Source: Clostridia bacterium (lineage in GTDB: Bacteria > Bacillota > Clostridia > Oscillospirales > CAG-272). Taken from it: DNA of 59,946 nucleotides. Below the pieces are notes generated by a model, which worked only from the letters and a program-made list of their open reading frames with translations, searched no databases and was not told where the DNA came from. Positions 1-59,946 of the stretch are shown here, piece after piece (the first letter of the stretch is position 1; each line of letters starts with the position of its first letter). The DNA is taken from NCBI GenBank assembly GCA_017467165.1, contig JAFTST010000033.1:1-59946 (forward strand), written 5' to 3'. A program made the position numbers and the translations under genes.

Positions 1-2
1 AA

Positions 3-728
3 TATTGGTTAGATGGCAACGGTGAAGAATTTAATAATTATCATTTCTACGTTACTTCCGATATTACGCTAACGCCTGTTTATACGGATACGATATATAA
101 CCAATATTGTGAGGGCTGGAATTACGACTCCTACGTTAGTATTGATGGCGGAGAAACGCATTATAGTACCGAATTTGAAGGTAAGGCAGGCGCTACGTTT
201 GAATTGAGCACATCACCGATTCCCGATGGCGAATGTACCGTATTCCTTGGCTGGTATATGGAAACTTATGGTTCAAACGGACCCGAATACATTTTAATAA
301 GCGACCAACAAGCGTTCACTTACACAATAACAGGCGAAGAAACCGGTTTCTTATATGCAGTATGGACAACGGGAGAAAATCCGTTCATTAAGAAATACGT
401 TGATATCAGAGCAACGAATGGCTTTGTTTCTTACGCAGGCGGAGAGGCTTCGGAAAACTTTGACAATGCATATTCTGTTATTAGCTTATCAAGTATGGGA
501 AGAGTTGCTTTCTTTGACGATCCCACTGATGAAACTATTTATACAAATTGGGATATAGCATACAGATATGAGCTTGAAGGCGAAATCCAACACGTAATTG
601 CCCAATCGTATGAAGATGAATATGGTTATTATCCTGCCGAATATTGGATAAATGATCCAGAATATAGCTATCCGGACGGTGTAATTAACGTTACTGGAAT
701 TGAAGCTCTCGGTGAGGATTTTGAGTAA
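3..728 (+). CDS. 5'-truncated surface/extracellular protein with InlB B-repeat-like (F.GWY...LYAVW) domains
   Basis: Frame is open from position 3 (YWLDGNGEEF...ITLTPVY) through ORF 204..728; contains FLGWY...YAVW motif; AT-rich. Confidence 0.6.
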   Translation, partial: YWLDGNGEEFNNYHFYVTSDITLTPVYTDTIYNQYCEGWNYDSYVSIDGGETHYSTEFEGKAGATFELSTSPIPDGECTVFLGWYMETYGSNGPEYILISDQQAFTYTITGEETGFLYAVWTTGENPFIKKYVDIRATNGFVSYAGGEASENFDNAYSVISLSSMGRVAFFDDPTDETIYTNWDIAYRYELEGEIQHVIAQSYEDEYGYYPAEYWINDPEYSYPDGVINVTGIEALGEDFE

Positions 729-807
729 GGAATATAAATAGTTGATTAACTAATTGTATTCTCTACTCCAACTGCATAGCAATATAGGAATCCAAACAAT
801 ATTTTAT

Positions 808-838
808 TAGGCGGTAAGTTCCGCTTGCCGCCTATTTA
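808..838 (+). terminator. Intrinsic terminator-like hairpin
   Basis: taggcggtaag / cttgccgccta inverted repeat followed by ttt. Confidence 0.55.
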
Positions 839-1178
839 TAATGGAGGAATAAATATAAGTTTGAATAAAAAACCTAATATATTGCTTAAGGAAATAAGGC
901 AAATAGAAGAAAATTATTCAAAATATATTAAAGCGCTATGTAAAAGGTGAACCCATTTTGCAAAATGAACCCATCAGAATTTTGTTCCTTTTCCATCTGT
1001 TGTACAGAAAGGCAGCTCCTTCGAGCTGCCTTTTTCTTTCAGTATTTTTACCGTATTCGTCAGCACAAATCCATATTTTGAAAAAGCTCTTGCCATATTG
1101 GTTTAAGTGTGGTAAAATAGACTCAGGCGAAGGTCTTCTATTTCAACAGCCGCAAAGGGCGGCGGAACGGAGTTATAT

Positions 1179-1823
1179 ATGGCTATTGAAAAGGCTTACA
1201 AAATCAGAACAAAAGGGCAAAACCTCTTTCTTCGAGTTGTTAAGGGTCACTTTATGAAATCCAACGGTCATATGAATTATTACATTGACGTTACTATGCA
1301 GAAGTGCCGACTCTCAGAGGCTAACGCTGTCGCGGACGAGCTCGTATCACATTGCAACAGCACTATGATAGTTGACACCATTCTTTGCCTCGACGAGATG
1401 CAGGTTATCGCGACCTGTATGGCGGAAAAGCTTACCGCCTCAGGTTTTATGAACCTCAACGCCAATCGGACAATCTACATTCTCACCCCCGAGAAAATTT
1501 CCGCGGGACGCTTCATTTTCCGCGACGAATCCATTCCTATGATTGCGGGCAAGAACGTGCTTATTCTTACCTCATCGGTTGCGACAGGCAGAACAACGAA
1601 GGTTGCTATGGATGCGGTAAAATATTACGGCGGAACGGTTTCGGGACTCGCATCTATCTATTCGGCGGTTAACGAGTGCAGAGGCGTTCCCGTTTATTCG
1701 GCATTCGATGCAAACGACCTCGACGGCTATTTCTGCGTTCCCGCGCACGAATGTCCGCTTTGCAAGGAAGGCAGAGACGTTGACGGCGTGGTTAACAGCT
1801 ACGGCTTCTCCGGTAAAATGTAA
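1179..1823 (+). CDS. Type I phosphoribosyltransferase (orotate PRTase-like)
   Basis: GHF...H.NYYID N-terminus, GKNVLIL..SVATG.T PRPP-loop-like motif, C-terminal CPLC; GGAG SD. Confidence 0.8.
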   Translation: MAIEKAYKIRTKGQNLFLRVVKGHFMKSNGHMNYYIDVTMQKCRLSEANAVADELVSHCNSTMIVDTILCLDEMQVIATCMAEKLTASGFMNLNANRTIYILTPEKISAGRFIFRDESIPMIAGKNVLILTSSVATGRTTKVAMDAVKYYGGTVSGLASIYSAVNECRGVPVYSAFDANDLDGYFCVPAHECPLCKEGRDVDGVVNSYGFSGKM

Positions 1824-1849
1824 AAATACGGCTTTATCAGGAGGACAGA

Positions 1850-2617
1850 ATGACTGATGAAAGCAGACGCAAGGACAGGTTTTCGGTTTTTGTTACAATC
1901 TTTGGAATAGTAGTCTTTTCGATTTCTGTAATACTCTTGGCTTGTGTTTTATACGACAGATTTTTCAGCTTGAAGTTTCCGCTGTTAATAAATTTGTTAA
2001 CCAATCCCACATTATACGCTCTGTTTTTCTTTATTGCTCTGATAGTATGCTTCGCACTCACCTCGGGAAAAAAGACGGTTCTTAAGGCTATAACAGTTGT
2101 AATCGTAATTATCGGAATACTGCCCCTGACGTTCGTGCTTTTGCTCGGCGGAGGGAAAAAGGTTTCTATGACAGATGATATAGAAAATTACGGGATATAT
2201 GACAAATTGGTAGACGAGGATCTTAAGATTTTTCCCGCCGAAATAACAGAGGATATGACACCCATAAAATACTCCTATTACTACGATTGGACCTGGGATC
2301 ACACATACGAAATTTATCTTGAGGTAAGGATGGGCGCCGATGCTTATGATAAGCTGAAGGCTGAGTATTCCGATTCTCTGTCAGACTTTCGTTATACAGA
2401 TGGCTACGAGGAGTTTGTTATCAGCGACGATTTGGACGCAGAGCTAAAAGATGGGGATTATTACACATCAATCGGATCGGTGATTAAGATAATTTTTAAC
2501 GATGCTGAAAATATCGTGATATTTGAATATTTGGACGGAAATGGCGAGCCGATGAAGCTTGAGGACTCGGCGTATATTGAGAGATTTAATATCGAATTAA
2601 GCCAATCCGACCGATAA
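1850..2617 (+). CDS. Hypothetical membrane protein (3 N-terminal TM segments)
   Basis: 255 aa ORF with AGGAGG SD; hydrophobic N-terminal third. Confidence 0.75.
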   Translation: MTDESRRKDRFSVFVTIFGIVVFSISVILLACVLYDRFFSLKFPLLINLLTNPTLYALFFFIALIVCFALTSGKKTVLKAITVVIVIIGILPLTFVLLLGGGKKVSMTDDIENYGIYDKLVDEDLKIFPAEITEDMTPIKYSYYYDWTWDHTYEIYLEVRMGADAYDKLKAEYSDSLSDFRYTDGYEEFVISDDLDAELKDGDYYTSIGSVIKIIFNDAENIVIFEYLDGNGEPMKLEDSAYIERFNIELSQSDR

Positions 2618-2635
2618 AGACGTTTTGGAGGCTAT

Positions 2636-3169
2636 ATGTATATTTGGGTGGCGGTAGACGTAGACGAGCAGGTTATAGAGCTTCGCGAATATGCAGAGAG
2701 CTATGCTAAAGAACACGGCGTGTCATCCCCGACGCTTAGCCTGCCGTTTCACATTTCGCTGAAAATCTCCTTTGAAATCCCGAACGAGAAGAGGGTGGAG
2801 GTGACGCGCGATATACGCGACCTCTTTAAATCTCAGGAGCCTTTCACAATACCTGTCGGAGCAGTCGAGAAAAACGCTTCGATACTATGGTTAACCATAG
2901 GGGACAGCCCGGAGCTTGCCTCCATACACAAGAGGCTTGACGGGCTGATGCTTGAAAAATACGGTGTCGCGGAGCACGAATTTGACAAGGATTTTATCTT
3001 TCACGCCTCTATTCTGATATTGAACAGTGAGGAGCATCTTTGTCGCGCGAAGGACGCTGTTAAGAGTATCAATATACCGAGCGAGCTTGTGGCAAGGAAG
3101 GTAATTATCGGCTCATCAACGAGTGGAAAGGCAGGCAGCTTCAGCGTGGACGAGGAGATTGTGCTATAA
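2636..3169 (+). CDS. 2H phosphoesterase / 2'-5' RNA ligase family protein
   Basis: Two HxS motifs (PFHISL, IFHASI); GGAGG SD. Confidence 0.8.
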   Translation: MYIWVAVDVDEQVIELREYAESYAKEHGVSSPTLSLPFHISLKISFEIPNEKRVEVTRDIRDLFKSQEPFTIPVGAVEKNASILWLTIGDSPELASIHKRLDGLMLEKYGVAEHEFDKDFIFHASILILNSEEHLCRAKDAVKSINIPSELVARKVIIGSSTSGKAGSFSVDEEIVL

Positions 3170-3415
3170 TAATGCTTTTCCCCTTGCTTTCATCTTGTGG
3201 CAAAAATTGACTAGCTCATTGCTCGAGTATGCTCTTGGGCTCGGTGAGCTACCCTATTCGAGGATCTTATTTAATAACACACGGGGTTGGGTCAATGGCT
3301 TTAAATTAAGCTATTGGCTCAGCCTCTTTTTTCTTTGTAACGGTTGCAGCTTGCTGTCGAAAAAGAGTATATAATGTAATGGTGCTTCACCAAATACTAT
3401 AAAGAAGATAATTAT

Positions 3416-3601
3416 ATGAAGAATCAGAATCCGTTTATAAGAAGCACCAATCACTGCTGCAATGGCTGTCAGGGCGGCTGCAAGAACGACTGCGGCAAGA
3501 AGCAGAACTGCCGTGACGATAAGGATAAAAATCCGTGTGTATTTTGTCCGCCCTGTCGGCTCAAGATATACCGTTTTTTTAACACGCCCTCGGGGTTATA
3601 G
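3416..3601 (+). CDS. Small Cys-rich protein (possibly spore-associated)
   Basis: 61 aa with 9 Cys; weak SD; function is inference only. Confidence 0.35.
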   Translation: MKNQNPFIRSTNHCCNGCQGGCKNDCGKKQNCRDDKDKNPCVFCPPCRLKIYRFFNTPSGL

Positions 3602-4909
3602 CCTTTTATCGTCGGTGGCGGGGTTGTCGATAAGCTCTCCGTTTTCGGCAAATCGAGAGCCGTGGCAGGGGCAATCCCAGCTGTGCTCGGCGGGGTTAAA
3701 CCTCAGGGCGCAGCCGAGGTGAGGGCATCGCGGTACGGTCGGGGTAATCAAGCCAAGCAGGGATTCGAGGGCGTTGATGGCGAGCTGTGGTCGGAGAATG
3801 GTGCGCGAGGGAGAAAATACCTCGGCGTATGGATTATCCCTATCTCTTACAAGGTCGGCGAGTATATTCGCCGCGACGAGTGAATTCGTTATTCCCCACT
3901 TGTTAAAGCCCGTGGCGACGAAGACGTCGGGCGTTCTTTTTGAATAGCGTCCTATATATGCCACGCCGTCAAGAGTCATACAGTCCTGCGCCGCCCATCT
4001 TCCGACTATGCGAGCGCCCTTATAATATTTCTCCGCTATATCCTCCAGCTCCTGCCAGCAGCCGCCCCTCTTTCCCGTGCGATGTCCCCCGCCGCCAAGC
4101 AGTAAAAGCTCGCCGCAGCCTCTCAGGGATAGCCCCGTGTCAGAGTCGTCAACGTACATCCCGTGTAGCGTTTTCGCGCCCTCGAGGGCTATAACGTAGG
4201 AGCGGTGCTGATAGAGCTTTAGGGGATACAGACCGTGCTTGTTGAGGATAGGAAAGTGCGTGGCAACAATCACCCTATTGAAGCTTATCTCGCCCTTATC
4301 GGTGACTGCCTTATTAGGCATAAGCTGTACTACCTTGGTGTGCTCGAAAATGGAGAGCCCCTCTGATAGTGAAAAAAGGAGCTTGAGCGGGTTAAACTGC
4401 GCCTGCTCACCGACGCGCACAGCTCCCGCCACAGAAAACGGAAGCTCGGGAGCATCAGAAGGCTCTGCATTGACACCCAGACGACCCAGCGCTGTCAGCT
4501 CCCTCTCGATTTTCCTTTTGTTCCCGAGGGTGTAGACGAAGGAGTCCCTCACCTCGTAGTCGCAGGGATAGACCTCGGCGAGCCTTCTGTATTCCTCACA
4601 CGCCTTCCTCTGTGCTGAAAGATACAGGCGCGCCTTGTTTTCACCAAAGCGCCTTATCAGCTTATCGTATATCAGACCGTGGGCTATCGTTATTTTGGCG
4701 GTGGTGTTTTTGGTTATTCCGCTGAGGATTTCCTTTGCCTCGACGAGAATACAATTCACCCCAGCTTTCTTTAACTCATAGGCGCACAGTATTCCCGCGA
4801 TACCGCCGCCGATTATCAGCACGTCTGCGCTTGTATTCCCCTCGAGCGAGGGGAAGCTTTTCCTCTCCGTATCCTTTTCCCATACCGATGTATTTTTATC
4901 TGTTCTCAT
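3596..4909 (-). CDS. FAD-dependent oxidoreductase with C-terminal Rieske 2Fe-2S domain (YhfW-like)
   Basis: IIGGGIAG FAD motif, TTAKIT, ATGFNKWG, CPHLGC...WDCPCHGSRF Rieske motif; start placed at MRTDK. Confidence 0.9.
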   Translation of the reverse strand: MRTDKNTSVWEKDTERKSFPSLEGNTSADVLIIGGGIAGILCAYELKKAGVNCILVEAKEILSGITKNTTAKITIAHGLIYDKLIRRFGENKARLYLSAQRKACEEYRRLAEVYPCDYEVRDSFVYTLGNKRKIERELTALGRLGVNAEPSDAPELPFSVAGAVRVGEQAQFNPLKLLFSLSEGLSIFEHTKVVQLMPNKAVTDKGEISFNRVIVATHFPILNKHGLYPLKLYQHRSYVIALEGAKTLHGMYVDDSDTGLSLRGCGELLLLGGGGHRTGKRGGCWQELEDIAEKYYKGARIVGRWAAQDCMTLDGVAYIGRYSKRTPDVFVATGFNKWGITNSLVAANILADLVRDRDNPYAEVFSPSRTILRPQLAINALESLLGLITPTVPRCPHLGCALRFNPAEHSWDCPCHGSRFAENGELIDNPATDDKRL

Positions 4910-5231
4910 TTCAAGCCTTTTTTCTGTTATCTTTCTCGGAGCAAGCTGGCATATACCCGGCAATTTCAGGGAAAGGAGTTTTTTTGATAACGAGGGGCGC
5001 TGTGACTTTCACAGCGCCCCTTATTTTTGGGTTATAAAATACCGCTACGGAAACTAATCTGCAAGCAGCGGAAAGACCCAGCGCACGAGATTTTTAATAT
5101 TTTAATGGAAAAATCGCTTGATTTGGCGAGGCTTGTGTGCTATACTTATTCTATCACGGCAGGCTGACGGCTCTGATTAGCCGGTGGCTGTGTCGGACTT
5201 CGTTTGATAATTTAAACCCAAGGAGATAATT

Positions 5232-7130
5232 ATGGAAAAAATCAGAATTCAGGACGACCTTTATACCTTCGTCAATCAGAAAGCGCTTGACGAGCTCGTT
5301 ATTCCCGACGATAAGCCTGTCGCGGGCGGATTTTCCGAGCTTGCAGATGGCGTTGAAAAGACTATGATGGGCGAATTTGAAGCTATGACCGAGGGGGGCG
5401 AGTTCCCCGACGAGTATCTTGAGAGAGCCTGCGCGCTCTATGCGATAGCCAAGGATGCCGAGAGAAAGGCGGCGCACGGAGTTGCTCCCGCGCTGAAAAA
5501 CCTCGCCGTGCTTGAGGATATCAAGACTCTTGGAGATTTCAGCCGTCTTTATAAGACGCTCTCTCGCCGCAGTATTCCCACGCCTCTTAATATCGGCGTC
5601 GAAACCGATATGAAGAACACGAAGCGCCACCTCGTATACATACAGGGCGCGGGCGTTATCCTTCCCGACGCCTCCTACTACAAGCCCGAGATGGCACCCC
5701 AGAAGGAGCAGATACTCGGTATCTGGGCAGGCGTTGCGGGAATGGTTATGGCGAAGACCGACCTTGCCCCCGAGGTACAGCAGCAGTATATTCAGGATGC
5801 TCTTGCCTTTGACGCGATTATCGGCGGACTCGCCAAGACGAGCGAGGAGTGGTCAAGATACGTAGAGATGTACAACCCTATGAGCACGGAGGAGGTTGCC
5901 GCACAGCTTGGCGGAGTTGAGCTTGGAGTAATTCTTGCCGACCTTTTCGGAAGAGTGCCCGAGACCGTGGTTGTCACCGAGCCGAGATACTTTGAGGGCT
6001 TCTCTACCCTCTTTTCCTCCGAGACCCTTGAATTATATAAGCACTGGGCATACGTCACCGGTCTTCTCAAGGCCTGCTCCTATCTTTCCGAGGAGCTTCG
6101 TGATATGGGCGGCGCGTATATGCGCGCTCTGACAGGCGTAGCGAAGATGTCGTCTGTCGAAAAATTCGCGTATCAGCTCGCATCGGGCGTATATTCCGAG
6201 CCTGTTGGAATCTACTACGGCGAGAAGTACTTCGGCAAGGAAGCGAAGAAGGACATCACCGAGATAGTATATCAGATTATAGACACCTACAAGGAGCGCA
6301 TCAAGACCAACGAGATTCTCGGCGAGGCTACCAAGGAAAAGGCTATCCTCAAGCTGTCGAAGATGGGCGTCAAGATGGGCTATCCCGACAAGGTAAGACC
6401 TCTCTATGAGAAGCTGGTATTTAACAGAGAGGACTCGCTCCTCGACGTTATGCTAACTATCAACGCGATAAGAGAAGAGGATATGCTCTCCAAGCTCGAC
6501 AAGCCCACCGAGCCCGAGAACTGGGCGATGCCCGGACATATGGTTAACGCCTGCTACGACCCCTTCGTCAACGACATAACCTTCCCTGCGGCAATTCTGC
6601 AGGCTCCCTTCTACTCCTTGAAGCAGACAAGAAGCGAAAACCTCGGTGGTATCGGCGCGGTTATAGGTCACGAAATTTCACACGCCTTCGACTCTAACGG
6701 CGCGAAGTGCGACGAAAACGGCAATATTAATAACTGGTGGACCGAGGAGGATTTTGCAAGATTTGACACCAAGGTTCAGGCAATGATAGAGCAGTTTGAC
6801 GGCATTGAGCTGCCATGGGGCAAGGTTAACGGCGCGTTCATCGTCAGCGAAAATATGGCTGATAACGGCGGTATGGCGGTGACGCTCGACATTATGTCAA
6901 AAACCGAGGGCGCAAGCTACGAGGAGTATTTCACAAACTGGGCAAGAGTATGGTGCCAGAAGGCAAGACCCGAGTATAGCACTATGCTCCTCTCGGTTGA
7001 CGTGCACGGCCCCTGTGTTCTGCGCGCTAATATTCCTCCGAGAAACTTCAGGGAGTGGTACACCGCCTTCGGCGTTACCGAGGAGGACGGTATGTACATC
7101 TCTCCCAATAAGCGTATAGTTATCTGGTAA
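5232..7130 (+). CDS. pepO: M13 family metalloendopeptidase (PepO/neprilysin-like)
   Basis: RIQDDLY, VNACY, GAVIGHEISHAFD and ENMADNGG motifs. Confidence 0.92.
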   Translation: MEKIRIQDDLYTFVNQKALDELVIPDDKPVAGGFSELADGVEKTMMGEFEAMTEGGEFPDEYLERACALYAIAKDAERKAAHGVAPALKNLAVLEDIKTLGDFSRLYKTLSRRSIPTPLNIGVETDMKNTKRHLVYIQGAGVILPDASYYKPEMAPQKEQILGIWAGVAGMVMAKTDLAPEVQQQYIQDALAFDAIIGGLAKTSEEWSRYVEMYNPMSTEEVAAQLGGVELGVILADLFGRVPETVVVTEPRYFEGFSTLFSSETLELYKHWAYVTGLLKACSYLSEELRDMGGAYMRALTGVAKMSSVEKFAYQLASGVYSEPVGIYYGEKYFGKEAKKDITEIVYQIIDTYKERIKTNEILGEATKEKAILKLSKMGVKMGYPDKVRPLYEKLVFNREDSLLDVMLTINAIREEDMLSKLDKPTEPENWAMPGHMVNACYDPFVNDITFPAAILQAPFYSLKQTRSENLGGIGAVIGHEISHAFDSNGAKCDENGNINNWWTEEDFARFDTKVQAMIEQFDGIELPWGKVNGAFIVSENMADNGGMAVTLDIMSKTEGASYEEYFTNWARVWCQKARPEYSTMLLSVDVHGPCVLRANIPPRNFREWYTAFGVTEEDGMYISPNKRIVIW

Positions 7131-7169
7131 TTAAAAAACGGACAATATTAATAAGCATTGGAGAAAGCT

Positions 7170-9938
7170 ATGAAAAGGCTGATTGCACTATTAGTTATAA
7201 TATGTATGCTCCTTTCCTTCGTCGGCTGTCAAGTCGCATCGCCGAATAACCCCGACACAGGTGATGACACCACGCTCGGCGGCGAAAATGGCGTCGAAAA
7301 CAACGGTGACGGCGGCGATTCAGGTGAGACAGGTGGCGGCTCGGGCGATAATTCGGGCGACAGCTCACACACATACAACGACTTCACCGCGGACGAAAAG
7401 ACCTATATAAGCGACACGGTGGGCTTCCTTATCCCCTTCATTCCCTGTGACGAGTACTACGTTGAGGAGTACAGCTACGAGGAGGAGTACTATGCTGAGC
7501 TTGGCTTTAACTTCTGCGCCTTTGGCAGCACTCCTGCGGAGTTTGAAAAGTATCTTGAGCTTTTCGACCAATATAACTTTGACTACACCAAGAAGGCCGA
7601 GGACGGCAACACCTGGTATTTTTATTCCTCGGGTGAAATTTTAATTGACCTCACGCACTACTACTATGAGGGCAAGTACGTTATGGACCTGTACGCCTAC
7701 TTCATTCCATTGGATGAAGGCAGCGATTCGGGCAACACGGGCGGCTCGGGTGACGGCGGTAATACAGGTGAGGGCGCTCTAGCTGACGAGTGGCGCGAGC
7801 AGTATGATACAATCACCGTAGAGGACGCCTTCGCCATCTGCGATGCTTCGGGAAGCACCAAAAGCGAAAGATACTACCTTATCGCTACGGTCATTTCGGT
7901 CGAGGACGACTACTACGGAAAGATGATGATAGAGGACTCGACGGGCGAGCTTCTGGTATATGGCTCCTACGGGGCTGACGGAGAGCAGAGATACGGCGAT
8001 CTTACTGACGCAGTACCCAAGGAGGGCGACGTAGTTCTTTTCTATGGAAACTTTATGATGTACAATGGCACTCGCGAGATGTACAGCGGCTGGATAATCG
8101 ACTTCTACACTCCGGGAGAGAGCGGCTCCGGCAACACCGGCAGCGGCGATTCCGGCAACACGGGTGGCGGCTCGGGTGATAATTCGGGCGACGGCTCACA
8201 CGCATACAACGACTTCACCGCGGACGAAAAGACCTATATAAGTGACACGGTGGGCTTTCTTATCCCCTTCATTCCCTGTGACGAGTACTACGTTGAGGAG
8301 TACAGCTACGAGGAGTATGGCTATGCGGAGTGGGGCTTCAACTACTACACCTTTGGCAGCACTCCTGCGGAGTTTGAAAAGTATCTTGAGCTTTTCGACC
8401 AATACACCTTTGACTACACCGAGAAGGACGAGGACGGCGACACCTGGTATTATTATTTCTCGGGTGAAGTTTTAATTGACCTCACGCATTACTACTATGA
8501 GGGCGAGTACGTTATGGACCTGTACGCCTATTTTGTTTCCGAAGACGAGAGCGGCTCGGGCAACACCGGCAGCGGCGATTCGGGCAACACGGGTAGCGGC
8601 TCGGGCGATAGCGCGGATATTATAACCAACCTCGGCGCAGGACTTCCCACGGGTACAAACGGAGTATTCAATATTGACTTCACTAAGGGTGAGTACGTCA
8701 AGGACGTTACCGACCAGGGCTACTATCTTGACGGCTGTCCAACTATGGGCTCTCCTGCGGTGCTGGTTATTCCCGTCGAATTCTCTGACTCCCTCGCGAC
8801 AAGCAAGGGCTATACAGTCGACGCTCTGAAGAATGCTTTTGAAAAGGACGGAGTCAACGACTACTATTCGGTATATGACTACTACTACATATCAAGCTAC
8901 GGTCAGCTCACTCTCGATATAGAGGTTCTTGACTTCTGGTTCAAGCCTGAGTATGACAGCGACTACTACTACAACGCAAGATACGACTACTACGGCGAAC
9001 AAATCGAGATAGGCGACCAGCTCGTGCTCGACGAGGCTCTATCTTATCTCGAGGGTATAATGGACCTCTCCAGATTTGACTCGGATAACAACGGATATAT
9101 AGACGCTGTAGTTCTTGTCAACACTCTGGACATTGGAGATGAGAACTTCTACTGGGCGTACCGCTACTGGAACGTCTATACCGAGGACGGAGAAAACTAC
9201 TACGAATATGACGCCGTGAGCGCCAACGACTACATATGGGCATCCTATCAGTTCCTTCTCGAGAGCTATGACGAAGAGGGCAACTCGGTATACAACCCGG
9301 ATACTATGAACACCTATACATTCATACATGAGTTTGCTCACGTGCTCGGCGCAGACGACTACTATGACACCGAGTACGAAACCGAGCCTATGGCAGGTTG
9401 TGATATAATGGACTCTCTGCTCGGCGACCACAACGCCTTCACCAAGTTCAATCTCGGCTGGATAACCTCGTCGAGACTGGTTGTAGCGGACGAAAGCGTC
9501 ACCCTCTCGCTCGAGGACTTCTCGAAGAGTGGCGATACTATTATTCTGGCGTGCAACTGGGACGAGAGGCTCGGAGCTTATCAGGAGTACTACGTTCTGG
9601 CGTATTACAGAAACGTGGGGCTGAATGACAATGAGCTGGGCTACTTCTCGCGCGACGGCGTGGTGGTATACCACGTCAACGCCTCGCTCTACTCCGAGGA
9701 AGTTGAAGGCGAGATATACTACGATATATATAACAACAACACCTCGCCGACAACCGACTACGGCACGGAGGACAACCTTATAGAGTACGTCAAGTCCAGC
9801 CTCGACACCTACACCTACGCGGAGGGCGACACTCTCCCCGAGGTCACAGATGATGAGGGTAACAGGCTCGGATATACCTTCGTCGTTGATTCTCTCACAG
9901 AGGACTGCGCGACGATAACCTTCAGCGTCATTCCCTGA
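7170..9938 (+). CDS. Secreted lipoprotein with duplicated acidic domains, an OB-fold-like domain and a C-terminal M6 (immune inhibitor A-like) metalloprotease
   Basis: Signal peptide with FVGC lipobox; Gly/Ser/Asp linkers; VLVIPVEF, YYYISSYGQL and HEFAHVLGADDYYD motifs. Confidence 0.85.
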   Translation: MKRLIALLVIICMLLSFVGCQVASPNNPDTGDDTTLGGENGVENNGDGGDSGETGGGSGDNSGDSSHTYNDFTADEKTYISDTVGFLIPFIPCDEYYVEEYSYEEEYYAELGFNFCAFGSTPAEFEKYLELFDQYNFDYTKKAEDGNTWYFYSSGEILIDLTHYYYEGKYVMDLYAYFIPLDEGSDSGNTGGSGDGGNTGEGALADEWREQYDTITVEDAFAICDASGSTKSERYYLIATVISVEDDYYGKMMIEDSTGELLVYGSYGADGEQRYGDLTDAVPKEGDVVLFYGNFMMYNGTREMYSGWIIDFYTPGESGSGNTGSGDSGNTGGGSGDNSGDGSHAYNDFTADEKTYISDTVGFLIPFIPCDEYYVEEYSYEEYGYAEWGFNYYTFGSTPAEFEKYLELFDQYTFDYTEKDEDGDTWYYYFSGEVLIDLTHYYYEGEYVMDLYAYFVSEDESGSGNTGSGDSGNTGSGSGDSADIITNLGAGLPTGTNGVFNIDFTKGEYVKDVTDQGYYLDGCPTMGSPAVLVIPVEFSDSLATSKGYTVDALKNAFEKDGVNDYYSVYDYYYISSYGQLTLDIEVLDFWFKPEYDSDYYYNARYDYYGEQIEIGDQLVLDEALSYLEGIMDLSRFDSDNNGYIDAVVLVNTLDIGDENFYWAYRYWNVYTEDGENYYEYDAVSANDYIWASYQFLLESYDEEGNSVYNPDTMNTYTFIHEFAHVLGADDYYDTEYETEPMAGCDIMDSLLGDHNAFTKFNLGWITSSRLVVADESVTLSLEDFSKSGDTIILACNWDERLGAYQEYYVLAYYRNVGLNDNELGYFSRDGVVVYHVNASLYSEEVEGEIYYDIYNNNTSPTTDYGTEDNLIEYVKSSLDTYTYAEGDTLPEVTDDEGNRLGYTFVVDSLTEDCATITFSVIP
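7332..8530 (+). repeat. Intragenic ~370 bp direct duplication (7332-7699 and 8163-8530)
   Basis: Two near-identical copies offset by 831 bp, both encoding YNDFTADEKTYISDTVGFLIPFIPCDEYYVEEY...MDLYAY. Confidence 0.95.
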
Positions 9939-10034
9939 GGCGCTTATTTTTGAGACAAGCGAATAACAGCAGAATGAAAATCGAAAGAACCGCTGCTACG
10001 TCGCACAGGTTCTCTCAAATAAGAACTAAAAAAC

Positions 10035-10068
10035 AAAGAGGTACTGTGCTTTCACAATACCTCTTTTT
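10035..10068. terminator. Bidirectional intrinsic terminator between convergent genes
   Basis: aaagaggta...tacctcttt stem with A-run before and T-run after. Confidence 0.7.
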
Positions 10069-10110
10069 CTTATTCGGTTATAGCTTAATTCAAAGAATCA
10101 GGTCTGAAAT

Positions 10111-12636
10111 TTAAATTCTTCTTTTTCTGAAAACGAACCAGAACAGCGCGAATCCACCGCCGCCGACTCCGACAACAGCGCCGACAACGATTGCTACGAG
10201 AGCTCCCGTGCCGAGTCCGTCGCTATCCCCGTCATCATCCGGCTTAGGCTCGGGTGTGGGCTCAAGATAGTCGCCGTACTCTCCGCCGCAGGTAGCGCAG
10301 ACAGCGCGCTTATCCTCTGTTGCCTCGCCGCCGCTGCAGTCTTCGGTCTCCGTATGAGTCGCGTCGTTGCCACAGACTCTCTTATGGGTTCCGTCGCCAT
10401 TGGATTTCCACTCGCCGAAGGAGTGTCCGAGAGCGGTGTTCTCGACCTCTACCGTATCGGTAGTGCCGCATCCGAGCTCACAGGTAGCCGTTTTAATCAC
10501 GTTTTCGGTGCAGGTGGGCTCTGTCTCGGTATAATTCTCAAAGACGTGGGGGATTGCAGGAATCACACCCCAGGTATCGAGGTTGTAGATACGAACCGTT
10601 CCATTCTCGTCCTCATAGCACAGACCGCAGTCGCAGACGTAATATGCCTCCTTGCCCGTCTCGGTGCAGGTAGGCTCCTTGGGCTCGACAGCCTCGGGCG
10701 CGCAGACGTGCTTGTAGATGGTGAAGGTATCAAACAACTGCTTCTGGTCGTCCATATCAAGGAAATAGGACTCAAGGGTGATGGATTCGTGGGTCACCTT
10801 GAAGCTTACCACGCTCTTTCTGTACTCGGAGTTCTCGCAGGCAACGTAATCCGCGCCCTCATATCTATCCTCGCAGAACTTACTTCCCGTGGAGGAGGAG
10901 GCGCACACATGAATAGTGCCCTTGGGGTCGGTAACGCTATTTTCGGTAACAACGTCCGAGCTTACAACCGTTCCGTCCATCATCTTGCTTCGCGCGTAGA
11001 TATGGTCGTGTCCGGAGAGAACCACGTCAATGCCAAGCTCGGTGAAGATGGGCGCCATAATCGCTCTGTACTTCTTGATTTCTCCCTCGTAGTACTTATA
11101 ATCGGGGGAGGAATGGTCGCCCGTGGAGAAGAGCGAGGTATGTAAAATGACTATTGTCCATCTTGCATCGGGATGCGCCGCCATAACCTCTTGCATAAAC
11201 TGCTTATGCTCGTTGGTGCCGTTATTCATCTCGAGGGCGGATGCGTCGGACATATTCAGATTCATAAAGAGAGTGTTGTTGTAGGTGAACCAATAGTCAG
11301 CGCTCGTAGAGCTGACACCGTACTTGTCGCTGAGATTGGGCACGTAGAAGTGATCCGAGTAGGATGCGAGGAATTGCTGGTTGCCGTCAGGGCTGTCGTG
11401 GTTGGGACCGACGGTGGGAGCGAAGGCTATGCTCGCCATCTCATCTACGAGGAAGTGAGAATATTCCTTCTCGTTATTCGCAATATTAATCTGGTCTCCC
11501 GAGGAAATAACGAGGTGCGTGTCAAACCACTTTCCTATCTTGGTCAGGGTGTCAGACCACTGCTGACCCTCATATTCGGTATCAAGCTGAGGGTCGCCTG
11601 CGAAAACAAATTCAAAGTCGCCCTGTCCGCCTGTGCTGAAATAGTATATATCGCTCATCTTGCCGTCAACAACGAAGGTGTACGCGTACTCGGTGCTCGC
11701 CTCAAGATCTGTGAGGGTAGCCTTCTTGGCGAAGTACTCCTCCTTGTTGATAGCGGGAGCAGAAGTAACGGTATAGGTAGCATACTCCGTCGGGAACACT
11801 CCGTCAACGACGTCAGCCGCCTTGGCAAGTCTTACCTCGCCTGCGGTCTCGGTGTTGGAGAACCAGCTGAGTCCTCTCTCGAGCTCGTGCGAGCCAACGC
11901 CAAGGACTACCTGCTCTGCCACGATGACAACCGGCTCAACGTAGGAGAGGGTCATCTTCTCAATACCGAAGTATATATCGGCGGTGCCGGACGATCCGGC
12001 GTCGTGCACCTCAATCGCGAGCTGGTTTGTTCCGTTCTTGAGAGCGCTGGCGAATTTCGCTCCGGACATAACGACGTCGTGCTCCTGTCCGGTTCCAGAG
12101 CTGTAGTACATATTCGTGCCCGTGGGCTGCGAGGTACGGCAGTCGTATACTAAAACTCCATTTATGTACATCGCGAAGGAATCATCAACGTACGCTAACA
12201 ACGAAAGTGTATTGTAAAGAGATGCGTCCTCTACCTCAAAGGTGGTTCTGAAGAAGAAGGTGGGTATAACGGTGCTTCCGTCAGACTCGTACAAATTAAG
12301 CAGATAAAGAGGAGTTTTTCCACTTATCGCAGAAGGAGTCTTCTTGCCCTCACGCGAGCCGAAGGAGCCCACTCCTGACTTCCAGGAGCTGTCATCAAAG
12401 TCGGAAAGAGTCCACGCGGTCAGGGATGAAAGACCCGCCGCAGGGTCTGTACCGTTGTCAAGATACTTGTATTTCGTTCTTTTGTTAGCAATCTCAAGCG
12501 GCTCGGTCGCCGTAGCCTGAGAGCCGGTCTCTGTGTCGCCGGTGCCGTCGGTTGCGAGCGCCATAACGCAGAACATAGCGATAAGCAGCGTCAGCATAAG
12601 CAGAAGCGCTAAAGACCTGGTGATTCCTTTTCTCAT
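10111..12636 (-). CDS. Secreted, membrane-anchored metallophosphoesterase (purple acid phosphatase-like) with N-terminal beta-sandwich and Cys-rich repeats
   Basis: Signal peptide; GDPQ, GDQ, NHD and GHDH metallophos motifs; PTCTE repeats; C-terminal TM followed by RKRR. Confidence 0.85.
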   Translation of the reverse strand: MRKGITRSLALLLMLTLLIAMFCVMALATDGTGDTETGSQATATEPLEIANKRTKYKYLDNGTDPAAGLSSLTAWTLSDFDDSSWKSGVGSFGSREGKKTPSAISGKTPLYLLNLYESDGSTVIPTFFFRTTFEVEDASLYNTLSLLAYVDDSFAMYINGVLVYDCRTSQPTGTNMYYSSGTGQEHDVVMSGAKFASALKNGTNQLAIEVHDAGSSGTADIYFGIEKMTLSYVEPVVIVAEQVVLGVGSHELERGLSWFSNTETAGEVRLAKAADVVDGVFPTEYATYTVTSAPAINKEEYFAKKATLTDLEASTEYAYTFVVDGKMSDIYYFSTGGQGDFEFVFAGDPQLDTEYEGQQWSDTLTKIGKWFDTHLVISSGDQINIANNEKEYSHFLVDEMASIAFAPTVGPNHDSPDGNQQFLASYSDHFYVPNLSDKYGVSSTSADYWFTYNNTLFMNLNMSDASALEMNNGTNEHKQFMQEVMAAHPDARWTIVILHTSLFSTGDHSSPDYKYYEGEIKKYRAIMAPIFTELGIDVVLSGHDHIYARSKMMDGTVVSSDVVTENSVTDPKGTIHVCASSSTGSKFCEDRYEGADYVACENSEYRKSVVSFKVTHESITLESYFLDMDDQKQLFDTFTIYKHVCAPEAVEPKEPTCTETGKEAYYVCDCGLCYEDENGTVRIYNLDTWGVIPAIPHVFENYTETEPTCTENVIKTATCELGCGTTDTVEVENTALGHSFGEWKSNGDGTHKRVCGNDATHTETEDCSGGEATEDKRAVCATCGGEYGDYLEPTPEPKPDDDGDSDGLGTGALVAIVVGAVVGVGGGGFALFWFVFRKRRI

Positions 12637-12859
12637 TTTCGTTCTCCATTTCAATAGGTTGTTTCGCAATTATTTTGCTTAAGTGTATTCTACCAAAATA
12701 TCCGAGTCTTGTCAATGAGTCCCGCGCTTTCTTATTAAAAGCATATAAAAATACCGCGCGAAAATAATGCTAAAAGCACAAAAAACGTTTGACTTTTCTG
12801 CCCGAGCGCCACCTTTTCTTCGTTGACCCGGTGGCACTTCGCCTCTTTCGCTTTTGGCG

Positions 12860-13591
12860 CTAATTTTTTCTCATCTGGCGAAGGAAAAAGAGCACCGCAA
12901 GGGCAGTAGCCAAGGCGGCGTAGCCCAAAACCCAACACAGATGCGGCAGTGCGACCGAGAGCTCACCCGCGAGGGCGGCTCGCTCCATCTCAACCGCGTG
13001 CACGAACGGAAGGGCGTGAGCGACGCTCCTGAAGGCGCCGCCAACGAGCTCGAGGTCAAACCACACGCCCGAGAGCCAGGCGGTGAGGTTGGTGAGCAGA
13101 GCGCCGCAGATTCCCCCGACCTGCTTGTCTGTGAGAATACTGCCGAAAAGCAGACCGAGAGCTATAAACAAGAGAGCTATCGGGATTAAGAAAAGGATGG
13201 CGAGAAATATACCGAGGCTGAAATCAAGCCCGAGAACCAGCGCCGCAAGATAACAGACTATGCACTGAGCCACAGAAAAAGGCAGAATGGGCAGAGTGTA
13301 CCCAAGGATAAAGTCAAGGGGCGTGAGGGGGGTCGTGTAGAGCCTTTCCAAAAGCGCGCTGCCTCTGTCCTTGGCTATCAGCGAGGCGGAAAACAGCGTC
13401 ATAAAGGACAGCCCGAATACCGTTATACCCGGGGTAAGCTTCTGTATTTCAAATAGCGGCACGGGTATATTCGCCTGTATGGCGGTAAGAAGCAGAAGAA
13501 GCACCAAAGGAAAACCAAGACCGAAAAGAATTGTCAGGGGGTCGCGGATTATTTCCTTCGTATTTCTCTTAGCCAGAGCTAACATTTTCAT
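12860..13591 (-). CDS. ABC-2 type transporter permease
   Basis: RDPL..LF...FPL N-terminus; six hydrophobic segments; adjacent to ABC ATPase. Confidence 0.88.
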   Translation of the reverse strand: MKMLALAKRNTKEIIRDPLTILFGLGFPLVLLLLLTAIQANIPVPLFEIQKLTPGITVFGLSFMTLFSASLIAKDRGSALLERLYTTPLTPLDFILGYTLPILPFSVAQCIVCYLAALVLGLDFSLGIFLAILFLIPIALLFIALGLLFGSILTDKQVGGICGALLTNLTAWLSGVWFDLELVGGAFRSVAHALPFVHAVEMERAALAGELSVALPHLCWVLGYAALATALAVLFFLRQMRKN

Positions 13592-14316
13592 TCCGACACC
13601 CCCTTGACTATGCGTATAAAGGCTTCCTCAAAGCTGTCCGTGCCCGCGATCTCTTTGATTTTCTCTGCGGTATCCAGAACAAGAAGCCTGCCGTCCCTCA
13701 TAATAGCTATTCTGTCAGAGAGCGCCTCCGCCTCCTCCATATAGTGAGTGGTCAGGACTATCGTTACCCTGCCCTTCAGCGAGCGGATAATATCCCACAG
13801 CTCGCTCCTGGCGATGACGTCAAGCCCGAGGGTTGGCTCGTCGAGAAATAGTATTTTCGGCTCGCTTATCAGCGCCATAGCTATGCTGAGCCTTCTCTGC
13901 CAGCCGCCCGACAGCTTCCCCGCTCTTCTGTCAATAACCTCGATAAGCCCCATAAGCGCGACAAGCTCCTCGATTTTCTCGCTACGCAGAGCTCCGCGAA
14001 AGCCGTGGACACCCGCTATCAGCTCGAGGTTCTCCCTGACGGTGAGTCCGGGAGCAACGGCAGTTTCCTGTGGTGAGTGGGCTATCATAGCCTTGACCTC
14101 TCCTGTGTCCGCTCGTATGCTCTTTCCAAAAAGCAAGGCATCTCCCTCGGTGGGAGAGCTGAGACAGCATAGCATTTTAATAGTAGTGGTCTTTCCCGCG
14201 CCGTTGACTCCCAAAAGAGAAAGCAGCTCGCCCTCGGCTACCGATAGTGAAAGACCGTCGACGGCGAGTATATCGCCGTATCTTTTCGTAAGTCCTTTAA
14301 TAGTGATAGCGTCCAT
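13588..14316 (-). CDS. ABC transporter ATP-binding protein
   Basis: GVNGAGKTT Walker A, LSGG signature, ILFLDEPT Walker B, TTHYMEEA. Confidence 0.95.
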   Translation of the reverse strand: MDAITIKGLTKRYGDILAVDGLSLSVAEGELLSLLGVNGAGKTTTIKMLCCLSSPTEGDALLFGKSIRADTGEVKAMIAHSPQETAVAPGLTVRENLELIAGVHGFRGALRSEKIEELVALMGLIEVIDRRAGKLSGGWQRRLSIAMALISEPKILFLDEPTLGLDVIARSELWDIIRSLKGRVTIVLTTHYMEEAEALSDRIAIMRDGRLLVLDTAEKIKEIAGTDSFEEAFIRIVKGVSE

Positions 14317-14879
14317 CAGTCATCCTCCGCAGTGTGCCTCAGCCTGACTCCCTGATACAGGTCGCTGATAATTCTTGACACCAGCTCCTCATCAAGCGAA
14401 AGGAAGGACGTGGCAATCATCGCGCCTATACCGTGGACACAGGTCCACATTTCTAAGTGCATAAGCCTCGCCGTCTGTATATCGACGCCGTTCATTTTCC
14501 CGATAAGCTCCGCCGAGGCTTCAAAATCGGGCGATGCTGAAATATCCTCTCCCGTCCTGTCGCGCATAAAAAGCAGCTTGAAAAGCTCTCTTTCCTCCCT
14601 GGCGAAGCGGATATAAGCCATACCGTACGCCTTGTATTTCGGGTATCTTCCGCTCCCGTCCTCTCTCTCAAGAAAGCCGAGATATAAGCCGTATGCTGCG
14701 GCAATAGTAGCCTCCTTCAGCTCGCTCATGCTCGAAAAATTGGAAAAGACGGGCTGTGTCGAGCAATTTAATGCCGTGGCAATCGCCCTTGCATTTATAG
14801 CTCCCTCTCCGCCCTCTCTGACAAGCGAGAGCGCTGTTGAAACTATATCCTCTCTTGTGATTTTAACCTTTGGCGGCAT
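14316..14879 (-). CDS. TetR/AcrR family regulator (WHG-like C-terminus)
   Basis: MPPKVKITREDIV...INARAIA..LNCSTQPVF HTH; WTCVHG. Confidence 0.9.
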   Translation of the reverse strand: MPPKVKITREDIVSTALSLVREGGEGAINARAIATALNCSTQPVFSNFSSMSELKEATIAAAYGLYLGFLEREDGSGRYPKYKAYGMAYIRFAREERELFKLLFMRDRTGEDISASPDFEASAELIGKMNGVDIQTARLMHLEMWTCVHGIGAMIATSFLSLDEELVSRIISDLYQGVRLRHTAEDD

Positions 14880-15079
14880 ATTGTCCTCCTTTAGATAACA
14901 CTTGTTATATATCGTATGTTATTTTATCACACAGAGGGCTGCTTGTCAAGAGGCTGAGTATATTTTTCTGTCGAGAAGGCGCACCTCTGTGAATTTCTGC
15001 GTTTTCCGTGGAATTATTGACAAGCGGAAAAATATATAGTATATTTAGCTTAGAAAACTATCGCGTGAGGAGAAAATAT

Positions 15080-16018
15080 ATGATTTACTACAACAAGCAA
15101 GAAACCGAGGGTGAGGGCGCGATATTCGTCAAGGATATCGGCTGGTTTTCGCACGAGGAGATGGGAATTATTCCCGAGGCAGAGAAAAACTGCCTCGACT
15201 ACTACCTCACCTACAAGCTGGATGACTATTATACCGACGAGGTGTACCAGCAAGAGGAAAAGACTCCAACCTCAGTCGACTGTCTGATTGACGGCGGCAA
15301 GCACATAGGCTTTTGTTTCCACGGTATCAGTATGCTTTTCGACGAGCCGAAGGAGCCTTATGACCGCACGAACTACACACGAAGGAGCAAGCTGGGCTCG
15401 TCCTATAAGCACGAGAACGGAAAAATGGTTATACCCCAGGTTGAGCTTTTCTTCAGCCTGTCATATATCGACAGATACTTAAAGGAGCACAAGGTTATAG
15501 ACTACTACCTCTTCCACGGATACCCCACCATCGAGGAGCTGATTATTCCCGAGGGTGTCGAGGTGATTCGCGAAAAGGCGTTTTCAAGCTGCAAGAACCT
15601 GAGGAAAATTGTAATTCCGCGCTCGGTGAAAACGATTGAGGAGGAGGCATTCAGCTTCTGCCCGAGTCTTGACGAGGTATATATCCTTGGCGCGGCAGAG
15701 GTAGCTCCGCTCGCTTTCAAGAGGTGCGACCACCTCACAGTATCCTTTGGCCCCGAGACGAAAATCAACTACTATTCCTTCTACATATACGAAAGATACG
15801 GAAAAATCGGCGGAAGTGCTTATTGGACGAACTACGGCTTTGACCACTACGCCGTGGACAAGGTGCTCTTTGACGGTACGAGGGAGCAGTATATTGAATA
15901 TCTTGACGGCAACCCCGAGCTGAAGGAGTATCTTGAATGCAAGGAAGCAAGATTTTACTCGGAGAGCGAAAAGGACGGCTGCTGGCGCTTCGTCGACGGG
16001 ATACCAACCGAGTGGTAA
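15080..16018 (+). CDS. BspA-type leucine-rich repeat (LRR_5) protein
   Basis: IIPEGVEVIREKAFSSCKNLRKIVIPRSVKTIEEEAF repeats; start placed at MIYYN after GAGGAG. Confidence 0.8.
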   Translation: MIYYNKQETEGEGAIFVKDIGWFSHEEMGIIPEAEKNCLDYYLTYKLDDYYTDEVYQQEEKTPTSVDCLIDGGKHIGFCFHGISMLFDEPKEPYDRTNYTRRSKLGSSYKHENGKMVIPQVELFFSLSYIDRYLKEHKVIDYYLFHGYPTIEELIIPEGVEVIREKAFSSCKNLRKIVIPRSVKTIEEEAFSFCPSLDEVYILGAAEVAPLAFKRCDHLTVSFGPETKINYYSFYIYERYGKIGGSAYWTNYGFDHYAVDKVLFDGTREQYIEYLDGNPELKEYLECKEARFYSESEKDGCWRFVDGIPTEW

Positions 16019-16021
16019 GCT

Positions 16022-16186
16022 ATAAATATACAATTATTTAACGGCTGGTATTTCTTATTTCTTTTCCTGTCCTTCGGAGGATTTGCAGGACTGTATTTTC
16101 TGCTCAGAGGCAGAAGCGAGCGGACGGTCAAGGCGCTTTTTATAAGAATGCGCGGCGAAGCACGACAAGAGGCAGAAATCGATTAA
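16022..16186 (+). pseudogene. 5' remnant of a paralogue of the membrane protein at 53484-54434
   Basis: Translates INIQLFNGWYFLFLFLSFGGFAGLYFLLRGRSERTVKALF versus MVIEMFNGWYFLWLALSAGAIVGLYFALRRASYKVQRGVLF; ATA in place of ATG; stop after 54 codons. Confidence 0.75.
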
Positions 16187-16314
16187 GGACTCCGGAAGGT
16201 CCCTCCGCTTTATACAACCCGGGCTTTGACAGAAGTGAAGTAAATTCGTGAATTGCAGGTGGTTTCCTGCAAAAAATATATCTGTAACTCAAACACAGAT
16301 ATGAGGATTAATTG

Positions 16315-17262
16315 ATGAAAATTTTGAAATTAATAGGAAAAATTCTTTTGTCAGCCGTAGCTTGCGTGCTTGTTCTGGCGGTTCTGACCATAGGTGGACT
16401 CAACGTCGCTAAGTACGGGATATACAAGGAATTCTATTCGATAAGGACGAATATATGCAAGAACCCGGGACTGTCCGACGGCTTCGTATGTCAGGGAATT
16501 GCCGCGGATGAGGAAAACGAGATATTTCTCGTTTCGGGATATATGAAGGACAAAAGCGCGTCCAGGATATATATAACCAACGAGCAAAACGACTCCTATC
16601 ACGTGAGTCTTGTCAAGGGAGGCGAGGCTTTCACAGGACACGCGGGCGGAATTGCCGTCACACGGGGTACCGTATATCTCGCAAGCGGAAAAAGAATTTA
16701 TTCCCTTCCCCTCTCTGTGCTGCTCGAGGCTGAGGCTGGCGAGGTGATCGAGATAGGCGAGGGCGTCAGGGTTAATAACTCCGCCTCCTTCGTTTTCACA
16801 GACGAGGAATATCTCTACGTTGGAGAATTTCATGACGGCGGCGCTTATCAGACCAGCCACACTTATATGACGCCGAGCGGAGAAAACAACGCGATAATAT
16901 CGAGATACAAGCTGGGCAAGCTTGACGCGCCCGACAGAATATATTCAATTCCCGACAAGGTACAGGGAGTGGCATTCACCCCCGACGGCAAGATAGTGTT
17001 CTCCACCTCGTACGGAATTACCGACAGCGTATATTATGTCTATGACGCATCGGAGATTATTCCCACCGAGCACACCCTTGACGGAGCTCCCGTATACTTC
17101 CTTGGAGAATGTATAAAGAAAATCAAGGGCCCCGCCATGAGCGAGGACCTTGACTGGTATGAAGGACGGGTTATTTCTCTGTCAGAGAGTGCGTCTGATA
17201 AGTATATATTCGGTAAACTTTTCTTTGCAAATAAGATATACAGTCTTGACTATAACGGCTAA
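16315..17262 (+). CDS. Membrane-anchored hypothetical protein, probable beta-propeller
   Basis: N-terminal TM; CQGIA, HAGGIA, VQGVAF, STSYG and MSEDL blade-like motifs. Confidence 0.7.
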   Translation: MKILKLIGKILLSAVACVLVLAVLTIGGLNVAKYGIYKEFYSIRTNICKNPGLSDGFVCQGIAADEENEIFLVSGYMKDKSASRIYITNEQNDSYHVSLVKGGEAFTGHAGGIAVTRGTVYLASGKRIYSLPLSVLLEAEAGEVIEIGEGVRVNNSASFVFTDEEYLYVGEFHDGGAYQTSHTYMTPSGENNAIISRYKLGKLDAPDRIYSIPDKVQGVAFTPDGKIVFSTSYGITDSVYYVYDASEIIPTEHTLDGAPVYFLGECIKKIKGPAMSEDLDWYEGRVISLSESASDKYIFGKLFFANKIYSLDYNG

Positions 17263-17292
17263 TTATTTTTCACACGGGTGGGCATCAACCCC

Positions 17293-17778
17293 TCAGTTGA
17301 GAAAATAAATTCCGAGGTTGAGATAACCTGCGAAAAGCACCCACGCGGCGTAGGGTATCTGAAGGTAAGCCGCAACGGGAAGAACCTTAAAGTAGCTGAC
17401 TATGGTCTTGATTATCAGATACAAAAGAATAGCAAGGCAGACGAACGCCGCAAGCGGCGAGCGAAGATTGAAGAATATTATACTCCAGGCGAAGTTGAAG
17501 ACGAGGCTGATGGCAAAGCTTTTCAGTCCTGCCCTTGCATCCGGCTCGGACAGATATCGGTTGACATAGACTACGCCCGCGCTGACGCCCATAAGAATAT
17601 AAAGCACGCTCCAGACGATAGGAAAAAGAATTGCGGGCGGCGAGAGCGGCGGAGTGTTCAGGGTTTCGTAGATATTCATACTCTCCCGAGTCAGAATGGC
17701 GGCTAGCGCTCCGACACCGAGCGATATCGCGACGCCTATGCCAACGGGCAATAGATAGGGCTTTAATTTATTCCACAT
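17293..17778 (-). CDS. tspO: TspO/MBR family tryptophan-rich sensory protein
   Basis: Y..L..PPLSPP..LFPIVWSVLYILMG; LVFNFAWSIIFF; QIPYAAWVLFAGYLN. Confidence 0.9.
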   Translation of the reverse strand: MWNKLKPYLLPVGIGVAISLGVGALAAILTRESMNIYETLNTPPLSPPAILFPIVWSVLYILMGVSAGVVYVNRYLSEPDARAGLKSFAISLVFNFAWSIIFFNLRSPLAAFVCLAILLYLIIKTIVSYFKVLPVAAYLQIPYAAWVLFAGYLNLGIYFLN

Positions 17779-17890
17779 ATTTCCTCCTGTATTTTCTTTC
17801 GATATTATTATAGTACCCTCTGTGATAAATTATGACAGTCGGGGATAAATATGAAAAAACGTGAGAAAATACAAACGGAGGTGATAAAAA

Positions 17891-18325
17891 ATGATAGAAA
17901 AGGATACTATACGCCTGCTACGCGAATGTGACGCGGGATTAAAGATGGGCGTTCAGTCGATAGACGACGTTGTCAACAGGGTGAAGTCGCACAAGCTCAG
18001 AGGAGCCCTTCTCTGCTGTAAGGACGAGCACAACCGTATGAAGCGCGAGATTAACCGTCTGCTCGACAGATACCACGACAACGGCAAAAACCCGGGTATG
18101 CTTGTAAAAAATATGTCGAAAATGAAGACCACGATGCGCCTCGCTATGAACGACTCGGACAGCACGGTTGCTTCGCTTATGACAGACGGCTGTAATATGG
18201 GAATCAAGTCGCTCTCAAGATACCTTAACGAGTTTAAGGCGGCAGAGGAGCAGGCGAAGGATATAACCAAAAAGCTCATAGCGACGGAGGAGCAGCTGGC
18301 GAAGGATATGAGAGGCTTTCTTTGA
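17891..18325 (+). CDS. Conserved clostridial ferritin-like hypothetical protein
   Basis: DTIRLLRECDAGLKMG...LMTDGCNMGIKSLSRYLN; GGAGGTG SD. Confidence 0.75.
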   Translation: MIEKDTIRLLRECDAGLKMGVQSIDDVVNRVKSHKLRGALLCCKDEHNRMKREINRLLDRYHDNGKNPGMLVKNMSKMKTTMRLAMNDSDSTVASLMTDGCNMGIKSLSRYLNEFKAAEEQAKDITKKLIATEEQLAKDMRGFL

Positions 18326-18465
18326 TAGGCTTCTCGCTTAGGTATAGTTATTATAAAGACAGAGGCAAAATTAAAGTGCCTCTGTTTTGTTTTTTTGGGG
18401 TTGTAATTTTCTTTTTTATATATTATAATCTTGTTAGGAAAATCAAAATTAAAAAGGAGCGCTAT

Positions 18466-19143
18466 ATGTACAGGTATGAAATGCACATTCATTCCGAACC
18501 CTGCTCGGGCGGAGGAAGCGATATTATAAAGGAAATCGACGCCCTGAGAGAGCGCGGATACGCGGGTATGGTGATAACCAACCACTTTTATTTCGGAGAT
18601 ACGAGAATTGACCGCTCGCTCCCCTGGAACGAATTTGTCGATGCGTACAGGCAGGACTATGAAAGAGGAAAAAAATATGCCGATGAGCTTGACTTCGATG
18701 TTCTTTTCGGCATCGAGGAGCACGTTGGCGACGGCCTTGAGGTATTGGTGTACGGAGTTACACCTGATTTTCTCGAGAAAAATACAATTCTTATGGAAAG
18801 TCGCGTTGAGGATTATATAAGGCTCGTGCACGAGGCGGGGGGGATGCTCTTTCAGTCGCACCCCTATCGCGACAGATACTATATCAGAAAGCCCGGCCCT
18901 CTTCCCTGCCTTGAGGAGCTCGACGGCATCGAGGTATACAACGCGGCTAATCACCCCGAGGAAAACGAGCTTGCAAGAGAGCTTGCAGAAAGTCTTGGAC
19001 TCAAGTGTGTAGCCGGCTCGGACGCGCACAGCCTGTCGTCCTGCGGAAAGGCAGGCATCGACTCTCCCGAGAGACTCCGCACAGGCGAAGACCTGGTGCG
19101 TATCCTGAAAAGCGGAAATTACAAGCTCTACAAGGGAGAATAA
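18466..19143 (+). CDS. PHP domain metal-dependent phosphoesterase
   Basis: EMHIHS, ITNH, GIEE, SHPYR, GIEVYN and AGSDAH motifs; start after AAGGAG. Confidence 0.9.
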   Translation: MYRYEMHIHSEPCSGGGSDIIKEIDALRERGYAGMVITNHFYFGDTRIDRSLPWNEFVDAYRQDYERGKKYADELDFDVLFGIEEHVGDGLEVLVYGVTPDFLEKNTILMESRVEDYIRLVHEAGGMLFQSHPYRDRYYIRKPGPLPCLEELDGIEVYNAANHPEENELARELAESLGLKCVAGSDAHSLSSCGKAGIDSPERLRTGEDLVRILKSGNYKLYKGE

Positions 19144-19259
19144 CTTTTAGCTGAATAAAAATGGCTGAGCCAATCGCTTAACTGTAAGCTTTTGACTCAG
19201 CCTTTCGTTTTTCCCCTGTCACGGCGGGATTATCGACGTTTTTTCTCTTCGTAAGCTTA

Positions 19260-19985
19260 TCACAGCTCGGGTTCGAAGCAGGGCATAAGCTCAAGCTTAA
19301 AGAGATTTTTCTTATGAAGATAGTCAATTCTCTTTTTCTTTTCCTTATCCTCAATCTCGCCCGTGCGGATATACCTGTCAAGCTCCGCGTAGGTAAAGCC
19401 GAGATTGTCCTCGTCGGTCTTTCCGCACAGGCCGTCGGCAGGAACCTTTTCTATAAGCTCGCGGGGCAGGTCGAGTGTTCTTCCTATCTGTATAACCTCG
19501 TTGACAGTCAGGCGGGACAGCGGACTGAAATCTCCGACCGAGTCGCCGTAGCGAGTGGAATATCCAACCCAATCCTCGCTGAGATTGCAGGTATTAGCCA
19601 CCCTGCCGTTACAGCACTGTGACACGGCGTAGAGCGCCGCCATTCTTATTCTCGGGGGCATATTGATGCGGCTCTGCTCCGAGAGCTCCATCGGTATAGC
19701 GCTTTTCAATCCCTCGACCGCATCGTGTATATTGACGACGTAGTGCCTGATTCCGAGATGCTCTACAAGCCTGTATGACGAGTCGATATCCGCCTGCTCG
19801 CCGTTTGGCATCAGGACTCCGATTACCCTGTCGCGCCCAAGCGCCTCCACGCACAGAGCGGCAACTATGGAGCTATCCTTTCCGCCCGATATACCGAGCA
19901 CGGCGTTACAGCCCTCGCCGTTTTCTCTGAAAAATGCGCGTATCCACTCAACGCAGTCGTCTTTAACCTTAACTCTATCAAACAT
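19260..19985 (-). CDS. nadE: NH3-dependent NAD+ synthetase
   Basis: LGISGGKDS PP-loop, RIRM, N.SE..VGYST.YGD, TDEDNLGFTY. Confidence 0.95.
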   Translation of the reverse strand: MFDRVKVKDDCVEWIRAFFRENGEGCNAVLGISGGKDSSIVAALCVEALGRDRVIGVLMPNGEQADIDSSYRLVEHLGIRHYVVNIHDAVEGLKSAIPMELSEQSRINMPPRIRMAALYAVSQCCNGRVANTCNLSEDWVGYSTRYGDSVGDFSPLSRLTVNEVIQIGRTLDLPRELIEKVPADGLCGKTDEDNLGFTYAELDRYIRTGEIEDKEKKKRIDYLHKKNLFKLELMPCFEPEL

Positions 19986-20125
19986 ATTTCTCTCCCCTGA
20001 TAATCAATTAGTTTTCATAGGGCTTCCCTGTCGGAAGCGTGTGGCATCTGTACGAGAGCTTTTTCCGCGTCGAGCCGCCTGTCACACAGAAATGATAGGC
20101 TCTCCTGATATGCCCCTCTGAAACA

Positions 20126-20154
20126 AGTATACTATATTTTTCTCTAATTGACAA
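20126..20154 (-). promoter_or_regulatory. sigmaA promoter of nadE
   Basis: TTGTCA-17 nt-TATACT on the minus strand. Confidence 0.55.
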
Positions 20155-20314
20155 GTGTGATATTTTTTGGTACTGGAATCAGCTCCGAGCTTTTTTATCG
20201 GATAGACAAGACGCGGCGAGGGTGCTATAAGCATTTGACAGACAGGTTTTGGTTATTTTATACAAAAATGGAAAATGTTTTTAGTAACAAGTCGTAGAAA
20301 AAATAAAAAAACTC

Positions 20315-20342
20315 TTGACTTATATTATATATTTGATATAAT
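20315..20342 (+). promoter_or_regulatory. sigmaA promoter of the hexuronide unit
   Basis: TTGACT-16 nt-TATAAT with extended -10 TG. Confidence 0.7.
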
Positions 20343-20445
20343 ACATACGGATAATACATTGGCACACCCACGGCGAGACACAACTCACAGGCTGGTGTGC
20401 TTTTTTATGCCCAAAGAAAAATATTAAAGAAAGGTATTGACAATA

Positions 20446-21939
20446 ATGGCAAAACACGCTCCCGCGCTTGACGAGAACGGAAAGCGCAAATTCAGTATTC
20501 GCGACAGTGTTGCTTATGCTGCGGGCGATCTCGGATGTAACATGAGCTTCGCTCTCAAAGGTACGATGGCGCTTTTCTGGACTCAGGTTATGGGTCTTGG
20601 TCTTTGGTACTCCCTGCTGCTCGTTATCGTGCAGGTTTGGGACGCTATCAACGATCCGCTTATCGGAACGATAATCGACGCCGACAAGCACAAGTATAAG
20701 AGGAATAAGTTCCTCGCGTACATATGGTTTGGCTCTATAGGTCTTATCATAGGAGGCGCTATGTGCTTCCTTCCCTTCCCCAAGGCTCCCGTATGGGCTA
20801 AGATAATTATCTTTATCGCAGGCTACGTTGTATGGGATGCATTCTACACGATAGCTAACGGTCCCTACGGCTCGCTGCTTTCGCTCATTTCGAAGGATCC
20901 CGCTGACAGAGCCTCCCTCTCGGCTTGGCGTTCTATAGGCTCGATGGTAGGAAATATGCTTCCTATGGTTATTCTTCCCTTCATTATCTACAATGAGGAC
21001 GAATCGCTTAACGGCGGCAGAGTATTCCTCGCAGCTCTTATAATGGGCGCTCTCGGCTTTATCTGCTTCCAATTCATGATAAAGAACACCGAGATACGCG
21101 TTGACACCGAGATTAACGTCAACGAGGAGCGTCCGAAGTTCAACGTGCTTCTCGCTCTCAAGAACTTCGTTACCAACCGTCCCGCAGTAGGCGCTACCAT
21201 AGCGGCTATGGGTATGTTCATAGGTATGCAGGGCGCGGCTACCGCAGTTTCCGTTGTATTCCAGATTTACTTCAAGAACACTGAGATTTCGGGTATCGTC
21301 CAGCTTTTCGCTATGATTCCCATTCTCTTATTCACTCCTCTGGCGCGCAAGATGGTTACAAAGTACGGCAAGAAGGAGCTGTCCGTATTCGGCGCTCTGT
21401 TCTCCATCATAGGCGGTCTTGGTCTTTTCATCATCACTCCCGACAACACCGGACTCGACCTTTTGATTTATATTCTCTGCCAGCTCGTATACAGCCTTGG
21501 TCTTGGCATCTACTCTACCGTTTCCTGGGCAATGATGGGCGACGCTATCGACTACAACGAGTGGAAAACCGGCAAGCGCGAGGAGGGCGTGGTTTATTCG
21601 CTTCACTCCTTCTTCAGAAAGCTGGCGCAGGGACTTGGCCCGGCAGCTGCACTGCTCATAATGAACTCCCTCGGCTACGTCAACAACGCTGTTGATCCCG
21701 AGACGGGAGAGGCATTTATCGACGTTACCCTTCTGTCCTGGGACGTTGCGGTAAATCTCCGAATACTCGTCGCAGCGCTCTTCCTTGTAGCAGCTGTTAT
21801 GCAGTTTATCGGACTTGCTCTCGTCTATAATCTTGACAAAAAGACTCTGGCGAAAATGAACGCCGATCTTGGACGAGACGTCGAGGCAGACGACCTTCTC
21901 ACATACACCACCGCAGAGGATTCTGACAACCTTGCTTAA
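20446..21939 (+). CDS. MFS glycoside-pentoside-hexuronide (GPH) cation symporter
   Basis: YAAGDLG, WDAINDPLIG.IID, DAIDYNEWKTGKREEG...SFFRKLAQG; about 12 TM segments. Confidence 0.9.
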   Translation: MAKHAPALDENGKRKFSIRDSVAYAAGDLGCNMSFALKGTMALFWTQVMGLGLWYSLLLVIVQVWDAINDPLIGTIIDADKHKYKRNKFLAYIWFGSIGLIIGGAMCFLPFPKAPVWAKIIIFIAGYVVWDAFYTIANGPYGSLLSLISKDPADRASLSAWRSIGSMVGNMLPMVILPFIIYNEDESLNGGRVFLAALIMGALGFICFQFMIKNTEIRVDTEINVNEERPKFNVLLALKNFVTNRPAVGATIAAMGMFIGMQGAATAVSVVFQIYFKNTEISGIVQLFAMIPILLFTPLARKMVTKYGKKELSVFGALFSIIGGLGLFIITPDNTGLDLLIYILCQLVYSLGLGIYSTVSWAMMGDAIDYNEWKTGKREEGVVYSLHSFFRKLAQGLGPAAALLIMNSLGYVNNAVDPETGEAFIDVTLLSWDVAVNLRILVAALFLVAAVMQFIGLALVYNLDKKTLAKMNADLGRDVEADDLLTYTTAEDSDNLA

Positions 21940-21945
21940 AAACCC

Positions 21946-21976
21946 GCGGCGCTCTGGAAAACGGAGCGCCGCATTT
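21946..21976 (+). terminator. Intergenic hairpin
   Basis: gcggcgctc / gagcgccgc stem followed by attt. Confidence 0.5.
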
Positions 21977-22052
21977 CGCAATAAGACTACGCTACGCTCG
22001 ATTATCAGGGCGAGTAGCGGATAATAATATGAAAAAAGCGAAAGGAGCTTAT

Positions 22053-24329
22053 ATGAGAAATATTGTTGAGCTTAACGAGGGCTGGCTGTTTTCGAAGGGT
22101 GTCACGGGCACAAGTCACTCCGAGACAACCGAGACGGTCAATCTCCCTCACACCTGGAATGCACAAGACGGTCATGACGGCGGAAATGACTACTTCCGCG
22201 GAAGCTGTCTATACACGAAGACGCTGAAGAAGAGCGAGCTTCCCGAGGCAGACAGGTATTATATTGAAATAAGAGGAGCTAACTCCTCCGCAGACCTCTA
22301 CGTCGACGGAAAGCAGCTCTGTCACCACGACGGAGGATACTCCACCTGGAGAGTCGACCTGACCGACGCGCTCGGCGAGGAGTCCGAGGTCGAGATTGTC
22401 GTTGACAACTCTCCTAACGACAGAGTATATCCGCAGATGGCAGACTTCACCTTCTACGGCGGTCTTTATAGAAACGTATACCTCGTATGCGTTGCTGACA
22501 CCCACTTCGACCTAGATTACTACGGTGCCCCCGGAATAAAGGTTACTCCCACCGTCAAAGGCGAGGACGCAGAGGTTGAGGTTGAGCTATTCGTTACGGG
22601 AAAGCAGGACGGCGACGAGATTGAGGTTACTCTCACCGACGCCGAGGGAGGCTGCGTAGCGAGCGTTAAGGGAGAGGACACCAAGGCTACCCTCAAAATC
22701 GAGAACGTTCATCTCTGGCAGGGACGTCCCGACCCGTATCTCTACACCGCAGAGGCTAAAATCCTGCGCGGCGGCGAGGCTATTGACGCTGTCAAGGCAG
22801 AGTTTGGTTGCCGCTACTTCGAGGTTGACCCCGAGCGCGGCTTTATCCTCAACGGCAAGGAATATCCCCTTCGCGGCGTATCCCGCCATCAGGACAGACT
22901 TGGCATAGGAAACGCGCTTCTGCCCTGCCATCACGAGGAGGATATTGAGCTTATAATGGAGGTTGGAGCAACAACCATCCGCCTTGCTCACTATCAGCAC
23001 GACCAGTATTTCTACGACCTCTGCGACAGAAACGGTCTTGTTATCTGGGCGGAGATTCCCTATATTTCGAAGCATATGCCCGCAGGCAGAGAGAACACCA
23101 TCAGCCAGATGAAGGAGCTCGTAGCGCAGAACTACAACCACGCGTCTATCTTCTTCTGGGGACTTTCGAACGAGATTTCCATAGGCGGCTCGGACGAGGA
23201 CCTGCTTGAAAACCACAGAATACTCAACGACCTCGTGCACGAGATGGACAAGACACGTCTTACCACCATCGCGGCGGTTTCTATGTGCAAGCTCACCGAC
23301 CCCTACCTCCAGATACCCGACCTCGTATCCTACAACCACTACTTCGGCTGGTACGGCGGAGATACCTCTATGAACGGACCCTGGTTTGACAAATTCCACG
23401 AAACCTTCCCGAATATTCCGATAGGCGTCAGCGAGTACGGCTGTGAGGCTCTTGACTGGCATACCTCGAACCCCAAGCAGGGCGACTACACCGAGGAATA
23501 TCAAGCGTACTACCACGAGGAGCTGATTAAGCAGCTCTTCTCGAGAAAATACATCTGGGCGACCCACGTGTGGAATATGTTCTACTTCGGCGCTGACGCG
23601 AGAGCTGAGGGCGGCGAGAACGGTCAGAACCACAAGGGACTTGTAACCATGGACCGCTCCTACAAGAAGGACTCCTTCTACGCCTACAAGGCTTGGCTGT
23701 CCGACGAGCCCTTCGTACACCTCTCGGGAAAGAGATACGTTGACAGAGTTGAGGACGTGACTAAGGTTACAGTATACTCGAATCAGCCTGAGGTTGAGCT
23801 CTTCGTCAACGGCGAGAGCATCGGCAAGAAGACAGCACCCGACCACTTCTTCTACTTCGAGGTGAAAAACGAGGGCGAGAGCGTTATCGTTGCCAAGGCC
23901 GGCGAGCTTACCGACGAGGGTAGGATAAGAAAGGTCGAGGAAATGAATATGGACTACGTCCTCGTTGAAAAGGGCGCGGTTCTTAACTGGTTTGATATCA
24001 ACGCTCCCGGGGGACGCTTCTCCCTCAATGACAAGCTCGGTGACATTATGTCCTGCCTCGGCGGAAAGCTGTGGTTCTTAAAATTTGGTCTTACCCTGAA
24101 AAAGAAGATGAACGCAGGCAAGAAGGGTGGCTCCGAGAAAAAAAGCGGCGGCTTCGACGTTGATCTCAAGTCCGGTGGCGGACTTATGGAGATGATGGGC
24201 GGCTTCACCGTGCTTCGCCTGACCTCTATGATGGGTATGATGAACGTGAGCTTCACCAAGGAGGAGCTGCTCAAGATGAACAAGCAGCTCAACCGTATAA
24301 GAAAGCCCAAGAAGCTCAGAAATAAGTAA
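22053..24329 (+). CDS. Glycoside hydrolase family 2, probable beta-glucuronidase
   Basis: LPHTWN, GVSRHQD, IRLAHY, WGLSNE (acid/base), SEYG (nucleophile), NHKGL (NxKG motif); next to uxuA. Confidence 0.88.
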   Translation: MRNIVELNEGWLFSKGVTGTSHSETTETVNLPHTWNAQDGHDGGNDYFRGSCLYTKTLKKSELPEADRYYIEIRGANSSADLYVDGKQLCHHDGGYSTWRVDLTDALGEESEVEIVVDNSPNDRVYPQMADFTFYGGLYRNVYLVCVADTHFDLDYYGAPGIKVTPTVKGEDAEVEVELFVTGKQDGDEIEVTLTDAEGGCVASVKGEDTKATLKIENVHLWQGRPDPYLYTAEAKILRGGEAIDAVKAEFGCRYFEVDPERGFILNGKEYPLRGVSRHQDRLGIGNALLPCHHEEDIELIMEVGATTIRLAHYQHDQYFYDLCDRNGLVIWAEIPYISKHMPAGRENTISQMKELVAQNYNHASIFFWGLSNEISIGGSDEDLLENHRILNDLVHEMDKTRLTTIAAVSMCKLTDPYLQIPDLVSYNHYFGWYGGDTSMNGPWFDKFHETFPNIPIGVSEYGCEALDWHTSNPKQGDYTEEYQAYYHEELIKQLFSRKYIWATHVWNMFYFGADARAEGGENGQNHKGLVTMDRSYKKDSFYAYKAWLSDEPFVHLSGKRYVDRVEDVTKVTVYSNQPEVELFVNGESIGKKTAPDHFFYFEVKNEGESVIVAKAGELTDEGRIRKVEEMNMDYVLVEKGAVLNWFDINAPGGRFSLNDKLGDIMSCLGGKLWFLKFGLTLKKKMNAGKKGGSEKKSGGFDVDLKSGGGLMEMMGGFTVLRLTSMMGMMNVSFTKEELLKMNKQLNRIRKPKKLRNK

Positions 24330-24369
24330 GAAAAAACGGGGCGGAAACACCGCCCCGTGTGGAGAAAAT

Positions 24370-25422
24370 ATGAAAATGAAGCTATCATTCCGTTGGTACG
24401 GAAAGGACGACCCTATCTCGCTTGAACACATCTCTCAGATACCGGGTATGCGCTCTGTCGTTTCGGCGGTGTACGACGTTAAGCCCGGAGAGGTTTGGGG
24501 CGAGGAGAGCCTCAGAGAGATGAAGGAGGAGTGCGAGGCGCACGGTCTTGTTTTCGACGTGGTTGAGTCAATACCCGTGCACGAGGACATCAAGCTCGGA
24601 AGAAACGACGTTGATAGGCTGCTTGAGGTCTACTGCGAAAACATCAGAAGATGTGCAAGATACGGTGTCAAGTGCGTCACCTACAACTTCATGCCCGTTT
24701 TCGACTGGACGAGGACTCAGCTTGACAAGAAGGCTCCCGACGGCTCAACGAGCCTCGTTATGTATTGGGACCAGATGAGAGGACTTGATCCTCTGAAGGA
24801 TGATATTCATCTGCCCGGCTGGGATTCCAGCTACACTCAGGCACAGGTGCGCGAGCTTATCAGCGCGTACGGAGAGCTCGGTGAGGAGGGTCTTTGGAAA
24901 AACCTCGAGAGATTCCTCAGGAAGGTTATACCCGTCGCTGAGGAGTGCGGCGTGAGAATGGCGATTCACCCTGATGACCCGCCCTATCCTATCTTCGGCT
25001 TGCCGAGAATTATCACCTGCGAGGAAAACCTCGACCGCTTCCTTAAGATAGTAGACAGCCCCGCCAACAGCCTCTGCCTCTGCACGGGCTCGCTCGGCTG
25101 CGCTAAGTCAAACGACGTTGTCGCTATGGTTAAGAAGTATGCAGAGATGGACAGAATCGCATTCATGCATATCCGCAACGTCAAGATAATGGAGGACGGC
25201 TCCTTCGAGGAGAGGGCGCATCTTTCCTCCTGCGGCTCGCTTGATATATACGAGATTGCTCGCGCGCTTGTTGTAGCGGGCTTTGACGGTTATATCCGTC
25301 CCGACCACGGCCGTATGATATGGGGCGAAACAGGAAAGCCCGGGTATGGTCTGTATGACAGGGCGCTTGGTGCGACATATATTAACGGCATTTTCGAGGC
25401 TCTTGAGAAGGAGCTTGGATAA
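24370..25422 (+). CDS. uxuA: Mannonate dehydratase
   Basis: FRWYG, VESIPVHEDIKLG, YNFMPVFDWTRT, AIHPDDPP, RPDHGR. Confidence 0.96.
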   Translation: MKMKLSFRWYGKDDPISLEHISQIPGMRSVVSAVYDVKPGEVWGEESLREMKEECEAHGLVFDVVESIPVHEDIKLGRNDVDRLLEVYCENIRRCARYGVKCVTYNFMPVFDWTRTQLDKKAPDGSTSLVMYWDQMRGLDPLKDDIHLPGWDSSYTQAQVRELISAYGELGEEGLWKNLERFLRKVIPVAEECGVRMAIHPDDPPYPIFGLPRIITCEENLDRFLKIVDSPANSLCLCTGSLGCAKSNDVVAMVKKYAEMDRIAFMHIRNVKIMEDGSFEERAHLSSCGSLDIYEIARALVVAGFDGYIRPDHGRMIWGETGKPGYGLYDRALGATYINGIFEALEKELG

Positions 25423-25434
25423 CAAGGCAACAAC

Positions 25435-25468
25435 AGAAAAACGCGGAGAGGCTTCTCCGCGTTTTTCT
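25435..25468. terminator. Bidirectional intrinsic terminator
   Basis: agaaaaacgcggaga / tctccgcgtttttct perfect inverted repeat between convergent genes. Confidence 0.8.
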
Positions 25469-25520
25469 AATTCAATTTTGTTTTTTTAACACTTCCGCCT
25501 GCGCTAATATATCAGCTCCG

Positions 25521-26687
25521 TCAGACAAACGGGTGTTCAACCTTGATAACGCAGGAGCACTCGGGGCGCTTTTCGGTTATTTTTCCCGATACTGCCGCCT
25601 CTGCCTCGTGCGAGCTGATCTTGGCGTCGGTAGGAATAAGCAGGTCAAATATAAGGTTTATCCTGCTGTCGCCCTTGGTCATACGGAAGTCGTGTATAGA
25701 GAAGGTGGGGTCAACCTCCTTAGCAGAGCTCTCGCACAGCTCCCTGAGAAGATTAACCTCGGGGTCGTCGATAACTATCGGGTCGAGGTGTATGGTTACT
25801 ATACAGCCGAATTTTTCGTTGAGGTCGCGCTCCATTCTGTCGACCTCCTCGTGAGCCACGTTAATATCTGAGTTTGAGGGCACCTCTGCGTGGAAGGACA
25901 CTATAAGTCTGCCAACTCCGTAGTCGTGTACCATAACGTCGTGTATTCCGATAACGTGTGTATAGCTCTCGCTGAACTTATAGATGGACTCGACGAATTC
26001 GGGGTCGGGCGGAGAGCCGAGCAGAAGGTCTATCGTTTCCTTCGCCGCGCGGATACCCGTGTAGAGAATAAAGGCAGCTACGACTATACCGACGTAGCCG
26101 TCGATAGCAAGCTCCGTGTACCTCGACACGACTGCGCTGACAAGCACCAGCGCTGTGGCAAGGCTGTCAGTCAGGCTATCCAGAGACGAGGCGCGCAGGG
26201 GGGCTGAGTTAATACTGCCCGCCATTCTTCTGAAGAAGAAAAACAGCCACAGCTTCACCGCTATCGACGCGCTGAGGATAATAAGAGTTATGTTCGAGAA
26301 GGTGGGGGTGGCGGGGCTCAGTATTTTTGACACGGATTCGGTGAAAAGCTCAAATCCAACCAAAATAATAAGCACGTCGACGATGAAGCCCGTCACGTAT
26401 TCGAGCCTTCCGTGTCCGAGCGGATGCTCCTTATCCACCGGGCGGGAGGCTAAACGAAAGCCGATAAGCCCGATAACCGACGAGCCCGCGTCGGATATGT
26501 TGTTGAAGGCGTCTGCGATAATAGCCACAGAGCCCGACAGTATACCCATAACGAGCTTACCGATGAAAAGAATAACGTTGCACAGGATGCCGACAATTCC
26601 AGCCAGAGCGGCGTATGCCCCTCTGATTTTGGGATTTGAAGTGTCCTCGCTGTTTTTTATAAAAAGCTTAACTAATAGTTCGGTCAT
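25521..26687 (-). CDS. Cation diffusion facilitator family transporter
   Basis: ADAFNNISD, D.EHPLGHGRLEY, HDVMVHDYG, TIHLDP. Confidence 0.93.
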   Translation of the reverse strand: MTELLVKLFIKNSEDTSNPKIRGAYAALAGIVGILCNVILFIGKLVMGILSGSVAIIADAFNNISDAGSSVIGLIGFRLASRPVDKEHPLGHGRLEYVTGFIVDVLIILVGFELFTESVSKILSPATPTFSNITLIILSASIAVKLWLFFFFRRMAGSINSAPLRASSLDSLTDSLATALVLVSAVVSRYTELAIDGYVGIVVAAFILYTGIRAAKETIDLLLGSPPDPEFVESIYKFSESYTHVIGIHDVMVHDYGVGRLIVSFHAEVPSNSDINVAHEEVDRMERDLNEKFGCIVTIHLDPIVIDDPEVNLLRELCESSAKEVDPTFSIHDFRMTKGDSRINLIFDLLIPTDAKISSHEAEAAVSGKITEKRPECSCVIKVEHPFV

Positions 26688-26720
26688 ATCTACTCCGTCG
26701 CCGAGCGGTCGGCGAATAAT

Positions 26721-27911
26721 TTATTTCTTTTTCTCTCTGTGGAATATCTCTGCTATGACTGTGCGGCGCACCTTCATAGCGCTCTTGGGGCAGAACTCCT
26801 GACAGCAGAAGCATCGGATGCAGAGCGAGCGGTCAATAACAGCCTTTCCACCCTTTATCACTATCGCCTTGGCAGGACATATATTCGCGCAGACTCCGCA
26901 GCCTACGCAGAGGTCTTTTTTTAACACGGGCTTGGTCTTAAGTATCGCTCCTGCTATTTTTCCGAAAAGTCGCTTAATCGGATTTTTGCCGTTTCCCTTG
27001 AATTCGAGCGAGCGGCGCTCGGTCACCGTTTCAAAGTCAGATAGACACAGGGGCTCTATATCTCCTATGATATCAACCCCCTCGACGCTGTCGGGAACAA
27101 GACCTCGTCTTTTTGCCGCGGCGAGAGTCGGCACGCTGTCCGCCTCAAGTCCGATGAGCCTTGCCGCGACCATATCGAGAGTGTGTGGCGAGCGGGAGGC
27201 GAGAATACAGCCCATGGGTCTGGGTGTGCCCGCCGTTGGGCCGTTGCCCTCCATACCAACAACAGCGTCGGCTATGGAGATAACGGGATGAAAATACTCG
27301 TCAAGGTCTATAAGCATATCTGCGAAGTCCTCGTATTTCGGGAAGCGGTAGTGGTACTCGGGCTTGATAATACCGGGTATTGTGCCAAACATATTCTTCG
27401 CCGCGCAGGACATACTCATCATTCCGTGGCTTTTCAACTTACAGAAGTTGATTATCAGGTCAGCCTCGTCAAGATACGAGGTATATGTGAAGCTGTTCAG
27501 CACCTTCGCCTCGGGGAAGGTAGCGGTGCTCTCGCCAAAGCTTCGGTTAAGGGTGGCGCCGTGACCCTCGCACTCGGTGACTCCCGATACCCTGTACACG
27601 CGTCCGACGAAGGCGCTGTTATAAAGTCCGCCGGGGCTGTCACCGATAACCACGGAGCATCCGCGCTCGGAAAGTATATCGCAGAGCGCAGAAAGCAGCA
27701 CGGGGTGGGTTGTAGCGGCGGTATCGGGCGCCATCGCCGAAACGAGATTAGCCTTGATAACCACGCGCGCTCCCTCGGGAATCAGCCCGTACGCTTCTAT
27801 ATCCGAGAGCGCCTTCTCCAAAGCGCTCCTTGCCGCTCTTATATCATACTCCGAAAGCGGCACCACCGACACTGTGTCGGCGGGAGAATAGTAGTTTGAA
27901 TTATACTCCAT
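26721..27911 (-). CDS. DUF362 domain protein with C-terminal 2x[4Fe-4S] ferredoxin domain
   Basis: VIKANL, TTHP, KLKSH, KNMFG, DAVVGMEGNGP; CVGCGVCANICP and CIRCFCCQEFCP. Confidence 0.88.
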   Translation of the reverse strand: MEYNSNYYSPADTVSVVPLSEYDIRAARSALEKALSDIEAYGLIPEGARVVIKANLVSAMAPDTAATTHPVLLSALCDILSERGCSVVIGDSPGGLYNSAFVGRVYRVSGVTECEGHGATLNRSFGESTATFPEAKVLNSFTYTSYLDEADLIINFCKLKSHGMMSMSCAAKNMFGTIPGIIKPEYHYRFPKYEDFADMLIDLDEYFHPVISIADAVVGMEGNGPTAGTPRPMGCILASRSPHTLDMVAARLIGLEADSVPTLAAAKRRGLVPDSVEGVDIIGDIEPLCLSDFETVTERRSLEFKGNGKNPIKRLFGKIAGAILKTKPVLKKDLCVGCGVCANICPAKAIVIKGGKAVIDRSLCIRCFCCQEFCPKSAMKVRRTVIAEIFHREKKK

Positions 27912-27913
27912 AT

Positions 27914-28501
27914 TCAATCCTCGAGCGGCTCGCAGTTTCTTATCCGTCTGTAGAAATGCTCCATCATTTCGGTTCTGTAAGCCATTCTTTCGTTATCCTC
28001 ATCTATGCTGTAATCGTTGAAGTCCCATAGGTCAAACTCGCACCTTCCGAACGGTCGGTAGGTTGAATAGGGCTCCTTCTCGGTGGTTATAAGCCTTGTG
28101 AATCTGACAGGGCCATAATTTTCAAGAATACCCCTTCCCGCTCCGTCAAGCACAAGCGGAACACCGTCCGAGCGCTCCTTATCTGTGCCAAGAAAGGTTA
28201 CAACCAGCCAGTGATCCCAGCGGATATCGTAGAAAAGGTCCATTTTCTCATTTTTCACCATTCTAAGCGAGGAGAGAGTAACCTCGGTCATATCAGCCTC
28301 GCCCCATCGCTGTGTGTTGGGCATAGGCTCAAAGTCACGCTTTCGGTAACGAAAGGTGAAGTCAAGCGTACCCGAGGTGTCAAAGCTCGAGAGAATAACG
28401 TAGGCGAATCTGTCAAGCTTCATTCTCCAGGGAACCGAGATTAATCTCCACAGCAGCTTTTCGCACCTGTAGTAGTGAACTCTGTATAGATAATGCTTCA
28501 T
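27914..28501 (-). CDS. Hypothetical protein resembling the pRiA4b ORF-3 family
   Basis: LWRLISVP...ILSSF...YD....W...PLVLDGAGRGILEN pattern. Confidence 0.55.
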   Translation of the reverse strand: MKHYLYRVHYYRCEKLLWRLISVPWRMKLDRFAYVILSSFDTSGTLDFTFRYRKRDFEPMPNTQRWGEADMTEVTLSSLRMVKNEKMDLFYDIRWDHWLVVTFLGTDKERSDGVPLVLDGAGRGILENYGPVRFTRLITTEKEPYSTYRPFGRCEFDLWDFNDYSIDEDNERMAYRTEMMEHFYRRIRNCEPLED

Positions 28502-28511
28502 TCTTTTCCTG

Positions 28512-29702
28512 TCAGTCGGTTTTTTTATCGCGCAGAAGCCTCGCCTCAGCCTCTCGCTCGCGACTTATATCCGACCACCTCGGTATATCGTTCATACGGC
28601 AGGCAAGCTCGGAGAGGACGGTTGGAATATCTATGCTCTGCGGGCAGATAGCTGAGCACGCGCCGCAGCCAATGCAGGCTGTCGGCTTCTTATCATCGGG
28701 CAAAAACTCGACACGCATGGCACTATTGACCGATTTTGATACTCTCAGCTCGTTGCAGGTGGCGATAAGCAGAGGAATGTCCAGCCCCATAGGACAGCCG
28801 TCAACACAGTAGCGGCAGGCGGTACAGGGCACGGAGGAAAACATCTTCCCAGCTATCTCTGAAACCGCCTCCCTTTCCTCTGAGGAAAGCGGAGAAAGCG
28901 TACGGAAGGTATTGATATTGTCCTCTACCTGAGCCATATCCGACATACCGGAAAGGATAACGCCGATATTATCAAAGCTCATAAGCCATCTGAATGCGAA
29001 GGACGCGACGCTCGCATCGGGTCTTAACTCCCTGAGCCTCGCTTCATCCTCTGGTGGCAGAGCCGCCAGCTTTCCGCCTCTGACGGGCTCCATAATCCAC
29101 ACGGGTATGCCTCTATTGGTGAGAAGCTCATATTTAGCCTTGGCATTCTGCAGGGTATAGTCGAGGTAATTCATCTGTATCTGACAGAATTCCATCGCAT
29201 CCCCCACCCTGTCAAGAAACTCGGAGATTCCCGAGGCAAGCGCGTGGGTTGAAAAGCCGAGATGCTTGATTCTTCCAAGCCTCTTCTGCTCGAGGAAATA
29301 GTCAATGATACCGTACCTTTCCGAGGTATACACGTCCATCGAGCGCTCGTAGACGTTATGTAGAAGATAAAAATCAAAGTAGTCGGTGCCGCATTTTCTG
29401 AGCTGGTCCTCGAAGATGGGCGCGGGGTCATAGCTGTCCATCACCTGATGACCCGGGAATTTATCGGCGAGATAATAGCTCTCTCTTGGGTATTTCGAGA
29501 GTATTTTTCCAAGCACTATCTCCGAGGTTCCTCTGTGATAGGGGTATGCCGTGTCAAAATAATTGACTCCTGCCTCTATGGCGCGGTCTATCATTCTCTC
29601 GGAAAGCTCCATATCCACCTCCCCGTCCTCGAGGGTGGGAAAACGCATAGCTCCAAAGCCCAAAAGGGATATTTTCTTGTCCTTAAAGCTCTTATAAACC
29701 AT
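28512..29702 (-). CDS. Aldo/keto reductase with C-terminal Fe-S domain
   Basis: LGFGAMRFP, GVNYFDTAYPYH, DYFDFYLLH, IMEPVRGG, PCTACRYC. Confidence 0.92.
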   Translation of the reverse strand: MVYKSFKDKKISLLGFGAMRFPTLEDGEVDMELSERMIDRAIEAGVNYFDTAYPYHRGTSEIVLGKILSKYPRESYYLADKFPGHQVMDSYDPAPIFEDQLRKCGTDYFDFYLLHNVYERSMDVYTSERYGIIDYFLEQKRLGRIKHLGFSTHALASGISEFLDRVGDAMEFCQIQMNYLDYTLQNAKAKYELLTNRGIPVWIMEPVRGGKLAALPPEDEARLRELRPDASVASFAFRWLMSFDNIGVILSGMSDMAQVEDNINTFRTLSPLSSEEREAVSEIAGKMFSSVPCTACRYCVDGCPMGLDIPLLIATCNELRVSKSVNSAMRVEFLPDDKKPTACIGCGACSAICPQSIDIPTVLSELACRMNDIPRWSDISREREAEARLLRDKKTD

Positions 29703-29730
29703 AGTAGCTCCTTTTGATTTTTTCTACCGT

Positions 29731-30237
29731 TCAGACGTATTTCGGGTCAACGAAAACGGTCTTAGCGTATCCGAGAAGCTCGTCGCGCACACTGTCCGTG
29801 ATGTCCGACGGGCTGACGAAGGTGATAACGAAATATGCGTAGGGCGTGCGATAAAAGGTTGGCATGAAGAAGATATCTCCTGCCGCCGCGCTCTCGCGGT
29901 ATATGAAGTACGGAATATCCCCGCTCTCCCTCAGTGGTCCAACCGTCCCGCTATCTATAAGCCCCTGATAGACCTCGGCGAATTTCAGCGGAGTGTGAGT
30001 AGCGAGAATACCGTCCTTAATCACCGCATCAAAGGAAAACCGCGTGATACCGACGCTGATATGACCGTCTGACGCCTCGAGGTCAAAGCCCTCTCTCGCT
30101 TCCTTTTCCTTAAAGGCGCGAGGTAGCCTTATTCCAAGCTCACAATGCTCAAAAACACGCTCGCCTGAGCAGGCGACGGCGCTGAATATCGAGAGTATGA
30201 GAAGGAAAGCCAGAACAACCCTTATCGCCCTATTCAT
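29731..30237 (-). CDS. Hypothetical lipoprotein
   Basis: Signal peptide ending AVAC; GGAGGGAG SD. Confidence 0.7.
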   Translation of the reverse strand: MNRAIRVVLAFLLILSIFSAVACSGERVFEHCELGIRLPRAFKEKEAREGFDLEASDGHISVGITRFSFDAVIKDGILATHTPLKFAEVYQGLIDSGTVGPLRESGDIPYFIYRESAAAGDIFFMPTFYRTPYAYFVITFVSPSDITDSVRDELLGYAKTVFVDPKYV

Positions 30238-30895
30238 TTCTCCCTCCTATGTGGGAGGCTATTTCCTCCGCTCTCGAGCAAATCAGGTCTGCTCCCGCCT
30301 CTGATAGCTCCTCCTTTTCTCTGAAGCCCCAGAGGACTCCGACAGAAAGACCCGCACCCATATTTCCGGCTGTTTCTATATCCACCGCGGTATCGCCGAT
30401 AAAGGCAGCCTCGTCCGGGGCAACGTTCATCTTTTCAAGTATATAAAGCGCCGAGGTCGCATCGGGCTTGAGTGGCACACCGTCTATGCCTCCCCGCACC
30501 ATGTCAAACAGGTCGCCAAAAAAGTGGCTGACAACCGCTACGGCGGCAGAGTCGGGCTTATTTGACAGAACTGCGAGGCGGACTCCCTTATTTTTCAGAT
30601 CCCGTAGCATCTCGGGCACACCCTCGTATATCTCGGTAAGGTAGAGCGGAGATGCATCATACGCCGCCTTGTAGTCGGACAGCGCCTCAAGAATTTTCTC
30701 CTCATCGCTCTCACCCTACTCTCCGAGCGCTCTTTTAATCAGCATATAGGCTCCGTCGCCTATATATCTTTTCGTATCGCTGTCGGACACGTCCCTGTAG
30801 CCGAATTTTCCAAGAGTGGCGTTAAGATAATGCTTTATAGTCGGCAGGGTGTTGAGAAGCGTGCCGTCTAAATCAAAAATACATGCTTTAATCAT
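30230..30895 (-). pseudogene. HAD-family phosphatase (phosphoglycolate phosphatase-like) interrupted by an in-frame TAG
   Basis: MIKACIFDLDGTLLNT motif I starts at 30895; TAG at 30716-30718 (codon 60); same frame continues through LSNK, KPD and IGDT.VD motifs. Confidence 0.85.
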
Positions 30896-30941
30896 TTAGT
30901 TCGGTTTTTTCCTGTATTTTTCTTCCATTATAGTTGTTTTC

Positions 30942-33356
30942 TTATATTTTCTGGAGCTTGGCGAAGGTAGCCATCAGCCTTTTGGTCACTCCGCTGTCAA
31001 AGCGCACCTCATAGAGCACGTCGCCTCCCATATCCTTTGAGGAGAGTATAACTCCGTCACCGAAGGTGGCGTGTCTGACTCTTGCTCCCACGGGGAGCTT
31101 CTCCACGCCATAGCCCGAGGGACCGCTCTTTTTCGCGCTGCCTGCGGTATTGATTTCGGGCGGACGTGAGAACTCGCGCGAAACGCTCGACCCGCCTCTG
31201 TACTGCGCTCTCTGGTAGCCGCCGTACTGTCTTGGCGGCTCTCTTCTCGGTCTGTCCTCCTCCTTGAACCTGTCGGGCACCTCTTCCCTGATAAATGAAG
31301 ACAGCCTGCCCCATACGGTTCTGCCGTACATCATTCGGCTCTTGGCGTAGGTTACTATAAGTCTTTCCTTGGCTCTGGTTATCGCAACGTAGCAGAGACG
31401 TCGCTCCTCGCTCATCTCCGCCTCCTCCATTCGGTTCTGCTCGGAGGGGAATATACCGTCCTCCATACCTGCGAGGAACACCACGGGAAATTCGAGTCCC
31501 TTCGCCGCGTGGACGGTCATAAGCACCACAGCATCTGCCGTATCGTCATACTTATCAACGTCGCTGATAAGGAAAACCTCCTCGAGAAAGCCCATAAGAG
31601 TAGGCTCCTCTTCGCTTTCCTCCATCCTCTTTTCATACTCCAGAGCGGCGGAAACAAGCTCCATAACGTGCTCTGTCTTGGTTTCTCCCTCTCTGCCCTC
31701 GGCTACGAGCATCTGGTGGTATCCCGAGCGCTCAAAGACGTATTTTATCATCTCGGAGGGCAGACCCGCGTTACCTCTGACGTCCTCGATAAGCGCGACG
31801 AAGGAAAGAAGCTTCTCCTTGCTCTTCTCAAGTGCGGGAAATTCTGCCGCGCGCTCCATCAGAGCGTACATTGAGAGCCCGTTCATCTGTGCGAGCTGCT
31901 CGACCGCCTCCTCGGTAGCCTTTCCTATCTTTCTCTTAGGCTCGTTGAGTATTCTCTTGAGCCTGAGGTTGTCGCCCGTCGACGCCACAACCGATAGGTA
32001 GGCTATCATATCCTTGACCTCTTTTCTGTCGTAGAAGCCCATATCGCCGACGATACGGTAGGGTATTCCGCTCTTGGCGAAGGTGGTCTGGAGCGAGCGG
32101 CCCAGAGCGTTAACTCTGTACAGCACGGCAAAGTCGGAATACCTCCGCTTTTCCTCTATAACCCACTTGGTTATTTTTTCAATTATATATCTGCCCTCGT
32201 CGTTCTGGTCGAACGCCTCCTTGACGAGTATCCTCTCTCCGTCACCCTTGTCGCACCACAGGCTCTTGTTGTGTCGGTCGGAATTGTTGGCAATAACCGC
32301 GTTAGCTGCGCCGAGAATATTCGCCGTCGACCTGTAATTCTGCTCCAGCTTAATAACCGTAGCCTCGGGGTAGGTCTTATCAAAGTTAAGTATATTCTCG
32401 ACGGTCGCGCCTCTGAAACGGTATATAGACTGATCGTCGTCGCCGACTACCATTATATTTCTCGTGCCATCCGATAGAAGAGCTGTCAGGACGAACTGCG
32501 CGTAGTTGGTGTCCTGATACTCGTCGACGAGCACGTATTTGAATTTTCTCTGATAATACTCGCGTATATCGTCCTCATCCTGAAGCAGCTCGACCGTGCG
32601 CATAATTATATCGTCGAAATCGACGGCGTTATTCCGCATCATCTCCTGCTCGTAGAGATTATAGATAGCTCTGATATCTCTTCCTCTCGGGTCGGAGCCT
32701 ACGTCCATATCGTCGGGGTGCTGGAGCTTATCCTTAGCCGAGCTTATAGCGGCGAGCACCGCCTTGGGCGCGAGCCTCTTTTCGTCAATGTCGAGCGCCT
32801 TCATACAGTCAATAACCATTCTCTTCTGGTCATCGGTGTCGTAGATGGAAAAGCCGGGCTTATATCCGAGCCGCTCGCCGTATTTTCTGAGTATCCTCAG
32901 GCAGACGGAGTGAAAGGTGCCCGCCCAGATGGACGAAGCAACCGCGCTATCCTCGAATGTGGTAAGGAGTCTGTCCTTAATCTCTCCCGCCGCCTTGTTG
33001 GTGAAGGTGAATGCCAGCACCTGCCAGGGTGGACAGGAGTGCTCGATAAACTGCGGAAGTATCTCCGAGATTTCCTCGGGCGGAAGCTGATACGCGGCAC
33101 TCAGCGCCTCAACGGTGTCGGCGTCTACTCCCTCGGGCAGGTTATCCGAGAAATAAGCGTTTCCATACTTAATTATGTAAGCTATACGGTTAACCAGCAC
33201 GGTTGTCTTTCCGCTACCCGCGCCAGCAAGCACGAGGACGGGCCCCTCTGTGGTGAAAACCGCCCTTCTCTGCTCGGGATTGAGGAATTCACCGTATACC
33301 TTATCAAACAGACGGCGCTTCGCCGCCAGAAATTCATTTTTGATATTTTCCTGCAT
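30942..33356 (-). CDS. pcrA: ATP-dependent DNA helicase PcrA/UvrD
   Basis: AGAGSGKT, FTNKAA, LVDEYQDTN, VGDDDQSIY.FRGA, LEQNYRS, HAAKGLEF, EERRLCYVAITRA. Confidence 0.97.
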   Translation of the reverse strand: MQENIKNEFLAAKRRLFDKVYGEFLNPEQRRAVFTTEGPVLVLAGAGSGKTTVLVNRIAYIIKYGNAYFSDNLPEGVDADTVEALSAAYQLPPEEISEILPQFIEHSCPPWQVLAFTFTNKAAGEIKDRLLTTFEDSAVASSIWAGTFHSVCLRILRKYGERLGYKPGFSIYDTDDQKRMVIDCMKALDIDEKRLAPKAVLAAISSAKDKLQHPDDMDVGSDPRGRDIRAIYNLYEQEMMRNNAVDFDDIIMRTVELLQDEDDIREYYQRKFKYVLVDEYQDTNYAQFVLTALLSDGTRNIMVVGDDDQSIYRFRGATVENILNFDKTYPEATVIKLEQNYRSTANILGAANAVIANNSDRHNKSLWCDKGDGERILVKEAFDQNDEGRYIIEKITKWVIEEKRRYSDFAVLYRVNALGRSLQTTFAKSGIPYRIVGDMGFYDRKEVKDMIAYLSVVASTGDNLRLKRILNEPKRKIGKATEEAVEQLAQMNGLSMYALMERAAEFPALEKSKEKLLSFVALIEDVRGNAGLPSEMIKYVFERSGYHQMLVAEGREGETKTEHVMELVSAALEYEKRMEESEEEPTLMGFLEEVFLISDVDKYDDTADAVVLMTVHAAKGLEFPVVFLAGMEDGIFPSEQNRMEEAEMSEERRLCYVAITRAKERLIVTYAKSRMMYGRTVWGRLSSFIREEVPDRFKEEDRPRREPPRQYGGYQRAQYRGGSSVSREFSRPPEINTAGSAKKSGPSGYGVEKLPVGARVRHATFGDGVILSSKDMGGDVLYEVRFDSGVTKRLMATFAKLQKI

Positions 33357-33584
33357 ATTCTTATCCGTTTTCTAATCCGTTTCTATATATTCAATCGACA
33401 TCTCCAAACGAGGCGTAGCGCTCTTGGGCGCTCATCTTTCGCAGCTTCGTAATTTCTACAACTGCTTTTCAGACCAAACGCCAAAATAGGCGCTTTTTCT
33501 CCCCTCGGAAAATGGTATCGGGCTTGTACCCTTTTCGATAATATTCCCATTTCAGAGCAGTCATAAAAGATTCTCGCGATATAG

Positions 33585-33713
33585 TTTTCAACAATTTTCT
33601 TCGTCGAGAATGTGGAAAACTCAATGTCGAAAAAGCGTGAAAGAACGCGACCTTTCCTCTTTCTCCCCAGCTTCCCAACAAGTTATCGACAGCGAGGCAC
33701 CAAGTTATACACA
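33585..33713. promoter_or_regulatory. Cluster of DnaA-box-like 9-mers
   Basis: TTATACACA (33705) and TGTGGAAAA (33611) match TTWTNCACA; TTTTCAACA (33585), TGTCGAAAA (33625) and TTATCGACA (33683) have one mismatch each. Confidence 0.55.
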
Positions 33714-33892
33714 CAGGCACCCTACAAAGCTGAAAATACACTTTTCCGATATTTGAAGGAAAAAGCCTCATTCAGCTTGTTTTGACGGGTTTTAATTCAT
33801 TTCTCAAATCTGCCGCCGTTTTTCTCTGCTCAGTGTTCGTAATTCTTACTAAAAGGTGTTGTTTTTTCACGATTTTGTCAGGCTTTAACAAT

Positions 33893-35866
33893 TTATCGTC
33901 TTGTTTTTCTCTTCTGCTTGACGCCCGATGCGCCACCGCCTCTATGTGAGCTGTCTCTTGTGCCCTGGCGTCTTGACTTTTTCCCACCGGTGTTGGCGGG
34001 AATACTGCTTCTCTTTCCCTTGGTTTTAGCCTTGTCGGGAACGTAGCGCGTGTCGCTTCCCTGAGCGAATGCGGGTTTAATCAGGCATTCGGGTCCGTTT
34101 CCGATAAGGTCGCGTCTGCCCGCGAGCCTGAGCGCCTCTCTGACGAGGTTGGCATTCTCCGGCTTCTTGTACTGCAAAAGCGCCCTCTGAAGCTGCTTTT
34201 CGTGATAATCGGTCGTGACGTAGACCTCTTTTCCCGTCATCGGGTGTATACCCGTGTAGTACATCACCGTGGATATAGTGCCCGGTGTTGGGTAGAAATC
34301 CTGCACCTGCTCGGGCGAGTAGCCCCACTCCTTCAGCCACAGCGCCATATTGACAGCGTCGTTCATAGTCGTGCCGGGGTGGCTCGACATAAGGTATGGT
34401 ACAAGATACTGCTCAAGTCCCGCCTCGCGGCTTATAGCGAAGAAGCGACGCTTGAAGCGCTCAAAAACCTCAACGGGCGGCTTTCCCATCATAAGAAGGG
34501 CGTTCTGCGAGCAATGCTCGGGGGCAACCTTCAGCTGTCCTGAGGTGTGCCTTGTCACAAGCTGTCTGAAGAACTCCTCGTTTTCATCGAGCACAAGGTA
34601 GTCAAAGCGAATGCCCGAGCGCACGAACACCTTCTTGACTCCGTCGATGCGCTCTATTTTCCTCAGCATCTCGGCATATTCCGAGTGGTCAACCTTCAAA
34701 TGCTTGCACGGGGTGGGGGCAAGACACTTTTTCGTAGGACACACGCCGTGCTCCTTCTGTCTGTCACAGGAGGGATATCGGAAGTTGGCCGTTGGGCCTC
34801 CGACGTCGTTGATATAGCTCTTGAAGTCGGGCATAGCGGCTATTTTTCTCGCCTCACTCAGTACACTTTCCTCGCTTCTTGAGCGCACCGAGCGCCCCTG
34901 ATGAAAGGCGATAGCACAGAAGTTGCAGGCTCCGAAGCATCCGCGGTTGTGCGTGATGGAAAACTTAACCTCGGTGATAGCGGGAACTCCTCCCTCGCTC
35001 TCGTAGTCGGGATGATAGTCGCGCGCGTATGGCAGGGCGTAGACCCTGTCGAGCCCCTCTCTTTCGAGCGGTGGCATCGGTGGATTCTGCACCAGCATCT
35101 TATCGCCGTAGTATTCGACGATAGCCTTACCGCCTACCGAGTCCATATTCTTATACTGTGTGGCGAACGCCGAGGCATACGCCCTCTTATCCGTCTTTAA
35201 GGTGTCGTAGTCGCCGACCTCGAGATAGTCAAAATGAACGTCGTCGCCCCTCTTTCCGAGGAATACCGTGCCGCGCACGTCGCGTATTTTTCGCACGGGT
35301 ACGCCCTTATCGAGAAGCTTGGCGATTCTTACAAGAATATTTTCGCCCATTCCGTAGGCGAGTATATCCGCCCTTGAGTCAACGAGCACGCTCCTGCGAA
35401 CCCTGTCCTCCCAATAATCGTAGTGGGCAAATCGGCGTAGCGATGCCTCAAGACCGCCTATGATAACAGGCACGTCACCGTACGCCTCGCGTATTCTGTT
35501 GCAGTAAACTATCACAGCTCTGTCGGGGCGTCTGCCCATCCTGCCCCCCGGACTGTAGTAATCGTAGGAGCGGCGCTTCTTCGAAACAGTATAATGAGCG
35601 ACCATAGAGTCGATATTTCCGCTCGTGACAAGGAAGCCGAGCCTGGGTCTTCCAAAGAGCTTGAACGCCTCACAGCTCTTATAATCGGGCTGTGACAGAA
35701 TGGCAACGCGAAAGCCCTCAGCCTCGAGGACTCTCGATATGATAGATACGCCAAAGGACGGGTGGTCCACGTAGGCGTCACCCGTAACGTACACAAAATC
35801 AACGTCAGACCAGTTTCTATCCCGCACGTCAGCGGGGCAAACCGGTAAAAAGTCTTTTCTGTCCAT
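33893..35866 (-). CDS. ygiQ: YgiQ family radical SAM protein (UPF0313)
   Basis: GDAYVDHPSFG, GGLEASLRRFAHYDYW, RGCFGACNFC, VGGPTAN, EQVQDFYPTP. Confidence 0.93.
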   Translation of the reverse strand: MDRKDFLPVCPADVRDRNWSDVDFVYVTGDAYVDHPSFGVSIISRVLEAEGFRVAILSQPDYKSCEAFKLFGRPRLGFLVTSGNIDSMVAHYTVSKKRRSYDYYSPGGRMGRRPDRAVIVYCNRIREAYGDVPVIIGGLEASLRRFAHYDYWEDRVRRSVLVDSRADILAYGMGENILVRIAKLLDKGVPVRKIRDVRGTVFLGKRGDDVHFDYLEVGDYDTLKTDKRAYASAFATQYKNMDSVGGKAIVEYYGDKMLVQNPPMPPLEREGLDRVYALPYARDYHPDYESEGGVPAITEVKFSITHNRGCFGACNFCAIAFHQGRSVRSRSEESVLSEARKIAAMPDFKSYINDVGGPTANFRYPSCDRQKEHGVCPTKKCLAPTPCKHLKVDHSEYAEMLRKIERIDGVKKVFVRSGIRFDYLVLDENEEFFRQLVTRHTSGQLKVAPEHCSQNALLMMGKPPVEVFERFKRRFFAISREAGLEQYLVPYLMSSHPGTTMNDAVNMALWLKEWGYSPEQVQDFYPTPGTISTVMYYTGIHPMTGKEVYVTTDYHEKQLQRALLQYKKPENANLVREALRLAGRRDLIGNGPECLIKPAFAQGSDTRYVPDKAKTKGKRSSIPANTGGKKSRRQGTRDSSHRGGGASGVKQKRKTRR

Positions 35867-35922
35867 TTTCTCCCCCGATTTAATCAATTCCCGAAGTCCT
35901 AAAAGAACTTCGGGAAGACAAA

Positions 35923-37179
35923 TTATTTCATCAATTCTGACAGCACAGCGGCATCAAGCTTAACCTCCGACTGCGTGCCGTCCGTCATATTTCTGAGCTG
36001 TGCTGTGCCCGACTCTATCTCGGAGTCGCCAACGATAAGCACGTACCTCGCGCCAAGCTTATTGGCATATTTCATCTGCGCCTTCAGGCTTCTGCCAACT
36101 ATATCGCACTCTGCGTATCTTCCCTCTCTGCGAAGGCTCTCAACAAGTCCGAGCGCCTTAACCATCGCAGACTGACCGAGCGCCGCTATATAGAGGTCGG
36201 GCGAGGGCGTGTCAACCTTATCAATGCCGAGCTCGCGCATAGCGAGAACTATCCTCGTCAGTCCCATACCGAAGCCAATGCCAGAAAGAGCAGGTCCGCC
36301 GAGCGACTCAACGAGACCGTCGTATCTTCCTCCGCCACAGACCGTGGACTGCGCGCCTATACCCTCGGCGATAAACTCAAATACCGCGCCCGTGTAGTAG
36401 TCAAGCCCGCGAACGATAGCAGGATCCACAACGTACTCTATGCCCATAGCGTCAAGCGCCTCCTTGAGCATATCAAACCTTCCTCTGCAATCCTCGCACA
36501 GATAGTCCACCGTTCTCGGAGCATCCTTGGCTATTTCGGAGCATACTGGGCTCTTACAGTCAAGCAGCCTCAGGGGATTTCTGTTAAGTCTGGACTTACA
36601 GGTGTCACAAAGGCACTCCTTCTTCTCGGAGAAATGAGCCACCAGCGCGTCGCGGTATGCAGGGCGACAGCACTTGCAGCCTATCGAGTTAAGGTGCAGG
36701 CTCACGTTGGTGAGTCCAAGCCTGCGGAGCACGGAGCTCGCAAGCGAAATTGCCGTAGCGTCTGCGGCGGGGCTGTTCGAGCCGAACATCTCTGTTCCGA
36801 ACTGGAAAAACTCGCGGCTTCTGCCCGCCTGGGGCTTCTCGTGGCGGAAGCAGGACATAATATAGTAGTATTTCAGCGGCATAGGGTCAGAGCATCTGCC
36901 GTTTTCGATAATAGCGCGTACGACAGAGGCGGTTCCCTCGGGGCGCAGAGATATGGAGCGCTGATCCTCCCCGTCAAGGAAGGTATACATCTCCTTCTGA
37001 ACAACGTCGGTTGTATCGCCAACGCCTCTGACGAACAGCTCTGTGCTCTCAAACGTCGGCGTTCTTATCTCGCCGTAGCCGTATTTCTCCGACTCCTCGC
37101 GCATAACCGACTCAATATATCTGAATAACGGGGTTTCATCGGGAAGTATATCCATCGTCCCCTTAATCTTCTGTATCAC
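35923..37179 (-). CDS. hisS: Histidine--tRNA ligase
   Basis: KGTMDILP, LRPEGTA, FRHEKPQAGRSREF, VRGLDYY, GGGRYDGL. Confidence 0.97.
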   Translation of the reverse strand: MIQKIKGTMDILPDETPLFRYIESVMREESEKYGYGEIRTPTFESTELFVRGVGDTTDVVQKEMYTFLDGEDQRSISLRPEGTASVVRAIIENGRCSDPMPLKYYYIMSCFRHEKPQAGRSREFFQFGTEMFGSNSPAADATAISLASSVLRRLGLTNVSLHLNSIGCKCCRPAYRDALVAHFSEKKECLCDTCKSRLNRNPLRLLDCKSPVCSEIAKDAPRTVDYLCEDCRGRFDMLKEALDAMGIEYVVDPAIVRGLDYYTGAVFEFIAEGIGAQSTVCGGGRYDGLVESLGGPALSGIGFGMGLTRIVLAMRELGIDKVDTPSPDLYIAALGQSAMVKALGLVESLRREGRYAECDIVGRSLKAQMKYANKLGARYVLIVGDSEIESGTAQLRNMTDGTQSEVKLDAAVLSELMK

Positions 37180-37568
37180 TTCAAAATCTCCTTGTGCGAT
37201 TCATTTAAAATAAGCTCGAGTCTTTCCTCGTCGCCAATCCAATATAGCATTCCAATAACCGCCTCAAAGCCCGTAGCCGCGCGGTAGTCCGCCTGCGTTG
37301 AGCGCTTCGGCTTGTTAAGATGCGAGCTGTTATAGGCGCGCCTGTACACGTCCCTCTCGTCATCAAGAAGCAGATCTTCTACTCTACGGTACATCTCCGC
37401 CTGCGCCTCTGCGGTTATATACTTAAGCGCCTCACGGTTAAGGTCGCCCGATTTCGTGAGTCCGCGCTCTACCAGAAGGCGCCTGACGTACAGCGAGTGT
37501 CGCGCGTCTCCGAGATATGCGAGAGCCTGTACGGAAGGAAGGCTCGCTCCCGTTATTTTTTTATGCAT
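37176..37568 (-). CDS. mrnC: Mini-ribonuclease III
   Basis: LAYLGDA, A.AQA, YRAATGFEAVIG.LY. Confidence 0.9.
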   Translation of the reverse strand: MHKKITGASLPSVQALAYLGDARHSLYVRRLLVERGLTKSGDLNREALKYITAEAQAEMYRRVEDLLLDDERDVYRRAYNSSHLNKPKRSTQADYRAATGFEAVIGMLYWIGDEERLELILNESHKEILK

Positions 37569-37589
37569 CTGTGCTTCCTCTCGCCTCTA

Positions 37590-38591
37590 TCACTTATTGT
37601 ACTTCCGATAAATCTCGGTGAGCCTTTTTTCTATCTCGGCAAGCTCTGCCTTTATCTCAGCGCGCCTCTGCTCAACGTACGCCTCAATATCAGACATAAT
37701 TCTCTCGTATTCTATCCTGCTCTCCCACGCCTTAGCAAATCCTTTGGCGGAAACGTAGTTATTTCTCGAATGGTTTTCGATATACGTCATCATTCTACCA
37801 AGCTTGTCGGTATATTCCTCATCCGCAACGTCAAGGTATCTGTCGGTAATGTCCGCCTTGAAGGACACGGAATATGCGGCGCAGCCCTTGTTATCATATA
37901 TGTGCTCGAGGAAGTTTTTCTGCTGATTCGGTGCATTCCATCCAACAACACCCGGACGAAGAAGGGCGTTATTGATCGAGGTGTCAACCAACGGCACTCC
38001 ACCCTCGCCGTGATGCACGGCGTGCTTTATACCGCAGGCAACCAGCAGCTTGTCGTAGTCGGGCGAGTATGAAAGGTATTCGAAGAACACGGTATTCGGC
38101 ATCTCAATTCCACGTGCCTCAAGTAGCGCGCGCATTGACGAAAGGTACTCGGAGAGGTCCTCTTTTCCATCGTAGTATATGGCGGTGCACCAGCCGAACG
38201 CAAGCATTTCCTCAAACTGCTTCATAGTGATTTTTCCCTCGTCACCCGGAAGCTGCTCGGCAGACAGACACATAGTTCCTGACAAAAGCAGCGAGCTCTG
38301 TCCTGTCATTGGGAAAACAACGTCATACAGAGGGCTGTCGACCTCTAAGAAAATAATCGTAGCGTTCGCTCCGCAGGGGATTTTCACCTGGATATTATCT
38401 CTGATGGACGAATATTCGTTATGAAGCTCTGCCTTCTTTATATTGAGCTCGGTTATCTCATTGATAAACTCTCTCTCCCTCTTTTCTGCCTCCGAGCTAC
38501 GAATTTCGTTCGCAACCAGCACAGCTCCCAAGCCAACGGTAAGCGCGACAACGAGAATTATCGCAACCGTCACAACACCCGGTCTGAACAT
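37590..38591 (-). CDS. Membrane-anchored hypothetical protein with coiled coils flanking a possible deacetylase-like core
   Basis: N-terminal TM; N- and C-terminal coiled-coil stretches; GKITMKQFEEML..GW segment. Confidence 0.6.
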   Translation of the reverse strand: MFRPGVVTVAIILVVALTVGLGAVLVANEIRSSEAEKREREFINEITELNIKKAELHNEYSSIRDNIQVKIPCGANATIIFLEVDSPLYDVVFPMTGQSSLLLSGTMCLSAEQLPGDEGKITMKQFEEMLAFGWCTAIYYDGKEDLSEYLSSMRALLEARGIEMPNTVFFEYLSYSPDYDKLLVACGIKHAVHHGEGGVPLVDTSINNALLRPGVVGWNAPNQQKNFLEHIYDNKGCAAYSVSFKADITDRYLDVADEEYTDKLGRMMTYIENHSRNNYVSAKGFAKAWESRIEYERIMSDIEAYVEQRRAEIKAELAEIEKRLTEIYRKYNK

Positions 38592-38836
38592 TATCACAGC
38601 CCCTCCTTTCACACGCTGAAAATTCGCATATTAATACATTTATCATTATATATTAAATAAATACGCTTGTCAAGTGGGAAAGCGGCAAATGAAGGGTCAA
38701 GGAGACTCTTTTTCCCGATAATTATTTTTAAAATATTCAAATAGCCACTTGCAATGGCTTTCGCGCCTGTGCTATAATATTATCGGATTATTGAATTCAC
38801 CCAAGAGCAGCGGAGGCGTTCGGGCAGGAGATAGAA

Positions 38837-39550
38837 ATGAGAGATTTCGGTTATATAAGAGAAAATTATCTTGCTCTTTCGCTCGATATCAGAGAACGCG
38901 CGAAAAAGGCAGGCAGAGAGGTAACTCTCGTCGCCGTTACCAAGAGCGCCGATGACGAGGAGCTGCTGGCTCTGGCGGAGTGCGGAATCTCTGATATTGG
39001 AGAAAATCGCCCGGGAGAGCTTGCCAGAAGGGGCGAGCTGCTTTTCAGCCAGGGATATACCCCGCGCCTGCACGAGATTGGCAAGCTGCAGAGAAACAAG
39101 GTCAAGCTTATCATTGACCGTGCCGAGCTTATACACTCGGTTGACACCGTACAGCTCGGCAGGGAGATAAGCCGACTTGCCGCAGCGCGCGGAAGGGTTC
39201 AGCGCGTGCTTATCGAGGTCAACAGCGCCAGAGAGCCAAACAAGAGCGGAGCTCTTCCCGAGGAGGTCGAGGCGCTGATGCTCGAGCTGAGGAAAATGCC
39301 GTCATTATCCGTGTGCGGTCTTATGACCATGGGCCCCCTGACGCCGTCACCCGAGGATATCCGACCGTACTTCAGGCTGACGAAGGAGCTATTTGACAGA
39401 CTCTCCGAGAAATACGGCTTCGAGGGCGAGGGAATACTGTCGATGGGAATGTCGGACAGCTATGCTGTCGCTATCGAGGAGGGCGCCACTCTTGTCAGGG
39501 TGGGTTCAAGACTTTTTGAAAAAACGAAAGGAGAAAATACAGATGTTTGA
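38837..39550 (+). CDS. yggS: PLP homeostasis protein YggS/YlmE
   Basis: LVAVTK, IGENR, IGKLQRNKVK, GLMTM, LSMGMS.SY..AIEEGATLVRVG. Confidence 0.95.
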   Translation: MRDFGYIRENYLALSLDIRERAKKAGREVTLVAVTKSADDEELLALAECGISDIGENRPGELARRGELLFSQGYTPRLHEIGKLQRNKVKLIIDRAELIHSVDTVQLGREISRLAAARGRVQRVLIEVNSAREPNKSGALPEEVEALMLELRKMPSLSVCGLMTMGPLTPSPEDIRPYFRLTKELFDRLSEKYGFEGEGILSMGMSDSYAVAIEEGATLVRVGSRLFEKTKGENTDV

Positions 39551-39935
39551 AAGACTTAAGGAGAAATTTACCAAGCGCGAGGAGGAAAACGATATGGTTT
39601 TCAAGCCTCTTGACGAGGAGGTTTCCGAGGAAAATACAACCGCTCCCGCGCCTGCCGCACCCGCGGCGCAGGACCCCGCTCCCTCGCACAACGCGAGCGT
39701 AGAGCTCAAGGTTATCCGCCCCGAGTCCTACGAGGAGGTCAGCGTGGTTGCAGACAGTCTTCTCGCTGGCTGCACCGTAGTTCTCAACATGGAGGTGCTT
39801 GACAAGCCTACTATGTACCGTATGCTTGACTTCCTCAACGGAGTTACCTACTGCACCGACGGAGAGATAAAGAGGGTTTCCCCGAGCACCTTTATCATCA
39901 CACCTCACAGCGATATAGATATTTCCGATATGTGA
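39543..39935 (+). CDS. sepF: Cell division protein SepF
   Basis: VIRPESYEE...VVLNME...RMLDFLNG...IKRVS..TFIITP; position after yggS. Confidence 0.9.
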   Translation: MFERLKEKFTKREEENDMVFKPLDEEVSEENTTAPAPAAPAAQDPAPSHNASVELKVIRPESYEEVSVVADSLLAGCTVVLNMEVLDKPTMYRMLDFLNGVTYCTDGEIKRVSPSTFIITPHSDIDISDM

Positions 39936-39948
39936 TAAGGAAACAGCA

Positions 39949-40221
39949 GTGGAAATTGTTTTTTATGTTATAGCAAAGGCCGTATCAATTCTGCTCAGCA
40001 TAGTATCCTTGGCTATGTTCCTGCGCGTCATACTGCAGTTTTTCGCAGATGAGGATAACAAGCTTGTCGTATTCTGCTACGCTATCACGGAGCCCTTCAT
40101 AGTACCCGTGCGCGTGCTTTTCGTCAAGCTGAACGTCGGGCAGAATTCTCCGCTCGATATTCCCTTCTTCGTCACCTATCTTATTATTTCGGTTCTTCAA
40201 ATGCTGCTACCGATAATTTGA
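39949..40221 (+). CDS. yggT: YggT/YlmG family membrane protein
   Basis: ITEPFIVPVR...PLDIPF; synteny with yggS-sepF. Confidence 0.88.
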   Translation: MEIVFYVIAKAVSILLSIVSLAMFLRVILQFFADEDNKLVVFCYAITEPFIVPVRVLFVKLNVGQNSPLDIPFFVTYLIISVLQMLLPII

Positions 40222-40234
40222 CACGGGGGCATAT

Positions 40235-40771
40235 ATGGATTTTAAAAAGCTTATAAGAAAGAGAAAGCCCTCCGAGTATTTTTTATATCTCGGAGTTATC
40301 GCCCTCGGAGTTTTTCTCGACCAGCTGACAAAGTGGCTCGCGGTCGAATATCTGACAAAGGTTACTACCGTGCCGATAATCAAGGGGGTTATCCATCTGA
40401 CCTATCTTGAAAACCCCGGCGCCGCATTCGGCTCCTTCGCCGACTCTCCCTGGGTGTTCAACACGGTGTCCACCGTGGCGATTATCGCTATGCTTCTATA
40501 CCTTTTTTCAGGCAGAAGCTCCACCGTGCTTGAGGCGGTATCGGTAGCGATGATAATCTCGGGCGGAATTGGAAATATGATAGACCGCCTGTCGCTCGGA
40601 TACGTTGTGGATTTCATCGATTTCCGTCTTATCAACTTCGCCGTCTTCAACGGCGCGGACTCCTTCGTCTGCGTTGGCGCGGGGCTTCTTATTCTCTCGC
40701 TCTCTCTGGAGCTTGCACGAGAGGTTAAGGCAGAAAGGTCGCACACCAAAGGAGGCGACGGAGAAAATTGA
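40235..40771 (+). CDS. lspA: Lipoprotein signal peptidase
   Basis: DQLTK, NPGAAFG, GGIGNMIDR, VVDFI, FNGAD. Confidence 0.95.
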   Translation: MDFKKLIRKRKPSEYFLYLGVIALGVFLDQLTKWLAVEYLTKVTTVPIIKGVIHLTYLENPGAAFGSFADSPWVFNTVSTVAIIAMLLYLFSGRSSTVLEAVSVAMIISGGIGNMIDRLSLGYVVDFIDFRLINFAVFNGADSFVCVGAGLLILSLSLELAREVKAERSHTKGGDGEN

Positions 40772-41706
40772 TTTATACTGTAGAAAATGAAAACGGGGGC
40801 ACGAGGCTTGACGCCTTCGTAGCCTCGGTCAGCGACCTGTCGCGAAGCGCCGCCGCCAAGCTGATTGAGTGCGGAGATATTACAGTATGCGGCAGGAAGG
40901 AAACCAAAAAATATCAGCTGAGGGTGGGCGACACTGTTGAGGTCAAGGAGCCCGAGCCCATAGAATATGAGGCTGTGGCTGAGAATATTCCCCTTGATAT
41001 TATTTTCGAGGACGATGATATTATAGTAGTCAACAAGCCCTCGGGAATGGTGGTGCATCCCGCTCCGGGAAATTACAGCGGCACGCTGGTCAACGCTCTT
41101 CTCTATCACTGCCGCGACTCGCTCTCGGGTATTGGCGGAGTTATGCGCCCGGGAATTGTGCACCGGATTGACAAGGACACCTCGGGGCTTCTCGTGGTGG
41201 CGAAAAATGATATTGCGCACAGAGCGCTATCCGAGGAGCTGGAAAGACACGGCATCGTCCGCGAGTATCACGCGCTCGTCAGAGGCGGCTTCAGGAATGA
41301 CGAGGGTACGGTAAGTCTGCCCATCGGTCGACACCCCGTTGACAGAAAGAGAATGGCAGTGCTTCCAACCGACCCGTCAGCGCGTCCTGCCGTCACACAC
41401 TATAAGGTGCTCGAGAGCTACGGACAGATAAGCTATCTTGAACTAAGGCTCGAAACGGGCAGAACACACCAGATAAGAGTACATATGTCGCACCTCGGGC
41501 ACGCACTGCTTGGCGATGAGGTGTACTCTACCAGCAAAACCCTCTTTGAAAAGCAACACGCCCCCATGTTTGACGGTCAGGCTCTGCACGCCAAACGCCT
41601 CGAGCTTACCCATCCGAGAACGGGAGAGCGGCTGAGCTTCGAGTGTGAATTGCCCGACAATTTCAAAAGAGCCCTGGAGATTCTGAGGGGACTTAACCAG
41701 ATATAA
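40768..41706 (+). CDS. rluD: RluA/RluD family 23S rRNA pseudouridine synthase
   Basis: S4 domain (RLD), NKPSGMVVHP, HRIDKDTSG, LETGRTHQIRVH, QALHA. Confidence 0.93.
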   Translation: MIYTVENENGGTRLDAFVASVSDLSRSAAAKLIECGDITVCGRKETKKYQLRVGDTVEVKEPEPIEYEAVAENIPLDIIFEDDDIIVVNKPSGMVVHPAPGNYSGTLVNALLYHCRDSLSGIGGVMRPGIVHRIDKDTSGLLVVAKNDIAHRALSEELERHGIVREYHALVRGGFRNDEGTVSLPIGRHPVDRKRMAVLPTDPSARPAVTHYKVLESYGQISYLELRLETGRTHQIRVHMSHLGHALLGDEVYSTSKTLFEKQHAPMFDGQALHAKRLELTHPRTGERLSFECELPDNFKRALEILRGLNQI

Positions 41707-41809
41707 CTCTCCTCCATAATATGAATATACTTATCAGTTATCAATCTATCATAATCTAACTATTATTCGACGCTGTGCCCTCTCGTACAGCGCAGAACAA
41801 AAGCCTACG

Positions 41810-41840
41810 AAAGAACGGAGATTTTTCCCCGTTCTTTTTT
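41810..41840 (+). terminator. Intrinsic terminator
   Basis: aagaacgg...ccgttctt stem followed by a T-run. Confidence 0.7.
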
Positions 41841-42079
41841 CGTCCGGGACTACCAATGCGCCCCCCCTTCCGCTCGTCTGACGTTGAGCCTGCGGCTTCT
41901 GCTATAGCGATGTTATAGACCAAAAGACAGATAGCCTTTTGGAAGAGGAAAGCTTTTTTCTACCCCCGGAAAAACTTTTTTCAGATTAACAAAACACAAA
42001 CATTTCATAAAACATTCGAAAACAAGCCCCTGATAAAATAATGCCACAAAACAAAAACACGACAAGGAGAAAATCAGTT

Positions 42080-42448
42080 ATGAACAAAAACGACCAGCAT
42101 TTTGTGGCACAGAAAATCCGCTCTCAGTATATTGAAAGAGAGTCCACCGAGCTTGACGAGCTCCGCGCTCTTGATACAAGGGTAAGACGCCCCGCTTCTG
42201 TGCTCGCATACGTTTTCGGCGGTATTTCCGCTATTATAATGGGAGCAGGTATGAGCCTGGTTATGACCGACGTTGGCACCACCGTGGGTATCGGCAATTC
42301 GCTGCCCTTGGGTATTGTAGTTGGTATTGTCGGAATGGCTCTTTGTATACTTAACTACCCCCTATACAACAAAATCCTCGCAAGCAGAAAGAAAAAATAC
42401 GGAAACGAAATCCTCGCCCTGAGCGAAAAGATTATGAATCAGCAGTAA
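42080..42448 (+). CDS. Small 2-TM membrane protein (paralogue of 48902-49315)
   Basis: KIRSQY...ELRALD..V.R...G.GMSLVMT...YPLYN. Confidence 0.8.
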   Translation: MNKNDQHFVAQKIRSQYIERESTELDELRALDTRVRRPASVLAYVFGGISAIIMGAGMSLVMTDVGTTVGIGNSLPLGIVVGIVGMALCILNYPLYNKILASRKKKYGNEILALSEKIMNQQ

Positions 42449-42463
42449 GAGGAGATAAGGGCA

Positions 42464-42772
42464 ATGGGACTCATAGCATTTCTGAAGAAGTCATTTGGTG
42501 ATATGAAGAGGAGCGCTAAGGCGCAGCACGAGGTTGACAAGGCTGAATTTGCCGCTGCAAAGGCAGAAGCAAAAGCAAATTTTGAGGAAAACAGGGGCCG
42601 TAACACCCTGGCAAGAGCAAAAGCAGACGCAAAGAAATCCTGGGATGACGCTCATATGACCCCCGCAGAGAGGGAGGCAAGAGCACAAGAGGAGCGCGAC
42701 GCCAGAATTGATGAAGCAAATGCAAGAGCAGAGGCGGCAAACGCTCGCTATAAGGCGGCAAGGAGGAAGTAA
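42464..42772 (+). CDS. Ala-rich helical hypothetical protein
   Basis: 102 aa ORF with GAGGAG SD. Confidence 0.7.
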   Translation: MGLIAFLKKSFGDMKRSAKAQHEVDKAEFAAAKAEAKANFEENRGRNTLARAKADAKKSWDDAHMTPAEREARAQEERDARIDEANARAEAANARYKAARRK

Positions 42773-42784
42773 TCACATAGACCC

Positions 42785-42810
42785 GGCGAGGCGCAGCAAT
42801 GCGCCTCGCC
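42785..42810 (+). terminator. Perfect GC-rich hairpin after 42772
   Basis: ggcgaggcgca-gcaa-tgcgcctcgcc; no clear T-run. Confidence 0.5.
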
Positions 42811-42986
42811 CCACTTATTCATACGCGCGGCTGTGGCCGACTTCCAAAACAAACGGTTGATGCACTCATAAGTGTATAAGTTAGAGGGTATAACCTTGAC
42901 TTTTTTCAAAAAGTATTGTAAAATAGCAATGTAAGAACACTATTAGGAACGCTGTAAGACACGACTTGATAAACGGAGATAACGTG

Positions 42987-43586
42987 ATGGAAGATATAAA
43001 GGGCATCGTTGCCAGGAACATAACCGAGCTTCGCCAGCTGAACAAAATGACTCAGCTTGAGCTGGCGAACAGGCTGAATTATTCGGACAAGGCTATATCC
43101 AAGTGGGAGCGGGGTGAATCAACTCCAGATATAGCAGTCCTCGTTGAAATAGCCGATATATTCGGCGTCACATTAGACTATCTTGTCAAGGCAGAGCACG
43201 AGGAGCGAGCCTTGCCGAAGGGGCAGGACAAGGAGAGAAGATACAACAGAAAAATGATAGCCTACATCTCGGAGAGTATAGGCTGGTTGGCGGCGATTTT
43301 AGCATTTATCATCACCACTCTTATTCTCGGGCGAATGGCGTTTCAATTTCTGTATTTCGTCTATACCCTGCCCGCCGTCCTCATTGTCAGACTTATATTC
43401 AATTCGGTATGGTTTAACAGAAGGCACAATTATTTTATCGTATCTCTTTTGATGTGGTCGCTTCTCGCAGCAGTACATATCACCTTCCTGTATTTTTCTG
43501 TCGACGTCGCTCTCGTCTATCTCTTGGGAGGCGCGGGACAAATCGTTATTGTGATGTGGTCATTCATTTCCAAGCCGAAAAAGTAA
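42987..43586 (+). CDS. XRE-family HTH regulator with C-terminal TM domain
   Basis: MTQLELA..LNYSDKAISKWERGES.PD; four TM segments. Confidence 0.9.
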   Translation: MEDIKGIVARNITELRQLNKMTQLELANRLNYSDKAISKWERGESTPDIAVLVEIADIFGVTLDYLVKAEHEERALPKGQDKERRYNRKMIAYISESIGWLAAILAFIITTLILGRMAFQFLYFVYTLPAVLIVRLIFNSVWFNRRHNYFIVSLLMWSLLAAVHITFLYFSVDVALVYLLGGAGQIVIVMWSFISKPKK

Positions 43587-43782
43587 ATATTTATTAGCAT
43601 TTTAGCTCCGTTTCCTGACGAAACGGAGTTTTTTGTCGCGACTCTACTGTGGGTAGAGTTCCATATTTTGACTCTACTGAGGGAAATTTAAAAGTAGAAT
43701 TGCCGATTTGATTCGTAGGTTGACTTTCGCGCTCGGGCGAGGCTATAATCGGCTTGAAGAATAAAAAGCAGAGGAACTTAAT

Positions 43783-44715
43783 ATGGAAAAAGAAATTCCA
43801 ATTATCTTTTCGACCGACGATAACTATCTGCCTTATCTTGACGTAGCAGTAAGCTCGCTCATTGAAAACGCATCAAAAGAATATGAATATAGAATTATCG
43901 TTTTAAACACAGGCTTAGGAGAGGCGGGCGTTCAGAAGGTCAAGTCTCGCGAGACGAAGAGCTTCAGGATAGACTTCGTTGATATTTCCGAGGACATCGC
44001 GAGCATCAAATCCAAGCTGAAAAACGTATATCACTTTTCCATAGTGACCTATTATAGACTGTTCATCGCCTCTCTTTTCCCGCAATATGACAAGGTCATA
44101 TACCTTGACTGCGACCTGGTTGTTCTCGGTGACATATCCGAGCTATATAATCTTGATATAGGCGATAATATTCTCGGAGCCGGGCCTGAGCAATTCGTCA
44201 GGAACACTCCCGAATTCCGTGAGTATACTATAAAGGCGCTCGGTATCTGTGCTGACTACTACGTCAACGCGGGCGTTCTTCTAATAAATCTCAGCGAGTT
44301 CAGACGAGCGAGGATAGAGCAAAGGTTTGTCAGCATTATCTCGGAGTACGACTTTGACCTCCTAGACCCCGACCAGGCGTATCTCAACTATCTGTGCTAC
44401 GGAAAAATTCACGTTCTGCCAAACGGCTGGAACAAGGAGCCTATGCCACTTCCCTGCGAGGGCAAAAAGAATATCGTCCACTACGCTCTGTACAAGAAGC
44501 CCTGGCAGTATGACGACGTGATGGATGGCGAATATTTCTGGTCTTATGCAAGGCGCTCGCCGTTCTATGATGAAATCCTCGAGAGGAAAGCGAGCTTCGG
44601 CGAGGAGGATATGGCGAAGAAGGAAGCCGCCGCGAAGGAAATACTCGAGCACGGCTTAAAAATCGCAGAGTCGGATTATACCTTTATAAAAAAGCTCGGA
44701 AAGGGCTGGGAGTGA
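43783..44715 (+). CDS. Glycosyltransferase family 8
   Basis: DDNYLPYL, YYRLF, YLDCD, NAGVLLINL, DQAYLN, IVHY...KPW. Confidence 0.93.
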   Translation: MEKEIPIIFSTDDNYLPYLDVAVSSLIENASKEYEYRIIVLNTGLGEAGVQKVKSRETKSFRIDFVDISEDIASIKSKLKNVYHFSIVTYYRLFIASLFPQYDKVIYLDCDLVVLGDISELYNLDIGDNILGAGPEQFVRNTPEFREYTIKALGICADYYVNAGVLLINLSEFRRARIEQRFVSIISEYDFDLLDPDQAYLNYLCYGKIHVLPNGWNKEPMPLPCEGKKNIVHYALYKKPWQYDDVMDGEYFWSYARRSPFYDEILERKASFGEEDMAKKEAAAKEILEHGLKIAESDYTFIKKLGKGWE

Positions 44716-44719
44716 CGAC

Positions 44720-45550
44720 ATGGAAAAATCCCCACACAAATTGGAGCTTATAAGGCGAATAGCCGAGCTTGAGAAAAAGGAGCTCTGGCACCTCGACGTT
44801 GAGGACGACCCCGAAACCTATCCGCTAATGCCGGATGACGTGGATTATCTGTACGAGAAGCTGTCGAGCAGAATCAAGAACAAAATAGCCAATATCGCGG
44901 GCACTCGCTTCTTTGATAAGATGATAGCCAAGCGCCAGCTTATCATAAAGGAAGTGCGCGGAATAGAAAACTTCACTGCAGTTAAGGGCGGCAAAATCGT
45001 CACCTGCAATCACTTCAGCGTGTGCGATAACTACGCCGTATGGGTAGCCCTTCGGGAGTATATGGACGGAAGAATGCTGTACAAGGTGATTCGCGAGGGT
45101 AACTATACCAACCCGCCGAAGCCCTTCGGTCTTTTCATGCGCTATTGTAACACGCTCCCCCTCTCAAGCCAGGCGGCGACTATGAAAAAATTCATGAGAG
45201 CGGTAAAGATATTGCTTGAGCGGGGCGAAACGATTCTGATATACCCCGAGCAGAGCATGTGGTGGAATTACAGAAAGCCAAAGCCTATGCAGGACGGCGC
45301 TTTTTCGCTCGCGGTACGAGCAGGCAAGCCAATAGTCCCGATTTTCATCACTATGGAGGATAGCGATATTCTCGATGGGGACGGCTTTTTCGTACAGGAA
45401 TACACGATAAATATCCTGCCCGCTATATATCCGCCACAGGGTCTTTCCAACGTGGAAGCTAGGGAGAAGATGAAAAAGGAGAACTACGACGCCTGGGTAA
45501 AGACCTACGAGGATTTTTATCAGAAAAGGCTCGTCTACGCTGAGGAATGA
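44720..45550 (+). CDS. Lysophospholipid acyltransferase family protein
   Basis: CNHFSVCD (HxxxxD), IYPEQ, GAF.LA, PIVPIFI. Confidence 0.88.
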   Translation: MEKSPHKLELIRRIAELEKKELWHLDVEDDPETYPLMPDDVDYLYEKLSSRIKNKIANIAGTRFFDKMIAKRQLIIKEVRGIENFTAVKGGKIVTCNHFSVCDNYAVWVALREYMDGRMLYKVIREGNYTNPPKPFGLFMRYCNTLPLSSQAATMKKFMRAVKILLERGETILIYPEQSMWWNYRKPKPMQDGAFSLAVRAGKPIVPIFITMEDSDILDGDGFFVQEYTINILPAIYPPQGLSNVEAREKMKKENYDAWVKTYEDFYQKRLVYAEE

Positions 45551-46137
45551 AGCTGTATTTATCAATTATCGGGGCGGCTATGCTGATTATTTCCGCCGTG
45601 AATATCTTTTTCGGAATTGGCGCGTGGTATTTCGTGCTACTCGCTGTCGTATGGTGCACGCTTCTTCAATTCGCTCTCGACGGACTCATAGCGATAATAA
45701 TTAACAAGATGCCCGACGGGTGGTTCGCTATCGATAACCCTCACTATCGGGTGACCGAACGGGAAAGAGAGCTGTACAAGAGGCTGAACGTAAGGCGCTG
45801 GAAGGACAAGGTCTGGGAGCTTGGGTGGCTTGGCGGCTTCAGCAAAAGGGAGCTTCGTGAGCCGGGAAGCCTTTCCTACCTCGAAAAATTCATTATCGAG
45901 TGTAACAAGGGTGTTCTTACTCACAGGCTTTCCTATCCCGTCGGCTTTCTGGCTATGCTCACTCTGCCGGGTATTATGCCCATGACGATAGCTCTTCCTG
46001 TCGCGGTAGTGAATTTGTTTTTAAATATCCTGCCCACTATCGTGATAAGACACAACACACCCTATCTCTTGTCTGCCTATAAGAGAATCGAGAAAAAGCA
46101 AAAGCTGAATAACGCTAAAACAGGCGGCGTCCTCTAG
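45547..46137 (+). CDS. Membrane protein resembling the CrtO glycosyl-acyltransferase family
   Basis: ERELYKRLNVRRWKDKV, KFIIE...H, N....IVIRHN.P pattern. Confidence 0.6.
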   Translation: MKLYLSIIGAAMLIISAVNIFFGIGAWYFVLLAVVWCTLLQFALDGLIAIIINKMPDGWFAIDNPHYRVTERERELYKRLNVRRWKDKVWELGWLGGFSKRELREPGSLSYLEKFIIECNKGVLTHRLSYPVGFLAMLTLPGIMPMTIALPVAVVNLFLNILPTIVIRHNTPYLLSAYKRIEKKQKLNNAKTGGVL

Positions 46138-46275
46138 ACGCCGCCTTAACTATTCGCGCTCGTTTCTATAATAATTTTCAGAGAAAAAATAAAAAAAGCG
46201 AAAACACTAACAAAACTTTAACAATTATGTGCTACAATGTAACTACAAAAGAAAATTTTCCCGGGAGGATAAAAT

Positions 46276-46947
46276 ATGTTCAAGATTCTGGTTGTCGAGG
46301 ACGACAGAGAGCTGAATCGCTCGGTGTGCTCCTTCCTTAATAATTCCGGATATGAGGCGGTGGGCTGTCTTGATGCCGAGGGAGCCTACGACGAGCTGTA
46401 CAAGAGCACCTTTGACCTTATCGTGTCGGATATTATGATGCCGAGGATAGACGGCTTCGAGCTTGCAAGGACTGTCCGCTCGCTCAACAACGATATTCCT
46501 ATTATCTTCATAACCGCCCGCGACGATTTCGCCTCCAAGCAGAGAGGATACCGCCTCGGTATCGACGATTATATGACAAAGCCCATCGACCTTGACGAGC
46601 TGCTGCTGCGCATTGGCGCTCTGCTCCGCCGCTCCGGGATTGCATCGAGCCGTCGGATAGAGATTGGTGGGTTCGTTATGGACGCGGACGAGAGATGCGC
46701 CACGCTGGACGGCGAGGAGATACCCCTGACGGCGAGAGAGTTCGACCTTTTATTCAAGCTACTCTCCTATCCGAAAAAGACCTTCACCCGCACGCAGCTG
46801 ATGGACGAGTTCTGGGACGTAGACACGCAGACGAGCACGAGGACGGTCGACGTGTATATGACGAAGCTGCGCGCCAAGCTTTCCGGCTGTGAGTACTTTG
46901 AGATACAGACCGTCCACGGTCTTGGCTACAAGGCGGTGATAAAATGA
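46276..46947 (+). CDS. OmpR-family response regulator
   Basis: ILVVEDD, DIMMP.IDG, DDYMTKP, RTVDVY..KLR.KL, TVHGLGYK. Confidence 0.95.
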   Translation: MFKILVVEDDRELNRSVCSFLNNSGYEAVGCLDAEGAYDELYKSTFDLIVSDIMMPRIDGFELARTVRSLNNDIPIIFITARDDFASKQRGYRLGIDDYMTKPIDLDELLLRIGALLRRSGIASSRRIEIGGFVMDADERCATLDGEEIPLTAREFDLLFKLLSYPKKTFTRTQLMDEFWDVDTQTSTRTVDVYMTKLRAKLSGCEYFEIQTVHGLGYKAVIK

Positions 46948-48041
46948 AAAACGAAAACACCACAAGAAGGGTTTTAAACACGGTAAGCAGCTTTTTTATC
47001 TTCTTTCTGCTTGCCGCCCTCGTGACCACCTCTTGTATTATGCTTTTCATCTCGACCCTTCAGGGCTCTATCGGCAGAAGGTTCACCGAGGAGGAGATTG
47101 CAGTCGCCGCCAAAATAACGATGCTCAACGTTATTCTTCTGAGCGTCGGTATGGCTATCACGGATTACCTGCGCAGAAAATATACGGTTGAGCGCCACGT
47201 TAAGAGAATTGCCCAGGCTACCTCTAAGATGATAGAGGGAGATTTCAGCGTTCGGATTGAGCCTATTTCAAGGTTCGGCTCGGACGATAGCCTCAACGAG
47301 ATTATCGACTGTATCAACAAAATGGCGGAGGAGCTGTCGGGGGTTGAAACCCTGCGCGCAGATTTTATCGCCAACGTTTCCCACGAGATGAAAACACCCC
47401 TTTCGGTAATGCAAAACTACGGCACTCTCCTGCAGCTGCCCGAGCTATCTGAGGAAAAGCGCATAGAATATGCCAAGGCTATAACAGACGCCTCGCGCCG
47501 CCTTGCCGATATGATGACGAATATTCTCAAGCTGAACAGACTCGAAAACCAGAGGATTTATCCAAATCCCTCGACCTTCGACCTCGGAGAGCAGCTCTGC
47601 GAGTGTCTGCTCCAATATGAGAGCGTATGGGAGAGAAAGAATATCGAGATACAGACCGATATAGCCGAGGGAGTGTTCGTTTCCGCTGATGAGGAGCTGC
47701 TCTCGCTCGTGTGGAACAATCTTTTTTCCAACGCCTTCAAGTTCACCGATGACGGCGGAAGGGTCAGCCTCTCACTCTTTTCCGACGGAGAATATGCTAC
47801 GGTCAGAATATCTGACACGGGGTGCGGTATGAGCGCGGAGGTTGGCGCTCACATCTTCGAAAAATTTTATCAGGGCGACACCTCTCGCGCGACACAGGGC
47901 AACGGTCTTGGGCTTGCGCTGGTCAGGCGCGTTATTGATATTATGCAGGCGGAGATAGGAGTCGAGAGCGCGGTTGGCGTCGGTACAACCTTCACCGTCA
48001 GAATCAGGAGGTGTGAAAATGGACCTAAGGAAGCTCGGTAA
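46944..48041 (+). CDS. HAMP-domain sensor histidine kinase
   Basis: Two TM segments; NVSHEMKTPL H-box, NLFSNAFKF, DTGCG, GNGLGLA. Confidence 0.95.
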   Translation: MKNENTTRRVLNTVSSFFIFFLLAALVTTSCIMLFISTLQGSIGRRFTEEEIAVAAKITMLNVILLSVGMAITDYLRRKYTVERHVKRIAQATSKMIEGDFSVRIEPISRFGSDDSLNEIIDCINKMAEELSGVETLRADFIANVSHEMKTPLSVMQNYGTLLQLPELSEEKRIEYAKAITDASRRLADMMTNILKLNRLENQRIYPNPSTFDLGEQLCECLLQYESVWERKNIEIQTDIAEGVFVSADEELLSLVWNNLFSNAFKFTDDGGRVSLSLFSDGEYATVRISDTGCGMSAEVGAHIFEKFYQGDTSRATQGNGLGLALVRRVIDIMQAEIGVESAVGVGTTFTVRIRRCENGPKEAR

Positions 48042-48912
48042 GGCTCTGCTCTTTCCACATATCGCCATTATCGCTCTTCTGACACCCATCTCGCTGGTAC
48101 TGCTCGTGGGCTCTATGGTCTTTGTCGGCGTGGAGTCCCCTGTTGCAATCGCTTCCTACGTGCTTTCTGCCTACACCCTCACGGTGTGGTGCTTCAGGCT
48201 ACCGAATATCATTCGCTTTTTGAGAAGACTGAAAAACGAAAATAAGCTTGCAAAAAGATGGAAAAATGATACACGCCTACGGGTTAAGGTGTCTCTTTAT
48301 GCCTCCTTCTCCTGGAACGCTCTGTACGGCGCGTTTCAACTTTGGCTAGGCTTCTATCACGGAACCTTCTGGTTCTACTCACTCGGCGCGTACTACGTTT
48401 GTCTTGCTGTAATGCGCTTCTTTTTAGTCGGGCATACCAGAAAATATCAGCCCGGCGAGAGGCTTCGGGGAGAGCTTGTGAAATACCGCGCCTGCGGCTG
48501 GGTTTTTCTCATAATGAACCTGGCGTTGACGCTTATTATCTTCTTCATGGTGTACTGGAACAGAACCTTCGAGCATCATATGATAACCGCCATAGCTATG
48601 GCGGCATACACCTTCACCTCGCTGACCCTCGCTATTATCAACGTTGTAAGATACAGACGGTATAACAGCCCCGTCTATTCGGCATCGAGGGCAATCAGCC
48701 TGGCGGCGGCTCTGGTATCCGTGCTGACGCTGGAATCCACGATGCTTACCACCTTTGGCGGCGAGGATATGACCGCAGAGACGAAAAAATGGCTGCTCGG
48801 TGCGACGGGCGGCGCGATTTCCATAATGATAATTGCCGCGGCAATTTATATGATAGCCTTCAGCACGAAAAAGCTTAATCAATTAAAATCAGAGGTAGAA
48901 AATGGACAATAA
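48019..48912 (+). CDS. Multi-pass membrane protein
   Basis: About 8 hydrophobic segments; AGGAGGTG SD before MDLRK. Confidence 0.8.
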   Translation: MDLRKLGKALLFPHIAIIALLTPISLVLLVGSMVFVGVESPVAIASYVLSAYTLTVWCFRLPNIIRFLRRLKNENKLAKRWKNDTRLRVKVSLYASFSWNALYGAFQLWLGFYHGTFWFYSLGAYYVCLAVMRFFLVGHTRKYQPGERLRGELVKYRACGWVFLIMNLALTLIIFFMVYWNRTFEHHMITAIAMAAYTFTSLTLAIINVVRYRRYNSPVYSASRAISLAAALVSVLTLESTMLTTFGGEDMTAETKKWLLGATGGAISIMIIAAAIYMIAFSTKKLNQLKSEVENGQ

Positions 48913-49315
48913 CAATCAGGAAAGCAGCGGATTTTCCTATACCTACTCTGCCAGGGAGCAGGCAGAGCTCAGGCGCATCCGCGATAAATACACACCTCCC
49001 ACAGAAACAGAAAGCAAGCTGGAGCTACTCCGCAGGCTTGACGCGAGTGTCACCCGTAGAGCGCAGGCTGTGGCTCTCTCGCTCGGCATACTGGGCGCGC
49101 TTATTCTCGGCTTAGGAATGAGTCTTATTATGACGGACCTTGCCAAAAATCTCGGCATCGGAAGCAATACCGCGATGATTGTCGGCATCACGGTCGGAGT
49201 CGTCGGCGGCGTCCTCGCGAGCCTCGCTTATCCCGTCTATAACGCTGTCACCTCTGCTATGCGAAAGAAGCTCGCTCCGGAGATTATCGCGCTCGCCGAC
49301 GAGCTTATGAGCTGA
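48902..49315 (+). CDS. Small 2-TM membrane protein (paralogue of 42080-42448)
   Basis: FSYTYSA...IRDKY...LRRLD..V...GLGMSLIMT...YPVYN. Confidence 0.8.
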   Translation: MDNNNQESSGFSYTYSAREQAELRRIRDKYTPPTETESKLELLRRLDASVTRRAQAVALSLGILGALILGLGMSLIMTDLAKNLGIGSNTAMIVGITVGVVGGVLASLAYPVYNAVTSAMRKKLAPEIIALADELMS

Positions 49316-49322
49316 GCCAAAA

Positions 49323-49360
49323 GCAAGAGTAACCGTTCGCCCGGGAGGTTGTTTTTTTAT
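49323..49360 (+). repeat. Array repeat copy 1
   Basis: gcaagagtaaccgttcgcccgggaggttgtttttttat. Confidence 0.95.
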
Positions 49361-49370
49361 GTAGGGGGGG

Positions 49371-49398
49371 TTGACTTTTGCGAAAAGTGTGATATACT
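49371..49398 (+). promoter_or_regulatory. sigmaA promoter of array RNA 1
   Basis: TTGACT-16 nt-TATACT with extended TG. Confidence 0.8.
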
Positions 49399-49403
49399 AT
49401 AAA

Positions 49404-49480
49404 GCGTGAGCAACGTGTTTGCATTTGCATTCTTCAATGGGCGTCGAAAGCTTAGCCCGTGGGACGTTGTTCACTTTTTT
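49404..49480 (+). ncRNA. Candidate structured sRNA 1 (closing-stem class)
   Basis: GTGAGCAACGT (49406-16) pairs with ACGTTGTTCAC (49464-74); inner gggc/gccc stem; T-run; own promoter. Confidence 0.65.
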
Positions 49481-49778
49481 ATTTCCCGTGGTATTTCCAC
49501 GGATATTTTTTTCCAAAATGTTTCTTTTTATCATGTCTGACGCGCTTCGCTATGTACATAGGATTTTTATCACGTTTATTAGGATTCGGATTGACTACCT
49601 CATTCAGATGTCTACCGTCACGTTCAGAATGCATTACCTTACGGTATTTATATTCACTATCCGAATGCTCGGATACTATCAAAGCCGGATGCCCAGACTT
49701 AAGATAATATCTGAAGTGGGGAAATGTTTCTTTTTTGAATCCTATGTTTTTACCCAGCTTATTCTTTTTGTTGGCGAT
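49479..49778 (-). CDS. Small basic PemK/MazF/ToxN-like protein T1 (probable ATC start; in-frame upstream ATG at 49907)
   Basis: FRYYLKSGHPALIV...VMHS...G..N...NPNP...PMY; AGGAGGTG SD 7 nt before ATC; fold call is by eye. Confidence 0.6.
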   Translation of the reverse strand: MANKKNKLGKNIGFKKETFPHFRYYLKSGHPALIVSEHSDSEYKYRKVMHSERDGRHLNEVVNPNPNKRDKNPMYIAKRVRHDKKKHFGKKYPWKYHGK

Positions 49779-49785
49779 TTTTTCC

Positions 49786-49951
49786 CACCTCCTATAAGTG
49801 TATTTGCATATCTCCTTGAAACTCGATTTAAAGGCTCCCATAATGCAGCTTGTTTCAACCTCAAGCTCCACGTTGTTATCCAAATCAATGATTGTTACTT
49901 TGTACATTTTTCTTTTTCCTTTCTTTTTAAGATAAATTTGCAAGAGTAACC
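49786..49951. repeat. ~165 bp segment duplicated at 51678-51844 (leader ORF MYKVTIIDLDN plus SD plus repeat start)
   Basis: cacctcctataagtg...aagataaatttgcaagagtaacc is near-identical in both places apart from a 3-nt indel and a few small differences. Confidence 0.95.
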
Positions 49952-49977
49952 GTCCGCCCGGGCGGTTAATTTTTTAT
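49940..49977 (+). repeat. Array repeat copy 2
   Basis: gcaagagtaaccgtccgcccgggcggttaattttttat. Confidence 0.95.
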
Positions 49978-49983
49978 AGGGGG

Positions 49984-50011
49984 TTGACATTTGTTGAAAT
50001 TATGATATAAT
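49984..50011 (+). promoter_or_regulatory. sigmaA promoter of array RNA 2
   Basis: TTGACA-16 nt-TATAAT with extended TG. Confidence 0.85.
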
Positions 50012-50016
50012 AATAA

Positions 50017-50095
50017 TGTCATCCGCGTTTAACGCATATTTGACCAGGATATTTTATATCCGAAGAAGAGGTTGGAAACAACCTCTTATTTTTTT
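50017..50095 (+). ncRNA. Candidate structured sRNA 2 (three-hairpin class)
   Basis: gtca...tgac stem; ggatat/atatcc hairpin; aagaggttg-GAAA-caacctctt hairpin followed by T7. Confidence 0.65.
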
Positions 50096-50342
50096 AATGC
50101 CAATACATTTTTTTCTGATCCCATTTATTCAATCGAGTTTTCGTCTTAACAAGATACCTCTCTTGAATAGGTTTTCCCTTAAGAGTTTTTCGAAAAGTAC
50201 GTTTTTCAAGTCCGCTCGATTCAGGAATATCGGGGTATTTTTCAATGGGAATAACATCTTTACGTTTTCCATTCTTGTCATAAAGAGATGTAATCCTACG
50301 AACGTGCATTTCATTTGGATTATTATTCAATGCAACAATTCT
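50094..50342 (-). pseudogene. 5'-truncated basic PemK-like protein T2
   Basis: RIVALNNNPNEMHVRRITSL...KPIQERYLVKTKTRLNKWD; no SD or good start; 5' end overlapped by the tail of another gene. Confidence 0.55.
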
Positions 50343-50653
50343 AAGCTTATCGAAAGCTGTTCATCAATAGGTCCAATGTAATTACAATAAAGATAACTTC
50401 GTAAATTCTTATCGCTATCATAATACTGTGCCATCGTAATAAAACAATTTTCTGTCGAGCTTAAATAAGATAATTGATCCATCCCCATTGATGCCAGATC
50501 ATCACGTACTGACGACGTTGTAATATCTACATCATTATAATAAGTAAACGTCGCAGTTTCCGCCGGAACGGCAAAGGCGGAGAGCATTACCTCTCCGCCC
50601 AGCACCATAAGCAGCAAGAGGCACACCAGGGATAGTATTTTCTTTTTCTGCAT
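50327..50653 (-). pseudogene. 5' part of a secreted protein gene joined onto the T2 remnant
   Basis: AAAGGAGG SD and signal peptide (KKKILSLVCLLLLM...SAFA); ends abruptly overlapping T2. Confidence 0.55.
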
Positions 50654-50685
50654 TCATGCCTCCTTTGGTTTTATAGCATTTGCTA

Positions 50686-50713
50686 TTGACTTTTTTATTT
50701 TTCGTGGTATAAT
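50686..50713 (+). promoter_or_regulatory. sigmaA promoter of array RNA 3 (no repeat upstream)
   Basis: TTGACT-16 nt-TATAAT with extended TG. Confidence 0.8.
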
Positions 50714-50719
50714 GTCCCT

Positions 50720-50811
50720 GTAGATGATTCTCGCTGCCGCATCCTTATGCGGAAGTGTCGCCTCGGCGACCGTGACGAAAGGGCAAGATTTTGCCAAATC
50801 ATCTACTTTTT
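50720..50811 (+). ncRNA. Candidate structured sRNA 3 (cloverleaf-like)
   Basis: GTAGATGATT/AATCATCTAC closing stem encloses ccgcat/atgcgg, gtcgcc/ggcgac and ggcaa/ttgcc hairpins; T-run. Confidence 0.7.
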
Positions 50812-51015
50812 CTTTTTCTTACCAGCCTTAAGTTTTTTCAATATTGCCATATCATCCTTATGTATACGATATTTTTCATCTGGTAGCTGGTACTCTGATT
50901 TGGGTCTCGGTTCCCGAAAAGGAACAGCGTAGGTTTTACGGCGATTCTCGTCCGGATCAACGTTATGCTTGAGAGGAACGTTTTCTTCACCACGCGTCGT
51001 TTTACTCGAGGTGAA
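50803..51015 (-). pseudogene. 5'-truncated basic PemK-like protein T3 (not in the ORF track)
   Basis: FTSSKTTRGEENVPLKHNVDPDENRRKTYAVPF...KYRIHKDDMAILKKLKAGKKKKK*; upstream in-frame TGA at 51034-36; no start codon. Confidence 0.65.
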
Positions 51016-51038
51016 ATGTATGGAAAGGTGGATTCATT

Positions 51039-51167
51039 TTGAAGGGCAAAGCCTTAAAAACCATCGACGTTGTCTGCGTCGTTCTTGAGCTTATCTTCGA
51101 AATTGTTTTACTACCCGCCAAAGTCGTTAAAGCAATTTTGAATATAATAAGCATAACCACAAAATAA
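51039..51167 (+). CDS. 42-aa hydrophobic peptide
   Basis: GAAAGGTGG SD, TTG start, MKGKALKTIDVVCVVLELIFEIVLLPAKVVKAILNIISITTK*, ending just before repeat 3. Confidence 0.5.
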   Translation: MKGKALKTIDVVCVVLELIFEIVLLPAKVVKAILNIISITTK

Positions 51168-51171
51168 ATTT

Positions 51172-51209
51172 GCAAGAGTAACCGTCCGCCCTGGCGGTTG
51201 TTTTTTTAT
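51172..51209 (+). repeat. Array repeat copy 3
   Basis: gcaagagtaaccgtccgccctggcggttgtttttttat. Confidence 0.95.
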
Positions 51210-51217
51210 GTAGGGGG

Positions 51218-51245
51218 TTGACTTTTGCTGAAATTATGATATAAT
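51218..51245 (+). promoter_or_regulatory. sigmaA promoter of array RNA 4
   Basis: TTGACT-16 nt-TATAAT with extended TG. Confidence 0.85.
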
Positions 51246-51250
51246 AAGTA

Positions 51251-51322
51251 CAGAATTCAAGCGCAGGCCGTTTAATAAACGGAAATCGGGAGGAGACTCC
51301 AAAATTGCTTGGATTCTTTTTT
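51251..51322 (+). ncRNA. Candidate structured sRNA 4 (closing-stem class)
   Basis: AGAATTCAAGC (51252-62) pairs with GCTTGGATTCT (51307-17); inner ccgttt/aaacgg and ggag-GAGA-ctcc hairpins; T-run. Confidence 0.65.
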
Positions 51323-51671
51323 ACTTGTTAGACTTTTCATAATGCTTGTTAAATTTATGTCTTTTCTTACGGTCCGCATTGCTCATACGCCATACGCCCT
51401 TCGGCTTATCCTTCAAATAAGAATTTAATTCCCAAACAGGAACACTAAAACGTGATTCTCTTTTTGATGATTTAGACGGGTTTGGATTATGGCGTAATTT
51501 TTCGGTAGGCTGTCCATAAAACTCTTTAGAATGAGTTATTATGTTTATTTTTGACCTCTTTTTATGACGTACAGTTACATAAGCAATATGACCTTCACCC
51601 CGAGGATTCACCACCTCGAGATTTTTATTGTACCTAAATTCGTTTTTTCGTAAATATTTGTTTTTAGAGAT
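51321..51671 (-). CDS. Small basic PemK/MazF/ToxN-like protein T4 (probable ATC start)
   Basis: EFRY...GEGHIAYV...IITHSKEFYG...KLRHNPNP...ESRF; AGGAGGTG SD 6 nt before ATC. Confidence 0.6.
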   Translation of the reverse strand: MSKNKYLRKNEFRYNKNLEVVNPRGEGHIAYVTVRHKKRSKINIITHSKEFYGQPTEKLRHNPNPSKSSKRESRFSVPVWELNSYLKDKPKGVWRMSNADRKKRHKFNKHYEKSNK

Positions 51672-51676
51672 TTTTC

Positions 51677-51802
51677 TCACCTCCTATAAGTGTATTTGCA
51701 TATCTCCTTGAAACTCGATTTAAAGGCTCCCATAATGCAGCTTGTTTCGACCTCAAGCTCCACGTTGCTGTTATCCAAATCAATGATTGTTACTTTGTAC
51801 AT
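51677..51802 (-). CDS. 41-aa leader ORF upstream of T4
   Basis: MYKVTIIDLDNSNVELEVETSCIMGAFKSSFKEICKYTYRR*; its TGA overlaps the SD of T4. Confidence 0.4.
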   Translation of the reverse strand: MYKVTIIDLDNSNVELEVETSCIMGAFKSSFKEICKYTYRR

Positions 51803-51832
51803 TTTTCTTTTTCCTTTTTTTAAGATAAATTT

Positions 51833-51869
51833 GCAAGAGTAACCGCCCGCCCGGGAGGTTATTTTTTAT
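51833..51869 (+). repeat. Array repeat copy 4
   Basis: gcaagagtaaccgcccgcccgggaggttattttttat. Confidence 0.95.
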
Positions 51870-51879
51870 GTAGAGGGTA

Positions 51880-51908
51880 TTGACAACGCACCTGCGTTGT
51901 GCTATAAT
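51880..51908 (+). promoter_or_regulatory. sigmaA promoter of array RNA 5 with a palindrome across the spacer
   Basis: TTGACA-17 nt-TATAAT with extended TG; acaacgca-cc-tgcgttgt inverted repeat at 51883-51900. Confidence 0.85.
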
Positions 51909-51913
51909 TACGG

Positions 51914-51987
51914 ACGTAACGATCGCTTCTTTTGAAGCTGGCTGATGCTTTCGCAAGAAAGACGTTTGGCACGGTCGTTACTTTTTT
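51914..51987 (+). ncRNA. Candidate structured sRNA 5 (closing-stem class)
   Basis: GTAACGATCG (51916-25) pairs with CGGTCGTTAC (51972-81); inner gcttc/gaagc and ctttc-GCAA-gaaag hairpins; T6. Confidence 0.7.
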
Positions 51988-52295
51988 CTTTTATTAAGAT
52001 ATTTTTGCTTCGCACGTTCTCCGTACATTTTTGCTTGAGCGTAATCCTTTTCGGTCATTTTTGCACTGCGTGGACTATCGTAATTTTTCATTGAATCGAC
52101 GGTGCCTTGCCTACGTAAGAATGACGTCTTCCCGTTACCGAGAACGTCCGTTTCGCACTTATAGTTAGTTGAATTGCGCCCTTTTTTCGGCTGCGAAGTC
52201 AACCCCACGGAAACGTGCTTATCCTCGATATCATCAAGGATAAGGTGCTGATGCCCTCCCTTCTTGTCAGGATGCCTTTTCAATATAACCGGCAC
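51978..52295 (-). CDS. Small basic PemK/MazF/ToxN-like protein T5 (start uncertain)
   Basis: GGHQHLILDD...VSVGLTSQPKKG...N...TSFLRRQG; frame open to 52355 but no clear SD. Confidence 0.6.
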   Translation of the reverse strand: MPVILKRHPDKKGGHQHLILDDIEDKHVSVGLTSQPKKGRNSTNYKCETDVLGNGKTSFLRRQGTVDSMKNYDSPRSAKMTEKDYAQAKMYGERAKQKYLNKRKK

Positions 52296-52345
52296 AAGCT
52301 TCTGACGAACGTGTTTTCCGGTTTGTTTAATTGACTTGTTTCTTT

Positions 52346-52513
52346 TTACCGTTTTTCAGCTCTGCTCAGCCTCTTACCGCGAAAGCTCTGCGCAGTGAAA
52401 ACATCCTTATGGTAATTTTCTTTAGCAGAAGCTTGAGCGCCGCCGCGGTCGTTCCAATAGTAAGCCAAATTCTAATGGGCCAACTGGGACTTTTCAAATT
52501 TTGTTTTTGCCAT
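52346..52513 (-). pseudogene. Small basic ORF with an internal TAG
   Basis: AAGGAG SD, then MAKTKFEKSQLAH*NLAYYWNDRGGAQASAKENYHKDVFTAQSFRGKRLSRAEKR*. Confidence 0.45.
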
Positions 52514-52581
52514 TTTTTATATCTCCTTATTGATTTTTTGATTTTTGAGTGTTATACTGAAAGAAAAATGAGAGGTGGGTT

Positions 52582-52743
52582 ATGAGATTGTACGCATTGC
52601 TATCAAGAGTAAGTCCAGATGATATATCTGACATTTCCGGAGGCGGTATCAATTTTTCAACTACCGAATTTATAATTGGTTTGCTATTAGGCATAATAGG
52701 AACTTTACTTATCATGTATGCAATAAAAATCACAAAGAATTAA
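52582..52743 (+). CDS. 53-aa single-TM peptide (not in the ORF track)
   Basis: GAGGTG SD; MRLYALLSRVSPDDISDISGGGINFSTTEFIIGLLLGIIGTLLIMYAIKITKN*; promoter TTGATT-17-TATACT at 52530-52558. Confidence 0.6.
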   Translation: MRLYALLSRVSPDDISDISGGGINFSTTEFIIGLLLGIIGTLLIMYAIKITKN

Positions 52744-52761
52744 AAATAAAAAAGGTGAGAT

Positions 52762-52950
52762 ATGATTCAATATTTTAAGTTATTTAACGCAATAGATACA
52801 CCAACTGATACATTTACAGGGAATTCTGCGCAAATTGAAATAAACCAAGGTATGCATCTACCAAGCTTATTCATAGGAATAATAATTGGAATAGGAATAG
52901 CATCGGTTATTTGGTTAATTATTGTTTTACTTAGAAATAAAAAATCTTAA
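52762..52950 (+). CDS. 62-aa single-TM peptide
   Basis: AAGGTGA SD; polar/acidic N-terminus, LFIGIIIGIGIASVIWLIIVLL TM, basic tail RNKKS. Confidence 0.65.
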   Translation: MIQYFKLFNAIDTPTDTFTGNSAQIEINQGMHLPSLFIGIIIGIGIASVIWLIIVLLRNKKS

Positions 52951-52983
52951 GAGCGAACAATCAGCTTACTACAAAGTAATTTT

Positions 52984-53020
52984 GCAAGAGTAACCGTCCA
53001 CCCGGGCGGTTATTTTTTAT
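52984..53020 (+). repeat. Array repeat copy 5
   Basis: gcaagagtaaccgtccacccgggcggttattttttat. Confidence 0.95.
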
Positions 53021-53028
53021 CTAAGGGG

Positions 53029-53056
53029 TTGACTTTTTAGAAAACTATAGTATAAT
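53029..53056 (+). promoter_or_regulatory. sigmaA promoter of array RNA 6
   Basis: TTGACT-16 nt-TATAAT. Confidence 0.8.
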
Positions 53057-53060
53057 AATA

Positions 53061-53134
53061 GCGTCATCTTGTTTGACACCAGGTACAATAGTATCTGAAG
53101 CGGGAACCGTGATATGTGGTTGCCCGCATTTTTT
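53061..53134 (+). ncRNA. Candidate structured sRNA 6 (three-hairpin class, related to RNA 2)
   Basis: gtca...tgac; caggtac/gtatctg; gcgggaacc...ggttgcccgc hairpin followed by T6. Confidence 0.65.
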
Positions 53135-53237
53135 ATTTGTATTTTGATGGAATAATTTTACGCATATCCCATTTATTCAAACGTGTTCTTGTTTTTTTCA
53201 AGAAGCGCTCTTGAATGGGATCACCGGTGCGAGAGCC
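53133..53237 (-). pseudogene. C-terminal remnant T6, homologous to T2
   Basis: GSRTGDPIQERFLKKTRTRLNKWDMRKIIPSKYK* versus T2 TLKGKPIQERYLVKTKTRLNKWDQKK; in-frame TAA immediately upstream. Confidence 0.7.
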
Positions 53238-53308
53238 TTACAACCGTGACAATTCCCGATCGCATCACTCTCATTGGCGGCGGAATAACTGAAGTCAACT
53301 TATATTAA
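53228..53308 (+). pseudogene. Single BspA-type LRR remnant
   Basis: CESLTTVTIPDRITLIG matches the C.SL..ITIP..V..IG repeat consensus. Confidence 0.45.
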
Positions 53309-53483
53309 CCGTTTTTGTCATCGAGGTTGATTATCCGGTTAATATCGCGAGTAATTTATCCCTAATAAAACAAAGCGCCCGTCGTATCGGGCGAAACCAA
53401 ACAAAAAAGAGCGGAGGTACTGATGACACAGCCTCCGCTCAATATTTCACTGAAAATAATAGTTTTATCTTGTAGCAAGGGGT

Positions 53484-54434
53484 CTATTCCACAGGGGCGC
53501 CTTCCTCTGCGCTCTCTTCTTCCCTTTCTTCCTCGTCAATCTCCTCGGTGACAACAGAGCCCTTTTTTGAAAGGCTCGCTACTCGCGTGCGAAGCCAAGC
53601 AATACCCCACTTCGCATCGCCGATAAAGTTTTTACCGTCGAAAATCATAGAAACGAGAAAAGAAAGAGGGGTTACGAGAATAAATACCGGGAATATCATC
53701 CAGAACCACGGCCAATATTTCTGCTGACCCGCATATTGTCCGACGGGTATTGTTTTAAAGAAATCGGGGCAAAACAGCGCTAAGAAATTTCCTATCGGCT
53801 CGTTGTTGCCGGGGCCCCAGATATACGAGGAGTTCTTGAAATTAATGTCGAACATATCGCCATCTCTCACGGGAATAAAGCCCAGCTCGCTCTGGAACAG
53901 CTGATTCAGCATAATGAACAGCATCACAAGCAAAAGTCCCACGGGCGCTGAGAAAACGCGCTTGTACGAGGGTCTGTGATGGCCGAGTATAGCGGAAAGA
54001 AGCGGAACTGCCATAAGCATCCAGTGGTGATAATAGAAGCGCACGATGTCCCAGAATTCAGCAAGCTGATTAGTCTTTGCAAGCGGCTCCTCGGGATAAA
54101 CCAAGGCGATAAATCCGCTGAGAACGCCTATAAAGAACATATAATCCCTGACCTTCTTGTTCTTTGAGAAAAAGAAAAACGGGAAAAGCGCTATATTCGC
54201 TCCGCAGATATTAACGAACCAGGAGTCGCGGAGCATTCGCGCCTCGTCAACCGAATACGGCGGAATGTAAACCTTTAAAAAATGGAGCAGAAGACCAAAG
54301 GCAAGCAAAGAAAACAAAACCCCTCTTTGTACCTTATAGCTCGCTCTCCTTAATGCGAAATACAAGCCAACGATAGCTCCCGCCGACAGCGCCAGCCAGA
54401 GAAAATACCAACCGTTGAACATCTCAATAACCAT
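53484..54434 (-). CDS. Integral membrane protein (YwaF/TMEM164-like)
   Basis: About 8 TM segments; NICG.NI, ALVYP, RFYYHH; AGGAGG SD. Confidence 0.75.
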   Translation of the reverse strand: MVIEMFNGWYFLWLALSAGAIVGLYFALRRASYKVQRGVLFSLLAFGLLLHFLKVYIPPYSVDEARMLRDSWFVNICGANIALFPFFFFSKNKKVRDYMFFIGVLSGFIALVYPEEPLAKTNQLAEFWDIVRFYYHHWMLMAVPLLSAILGHHRPSYKRVFSAPVGLLLVMLFIMLNQLFQSELGFIPVRDGDMFDINFKNSSYIWGPGNNEPIGNFLALFCPDFFKTIPVGQYAGQQKYWPWFWMIFPVFILVTPLSFLVSMIFDGKNFIGDAKWGIAWLRTRVASLSKKGSVVTEEIDEEEREEESAEEGAPVE

Positions 54435-54752
54435 AAATACCTCCTAAATGCCTTGATGTCAACAACCTTGTGTCAATTCAGAGCGGCTGAAAAATCTCGA
54501 AGCTCCACTCTGCATAAAGTTTAGCACAGTATTTTTTCATTTCAATAGAATTTAACATTGTTTAATATCCTAAATATTATTAAATGACAGGCATTTCGAC
54601 AATGTGAGCGGAAGATTAAGCCTAAAACGACGGTTTTCCGCAAGAAAAAGCGATAAAAATGGACAAAAAGCGATAAAAAAGCGATAATAAAGGAATAAAA
54701 AAGAGATAATAAAAAGAAAAACGGAAAATTTGAAAAAAATTTATTTTACCTA

Positions 54753-54781
54753 TTGACAAACCCACTTTTTTGTTGTATAAT
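54753..54781 (+). promoter_or_regulatory. Consensus sigmaA promoter of tRNA-Glu
   Basis: TTGACA-17 nt-TATAAT with A-tract-rich upstream region. Confidence 0.85.
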
Positions 54782-54800
54782 AAGCGAGCGAAACAAGCAC

Positions 54801-54875
54801 GGCTCGTTGGTCAAGCGGCTAAGACACGGCCCTCTCAAGGCTGAAACGGGAGTTCGATTCTCCCACGAGTCACCA
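54801..54875 (+). tRNA. tRNA-Glu (anticodon CTC)
   Basis: GGCTCGT acceptor stem pairs with ACGAGTC; TGGTCAAGCGG D-arm; cggcc-CTCTCAA-ggctg anticodon arm; GTTCGA T-loop; encoded CCA. Confidence 0.95.
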
Positions 54876-55039
54876 AAGAAAACAGGACACCATTCGGTGT
54901 CCTGTTTTTCTTTCCTTTGGGTGACCCGTGTGGAGAATCGCTTCGCGCCGCAGTGCGAAGCCTAAGGCGCGGAGTTCGAGTCACTGCCTCGTCGCTTCAC
55001 TGTGGGAAGCCTTGCAAGACGAGGCAGATTCTCCCACGC

Positions 55040-55086
55040 AACAGGACACCAAATGGTGTCCTGTTTTTCTTTCCTTTGGGTAACTC
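55040..55086 (+). repeat. Third copy of the post-tRNA hairpin
   Basis: aacaggacacc-aaat-ggtgtcctgtt-tttctttcctttgggt, preceded by the tRNA fragment gattctcccacg (55027-38). Confidence 0.85.
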
Positions 55087-55216
55087 ATCTTGTATCAAGA
55101 CAATCACACGCCACGGTGCCAAAACTAATTTTTGCTCTTAAAGATTTTTTATTAGAAGTTCTTTGTATTTTTCCAAAAGTCTTGTAATTTTGTCTTTTCT
55201 GTGGTATAATAAATAT

Positions 55217-55375
55217 GCCTAACAAAACTGAATATTTTATTTTTGCGGTATTTTCTCTCTATGGGATATTTATACCCTTTTTTAGCCATAATCATTTTTA
55301 GAATTTGGTAAAAGCGCGAATTCCACTAAATGATTATGGTGAGATATACCAAAAATTTATTTAGTTTTGTTAGGC
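55217..55375 (+). ncRNA. Candidate long structured leader RNA
   Basis: Nested inverted repeats gcctaacaaaact/agttttgttaggc and ccataatcattt/aaatgattatgg directly after promoter TTGTAA-17-TATAAT (55182-55210). Confidence 0.5.
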
Positions 55376-55458
55376 GACAATCGGGGTTTGCGTTTTTCGG
55401 AGCGTTGACTACGGTTGACTCTCTTTTTATTTATATTTAACTTTTGGAGGTAAATAAA

Positions 55459-56400
55459 ATGAAAAAAATCTTATCGGTACTACTTAGTTTGATTATGCTT
55501 TTTTCTATTGTTGCTTGTGATAATGGGGGGACTGGTATTGAAAATGATGAAAAATCACATAATTTTTATGTGGGCGAAACAATGAGTTATGATGATATTG
55601 ATGTTACCGTAGACTCTATATCAGAAACCCGATATTCAATTTCCTCCACCAATGAAAATGGGTACACAATTAAAGTAACATTTACATTAAAGAACAATAA
55701 GACTGAAGAATTTTCGGTAGACGATGATTGTTTTTATATTAGAACTGAAGATAAAAATGAAAAATATACAACAGAGCAATTTCTGTTTTATAGAAGTATA
55801 ATAGCGGGCGGGCAAGAAACTTTTTGGTTAGAGTTTAAAGTTCCTTATTCTATGGCTGAAAAAAACTATATAATGTATTTTGACTGGGGAATTTTGCATT
55901 CTAAACAGAAATATTTTTTATACAATAGAGACGGTTCAAGTGCTATAACAAACGCAAATGGTACAGATAAAGATACTGAATCAGACAAAAACGATCCGGA
56001 TTATAGTTCTCTTTTTGCTGGCACTTGTCCTATCAAAATCAATGCTACATACTATACATCAGACCAAACATTATCTATACGACAAACTAACCAAGGTGGA
56101 AAAACAATTGTTGCCATCAAATATTTAATAGTCGTTTATGATGCGTATGGCGAAATATTGCAAAAGTATGGTTATGGGGCGTCTGCTCTGACTGCAACAT
56201 ACGATAAGTTTAATATAAACTCTGGTGTGAGTTATACAGGAGATTGGAAATTGAACGGCTTTAGCGACGGCAAATCTTTGGATATTTATATATATAGTGT
56301 TTATTATTCGGACAATACTGAATGGGGTAATCACGATTTAAATGTTACCGATATAAAAAAATATGCACCCAAAACCCACGTAACAGGCAGATATGCTTAA
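55459..56400 (+). CDS. Lipoprotein with DUF4352-like Ig-fold domain(s)
   Basis: MKKILSVLL...IVAC lipobox; VGET....I.VTV...KVTFTLKN...F.V; GGAGG SD. Confidence 0.7.
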   Translation: MKKILSVLLSLIMLFSIVACDNGGTGIENDEKSHNFYVGETMSYDDIDVTVDSISETRYSISSTNENGYTIKVTFTLKNNKTEEFSVDDDCFYIRTEDKNEKYTTEQFLFYRSIIAGGQETFWLEFKVPYSMAEKNYIMYFDWGILHSKQKYFLYNRDGSSAITNANGTDKDTESDKNDPDYSSLFAGTCPIKINATYYTSDQTLSIRQTNQGGKTIVAIKYLIVVYDAYGEILQKYGYGASALTATYDKFNINSGVSYTGDWKLNGFSDGKSLDIYIYSVYYSDNTEWGNHDLNVTDIKKYAPKTHVTGRYA

Positions 56401-56465
56401 CGCAATATTGATTTGTTCTTTTACTTTTGTTATAATAGTTAATAATACGTTGTAGGTGAAAGCAA

Positions 56466-57386
56466 ATGATAAAAATCGAGGCAAAATTAAAACTCAAAAA
56501 ACACATATGGAATAATTATGCCAATGGGAGCTTTGATTATTCTTCTTGTCACATCTGTTTTTCTTTTGAGGAAAAGAATAAAGAGCTAGAAATGTTTATT
56601 AGCATTTTAACAAAAGAGTCTAGTGAAGAAATTTCTCCCGTTCTTATCGAAATTTTTGACTTTCTATATTTGGCGTGCGGAACAATGCCCTATATTGTTT
56701 ATTACAAAGAAAATGATGTAGAAAAAGATTTGTCACGTTTTTCGTGCCGCTTTTTCCCATCAAAACAATTTTTCCATAATGAACATTTGATAGATATAAA
56801 CAATTCAACATTAAATGAAACGACACTCGAAAGCATAAAAAATACTATTAGGAATAAACCCTTTGAGATATTTTGGGCATTTACTGCACTAACATCACAA
56901 GCCTATGAAAAGATATATGCCGAACATAAAATAACCTTGTTGCTACAATGCTTTGAAGGGTATATTTTTAACAAAGAAACTAAGTATCAATTGCGTACAG
57001 TATCGTTTAAGGAAAGAATTACGGAAATTATTAATGTGTTGTTTGAATATGAGGAAAAATATAATACCGAAATATTAAAAACTTTAACTATCACTAAAGA
57101 CGATTATTTAAAAGTACTTACTGATACAAGGCATCAATTTTCACATTACATAAGTAAAAACAATTCGTTGAGCGAGGGCAAAGATTATATAATCAATTTT
57201 GTTTTATTGCATTACATATTCCGTATTTACCTATTGAGAGAGGTCAATGTTATTCCAAAAGAAAAAAATATAGAAGAATTCTTAAAATCGGTATATGATT
57301 GGATAAACTCTTTAAAAGATAACAACTTCAAAGAATATAAGTCAGTTGCTTATAGTATGAATTTAATATTTCAACATTTTAACTAA
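56466..57386 (+). CDS. HEPN-domain protein (ApeA-like), putative anti-phage RNase
   Basis: LLQCFEGY...SFKERI...DTRHQFSHY (E...Rx4H HEPN signature). Confidence 0.65.
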   Translation: MIKIEAKLKLKKHIWNNYANGSFDYSSCHICFSFEEKNKELEMFISILTKESSEEISPVLIEIFDFLYLACGTMPYIVYYKENDVEKDLSRFSCRFFPSKQFFHNEHLIDINNSTLNETTLESIKNTIRNKPFEIFWAFTALTSQAYEKIYAEHKITLLLQCFEGYIFNKETKYQLRTVSFKERITEIINVLFEYEEKYNTEILKTLTITKDDYLKVLTDTRHQFSHYISKNNSLSEGKDYIINFVLLHYIFRIYLLREVNVIPKEKNIEEFLKSVYDWINSLKDNNFKEYKSVAYSMNLIFQHFN

Positions 57387-57744
57387 TTAGTGCTATTATG
57401 TGGGCGTTACAAACATTAAGAGTGAAATTTTGTGTCTGCGCTGTTTTTCGGCAATAAAAAGAACATAAAACTGGTTCGATTTAGCTTGTGAATGGCTCAC
57501 CAAAGAAAACAGGACACCATTCGGTGTCCTGTTTTCTTTACTTTGGGTGACCCGTGGTCGAACGAACTCACTGCCACAAGCCAACGGCGAAGTGGCACGG
57601 AGTTCGCATACCCCACCCGAAGATCGAAGAGCTCGCTCTTCAGGCACATGGTGATGGTCGTCATTCTTTTCGCTACTCTTATTGAGGACGGCGCGAAAAG
57701 AGTATACAGGCTTATCAAGAGAAGCGCCTGACAAAAATCAAATT

Positions 57745-57786
57745 AAAAAACCTCTTGCGCGGCAGTAGCTCAGCAAGAGGCTTTTT
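57745..57786. terminator. Bidirectional terminator-like hairpin
   Basis: aaaaaa-cctcttgc...gcaagagg-cttttt. Confidence 0.55.
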
Positions 57787-57867
57787 GTATAGTATAGGTT
57801 ACATTAAGACGCGGTTTTCTTCACACGGGGCGCCGGATAACACAATCCGCCATCGCTTCCCCAATAT

Positions 57868-58509
57868 TTAATACCTCACTGTATCTATGACGCTCGAGCA
57901 GCCGCCTTCTATGGACTTATACTTTAATATCTTACCGTCGGCAAGGCAATGCACCTCACATTCAAAGTCGGTATCCGCCTCGTTGCCGAAGACGTAGTAG
58001 GTGGTTGTTCTTCTTGTTTCGCTATAGTCAAAGTGGGATGAGGTTGGATGGTGGTAATCACCGTTTGAAAAGGTTTCTACTGCTTCGTATGTTGTCATAG
58101 CATCGAAATCCACGGAGCTGCCGCTGAATATAATCTGAAAGCTCCTTCCCACTCCCGAGAAAAGAAGCGCGCCGAGGTTAGTGCTATTATATTCCTTGCT
58201 CATATTCGCATTTGAGAGAGTCAGACGCTCAAAGGACTTGCAGCCTCTAAATGCCTCTGTGCCTATCGCTAAAAGATTATTTCCGGTATACACCTCTCTG
58301 AGAGCCACGCAATTTTCAAAGGCGCGGTTAAAGATAAATTTGCAGGATTGCGGAAGTATAATCCTTTCTACCGAAGCGCAACCCGAGAATGCAGCAGTGT
58401 TGATGGCATAGACGCCCTCAGGCACCTCGACAACAGGCTCCGTTCCCGTATATTTATCAAGGGATTTCTTTCCCTGGTGTACCTCACCGAAAATAAAGCG
58501 GTTTTCCAT
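57868..58509 (-). CDS. BspA-type leucine-rich repeat (LRR_5) protein
   Basis: KYTG...VEVPEGVYAINTAAFSGC.S...IILP...AFENC...IGTEAFRGC; AAGGAG SD. Confidence 0.8.
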   Translation of the reverse strand: MENRFIFGEVHQGKKSLDKYTGTEPVVEVPEGVYAINTAAFSGCASVERIILPQSCKFIFNRAFENCVALREVYTGNNLLAIGTEAFRGCKSFERLTLSNANMSKEYNSTNLGALLFSGVGRSFQIIFSGSSVDFDAMTTYEAVETFSNGDYHHPTSSHFDYSETRRTTTYYVFGNEADTDFECEVHCLADGKILKYKSIEGGCSSVIDTVRY

Positions 58510-58680
58510 AATTATCTCCTTGGAAATTATCTGTACTTAATTATACCAAACTCTTATCAGCAAGTCAACAAGCTGAATCGAAAATGGATCTCTTTCAGGA
58601 AAAAGGACTTTTTTCGCCATCCATCATATAATGATATAGGCGCAGATATAAGCTGCGCTCCAAAATACAGGAGGTTTAAA

Positions 58681-59535
58681 ATGGCAACCTTTTATAACCA
58701 GGCAACGCTCTCGTACGGCGGAAATACGGTAATTTCCAACACCACCGAGGCGGAGCTTCTTTCAGGACTTGAAATAGCAAAAAGAGCGATAGGCGCGACC
58801 TATACCCCCGGCGGAAATATCATCTATGCCGTAACGGTCAGCAATATGGGCAGCACCGCGTACAACGCGCTTACTGTAACGGACAATCTTGGTGCGTACG
58901 CGCTACCCGGCGGCGCGGTCGTCCAGCCCTTAACCTACGTCCAGGACTCTATTCTCTACTATCTTAACGGCGTGTTACAGCCCGCGCCCACGGTTACTGC
59001 GACACAGGGTCTCTTAATCGAGGACGTCAGCCTGCCTGCCAACAGCACGGCTACCTTCATCTACGAGGCTGTCGCCAACGAATTTGCTCCCGTCGGACAG
59101 GGCGCAACAATAACCAACACCGCGGCAACCAACGGCGGAGCAGGTGTTGGAGAAATTACCGCGTCCGCTACCGTTTCGGTTGAGGAGGCGCCCCAGCTGA
59201 CAATAGCAAAGGCGGTTTGTCCCGCAGTGCTGACTGACAACGATCTGCTCACCTATACACTCATCGTCCAGAATCTCGGCAACACTCCGATTGTGGCAAC
59301 CGACGGGGTTATTATCCGCGACGTCTTTAACCCTATACTCTCGGATATCACAGTCACCCTCGACGGCACTGCTCTCGAGGAGGGCACGGGATACACCTAT
59401 AACGAGGCTACGGGCGAATTTGCAACCACCGACGGCGCAATAACCGTCCCTGCCGCGACCTACACCCAGAGCCCCGCGGGAAGCATAACCACAACCCCCG
59501 GCGTTACCGTACTCACCGTCACAGGACGAGTATAA
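58681..59535 (+). CDS. DUF11-like repeat (Ig-fold) protein
   Basis: AGGAGG SD; two repeats of L.I.K......PG..I.Y...V.N.G......V.D. Confidence 0.75.
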   Translation: MATFYNQATLSYGGNTVISNTTEAELLSGLEIAKRAIGATYTPGGNIIYAVTVSNMGSTAYNALTVTDNLGAYALPGGAVVQPLTYVQDSILYYLNGVLQPAPTVTATQGLLIEDVSLPANSTATFIYEAVANEFAPVGQGATITNTAATNGGAGVGEITASATVSVEEAPQLTIAKAVCPAVLTDNDLLTYTLIVQNLGNTPIVATDGVIIRDVFNPILSDITVTLDGTALEEGTGYTYNEATGEFATTDGAITVPAATYTQSPAGSITTTPGVTVLTVTGRV

Positions 59536-59563
59536 TCCCTTATCCCAGACATCCGAGTATACA

Positions 59564-59589
59564 AAAAGAGGCACAGCTGTGCCTCTTTT
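59564..59589 (+). terminator. Intrinsic terminator
   Basis: aaaagaggcacag/ctgtgcctctttt perfect inverted repeat with T-rich tail. Confidence 0.75.
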
Positions 59590-59786
59590 CTTTTCAGATT
59601 TATCAACCTACATAATATATGAGAAAGAGCGTGAAAAGCGCAGAAAGACACCTTGGGGCACGAAAAAACAAAACAGGGGACAAAAATATAATAAAATAAA
59701 TATTATACTTGTATTTTATAAGATAGTATGGTACAATTATGTTGAGATTCAGTACACTGAATAAAGTCACTTTCGGGAGAAAACTA

Positions 59787-59946
59787 TGGATTTCACTTTT
59801 CTTAACCCTATCGTCAGATCAGCGGCGATCTGGGAGCGCCAATCAAAGAATGAAGAACGAGTCGGCTACGACTCAAGAATAATATACGTTATCTCGGGTG
59901 ATATAACCGCCACCGTCGGCGGTAAGAAGCTCGGGCATCTGTCCCC
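59787..59946 (+). CDS. 3'-truncated CDS, probable AraC-family regulator (cupin N-terminus)
   Basis: GGGAG SD; MDFTFLNPIVRSA...YDSRIIYVISG; runs off the window end. Confidence 0.55.

Follow-up and report, generated by a model that had tools for sequence, protein, structure and literature searches.

The window analysed here, the whole 59,946-nt contig of a short-read metagenome-assembled Clostridia genome that is 73.5% complete, contains a row of six cassettes, each made up of a small RNA gene and a facing gene for a MazF-like putative toxin, which vary between strains and which probably represent an undescribed kind of toxin-antitoxin system, with an RNA antitoxin and a MazF-fold toxin, in a recombining and decaying array. 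In each cassette a plus-strand promoter is followed by an RNA gene of 70-95 nt, which converges on a minus-strand gene with a very basic product (Table 1). The anatomy described in the original prediction was borne out by promoter, fold and homology analyses: the RNA genes are whole in all six cassettes, while the toxin genes are broken in half of them.

Table 1. Features of the six-cassette array, in window coordinates
Feature	Position	Strand	Remarks
Promoter P1	49371..49398	+	TTGACT-16-TATACT, TG-extended; score 10/12
Promoter P2	49984..50011	+	Score 12/12
Promoter P3	50686..50713	+	Score 11/12; boundary hairpin absent upstream (alignment)
Promoter P4	51218..51245	+	Score 11/12
Promoter P5	51880..51908	+	Score 12/12
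Promoter P6	53029..53056	+	Score 11/12
RNA1	49405..49480	+	Class A, three-way junction; T-run overlaps T1 stop; -37.6 kcal/mol, z -4.2
RNA2	50018..50095	+	Class B, three successive hairpins, the last the terminator; z -5.2
RNA3	50720..50812	+	Closing stem enclosing three inner hairpins; z -4.5
RNA4	51252..51322	+	Closing stem and two hairpins; z -4.4
RNA5	51915..51988	+	Closing stem and two hairpins; 3' strand overlaps T5 stop codon; z -3.7
RNA6	53063..53135	+	Class B; z -3.5
Boundary element 1	49323..49368	+	9-bp hairpin and T-run just 5' of P1; D2
Boundary element 2	49940..49985	+	D2
Boundary element 3	51172..51217	+	D2; contains run X4 joint 51188 to 53001
Boundary element 4	51833..51878	+	D2
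Boundary element 5	52984..53029	+	D2
T1	49479..49943	-	154-aa frame; toxin body 49479-49778 (ATC start at 49778; 99 aa)
T2 remnant	50094..50342	-	First 31 residues of 113-aa family gone; homology from residue 32
108-aa signal-peptide ORF	50327..50653	-	Unrelated DNA adjoining truncated T2; no family match
T3 remnant	50803..51024	-	First 46 of 117 residues gone; homology from residue 47
T4	51321..51671	-	Apparently complete, 116 aa from ATC at 51671
41-codon leader ORF	51677..51802	-	TGA stop inside T4 SD; repeats D4, D6
T5	51978..52355	-	Basic 125-codon open frame, start not clear
T6 remnant	53133..53234	-	Last ~30 residues of T2-family toxin, joined to LRR-type gene fragment
Two membrane-peptide ORFs, 53 and 62 aa	52582..52950	+	Within array; linked to module 5 in runs X5, X6

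The promoters are indeed near consensus, as had been claimed, with scores of 10-12 of 12 and a TG-extended -10 box in five of the six. Promoter-like sites in the region number 20, as against 12.4 +/- 3.6 in shuffles, and terminator-like sites 13, as against 4.7 +/- 1.9; no RNA runs containing the locus were found. A conserved hairpin with a T-run lies directly upstream of five promoters (direct-repeat families D1/D2), and this boundary element corresponds to the D2 family, the five copies of which are confined to the array locus within their own assembly. The claim that the RNAs retain their stems and T-runs likewise agrees with the fold z-scores, all six being more stable than shuffles (z -3.5 to -5.2) and each ending in a T-run; no family match for them was found in Rfam. 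The RNA1 architecture recurs 3' of T1 homologues in other genomes, the RNA3 homologues of G019 and G412 show compensatory changes, RNA5 is kept together with the T5 C-terminus in G010 and G008, and the near relatives of RNA6 are found in G452, beside an intact toxin, and in unit 3 of G014, where the toxin is absent.

On the opposite strand, T2, T3 and T6 had been said to have lost their 5' ends at breakpoints on the ORF side, which proved correct for all three truncations, with 31, 46 and 83 residues missing, respectively (T6 is homologous to its 113-aa family from residue 84). Equally accurate was the description of T1 and T4 as having ATC starts, found 8-9 nt after an AGGAGG, with no evident promoter, and of T5 as having no clear start, its first canonical one being a GTG at 52295. 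T4, with 33 representative homologues, also has an in-frame GTG at 51680, within the SD. The T1 body is fused in frame to a 41-codon leader (ATG at 49907). Its homologues make up at least 450 clusters, each about 100 aa long, and align solely with the C-terminal 52-65% of the 154-aa frame. At the DNA level the leaders preceding T1 and T4 share about 98% identity, and these two copies occur in this genome only. No profile match connects T5 with the T4 family, and of possible relatives we found only a 24-aa remnant in G010, while 400 other genomes from the order yielded none. The lack of any detectable link between T5 and the other families counts against the toxin-antitoxin reading. Three of the toxin genes (T2, T3 and T6) are dead and one (T5) is doubtful, whereas T1 and T4 remain intact, with weak starts; weak ATC/ATT starts were seen in seven toxin-family genes, among which in-frame stops and 5' truncations are recurrent.

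Searches of Pfam, NCBIfam, PHROG and PADLOC yielded no family match for the array proteins, including none to PemK/MazF of Pfam at E <= 0.1. The ORFs, named toxins in the original prediction, are toxin-like, in that their models have the MazF/CptN fold. The best 14 VIA-align matches of the T4-family AlphaFold model (pLDDT 90.0, pTM 0.82) are all MazF/Kid/CcdB proteins or the type III toxins CptN (4rmo; Z 7.6, 100 aligned residues, rmsd 3.2), ToxN (Z 5.5) and AbiQ (Z 5.3), and the best 13 matches of the T2-family model (pLDDT 89.8) all belong to the MazF superfamily, with Z 9.6, rmsd 2.9 and 95 aligned residues for S. aureus MazF. These fold matches are middling (Foldseek E at least 0.014; Z 7.5-9.6). 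The T3 and T4 families are homologous (hhalign probability 96%, E 4e-9), a weak relationship links T1 with T4 (E 5e-4), and a T4-like domain is found at the end of a 1993-aa polyvalent protein with ART-PolyVal and LPD3 domains. On the strength of the models, the convergent basic proteins, in which Lys and Arg make up 23-35% of residues, would be endoribonuclease-type toxins.

The proposed partnership between RNAs and ORFs is upheld as a conserved pairing. A convergent promoter and a three-way-junction RNA are present at every one of the 53 T1-family loci whose downstream sequence extends to 150 nt or more (48 detected via promoter scan, two more via a covariance model, and three by eye), and a class B RNA at 20 of the 23 metagenome T2-family loci, with a separate RNA family for each protein family. 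In an alignment of 34 sequences fitted to the model, both partners vary in 19 of the 21 pairs; paired cells in the model-fitted alignment amount to 90.3%, compared with 35-55% when partners are slid, and none of 500 shuffles equals this value. A G-U pair conserved in 23 of 26 sequences would become a C-A mismatch on the other strand, which assigns the fold to the promoter-driven one. RNA1 of the window was not found with covariance model R1 at E <= 1, and its class membership comes from a MAFFT alignment and from near-identity to the L016 RNA. The RNA3 family is not always located beside a T3/T4-type gene: in G019 its member lies opposite an ORF of 104 aa that shows no profile similarity to T4, and it is a different RNA that faces the T3-like gene. 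No small protein-antitoxin gene is conserved upstream across 49 loci, where the same-strand upstream gene mostly codes for a 400-770 aa protein or is absent.

It is very improbable that a two-way terminator with an insulating promoter at gene ends gives rise to the RNAs as by-products, or that they are free-standing sRNAs unrelated to the ORFs. The closing stem and T-run do form a terminator, the complement of which could end the toxin mRNA, and tandem sRNA genes with their own promoters, such as LhrC and csRNAs, occur in other Firmicutes; however, the inner hairpins and junctions covary, which a mere terminator does not need, and an sRNA regulator is at odds with the lack of extra complementarity between cognate sRNA and toxin 5' region (mean -31.6 vs -31.3 kcal/mol, p 0.24). 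Unrelated sRNAs are ruled out by the 53/53 association, seen in many genera, with a single protein family. We also give little credence to a working ribonucleoprotein or sensor-effector (e.g. defence) pair, in which the RNA would be cofactor, guide or regulator of the basic MazF-fold protein. Junction nucleotides and a three-way fold conserved beyond antisense needs, a dedicated RNA family for each protein family, and the Lys and Arg content would suit such a pair, but 5'-truncated proteins are frequent beside intact RNAs and RNA-only arrays exist, which is unexpected if the RNA is useless alone, and the weak starts and absence of promoters fit a product whose level has to stay low.

In the toxin-antitoxin reading, a constitutive sigma-70-type promoter would drive each structured RNA, whose intrinsic terminator abuts or overlaps the 3' end of the convergent MazF/Kid/CcdB-fold gene, and the RNA would act as antitoxin of that endoribonuclease-type toxin. 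We favour direct binding of the RNA to the toxin protein, as in type III systems. The RNA may also pair with the 3' UTR of the toxin mRNA, to which it is necessarily complementary, in the manner of the convergent type I systems known from Firmicutes; both modes are possible.

Type III systems (ToxIN, CptIN, TenpIN, AbiQ/antiQ) resemble the array in that a non-coding RNA, rather than a protein antitoxin, curbs a toxin of Kid/MazF-like fold, and the best structural matches to the array toxins include CptN of the gut clostridium Eubacterium rectale. Known type III antitoxins are tandem arrays of short repeats, encoded ahead of the toxin gene on its own strand and cut into units by the toxin (PMC8860590, PMC3401426). 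The array RNA, in contrast, is single and non-repetitive, with three-way-junction or three-hairpin form and its own consensus promoter, and is convergent with the toxin, sharing a common 3' end; the array toxins are 100-120 aa, compared with 155-170 aa in ToxN/CptN, and have no ToxN-type family match. Convergent type I systems of Firmicutes (txpA/RatA, bsrG/SR4, fst/RNAII; for Clostridia, see the review PMC6563280) also have a strong convergent small RNA with 3' overlap at a common terminator. Their toxins are small hydrophobic membrane peptides, whereas the array toxins are predicted to be soluble basic MazF-fold proteins, and the array RNA keeps a covarying tertiary-type fold and conserved junction bases needless for cis-antisense pairing. 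The type II systems MazEF, Kid-Kis and CcdAB have the same predicted toxin fold (Z up to 9.6), but the array has neither an upstream protein-antitoxin gene nor the PemK/MazF match sought above. We know of no type II system with an RNA gene at the position seen in the array. RNA-antitoxin modules can be tandem, as in the LDR and Sib/Ibs repeats of E. coli, and toxin-antitoxin cassettes occur in superintegrons, cassette arrays being strain-variable; unlike these, the present array mixes several unrelated RNA families with their own promoters, some of them toxin-less.

Module number and order were compared across samples, a check suggested with the original prediction, and both vary. Other metagenomes contain the same cassettes in different orders, joined at conserved boundary repeats, and the joints lie in or beside boundary or leader repeats (51188 to 53001 and 51677 to 49786 in run X4; 52962 to 50670 in X5 and X6). 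The hairpin/promoter boundaries, along with the shared leader in two cases, may be substrates for homologous recombination, which would reorder cassettes between strains and remove toxin 5' ends. A rival reading is that the array, or its module order, is a multi-strain chimera assembled across repeats of 45-250 nt, in favour of which module adjacencies differ between runs. In X1, the run that contains the locus best, contigs end at every boundary repeat and positions 50349-50473 are thinly covered; because of these breaks, the module order in the window is that of the MAG contig alone, and could in part be an assembly artefact. We nonetheless consider a chimera improbable: single X1 contigs contain every module, with its promoter, its RNA and the toxin piece next to it, at 100% identity, the T3 junction lies within single contigs in four runs (X1, X4, X5, X6; four studies) and the T6 junction in two (X1, X6), and a chimera would alter the order of modules, not the nature of the cassettes.

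RNA genes also occur in arrays with tiny toxin remnants at most. Two genus-mates carry them, with about seven units in G014:C2 and about five in G412:C14, and a metagenome locus, L093, has four; the near-consensus promoters, the folds and the terminators are intact. A plain toxin-antitoxin model does not require such RNA-only arrays. Within the genus there is a graded series from an intact T2-type module in G452 through the 34-aa remnant of window module 6 to the RNA alone in G014 unit 3, along which the stem still pairs where a G-C has become an A-U. A heavily diverged RNA3 allele, seen in two other studies (runs X5 and X6), adjoins the same truncated T3 and keeps its pairing, positions 50721/50805 having co-changed and 50728/50798 both being deleted.

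The original prediction regarded the array as a possible antitoxin archive, which is supported in part, by toxin-like ORFs, conserved partner RNAs, three dead toxins beside intact RNA genes, module variation between samples and RNA-only arrays. Its parallel to CRISPR or integrons is conceptual only, because such machinery is absent: no integrase or cas family was found among the tested ORFs of at least 130 aa at 42-60 kb, and no attC-type site was found. Orphan antitoxins can guard against incoming toxins, as does the chromosomal ccd of Erwinia. Phages, according to one report, carry an orphan pseudo-ToxI RNA (PMC3475682). Selection of the orphan RNAs as a constitutive library against toxins of plasmids, phages or injected polyvalent proteins, for anti-addiction or immunity memory, is plausible but unproven, and we think it unlikely; it would add to the toxin-antitoxin reading rather than exclude it. 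Besides the RNA-only arrays, the graded toxin loss and the diverged RNA3 allele, it is favoured by the lack, in the assembled 73.5% of the genome, of an intact T2 or T3 paralogue that orphan RNAs could serve, and by the T4-like domain on a polyvalent protein, a type delivered by mobile elements. Against it, the assembly may lack the cognate toxin, the compensatory differences could be older than the loss of the toxins, and IMG/VR viral contigs yielded no member of the T1 family. Moreover, at most truncated modules elsewhere (truncated T2 genes) the RNAs hardly differ from their counterparts in intact modules, which makes these truncations look recent. Nor are RNA-only arrays kept in place across the genus: the G014 array has only unit-sized fragment matches, in 8 other genomes among 121 (120 genus-mates and the genome of the window), and its synteny was not found in the 120 other genus genomes.

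Ordinary asymmetry of toxin-antitoxin decay accounts for most of the pattern. RNA genes would persist since antitoxin loss would be lethal while the toxin is alive, toxin loss being free, and boundary-to-boundary deletions that spare promoter-RNA units would produce the same asymmetry. As for its origin, the array has a GC content of 30-45%, versus 51% genome-wide, and is missing from 12 genus-mates with the same left flank, which suggests a low-GC accessory island of foreign origin.

The array consists of six units of the same design on the plus strand (49.3-53.3 kb), each headed by a near-consensus promoter (scores of 12, 12, 11, 11, 11 and 10 out of 12, with a TG-extended -10 box in five of the six), and the array region contains 20 promoter-like sites, as opposed to 12.4 +/- 3.6 in shuffles. 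The 70-95 nt stretch 3' of each promoter folds with a z-score of -3.5 to -5.2 relative to shuffled sequence and has a T-run at its end. Two classes of fold can be distinguished: in class A (RNA1, RNA3, RNA4 and RNA5, numbered by module) a long 5'/3' closing stem encloses two or three inner hairpins, and in class B (RNA2 and RNA6) three hairpins are arranged in series. Each RNA consists of one unit without repeats and is opposed by a convergent basic ORF on the minus strand (T1-T6, the toxin-like ORFs or their remnants), which runs into the 3' end of the RNA; in all six modules, and likewise in T1-family loci from other genomes, the toxin-ORF stop codon is located in the T-run or closing stem of the RNA, or a few bases from it. 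Upstream of five of the six promoters lies a conserved 9-bp hairpin followed by a T-run (repeat families D1/D2), the five boundary copies of which are confined to the array locus within the 1.38-Mb assembly. The GC content of the island is 30-45%, in comparison with 51% for the genome.

Positions of features in and around the array, and of related sites in other contigs
Location	Strand	Feature
46117-46148		Sole match in the window to covariance model R1 of T1-family RNAs; looks spurious
49486-49512	+	Second terminator-like hairpin with T-run, within the last codons of T1 and directly past the RNA1 terminator; encoded by the codons for Pro-Trp-Lys-Tyr, the C-terminus conserved in the T1 family
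50349-50473		Stretch thinly covered in sequencing run X1, with no listed piece spanning it whole
50670-51198		Piece with 31 substitutions in all in runs X5/X6
50714-50836		Cluster of differences in RNA3 in runs X5/X6
51057-51185		T3 remnant to next boundary
52530-52558		Promoter-like site
52582-52950	+	Pair of small ORFs of 53 and 62 aa, one hydrophobic helix each
53183-53308	+	T6 remnant and, joined to it, a short fragment that resembles a BspA-type leucine-rich repeat (LRR)
54801-54872	+	tRNA gene (59.8 bits), 1.5 kb right of the array
56466-57386	+	Gene for a 306-aa protein; Apea-like HEPN domain (E 4e-7); local GC 31-33%, to the right of the array
57868-58509		Fuller LRR_5 gene
G000:C28:4996-5036		Recurrence of 41 nt of the T6-joined LRR fragment, 90% identity
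L011 (G019:C60), ~2936-3250	-	T3-like gene with SD, ATC start and an in-frame TGA directly past Gly-His-Pro-Val

Three of the six toxin ORFs have lost their 5' ends: the similarity of T2, T3 and T6 to their families does not begin until residue 32 of 113, 47 of 117 and 84 of 113, respectively, and the break points are preceded by unrelated DNA, namely a 108-aa signal-peptide ORF in T2, a stretch without assignment in T3, and the LRR-type fragment in T6. T1 and T4 have in common a ~98% identical DNA segment (D4/D6) with a 41-codon leader ORF, seen in this genome only, the 3' end of which overlaps AGGAGG, with an ATC codon following 8-9 nt further. In module 4 the leader ends at a TGA inside the T4 SD, and in module 1 a TGA-to-TGG change and one extra A have fused it to T1. 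Most family members begin with ATG, and an ATC or ATT start in the same context recurs at five other loci (L011, L019, L024, L029 and L038), so that the weak start looks, from sequence comparison, like a genuine feature of the toxin genes. T5 has no canonical start before position 52295. The original prediction had described near-consensus promoters, RNAs that keep their stems and T-runs, loss of the T2, T3 and T6 5' ends through junctions with unrelated DNA, ATC starts for T1 and T4, and no clear start for T5, and all of these features are borne out. The T3-like gene at L011 in genome G019 stays open and family-like beyond its in-frame TGA, which may mark either a pseudogene or a site of recoding.

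Searches of the array ORFs against Pfam, NCBIfam, PHROGs and PADLOC yielded nothing above chance level at E <= 0.1 and no match to PemK/MazF of Pfam, and comparison of PDB sequences with a T4-family profile yielded chance-level rows only. The T1 family comprises at least 450 clusters (90% identity) of ~100-aa proteins from Clostridia MAGs, the T2 family 236 clusters (90% identity) of ~110 aa, the T4 family 33 representatives at 50% identity, and the T3 family two relatives; among 401 genomes of the order, the T4 family is present in two, one being that under study, which is also the only one with T5. A search of IMG/VR for the T1 family returned 27 pattern matches, none of which was confirmed. 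Profile comparison links T3 to T4 (probability 96%, E 4e-9) and, weakly, T1 to T4 (E 5e-4), and it detects no relation of T5 to T4 or of T2 to T1; a likeness of T5 to other toxins, perceived by eye, found no support in profile comparison.

An AlphaFold model of T4, made with its family (pLDDT 90.0, pTM 0.82), had its best matches in the two structure searches exclusively within the MazF/Kid/CcdB superfamily, and it matched the type III toxins CptN (4rmo), ToxN (4ato) and AbiQ (4glk) with Z-scores of 7.6, 5.5 and 5.3, the next unrelated row being at Z 5.1 and the Foldseek E-values being weak (0.014 or higher). The T2-family model (pLDDT 89.8) matched S. aureus MazF at Z 9.6 and CptN at Z 6.7, and its first 13 rows all belonged to the MazF/Kid/CcdB superfamily. 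As modeled, the T4- and T2-family proteins have the Kid/MazF-like fold of ToxN, CptN and AbiQ, that is, the MazF/CcdB fold, with putative endoribonuclease activity. The toxin fold also serves as a fused module, as indicated by a T4-like domain (residues 1921-1985) at the end of P0141, a 1993-aa polyvalent protein with ART-PolyVal and LPD3. Such polyvalent proteins are part of conjugative elements and phages, and the fused toxin module is probably delivered.

The T1 family was examined at 55 loci of named genomes, most of them from uncultured members of the Clostridia, Eubacteriales and Christensenellaceae living in animal guts. All 53 loci with enough downstream DNA have a near-consensus promoter pointing back at the gene and an RNA ending at the stop codon (48 found by promoter scan, two more by covariance model, and three by eye). 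Common to these RNAs is a three-way junction, the bases of which are conserved, and their stems differ strongly in sequence. In an alignment of 34 sequences, realigned with covariance model R1 built on 18 T1-family RNAs, both partners vary in 19 of 21 pairs, 90.3% of cells pair (35-55% with partners slid by 1-3 columns), and the observed values were not attained in any of 500 shuffles; these figures lean towards the model, since the alignment was fitted to it. The structure resides on the promoter-driven strand, as judged from a conserved G-U pair (23 of 26 sequences) which on the other strand would be a C-A mismatch. RNAalifold on a MAFFT alignment gave the closing stem only, so that the hand-drawn structure was imposed on the subtype alignment. 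R1 did not match RNA1 of the window at E <= 1.

A class B RNA is present at 20 of 23 metagenome T2-family loci. An alignment of class B RNAs was too inconsistent for a formal pair count, and their covariation was judged by eye only. RNA5 together with the T5 C-terminus is present in two other genomes (G008 and G010). None of the Rfam 15 covariance models matched the six RNAs, or related RNAs of eight other loci, at E <= 1. The partnership is discordant in genome G019, in which an RNA3 homolog faces a 104-aa ORF without profile similarity to T4, and the T3-like gene with the in-frame TGA faces a different RNA. Downstream of T1 at loci L038 and L053, two different three-way-junction domains are located back to back in one ~142-nt promoter-to-terminator unit, which suggests composite antitoxin RNAs.

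No small protein-antitoxin gene is conserved upstream of the toxin in 49 T1/T2 loci, where the same-strand upstream ORF is mostly 400-770 aa in length and of two recurring kinds, or is absent. One kind (loci L016-L092) is 640-770 aa long and has a conserved terminal Gln-Gln-Asn-Ser-Tyr motif; the other, from the same set of loci, is 450-680 aa long and carries a membrane helix and a basic tail at its C-terminus. Both are without Pfam or PHROG match and may mark an undescribed mobile element; an inovirus origin is not supported by these proteins, the Atlas leads being weak and of P-loop/Zot type, at 0.85 or below.

The MazF-like fold, the lack of a protein antitoxin and the conserved pairing with a dedicated, strongly promoted and structurally constrained RNA together point to the RNA as the antitoxin of the MazF-fold protein, which supports the antitoxin role assigned to it in the original prediction; its description of the partners as broken also stands. 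Among known systems, the locus would work most like type III, with a similar toxin fold known here from models. However, a type III antitoxin is composed of tandem short direct repeats and precedes the toxin on its own strand, a terminator separating the two, in contrast to the array RNAs, and the array toxins match none of the type III sequence families. The layout is like that of convergent type I systems of Firmicutes, with the RNA 3' end at or over the toxin stop codon in every module, but a type I toxin is a small hydrophobic membrane peptide, while the array toxins are basic (23-35% Lys+Arg), 100-120 aa long, and modeled as beta-barrels. MazEF, Kid-Kis and CcdAB have the fold in common with the array, which nevertheless contains neither MazE nor any upstream protein antitoxin.

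With regard to the mode of action, the toxin mRNA would have no room for its own terminator and would have to read into the complement of the RNA. Pairing of the RNA with the toxin 5' region in the style of type I was rejected, as the cognate RNA has no extra complementarity to that region (p 0.24), and pure antisense action, for which a fold as elaborate as the one observed would not be needed in cis, seems to us rather unlikely. Direct, type III-like binding to the protein would agree with that fold, with toxins that are not membrane peptides and with the missing 5' complementarity, and we prefer it tentatively. Toxin output would seemingly be held low by the weak starts, the coupled leader and the lack of a promoter of its own; in other genomes the toxin gene closely follows a large gene.

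We compared the locus with public contigs of four runs from four studies (X1, its best holder, X4, X5 and X6). The contigs of X1 break at each repeat, so that the module order in the window is provisional. In X4, position 51188 is joined directly to 53001, at the same position in two boundary hairpins, leaving out modules 4 and 5 along with the peptide genes; in the same run the T4 body is followed by the shared leader and then by promoter 2 and RNA2, with 71 nt of the joint fitting either side. In X5 and X6, module 5 and the peptide genes are followed by 124 other letters and then by module 3. These alternative adjacencies joined at boundaries, from runs of three other studies, indicate that cassette order and content differ, with the joints in or beside conserved repeats; the comparison of module number and order across samples, proposed earlier as a check, thus revealed variation. 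All four runs have the truncated T3 within single contigs, and two of them the truncated T6 as well. The differences listed for X5/X6 cluster in RNA3; among the evaluable ones, closing-stem pair 50721/50805 has changed together, both members of closing-stem pair 50728/50798 are deleted, and four changes are in loops. The stretch from the T3 remnant to the next boundary has a summed depth of ~29 in X6, as opposed to ~8 around it, with two contigs matched, and may be a separate repeat. None of the runs listed was an RNA sequencing run containing the locus.

In all 12 genus-mates with the left-flank gene, the DNA 3' of it is different, indicating a variable region, and none of the 12 has the array or a T homolog; the same comparison rules out the boundary hairpin as a native terminator of the left-flank gene.

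Units of this design are also found without toxins. Contig C2 of genome G014 carries ~7 promoter-RNA-terminator units, not separated by any ORF, in a 0.9-kb interval flanked by two ordinary genes, contig C14 of G412 carries ~5, including two RNA3-family paralogs with compensatory differences, and metagenome locus L093 has four units and one 20-residue T2 remnant. In genome G452, an intact 112-aa T2-type toxin lies beside an RNA close to both RNA6 of the window and unit 3 of G014, the three cases forming a series from intact module through remnant to RNA only. Truncated toxins accompany intact RNAs at four internal T2 loci (L080, L082, L091 and L093) and in T1/T4 remnants (L069 and L018), and these truncations look recent, since the RNAs there hardly differ from the RNAs of intact modules. 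The RNA-only array of G014 is not in place in any of 120 other genus genomes, and the assembly under study (73.5% complete) contains no intact paralog of T1-T5.

Two observations speak for some continued function: the RNA-only arrays are tidy, and next to a dead toxin lies an RNA3 allele that has kept its structure. The same asymmetry between RNA and toxin would be produced by ordinary forces, as loss of the antitoxin is lethal while the toxin lives, and deletions from boundary to boundary spare the RNA units; that selection has kept the RNAs as an archive appears unlikely. The array is like integron and CRISPR arrays in its conserved boundary sites and in cassette content and order that vary between strains, and neither IntI nor Cas1/Cas2 was found beside it among ORFs of at least 130 aa in 42-60 kb or among the array ORFs, shorter ORFs being considered only within the array. 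The parallel drawn originally is thus a conceptual one. We consider it improbable that the two ideas hold jointly, as an undescribed gut-Clostridia toxin-antitoxin (TA) class in which a convergent RNA directly neutralizes a MazF-fold RNase, with toxin-shed arrays acting as a heritable, recombining immunity library; such a library would guard against related toxins on mobile elements, including domains that end injected polyvalent proteins.

If the RNAs are antitoxins, they would constitute a fourth architecture of RNA-neutralized protein toxins (convergent, single-copy, structured RNA), in which MazF-fold toxins have RNA in place of MazE, and a likely function would be provided for at least two large orphan protein families, those of T1 and T2, and for several RNA families absent from Rfam. 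In literature searches at the level of listings and abstracts, subscription journals aside, nothing was found on MazF-fold toxins paired with a convergent structured RNA, nor on arrays of orphan RNA antitoxins. The strain-variable and RNA-only arrays offer a defined set of RNAs and toxins for testing the long-standing idea of chromosomal orphan antitoxins as anti-addiction or immunity modules, and, should the archive idea fail, the locus would still be a clear natural example of TA cassette decay and recombination.

The two small ORFs inside the array travel with module 5 in X5 and X6, and the first has Gly-Gly-Gly past a 20-residue leader, which we take to be reminiscent of double-glycine bacteriocin leaders. 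To the right of the array, the HEPN-domain protein is a candidate for an RNase-type defense protein or toxin.
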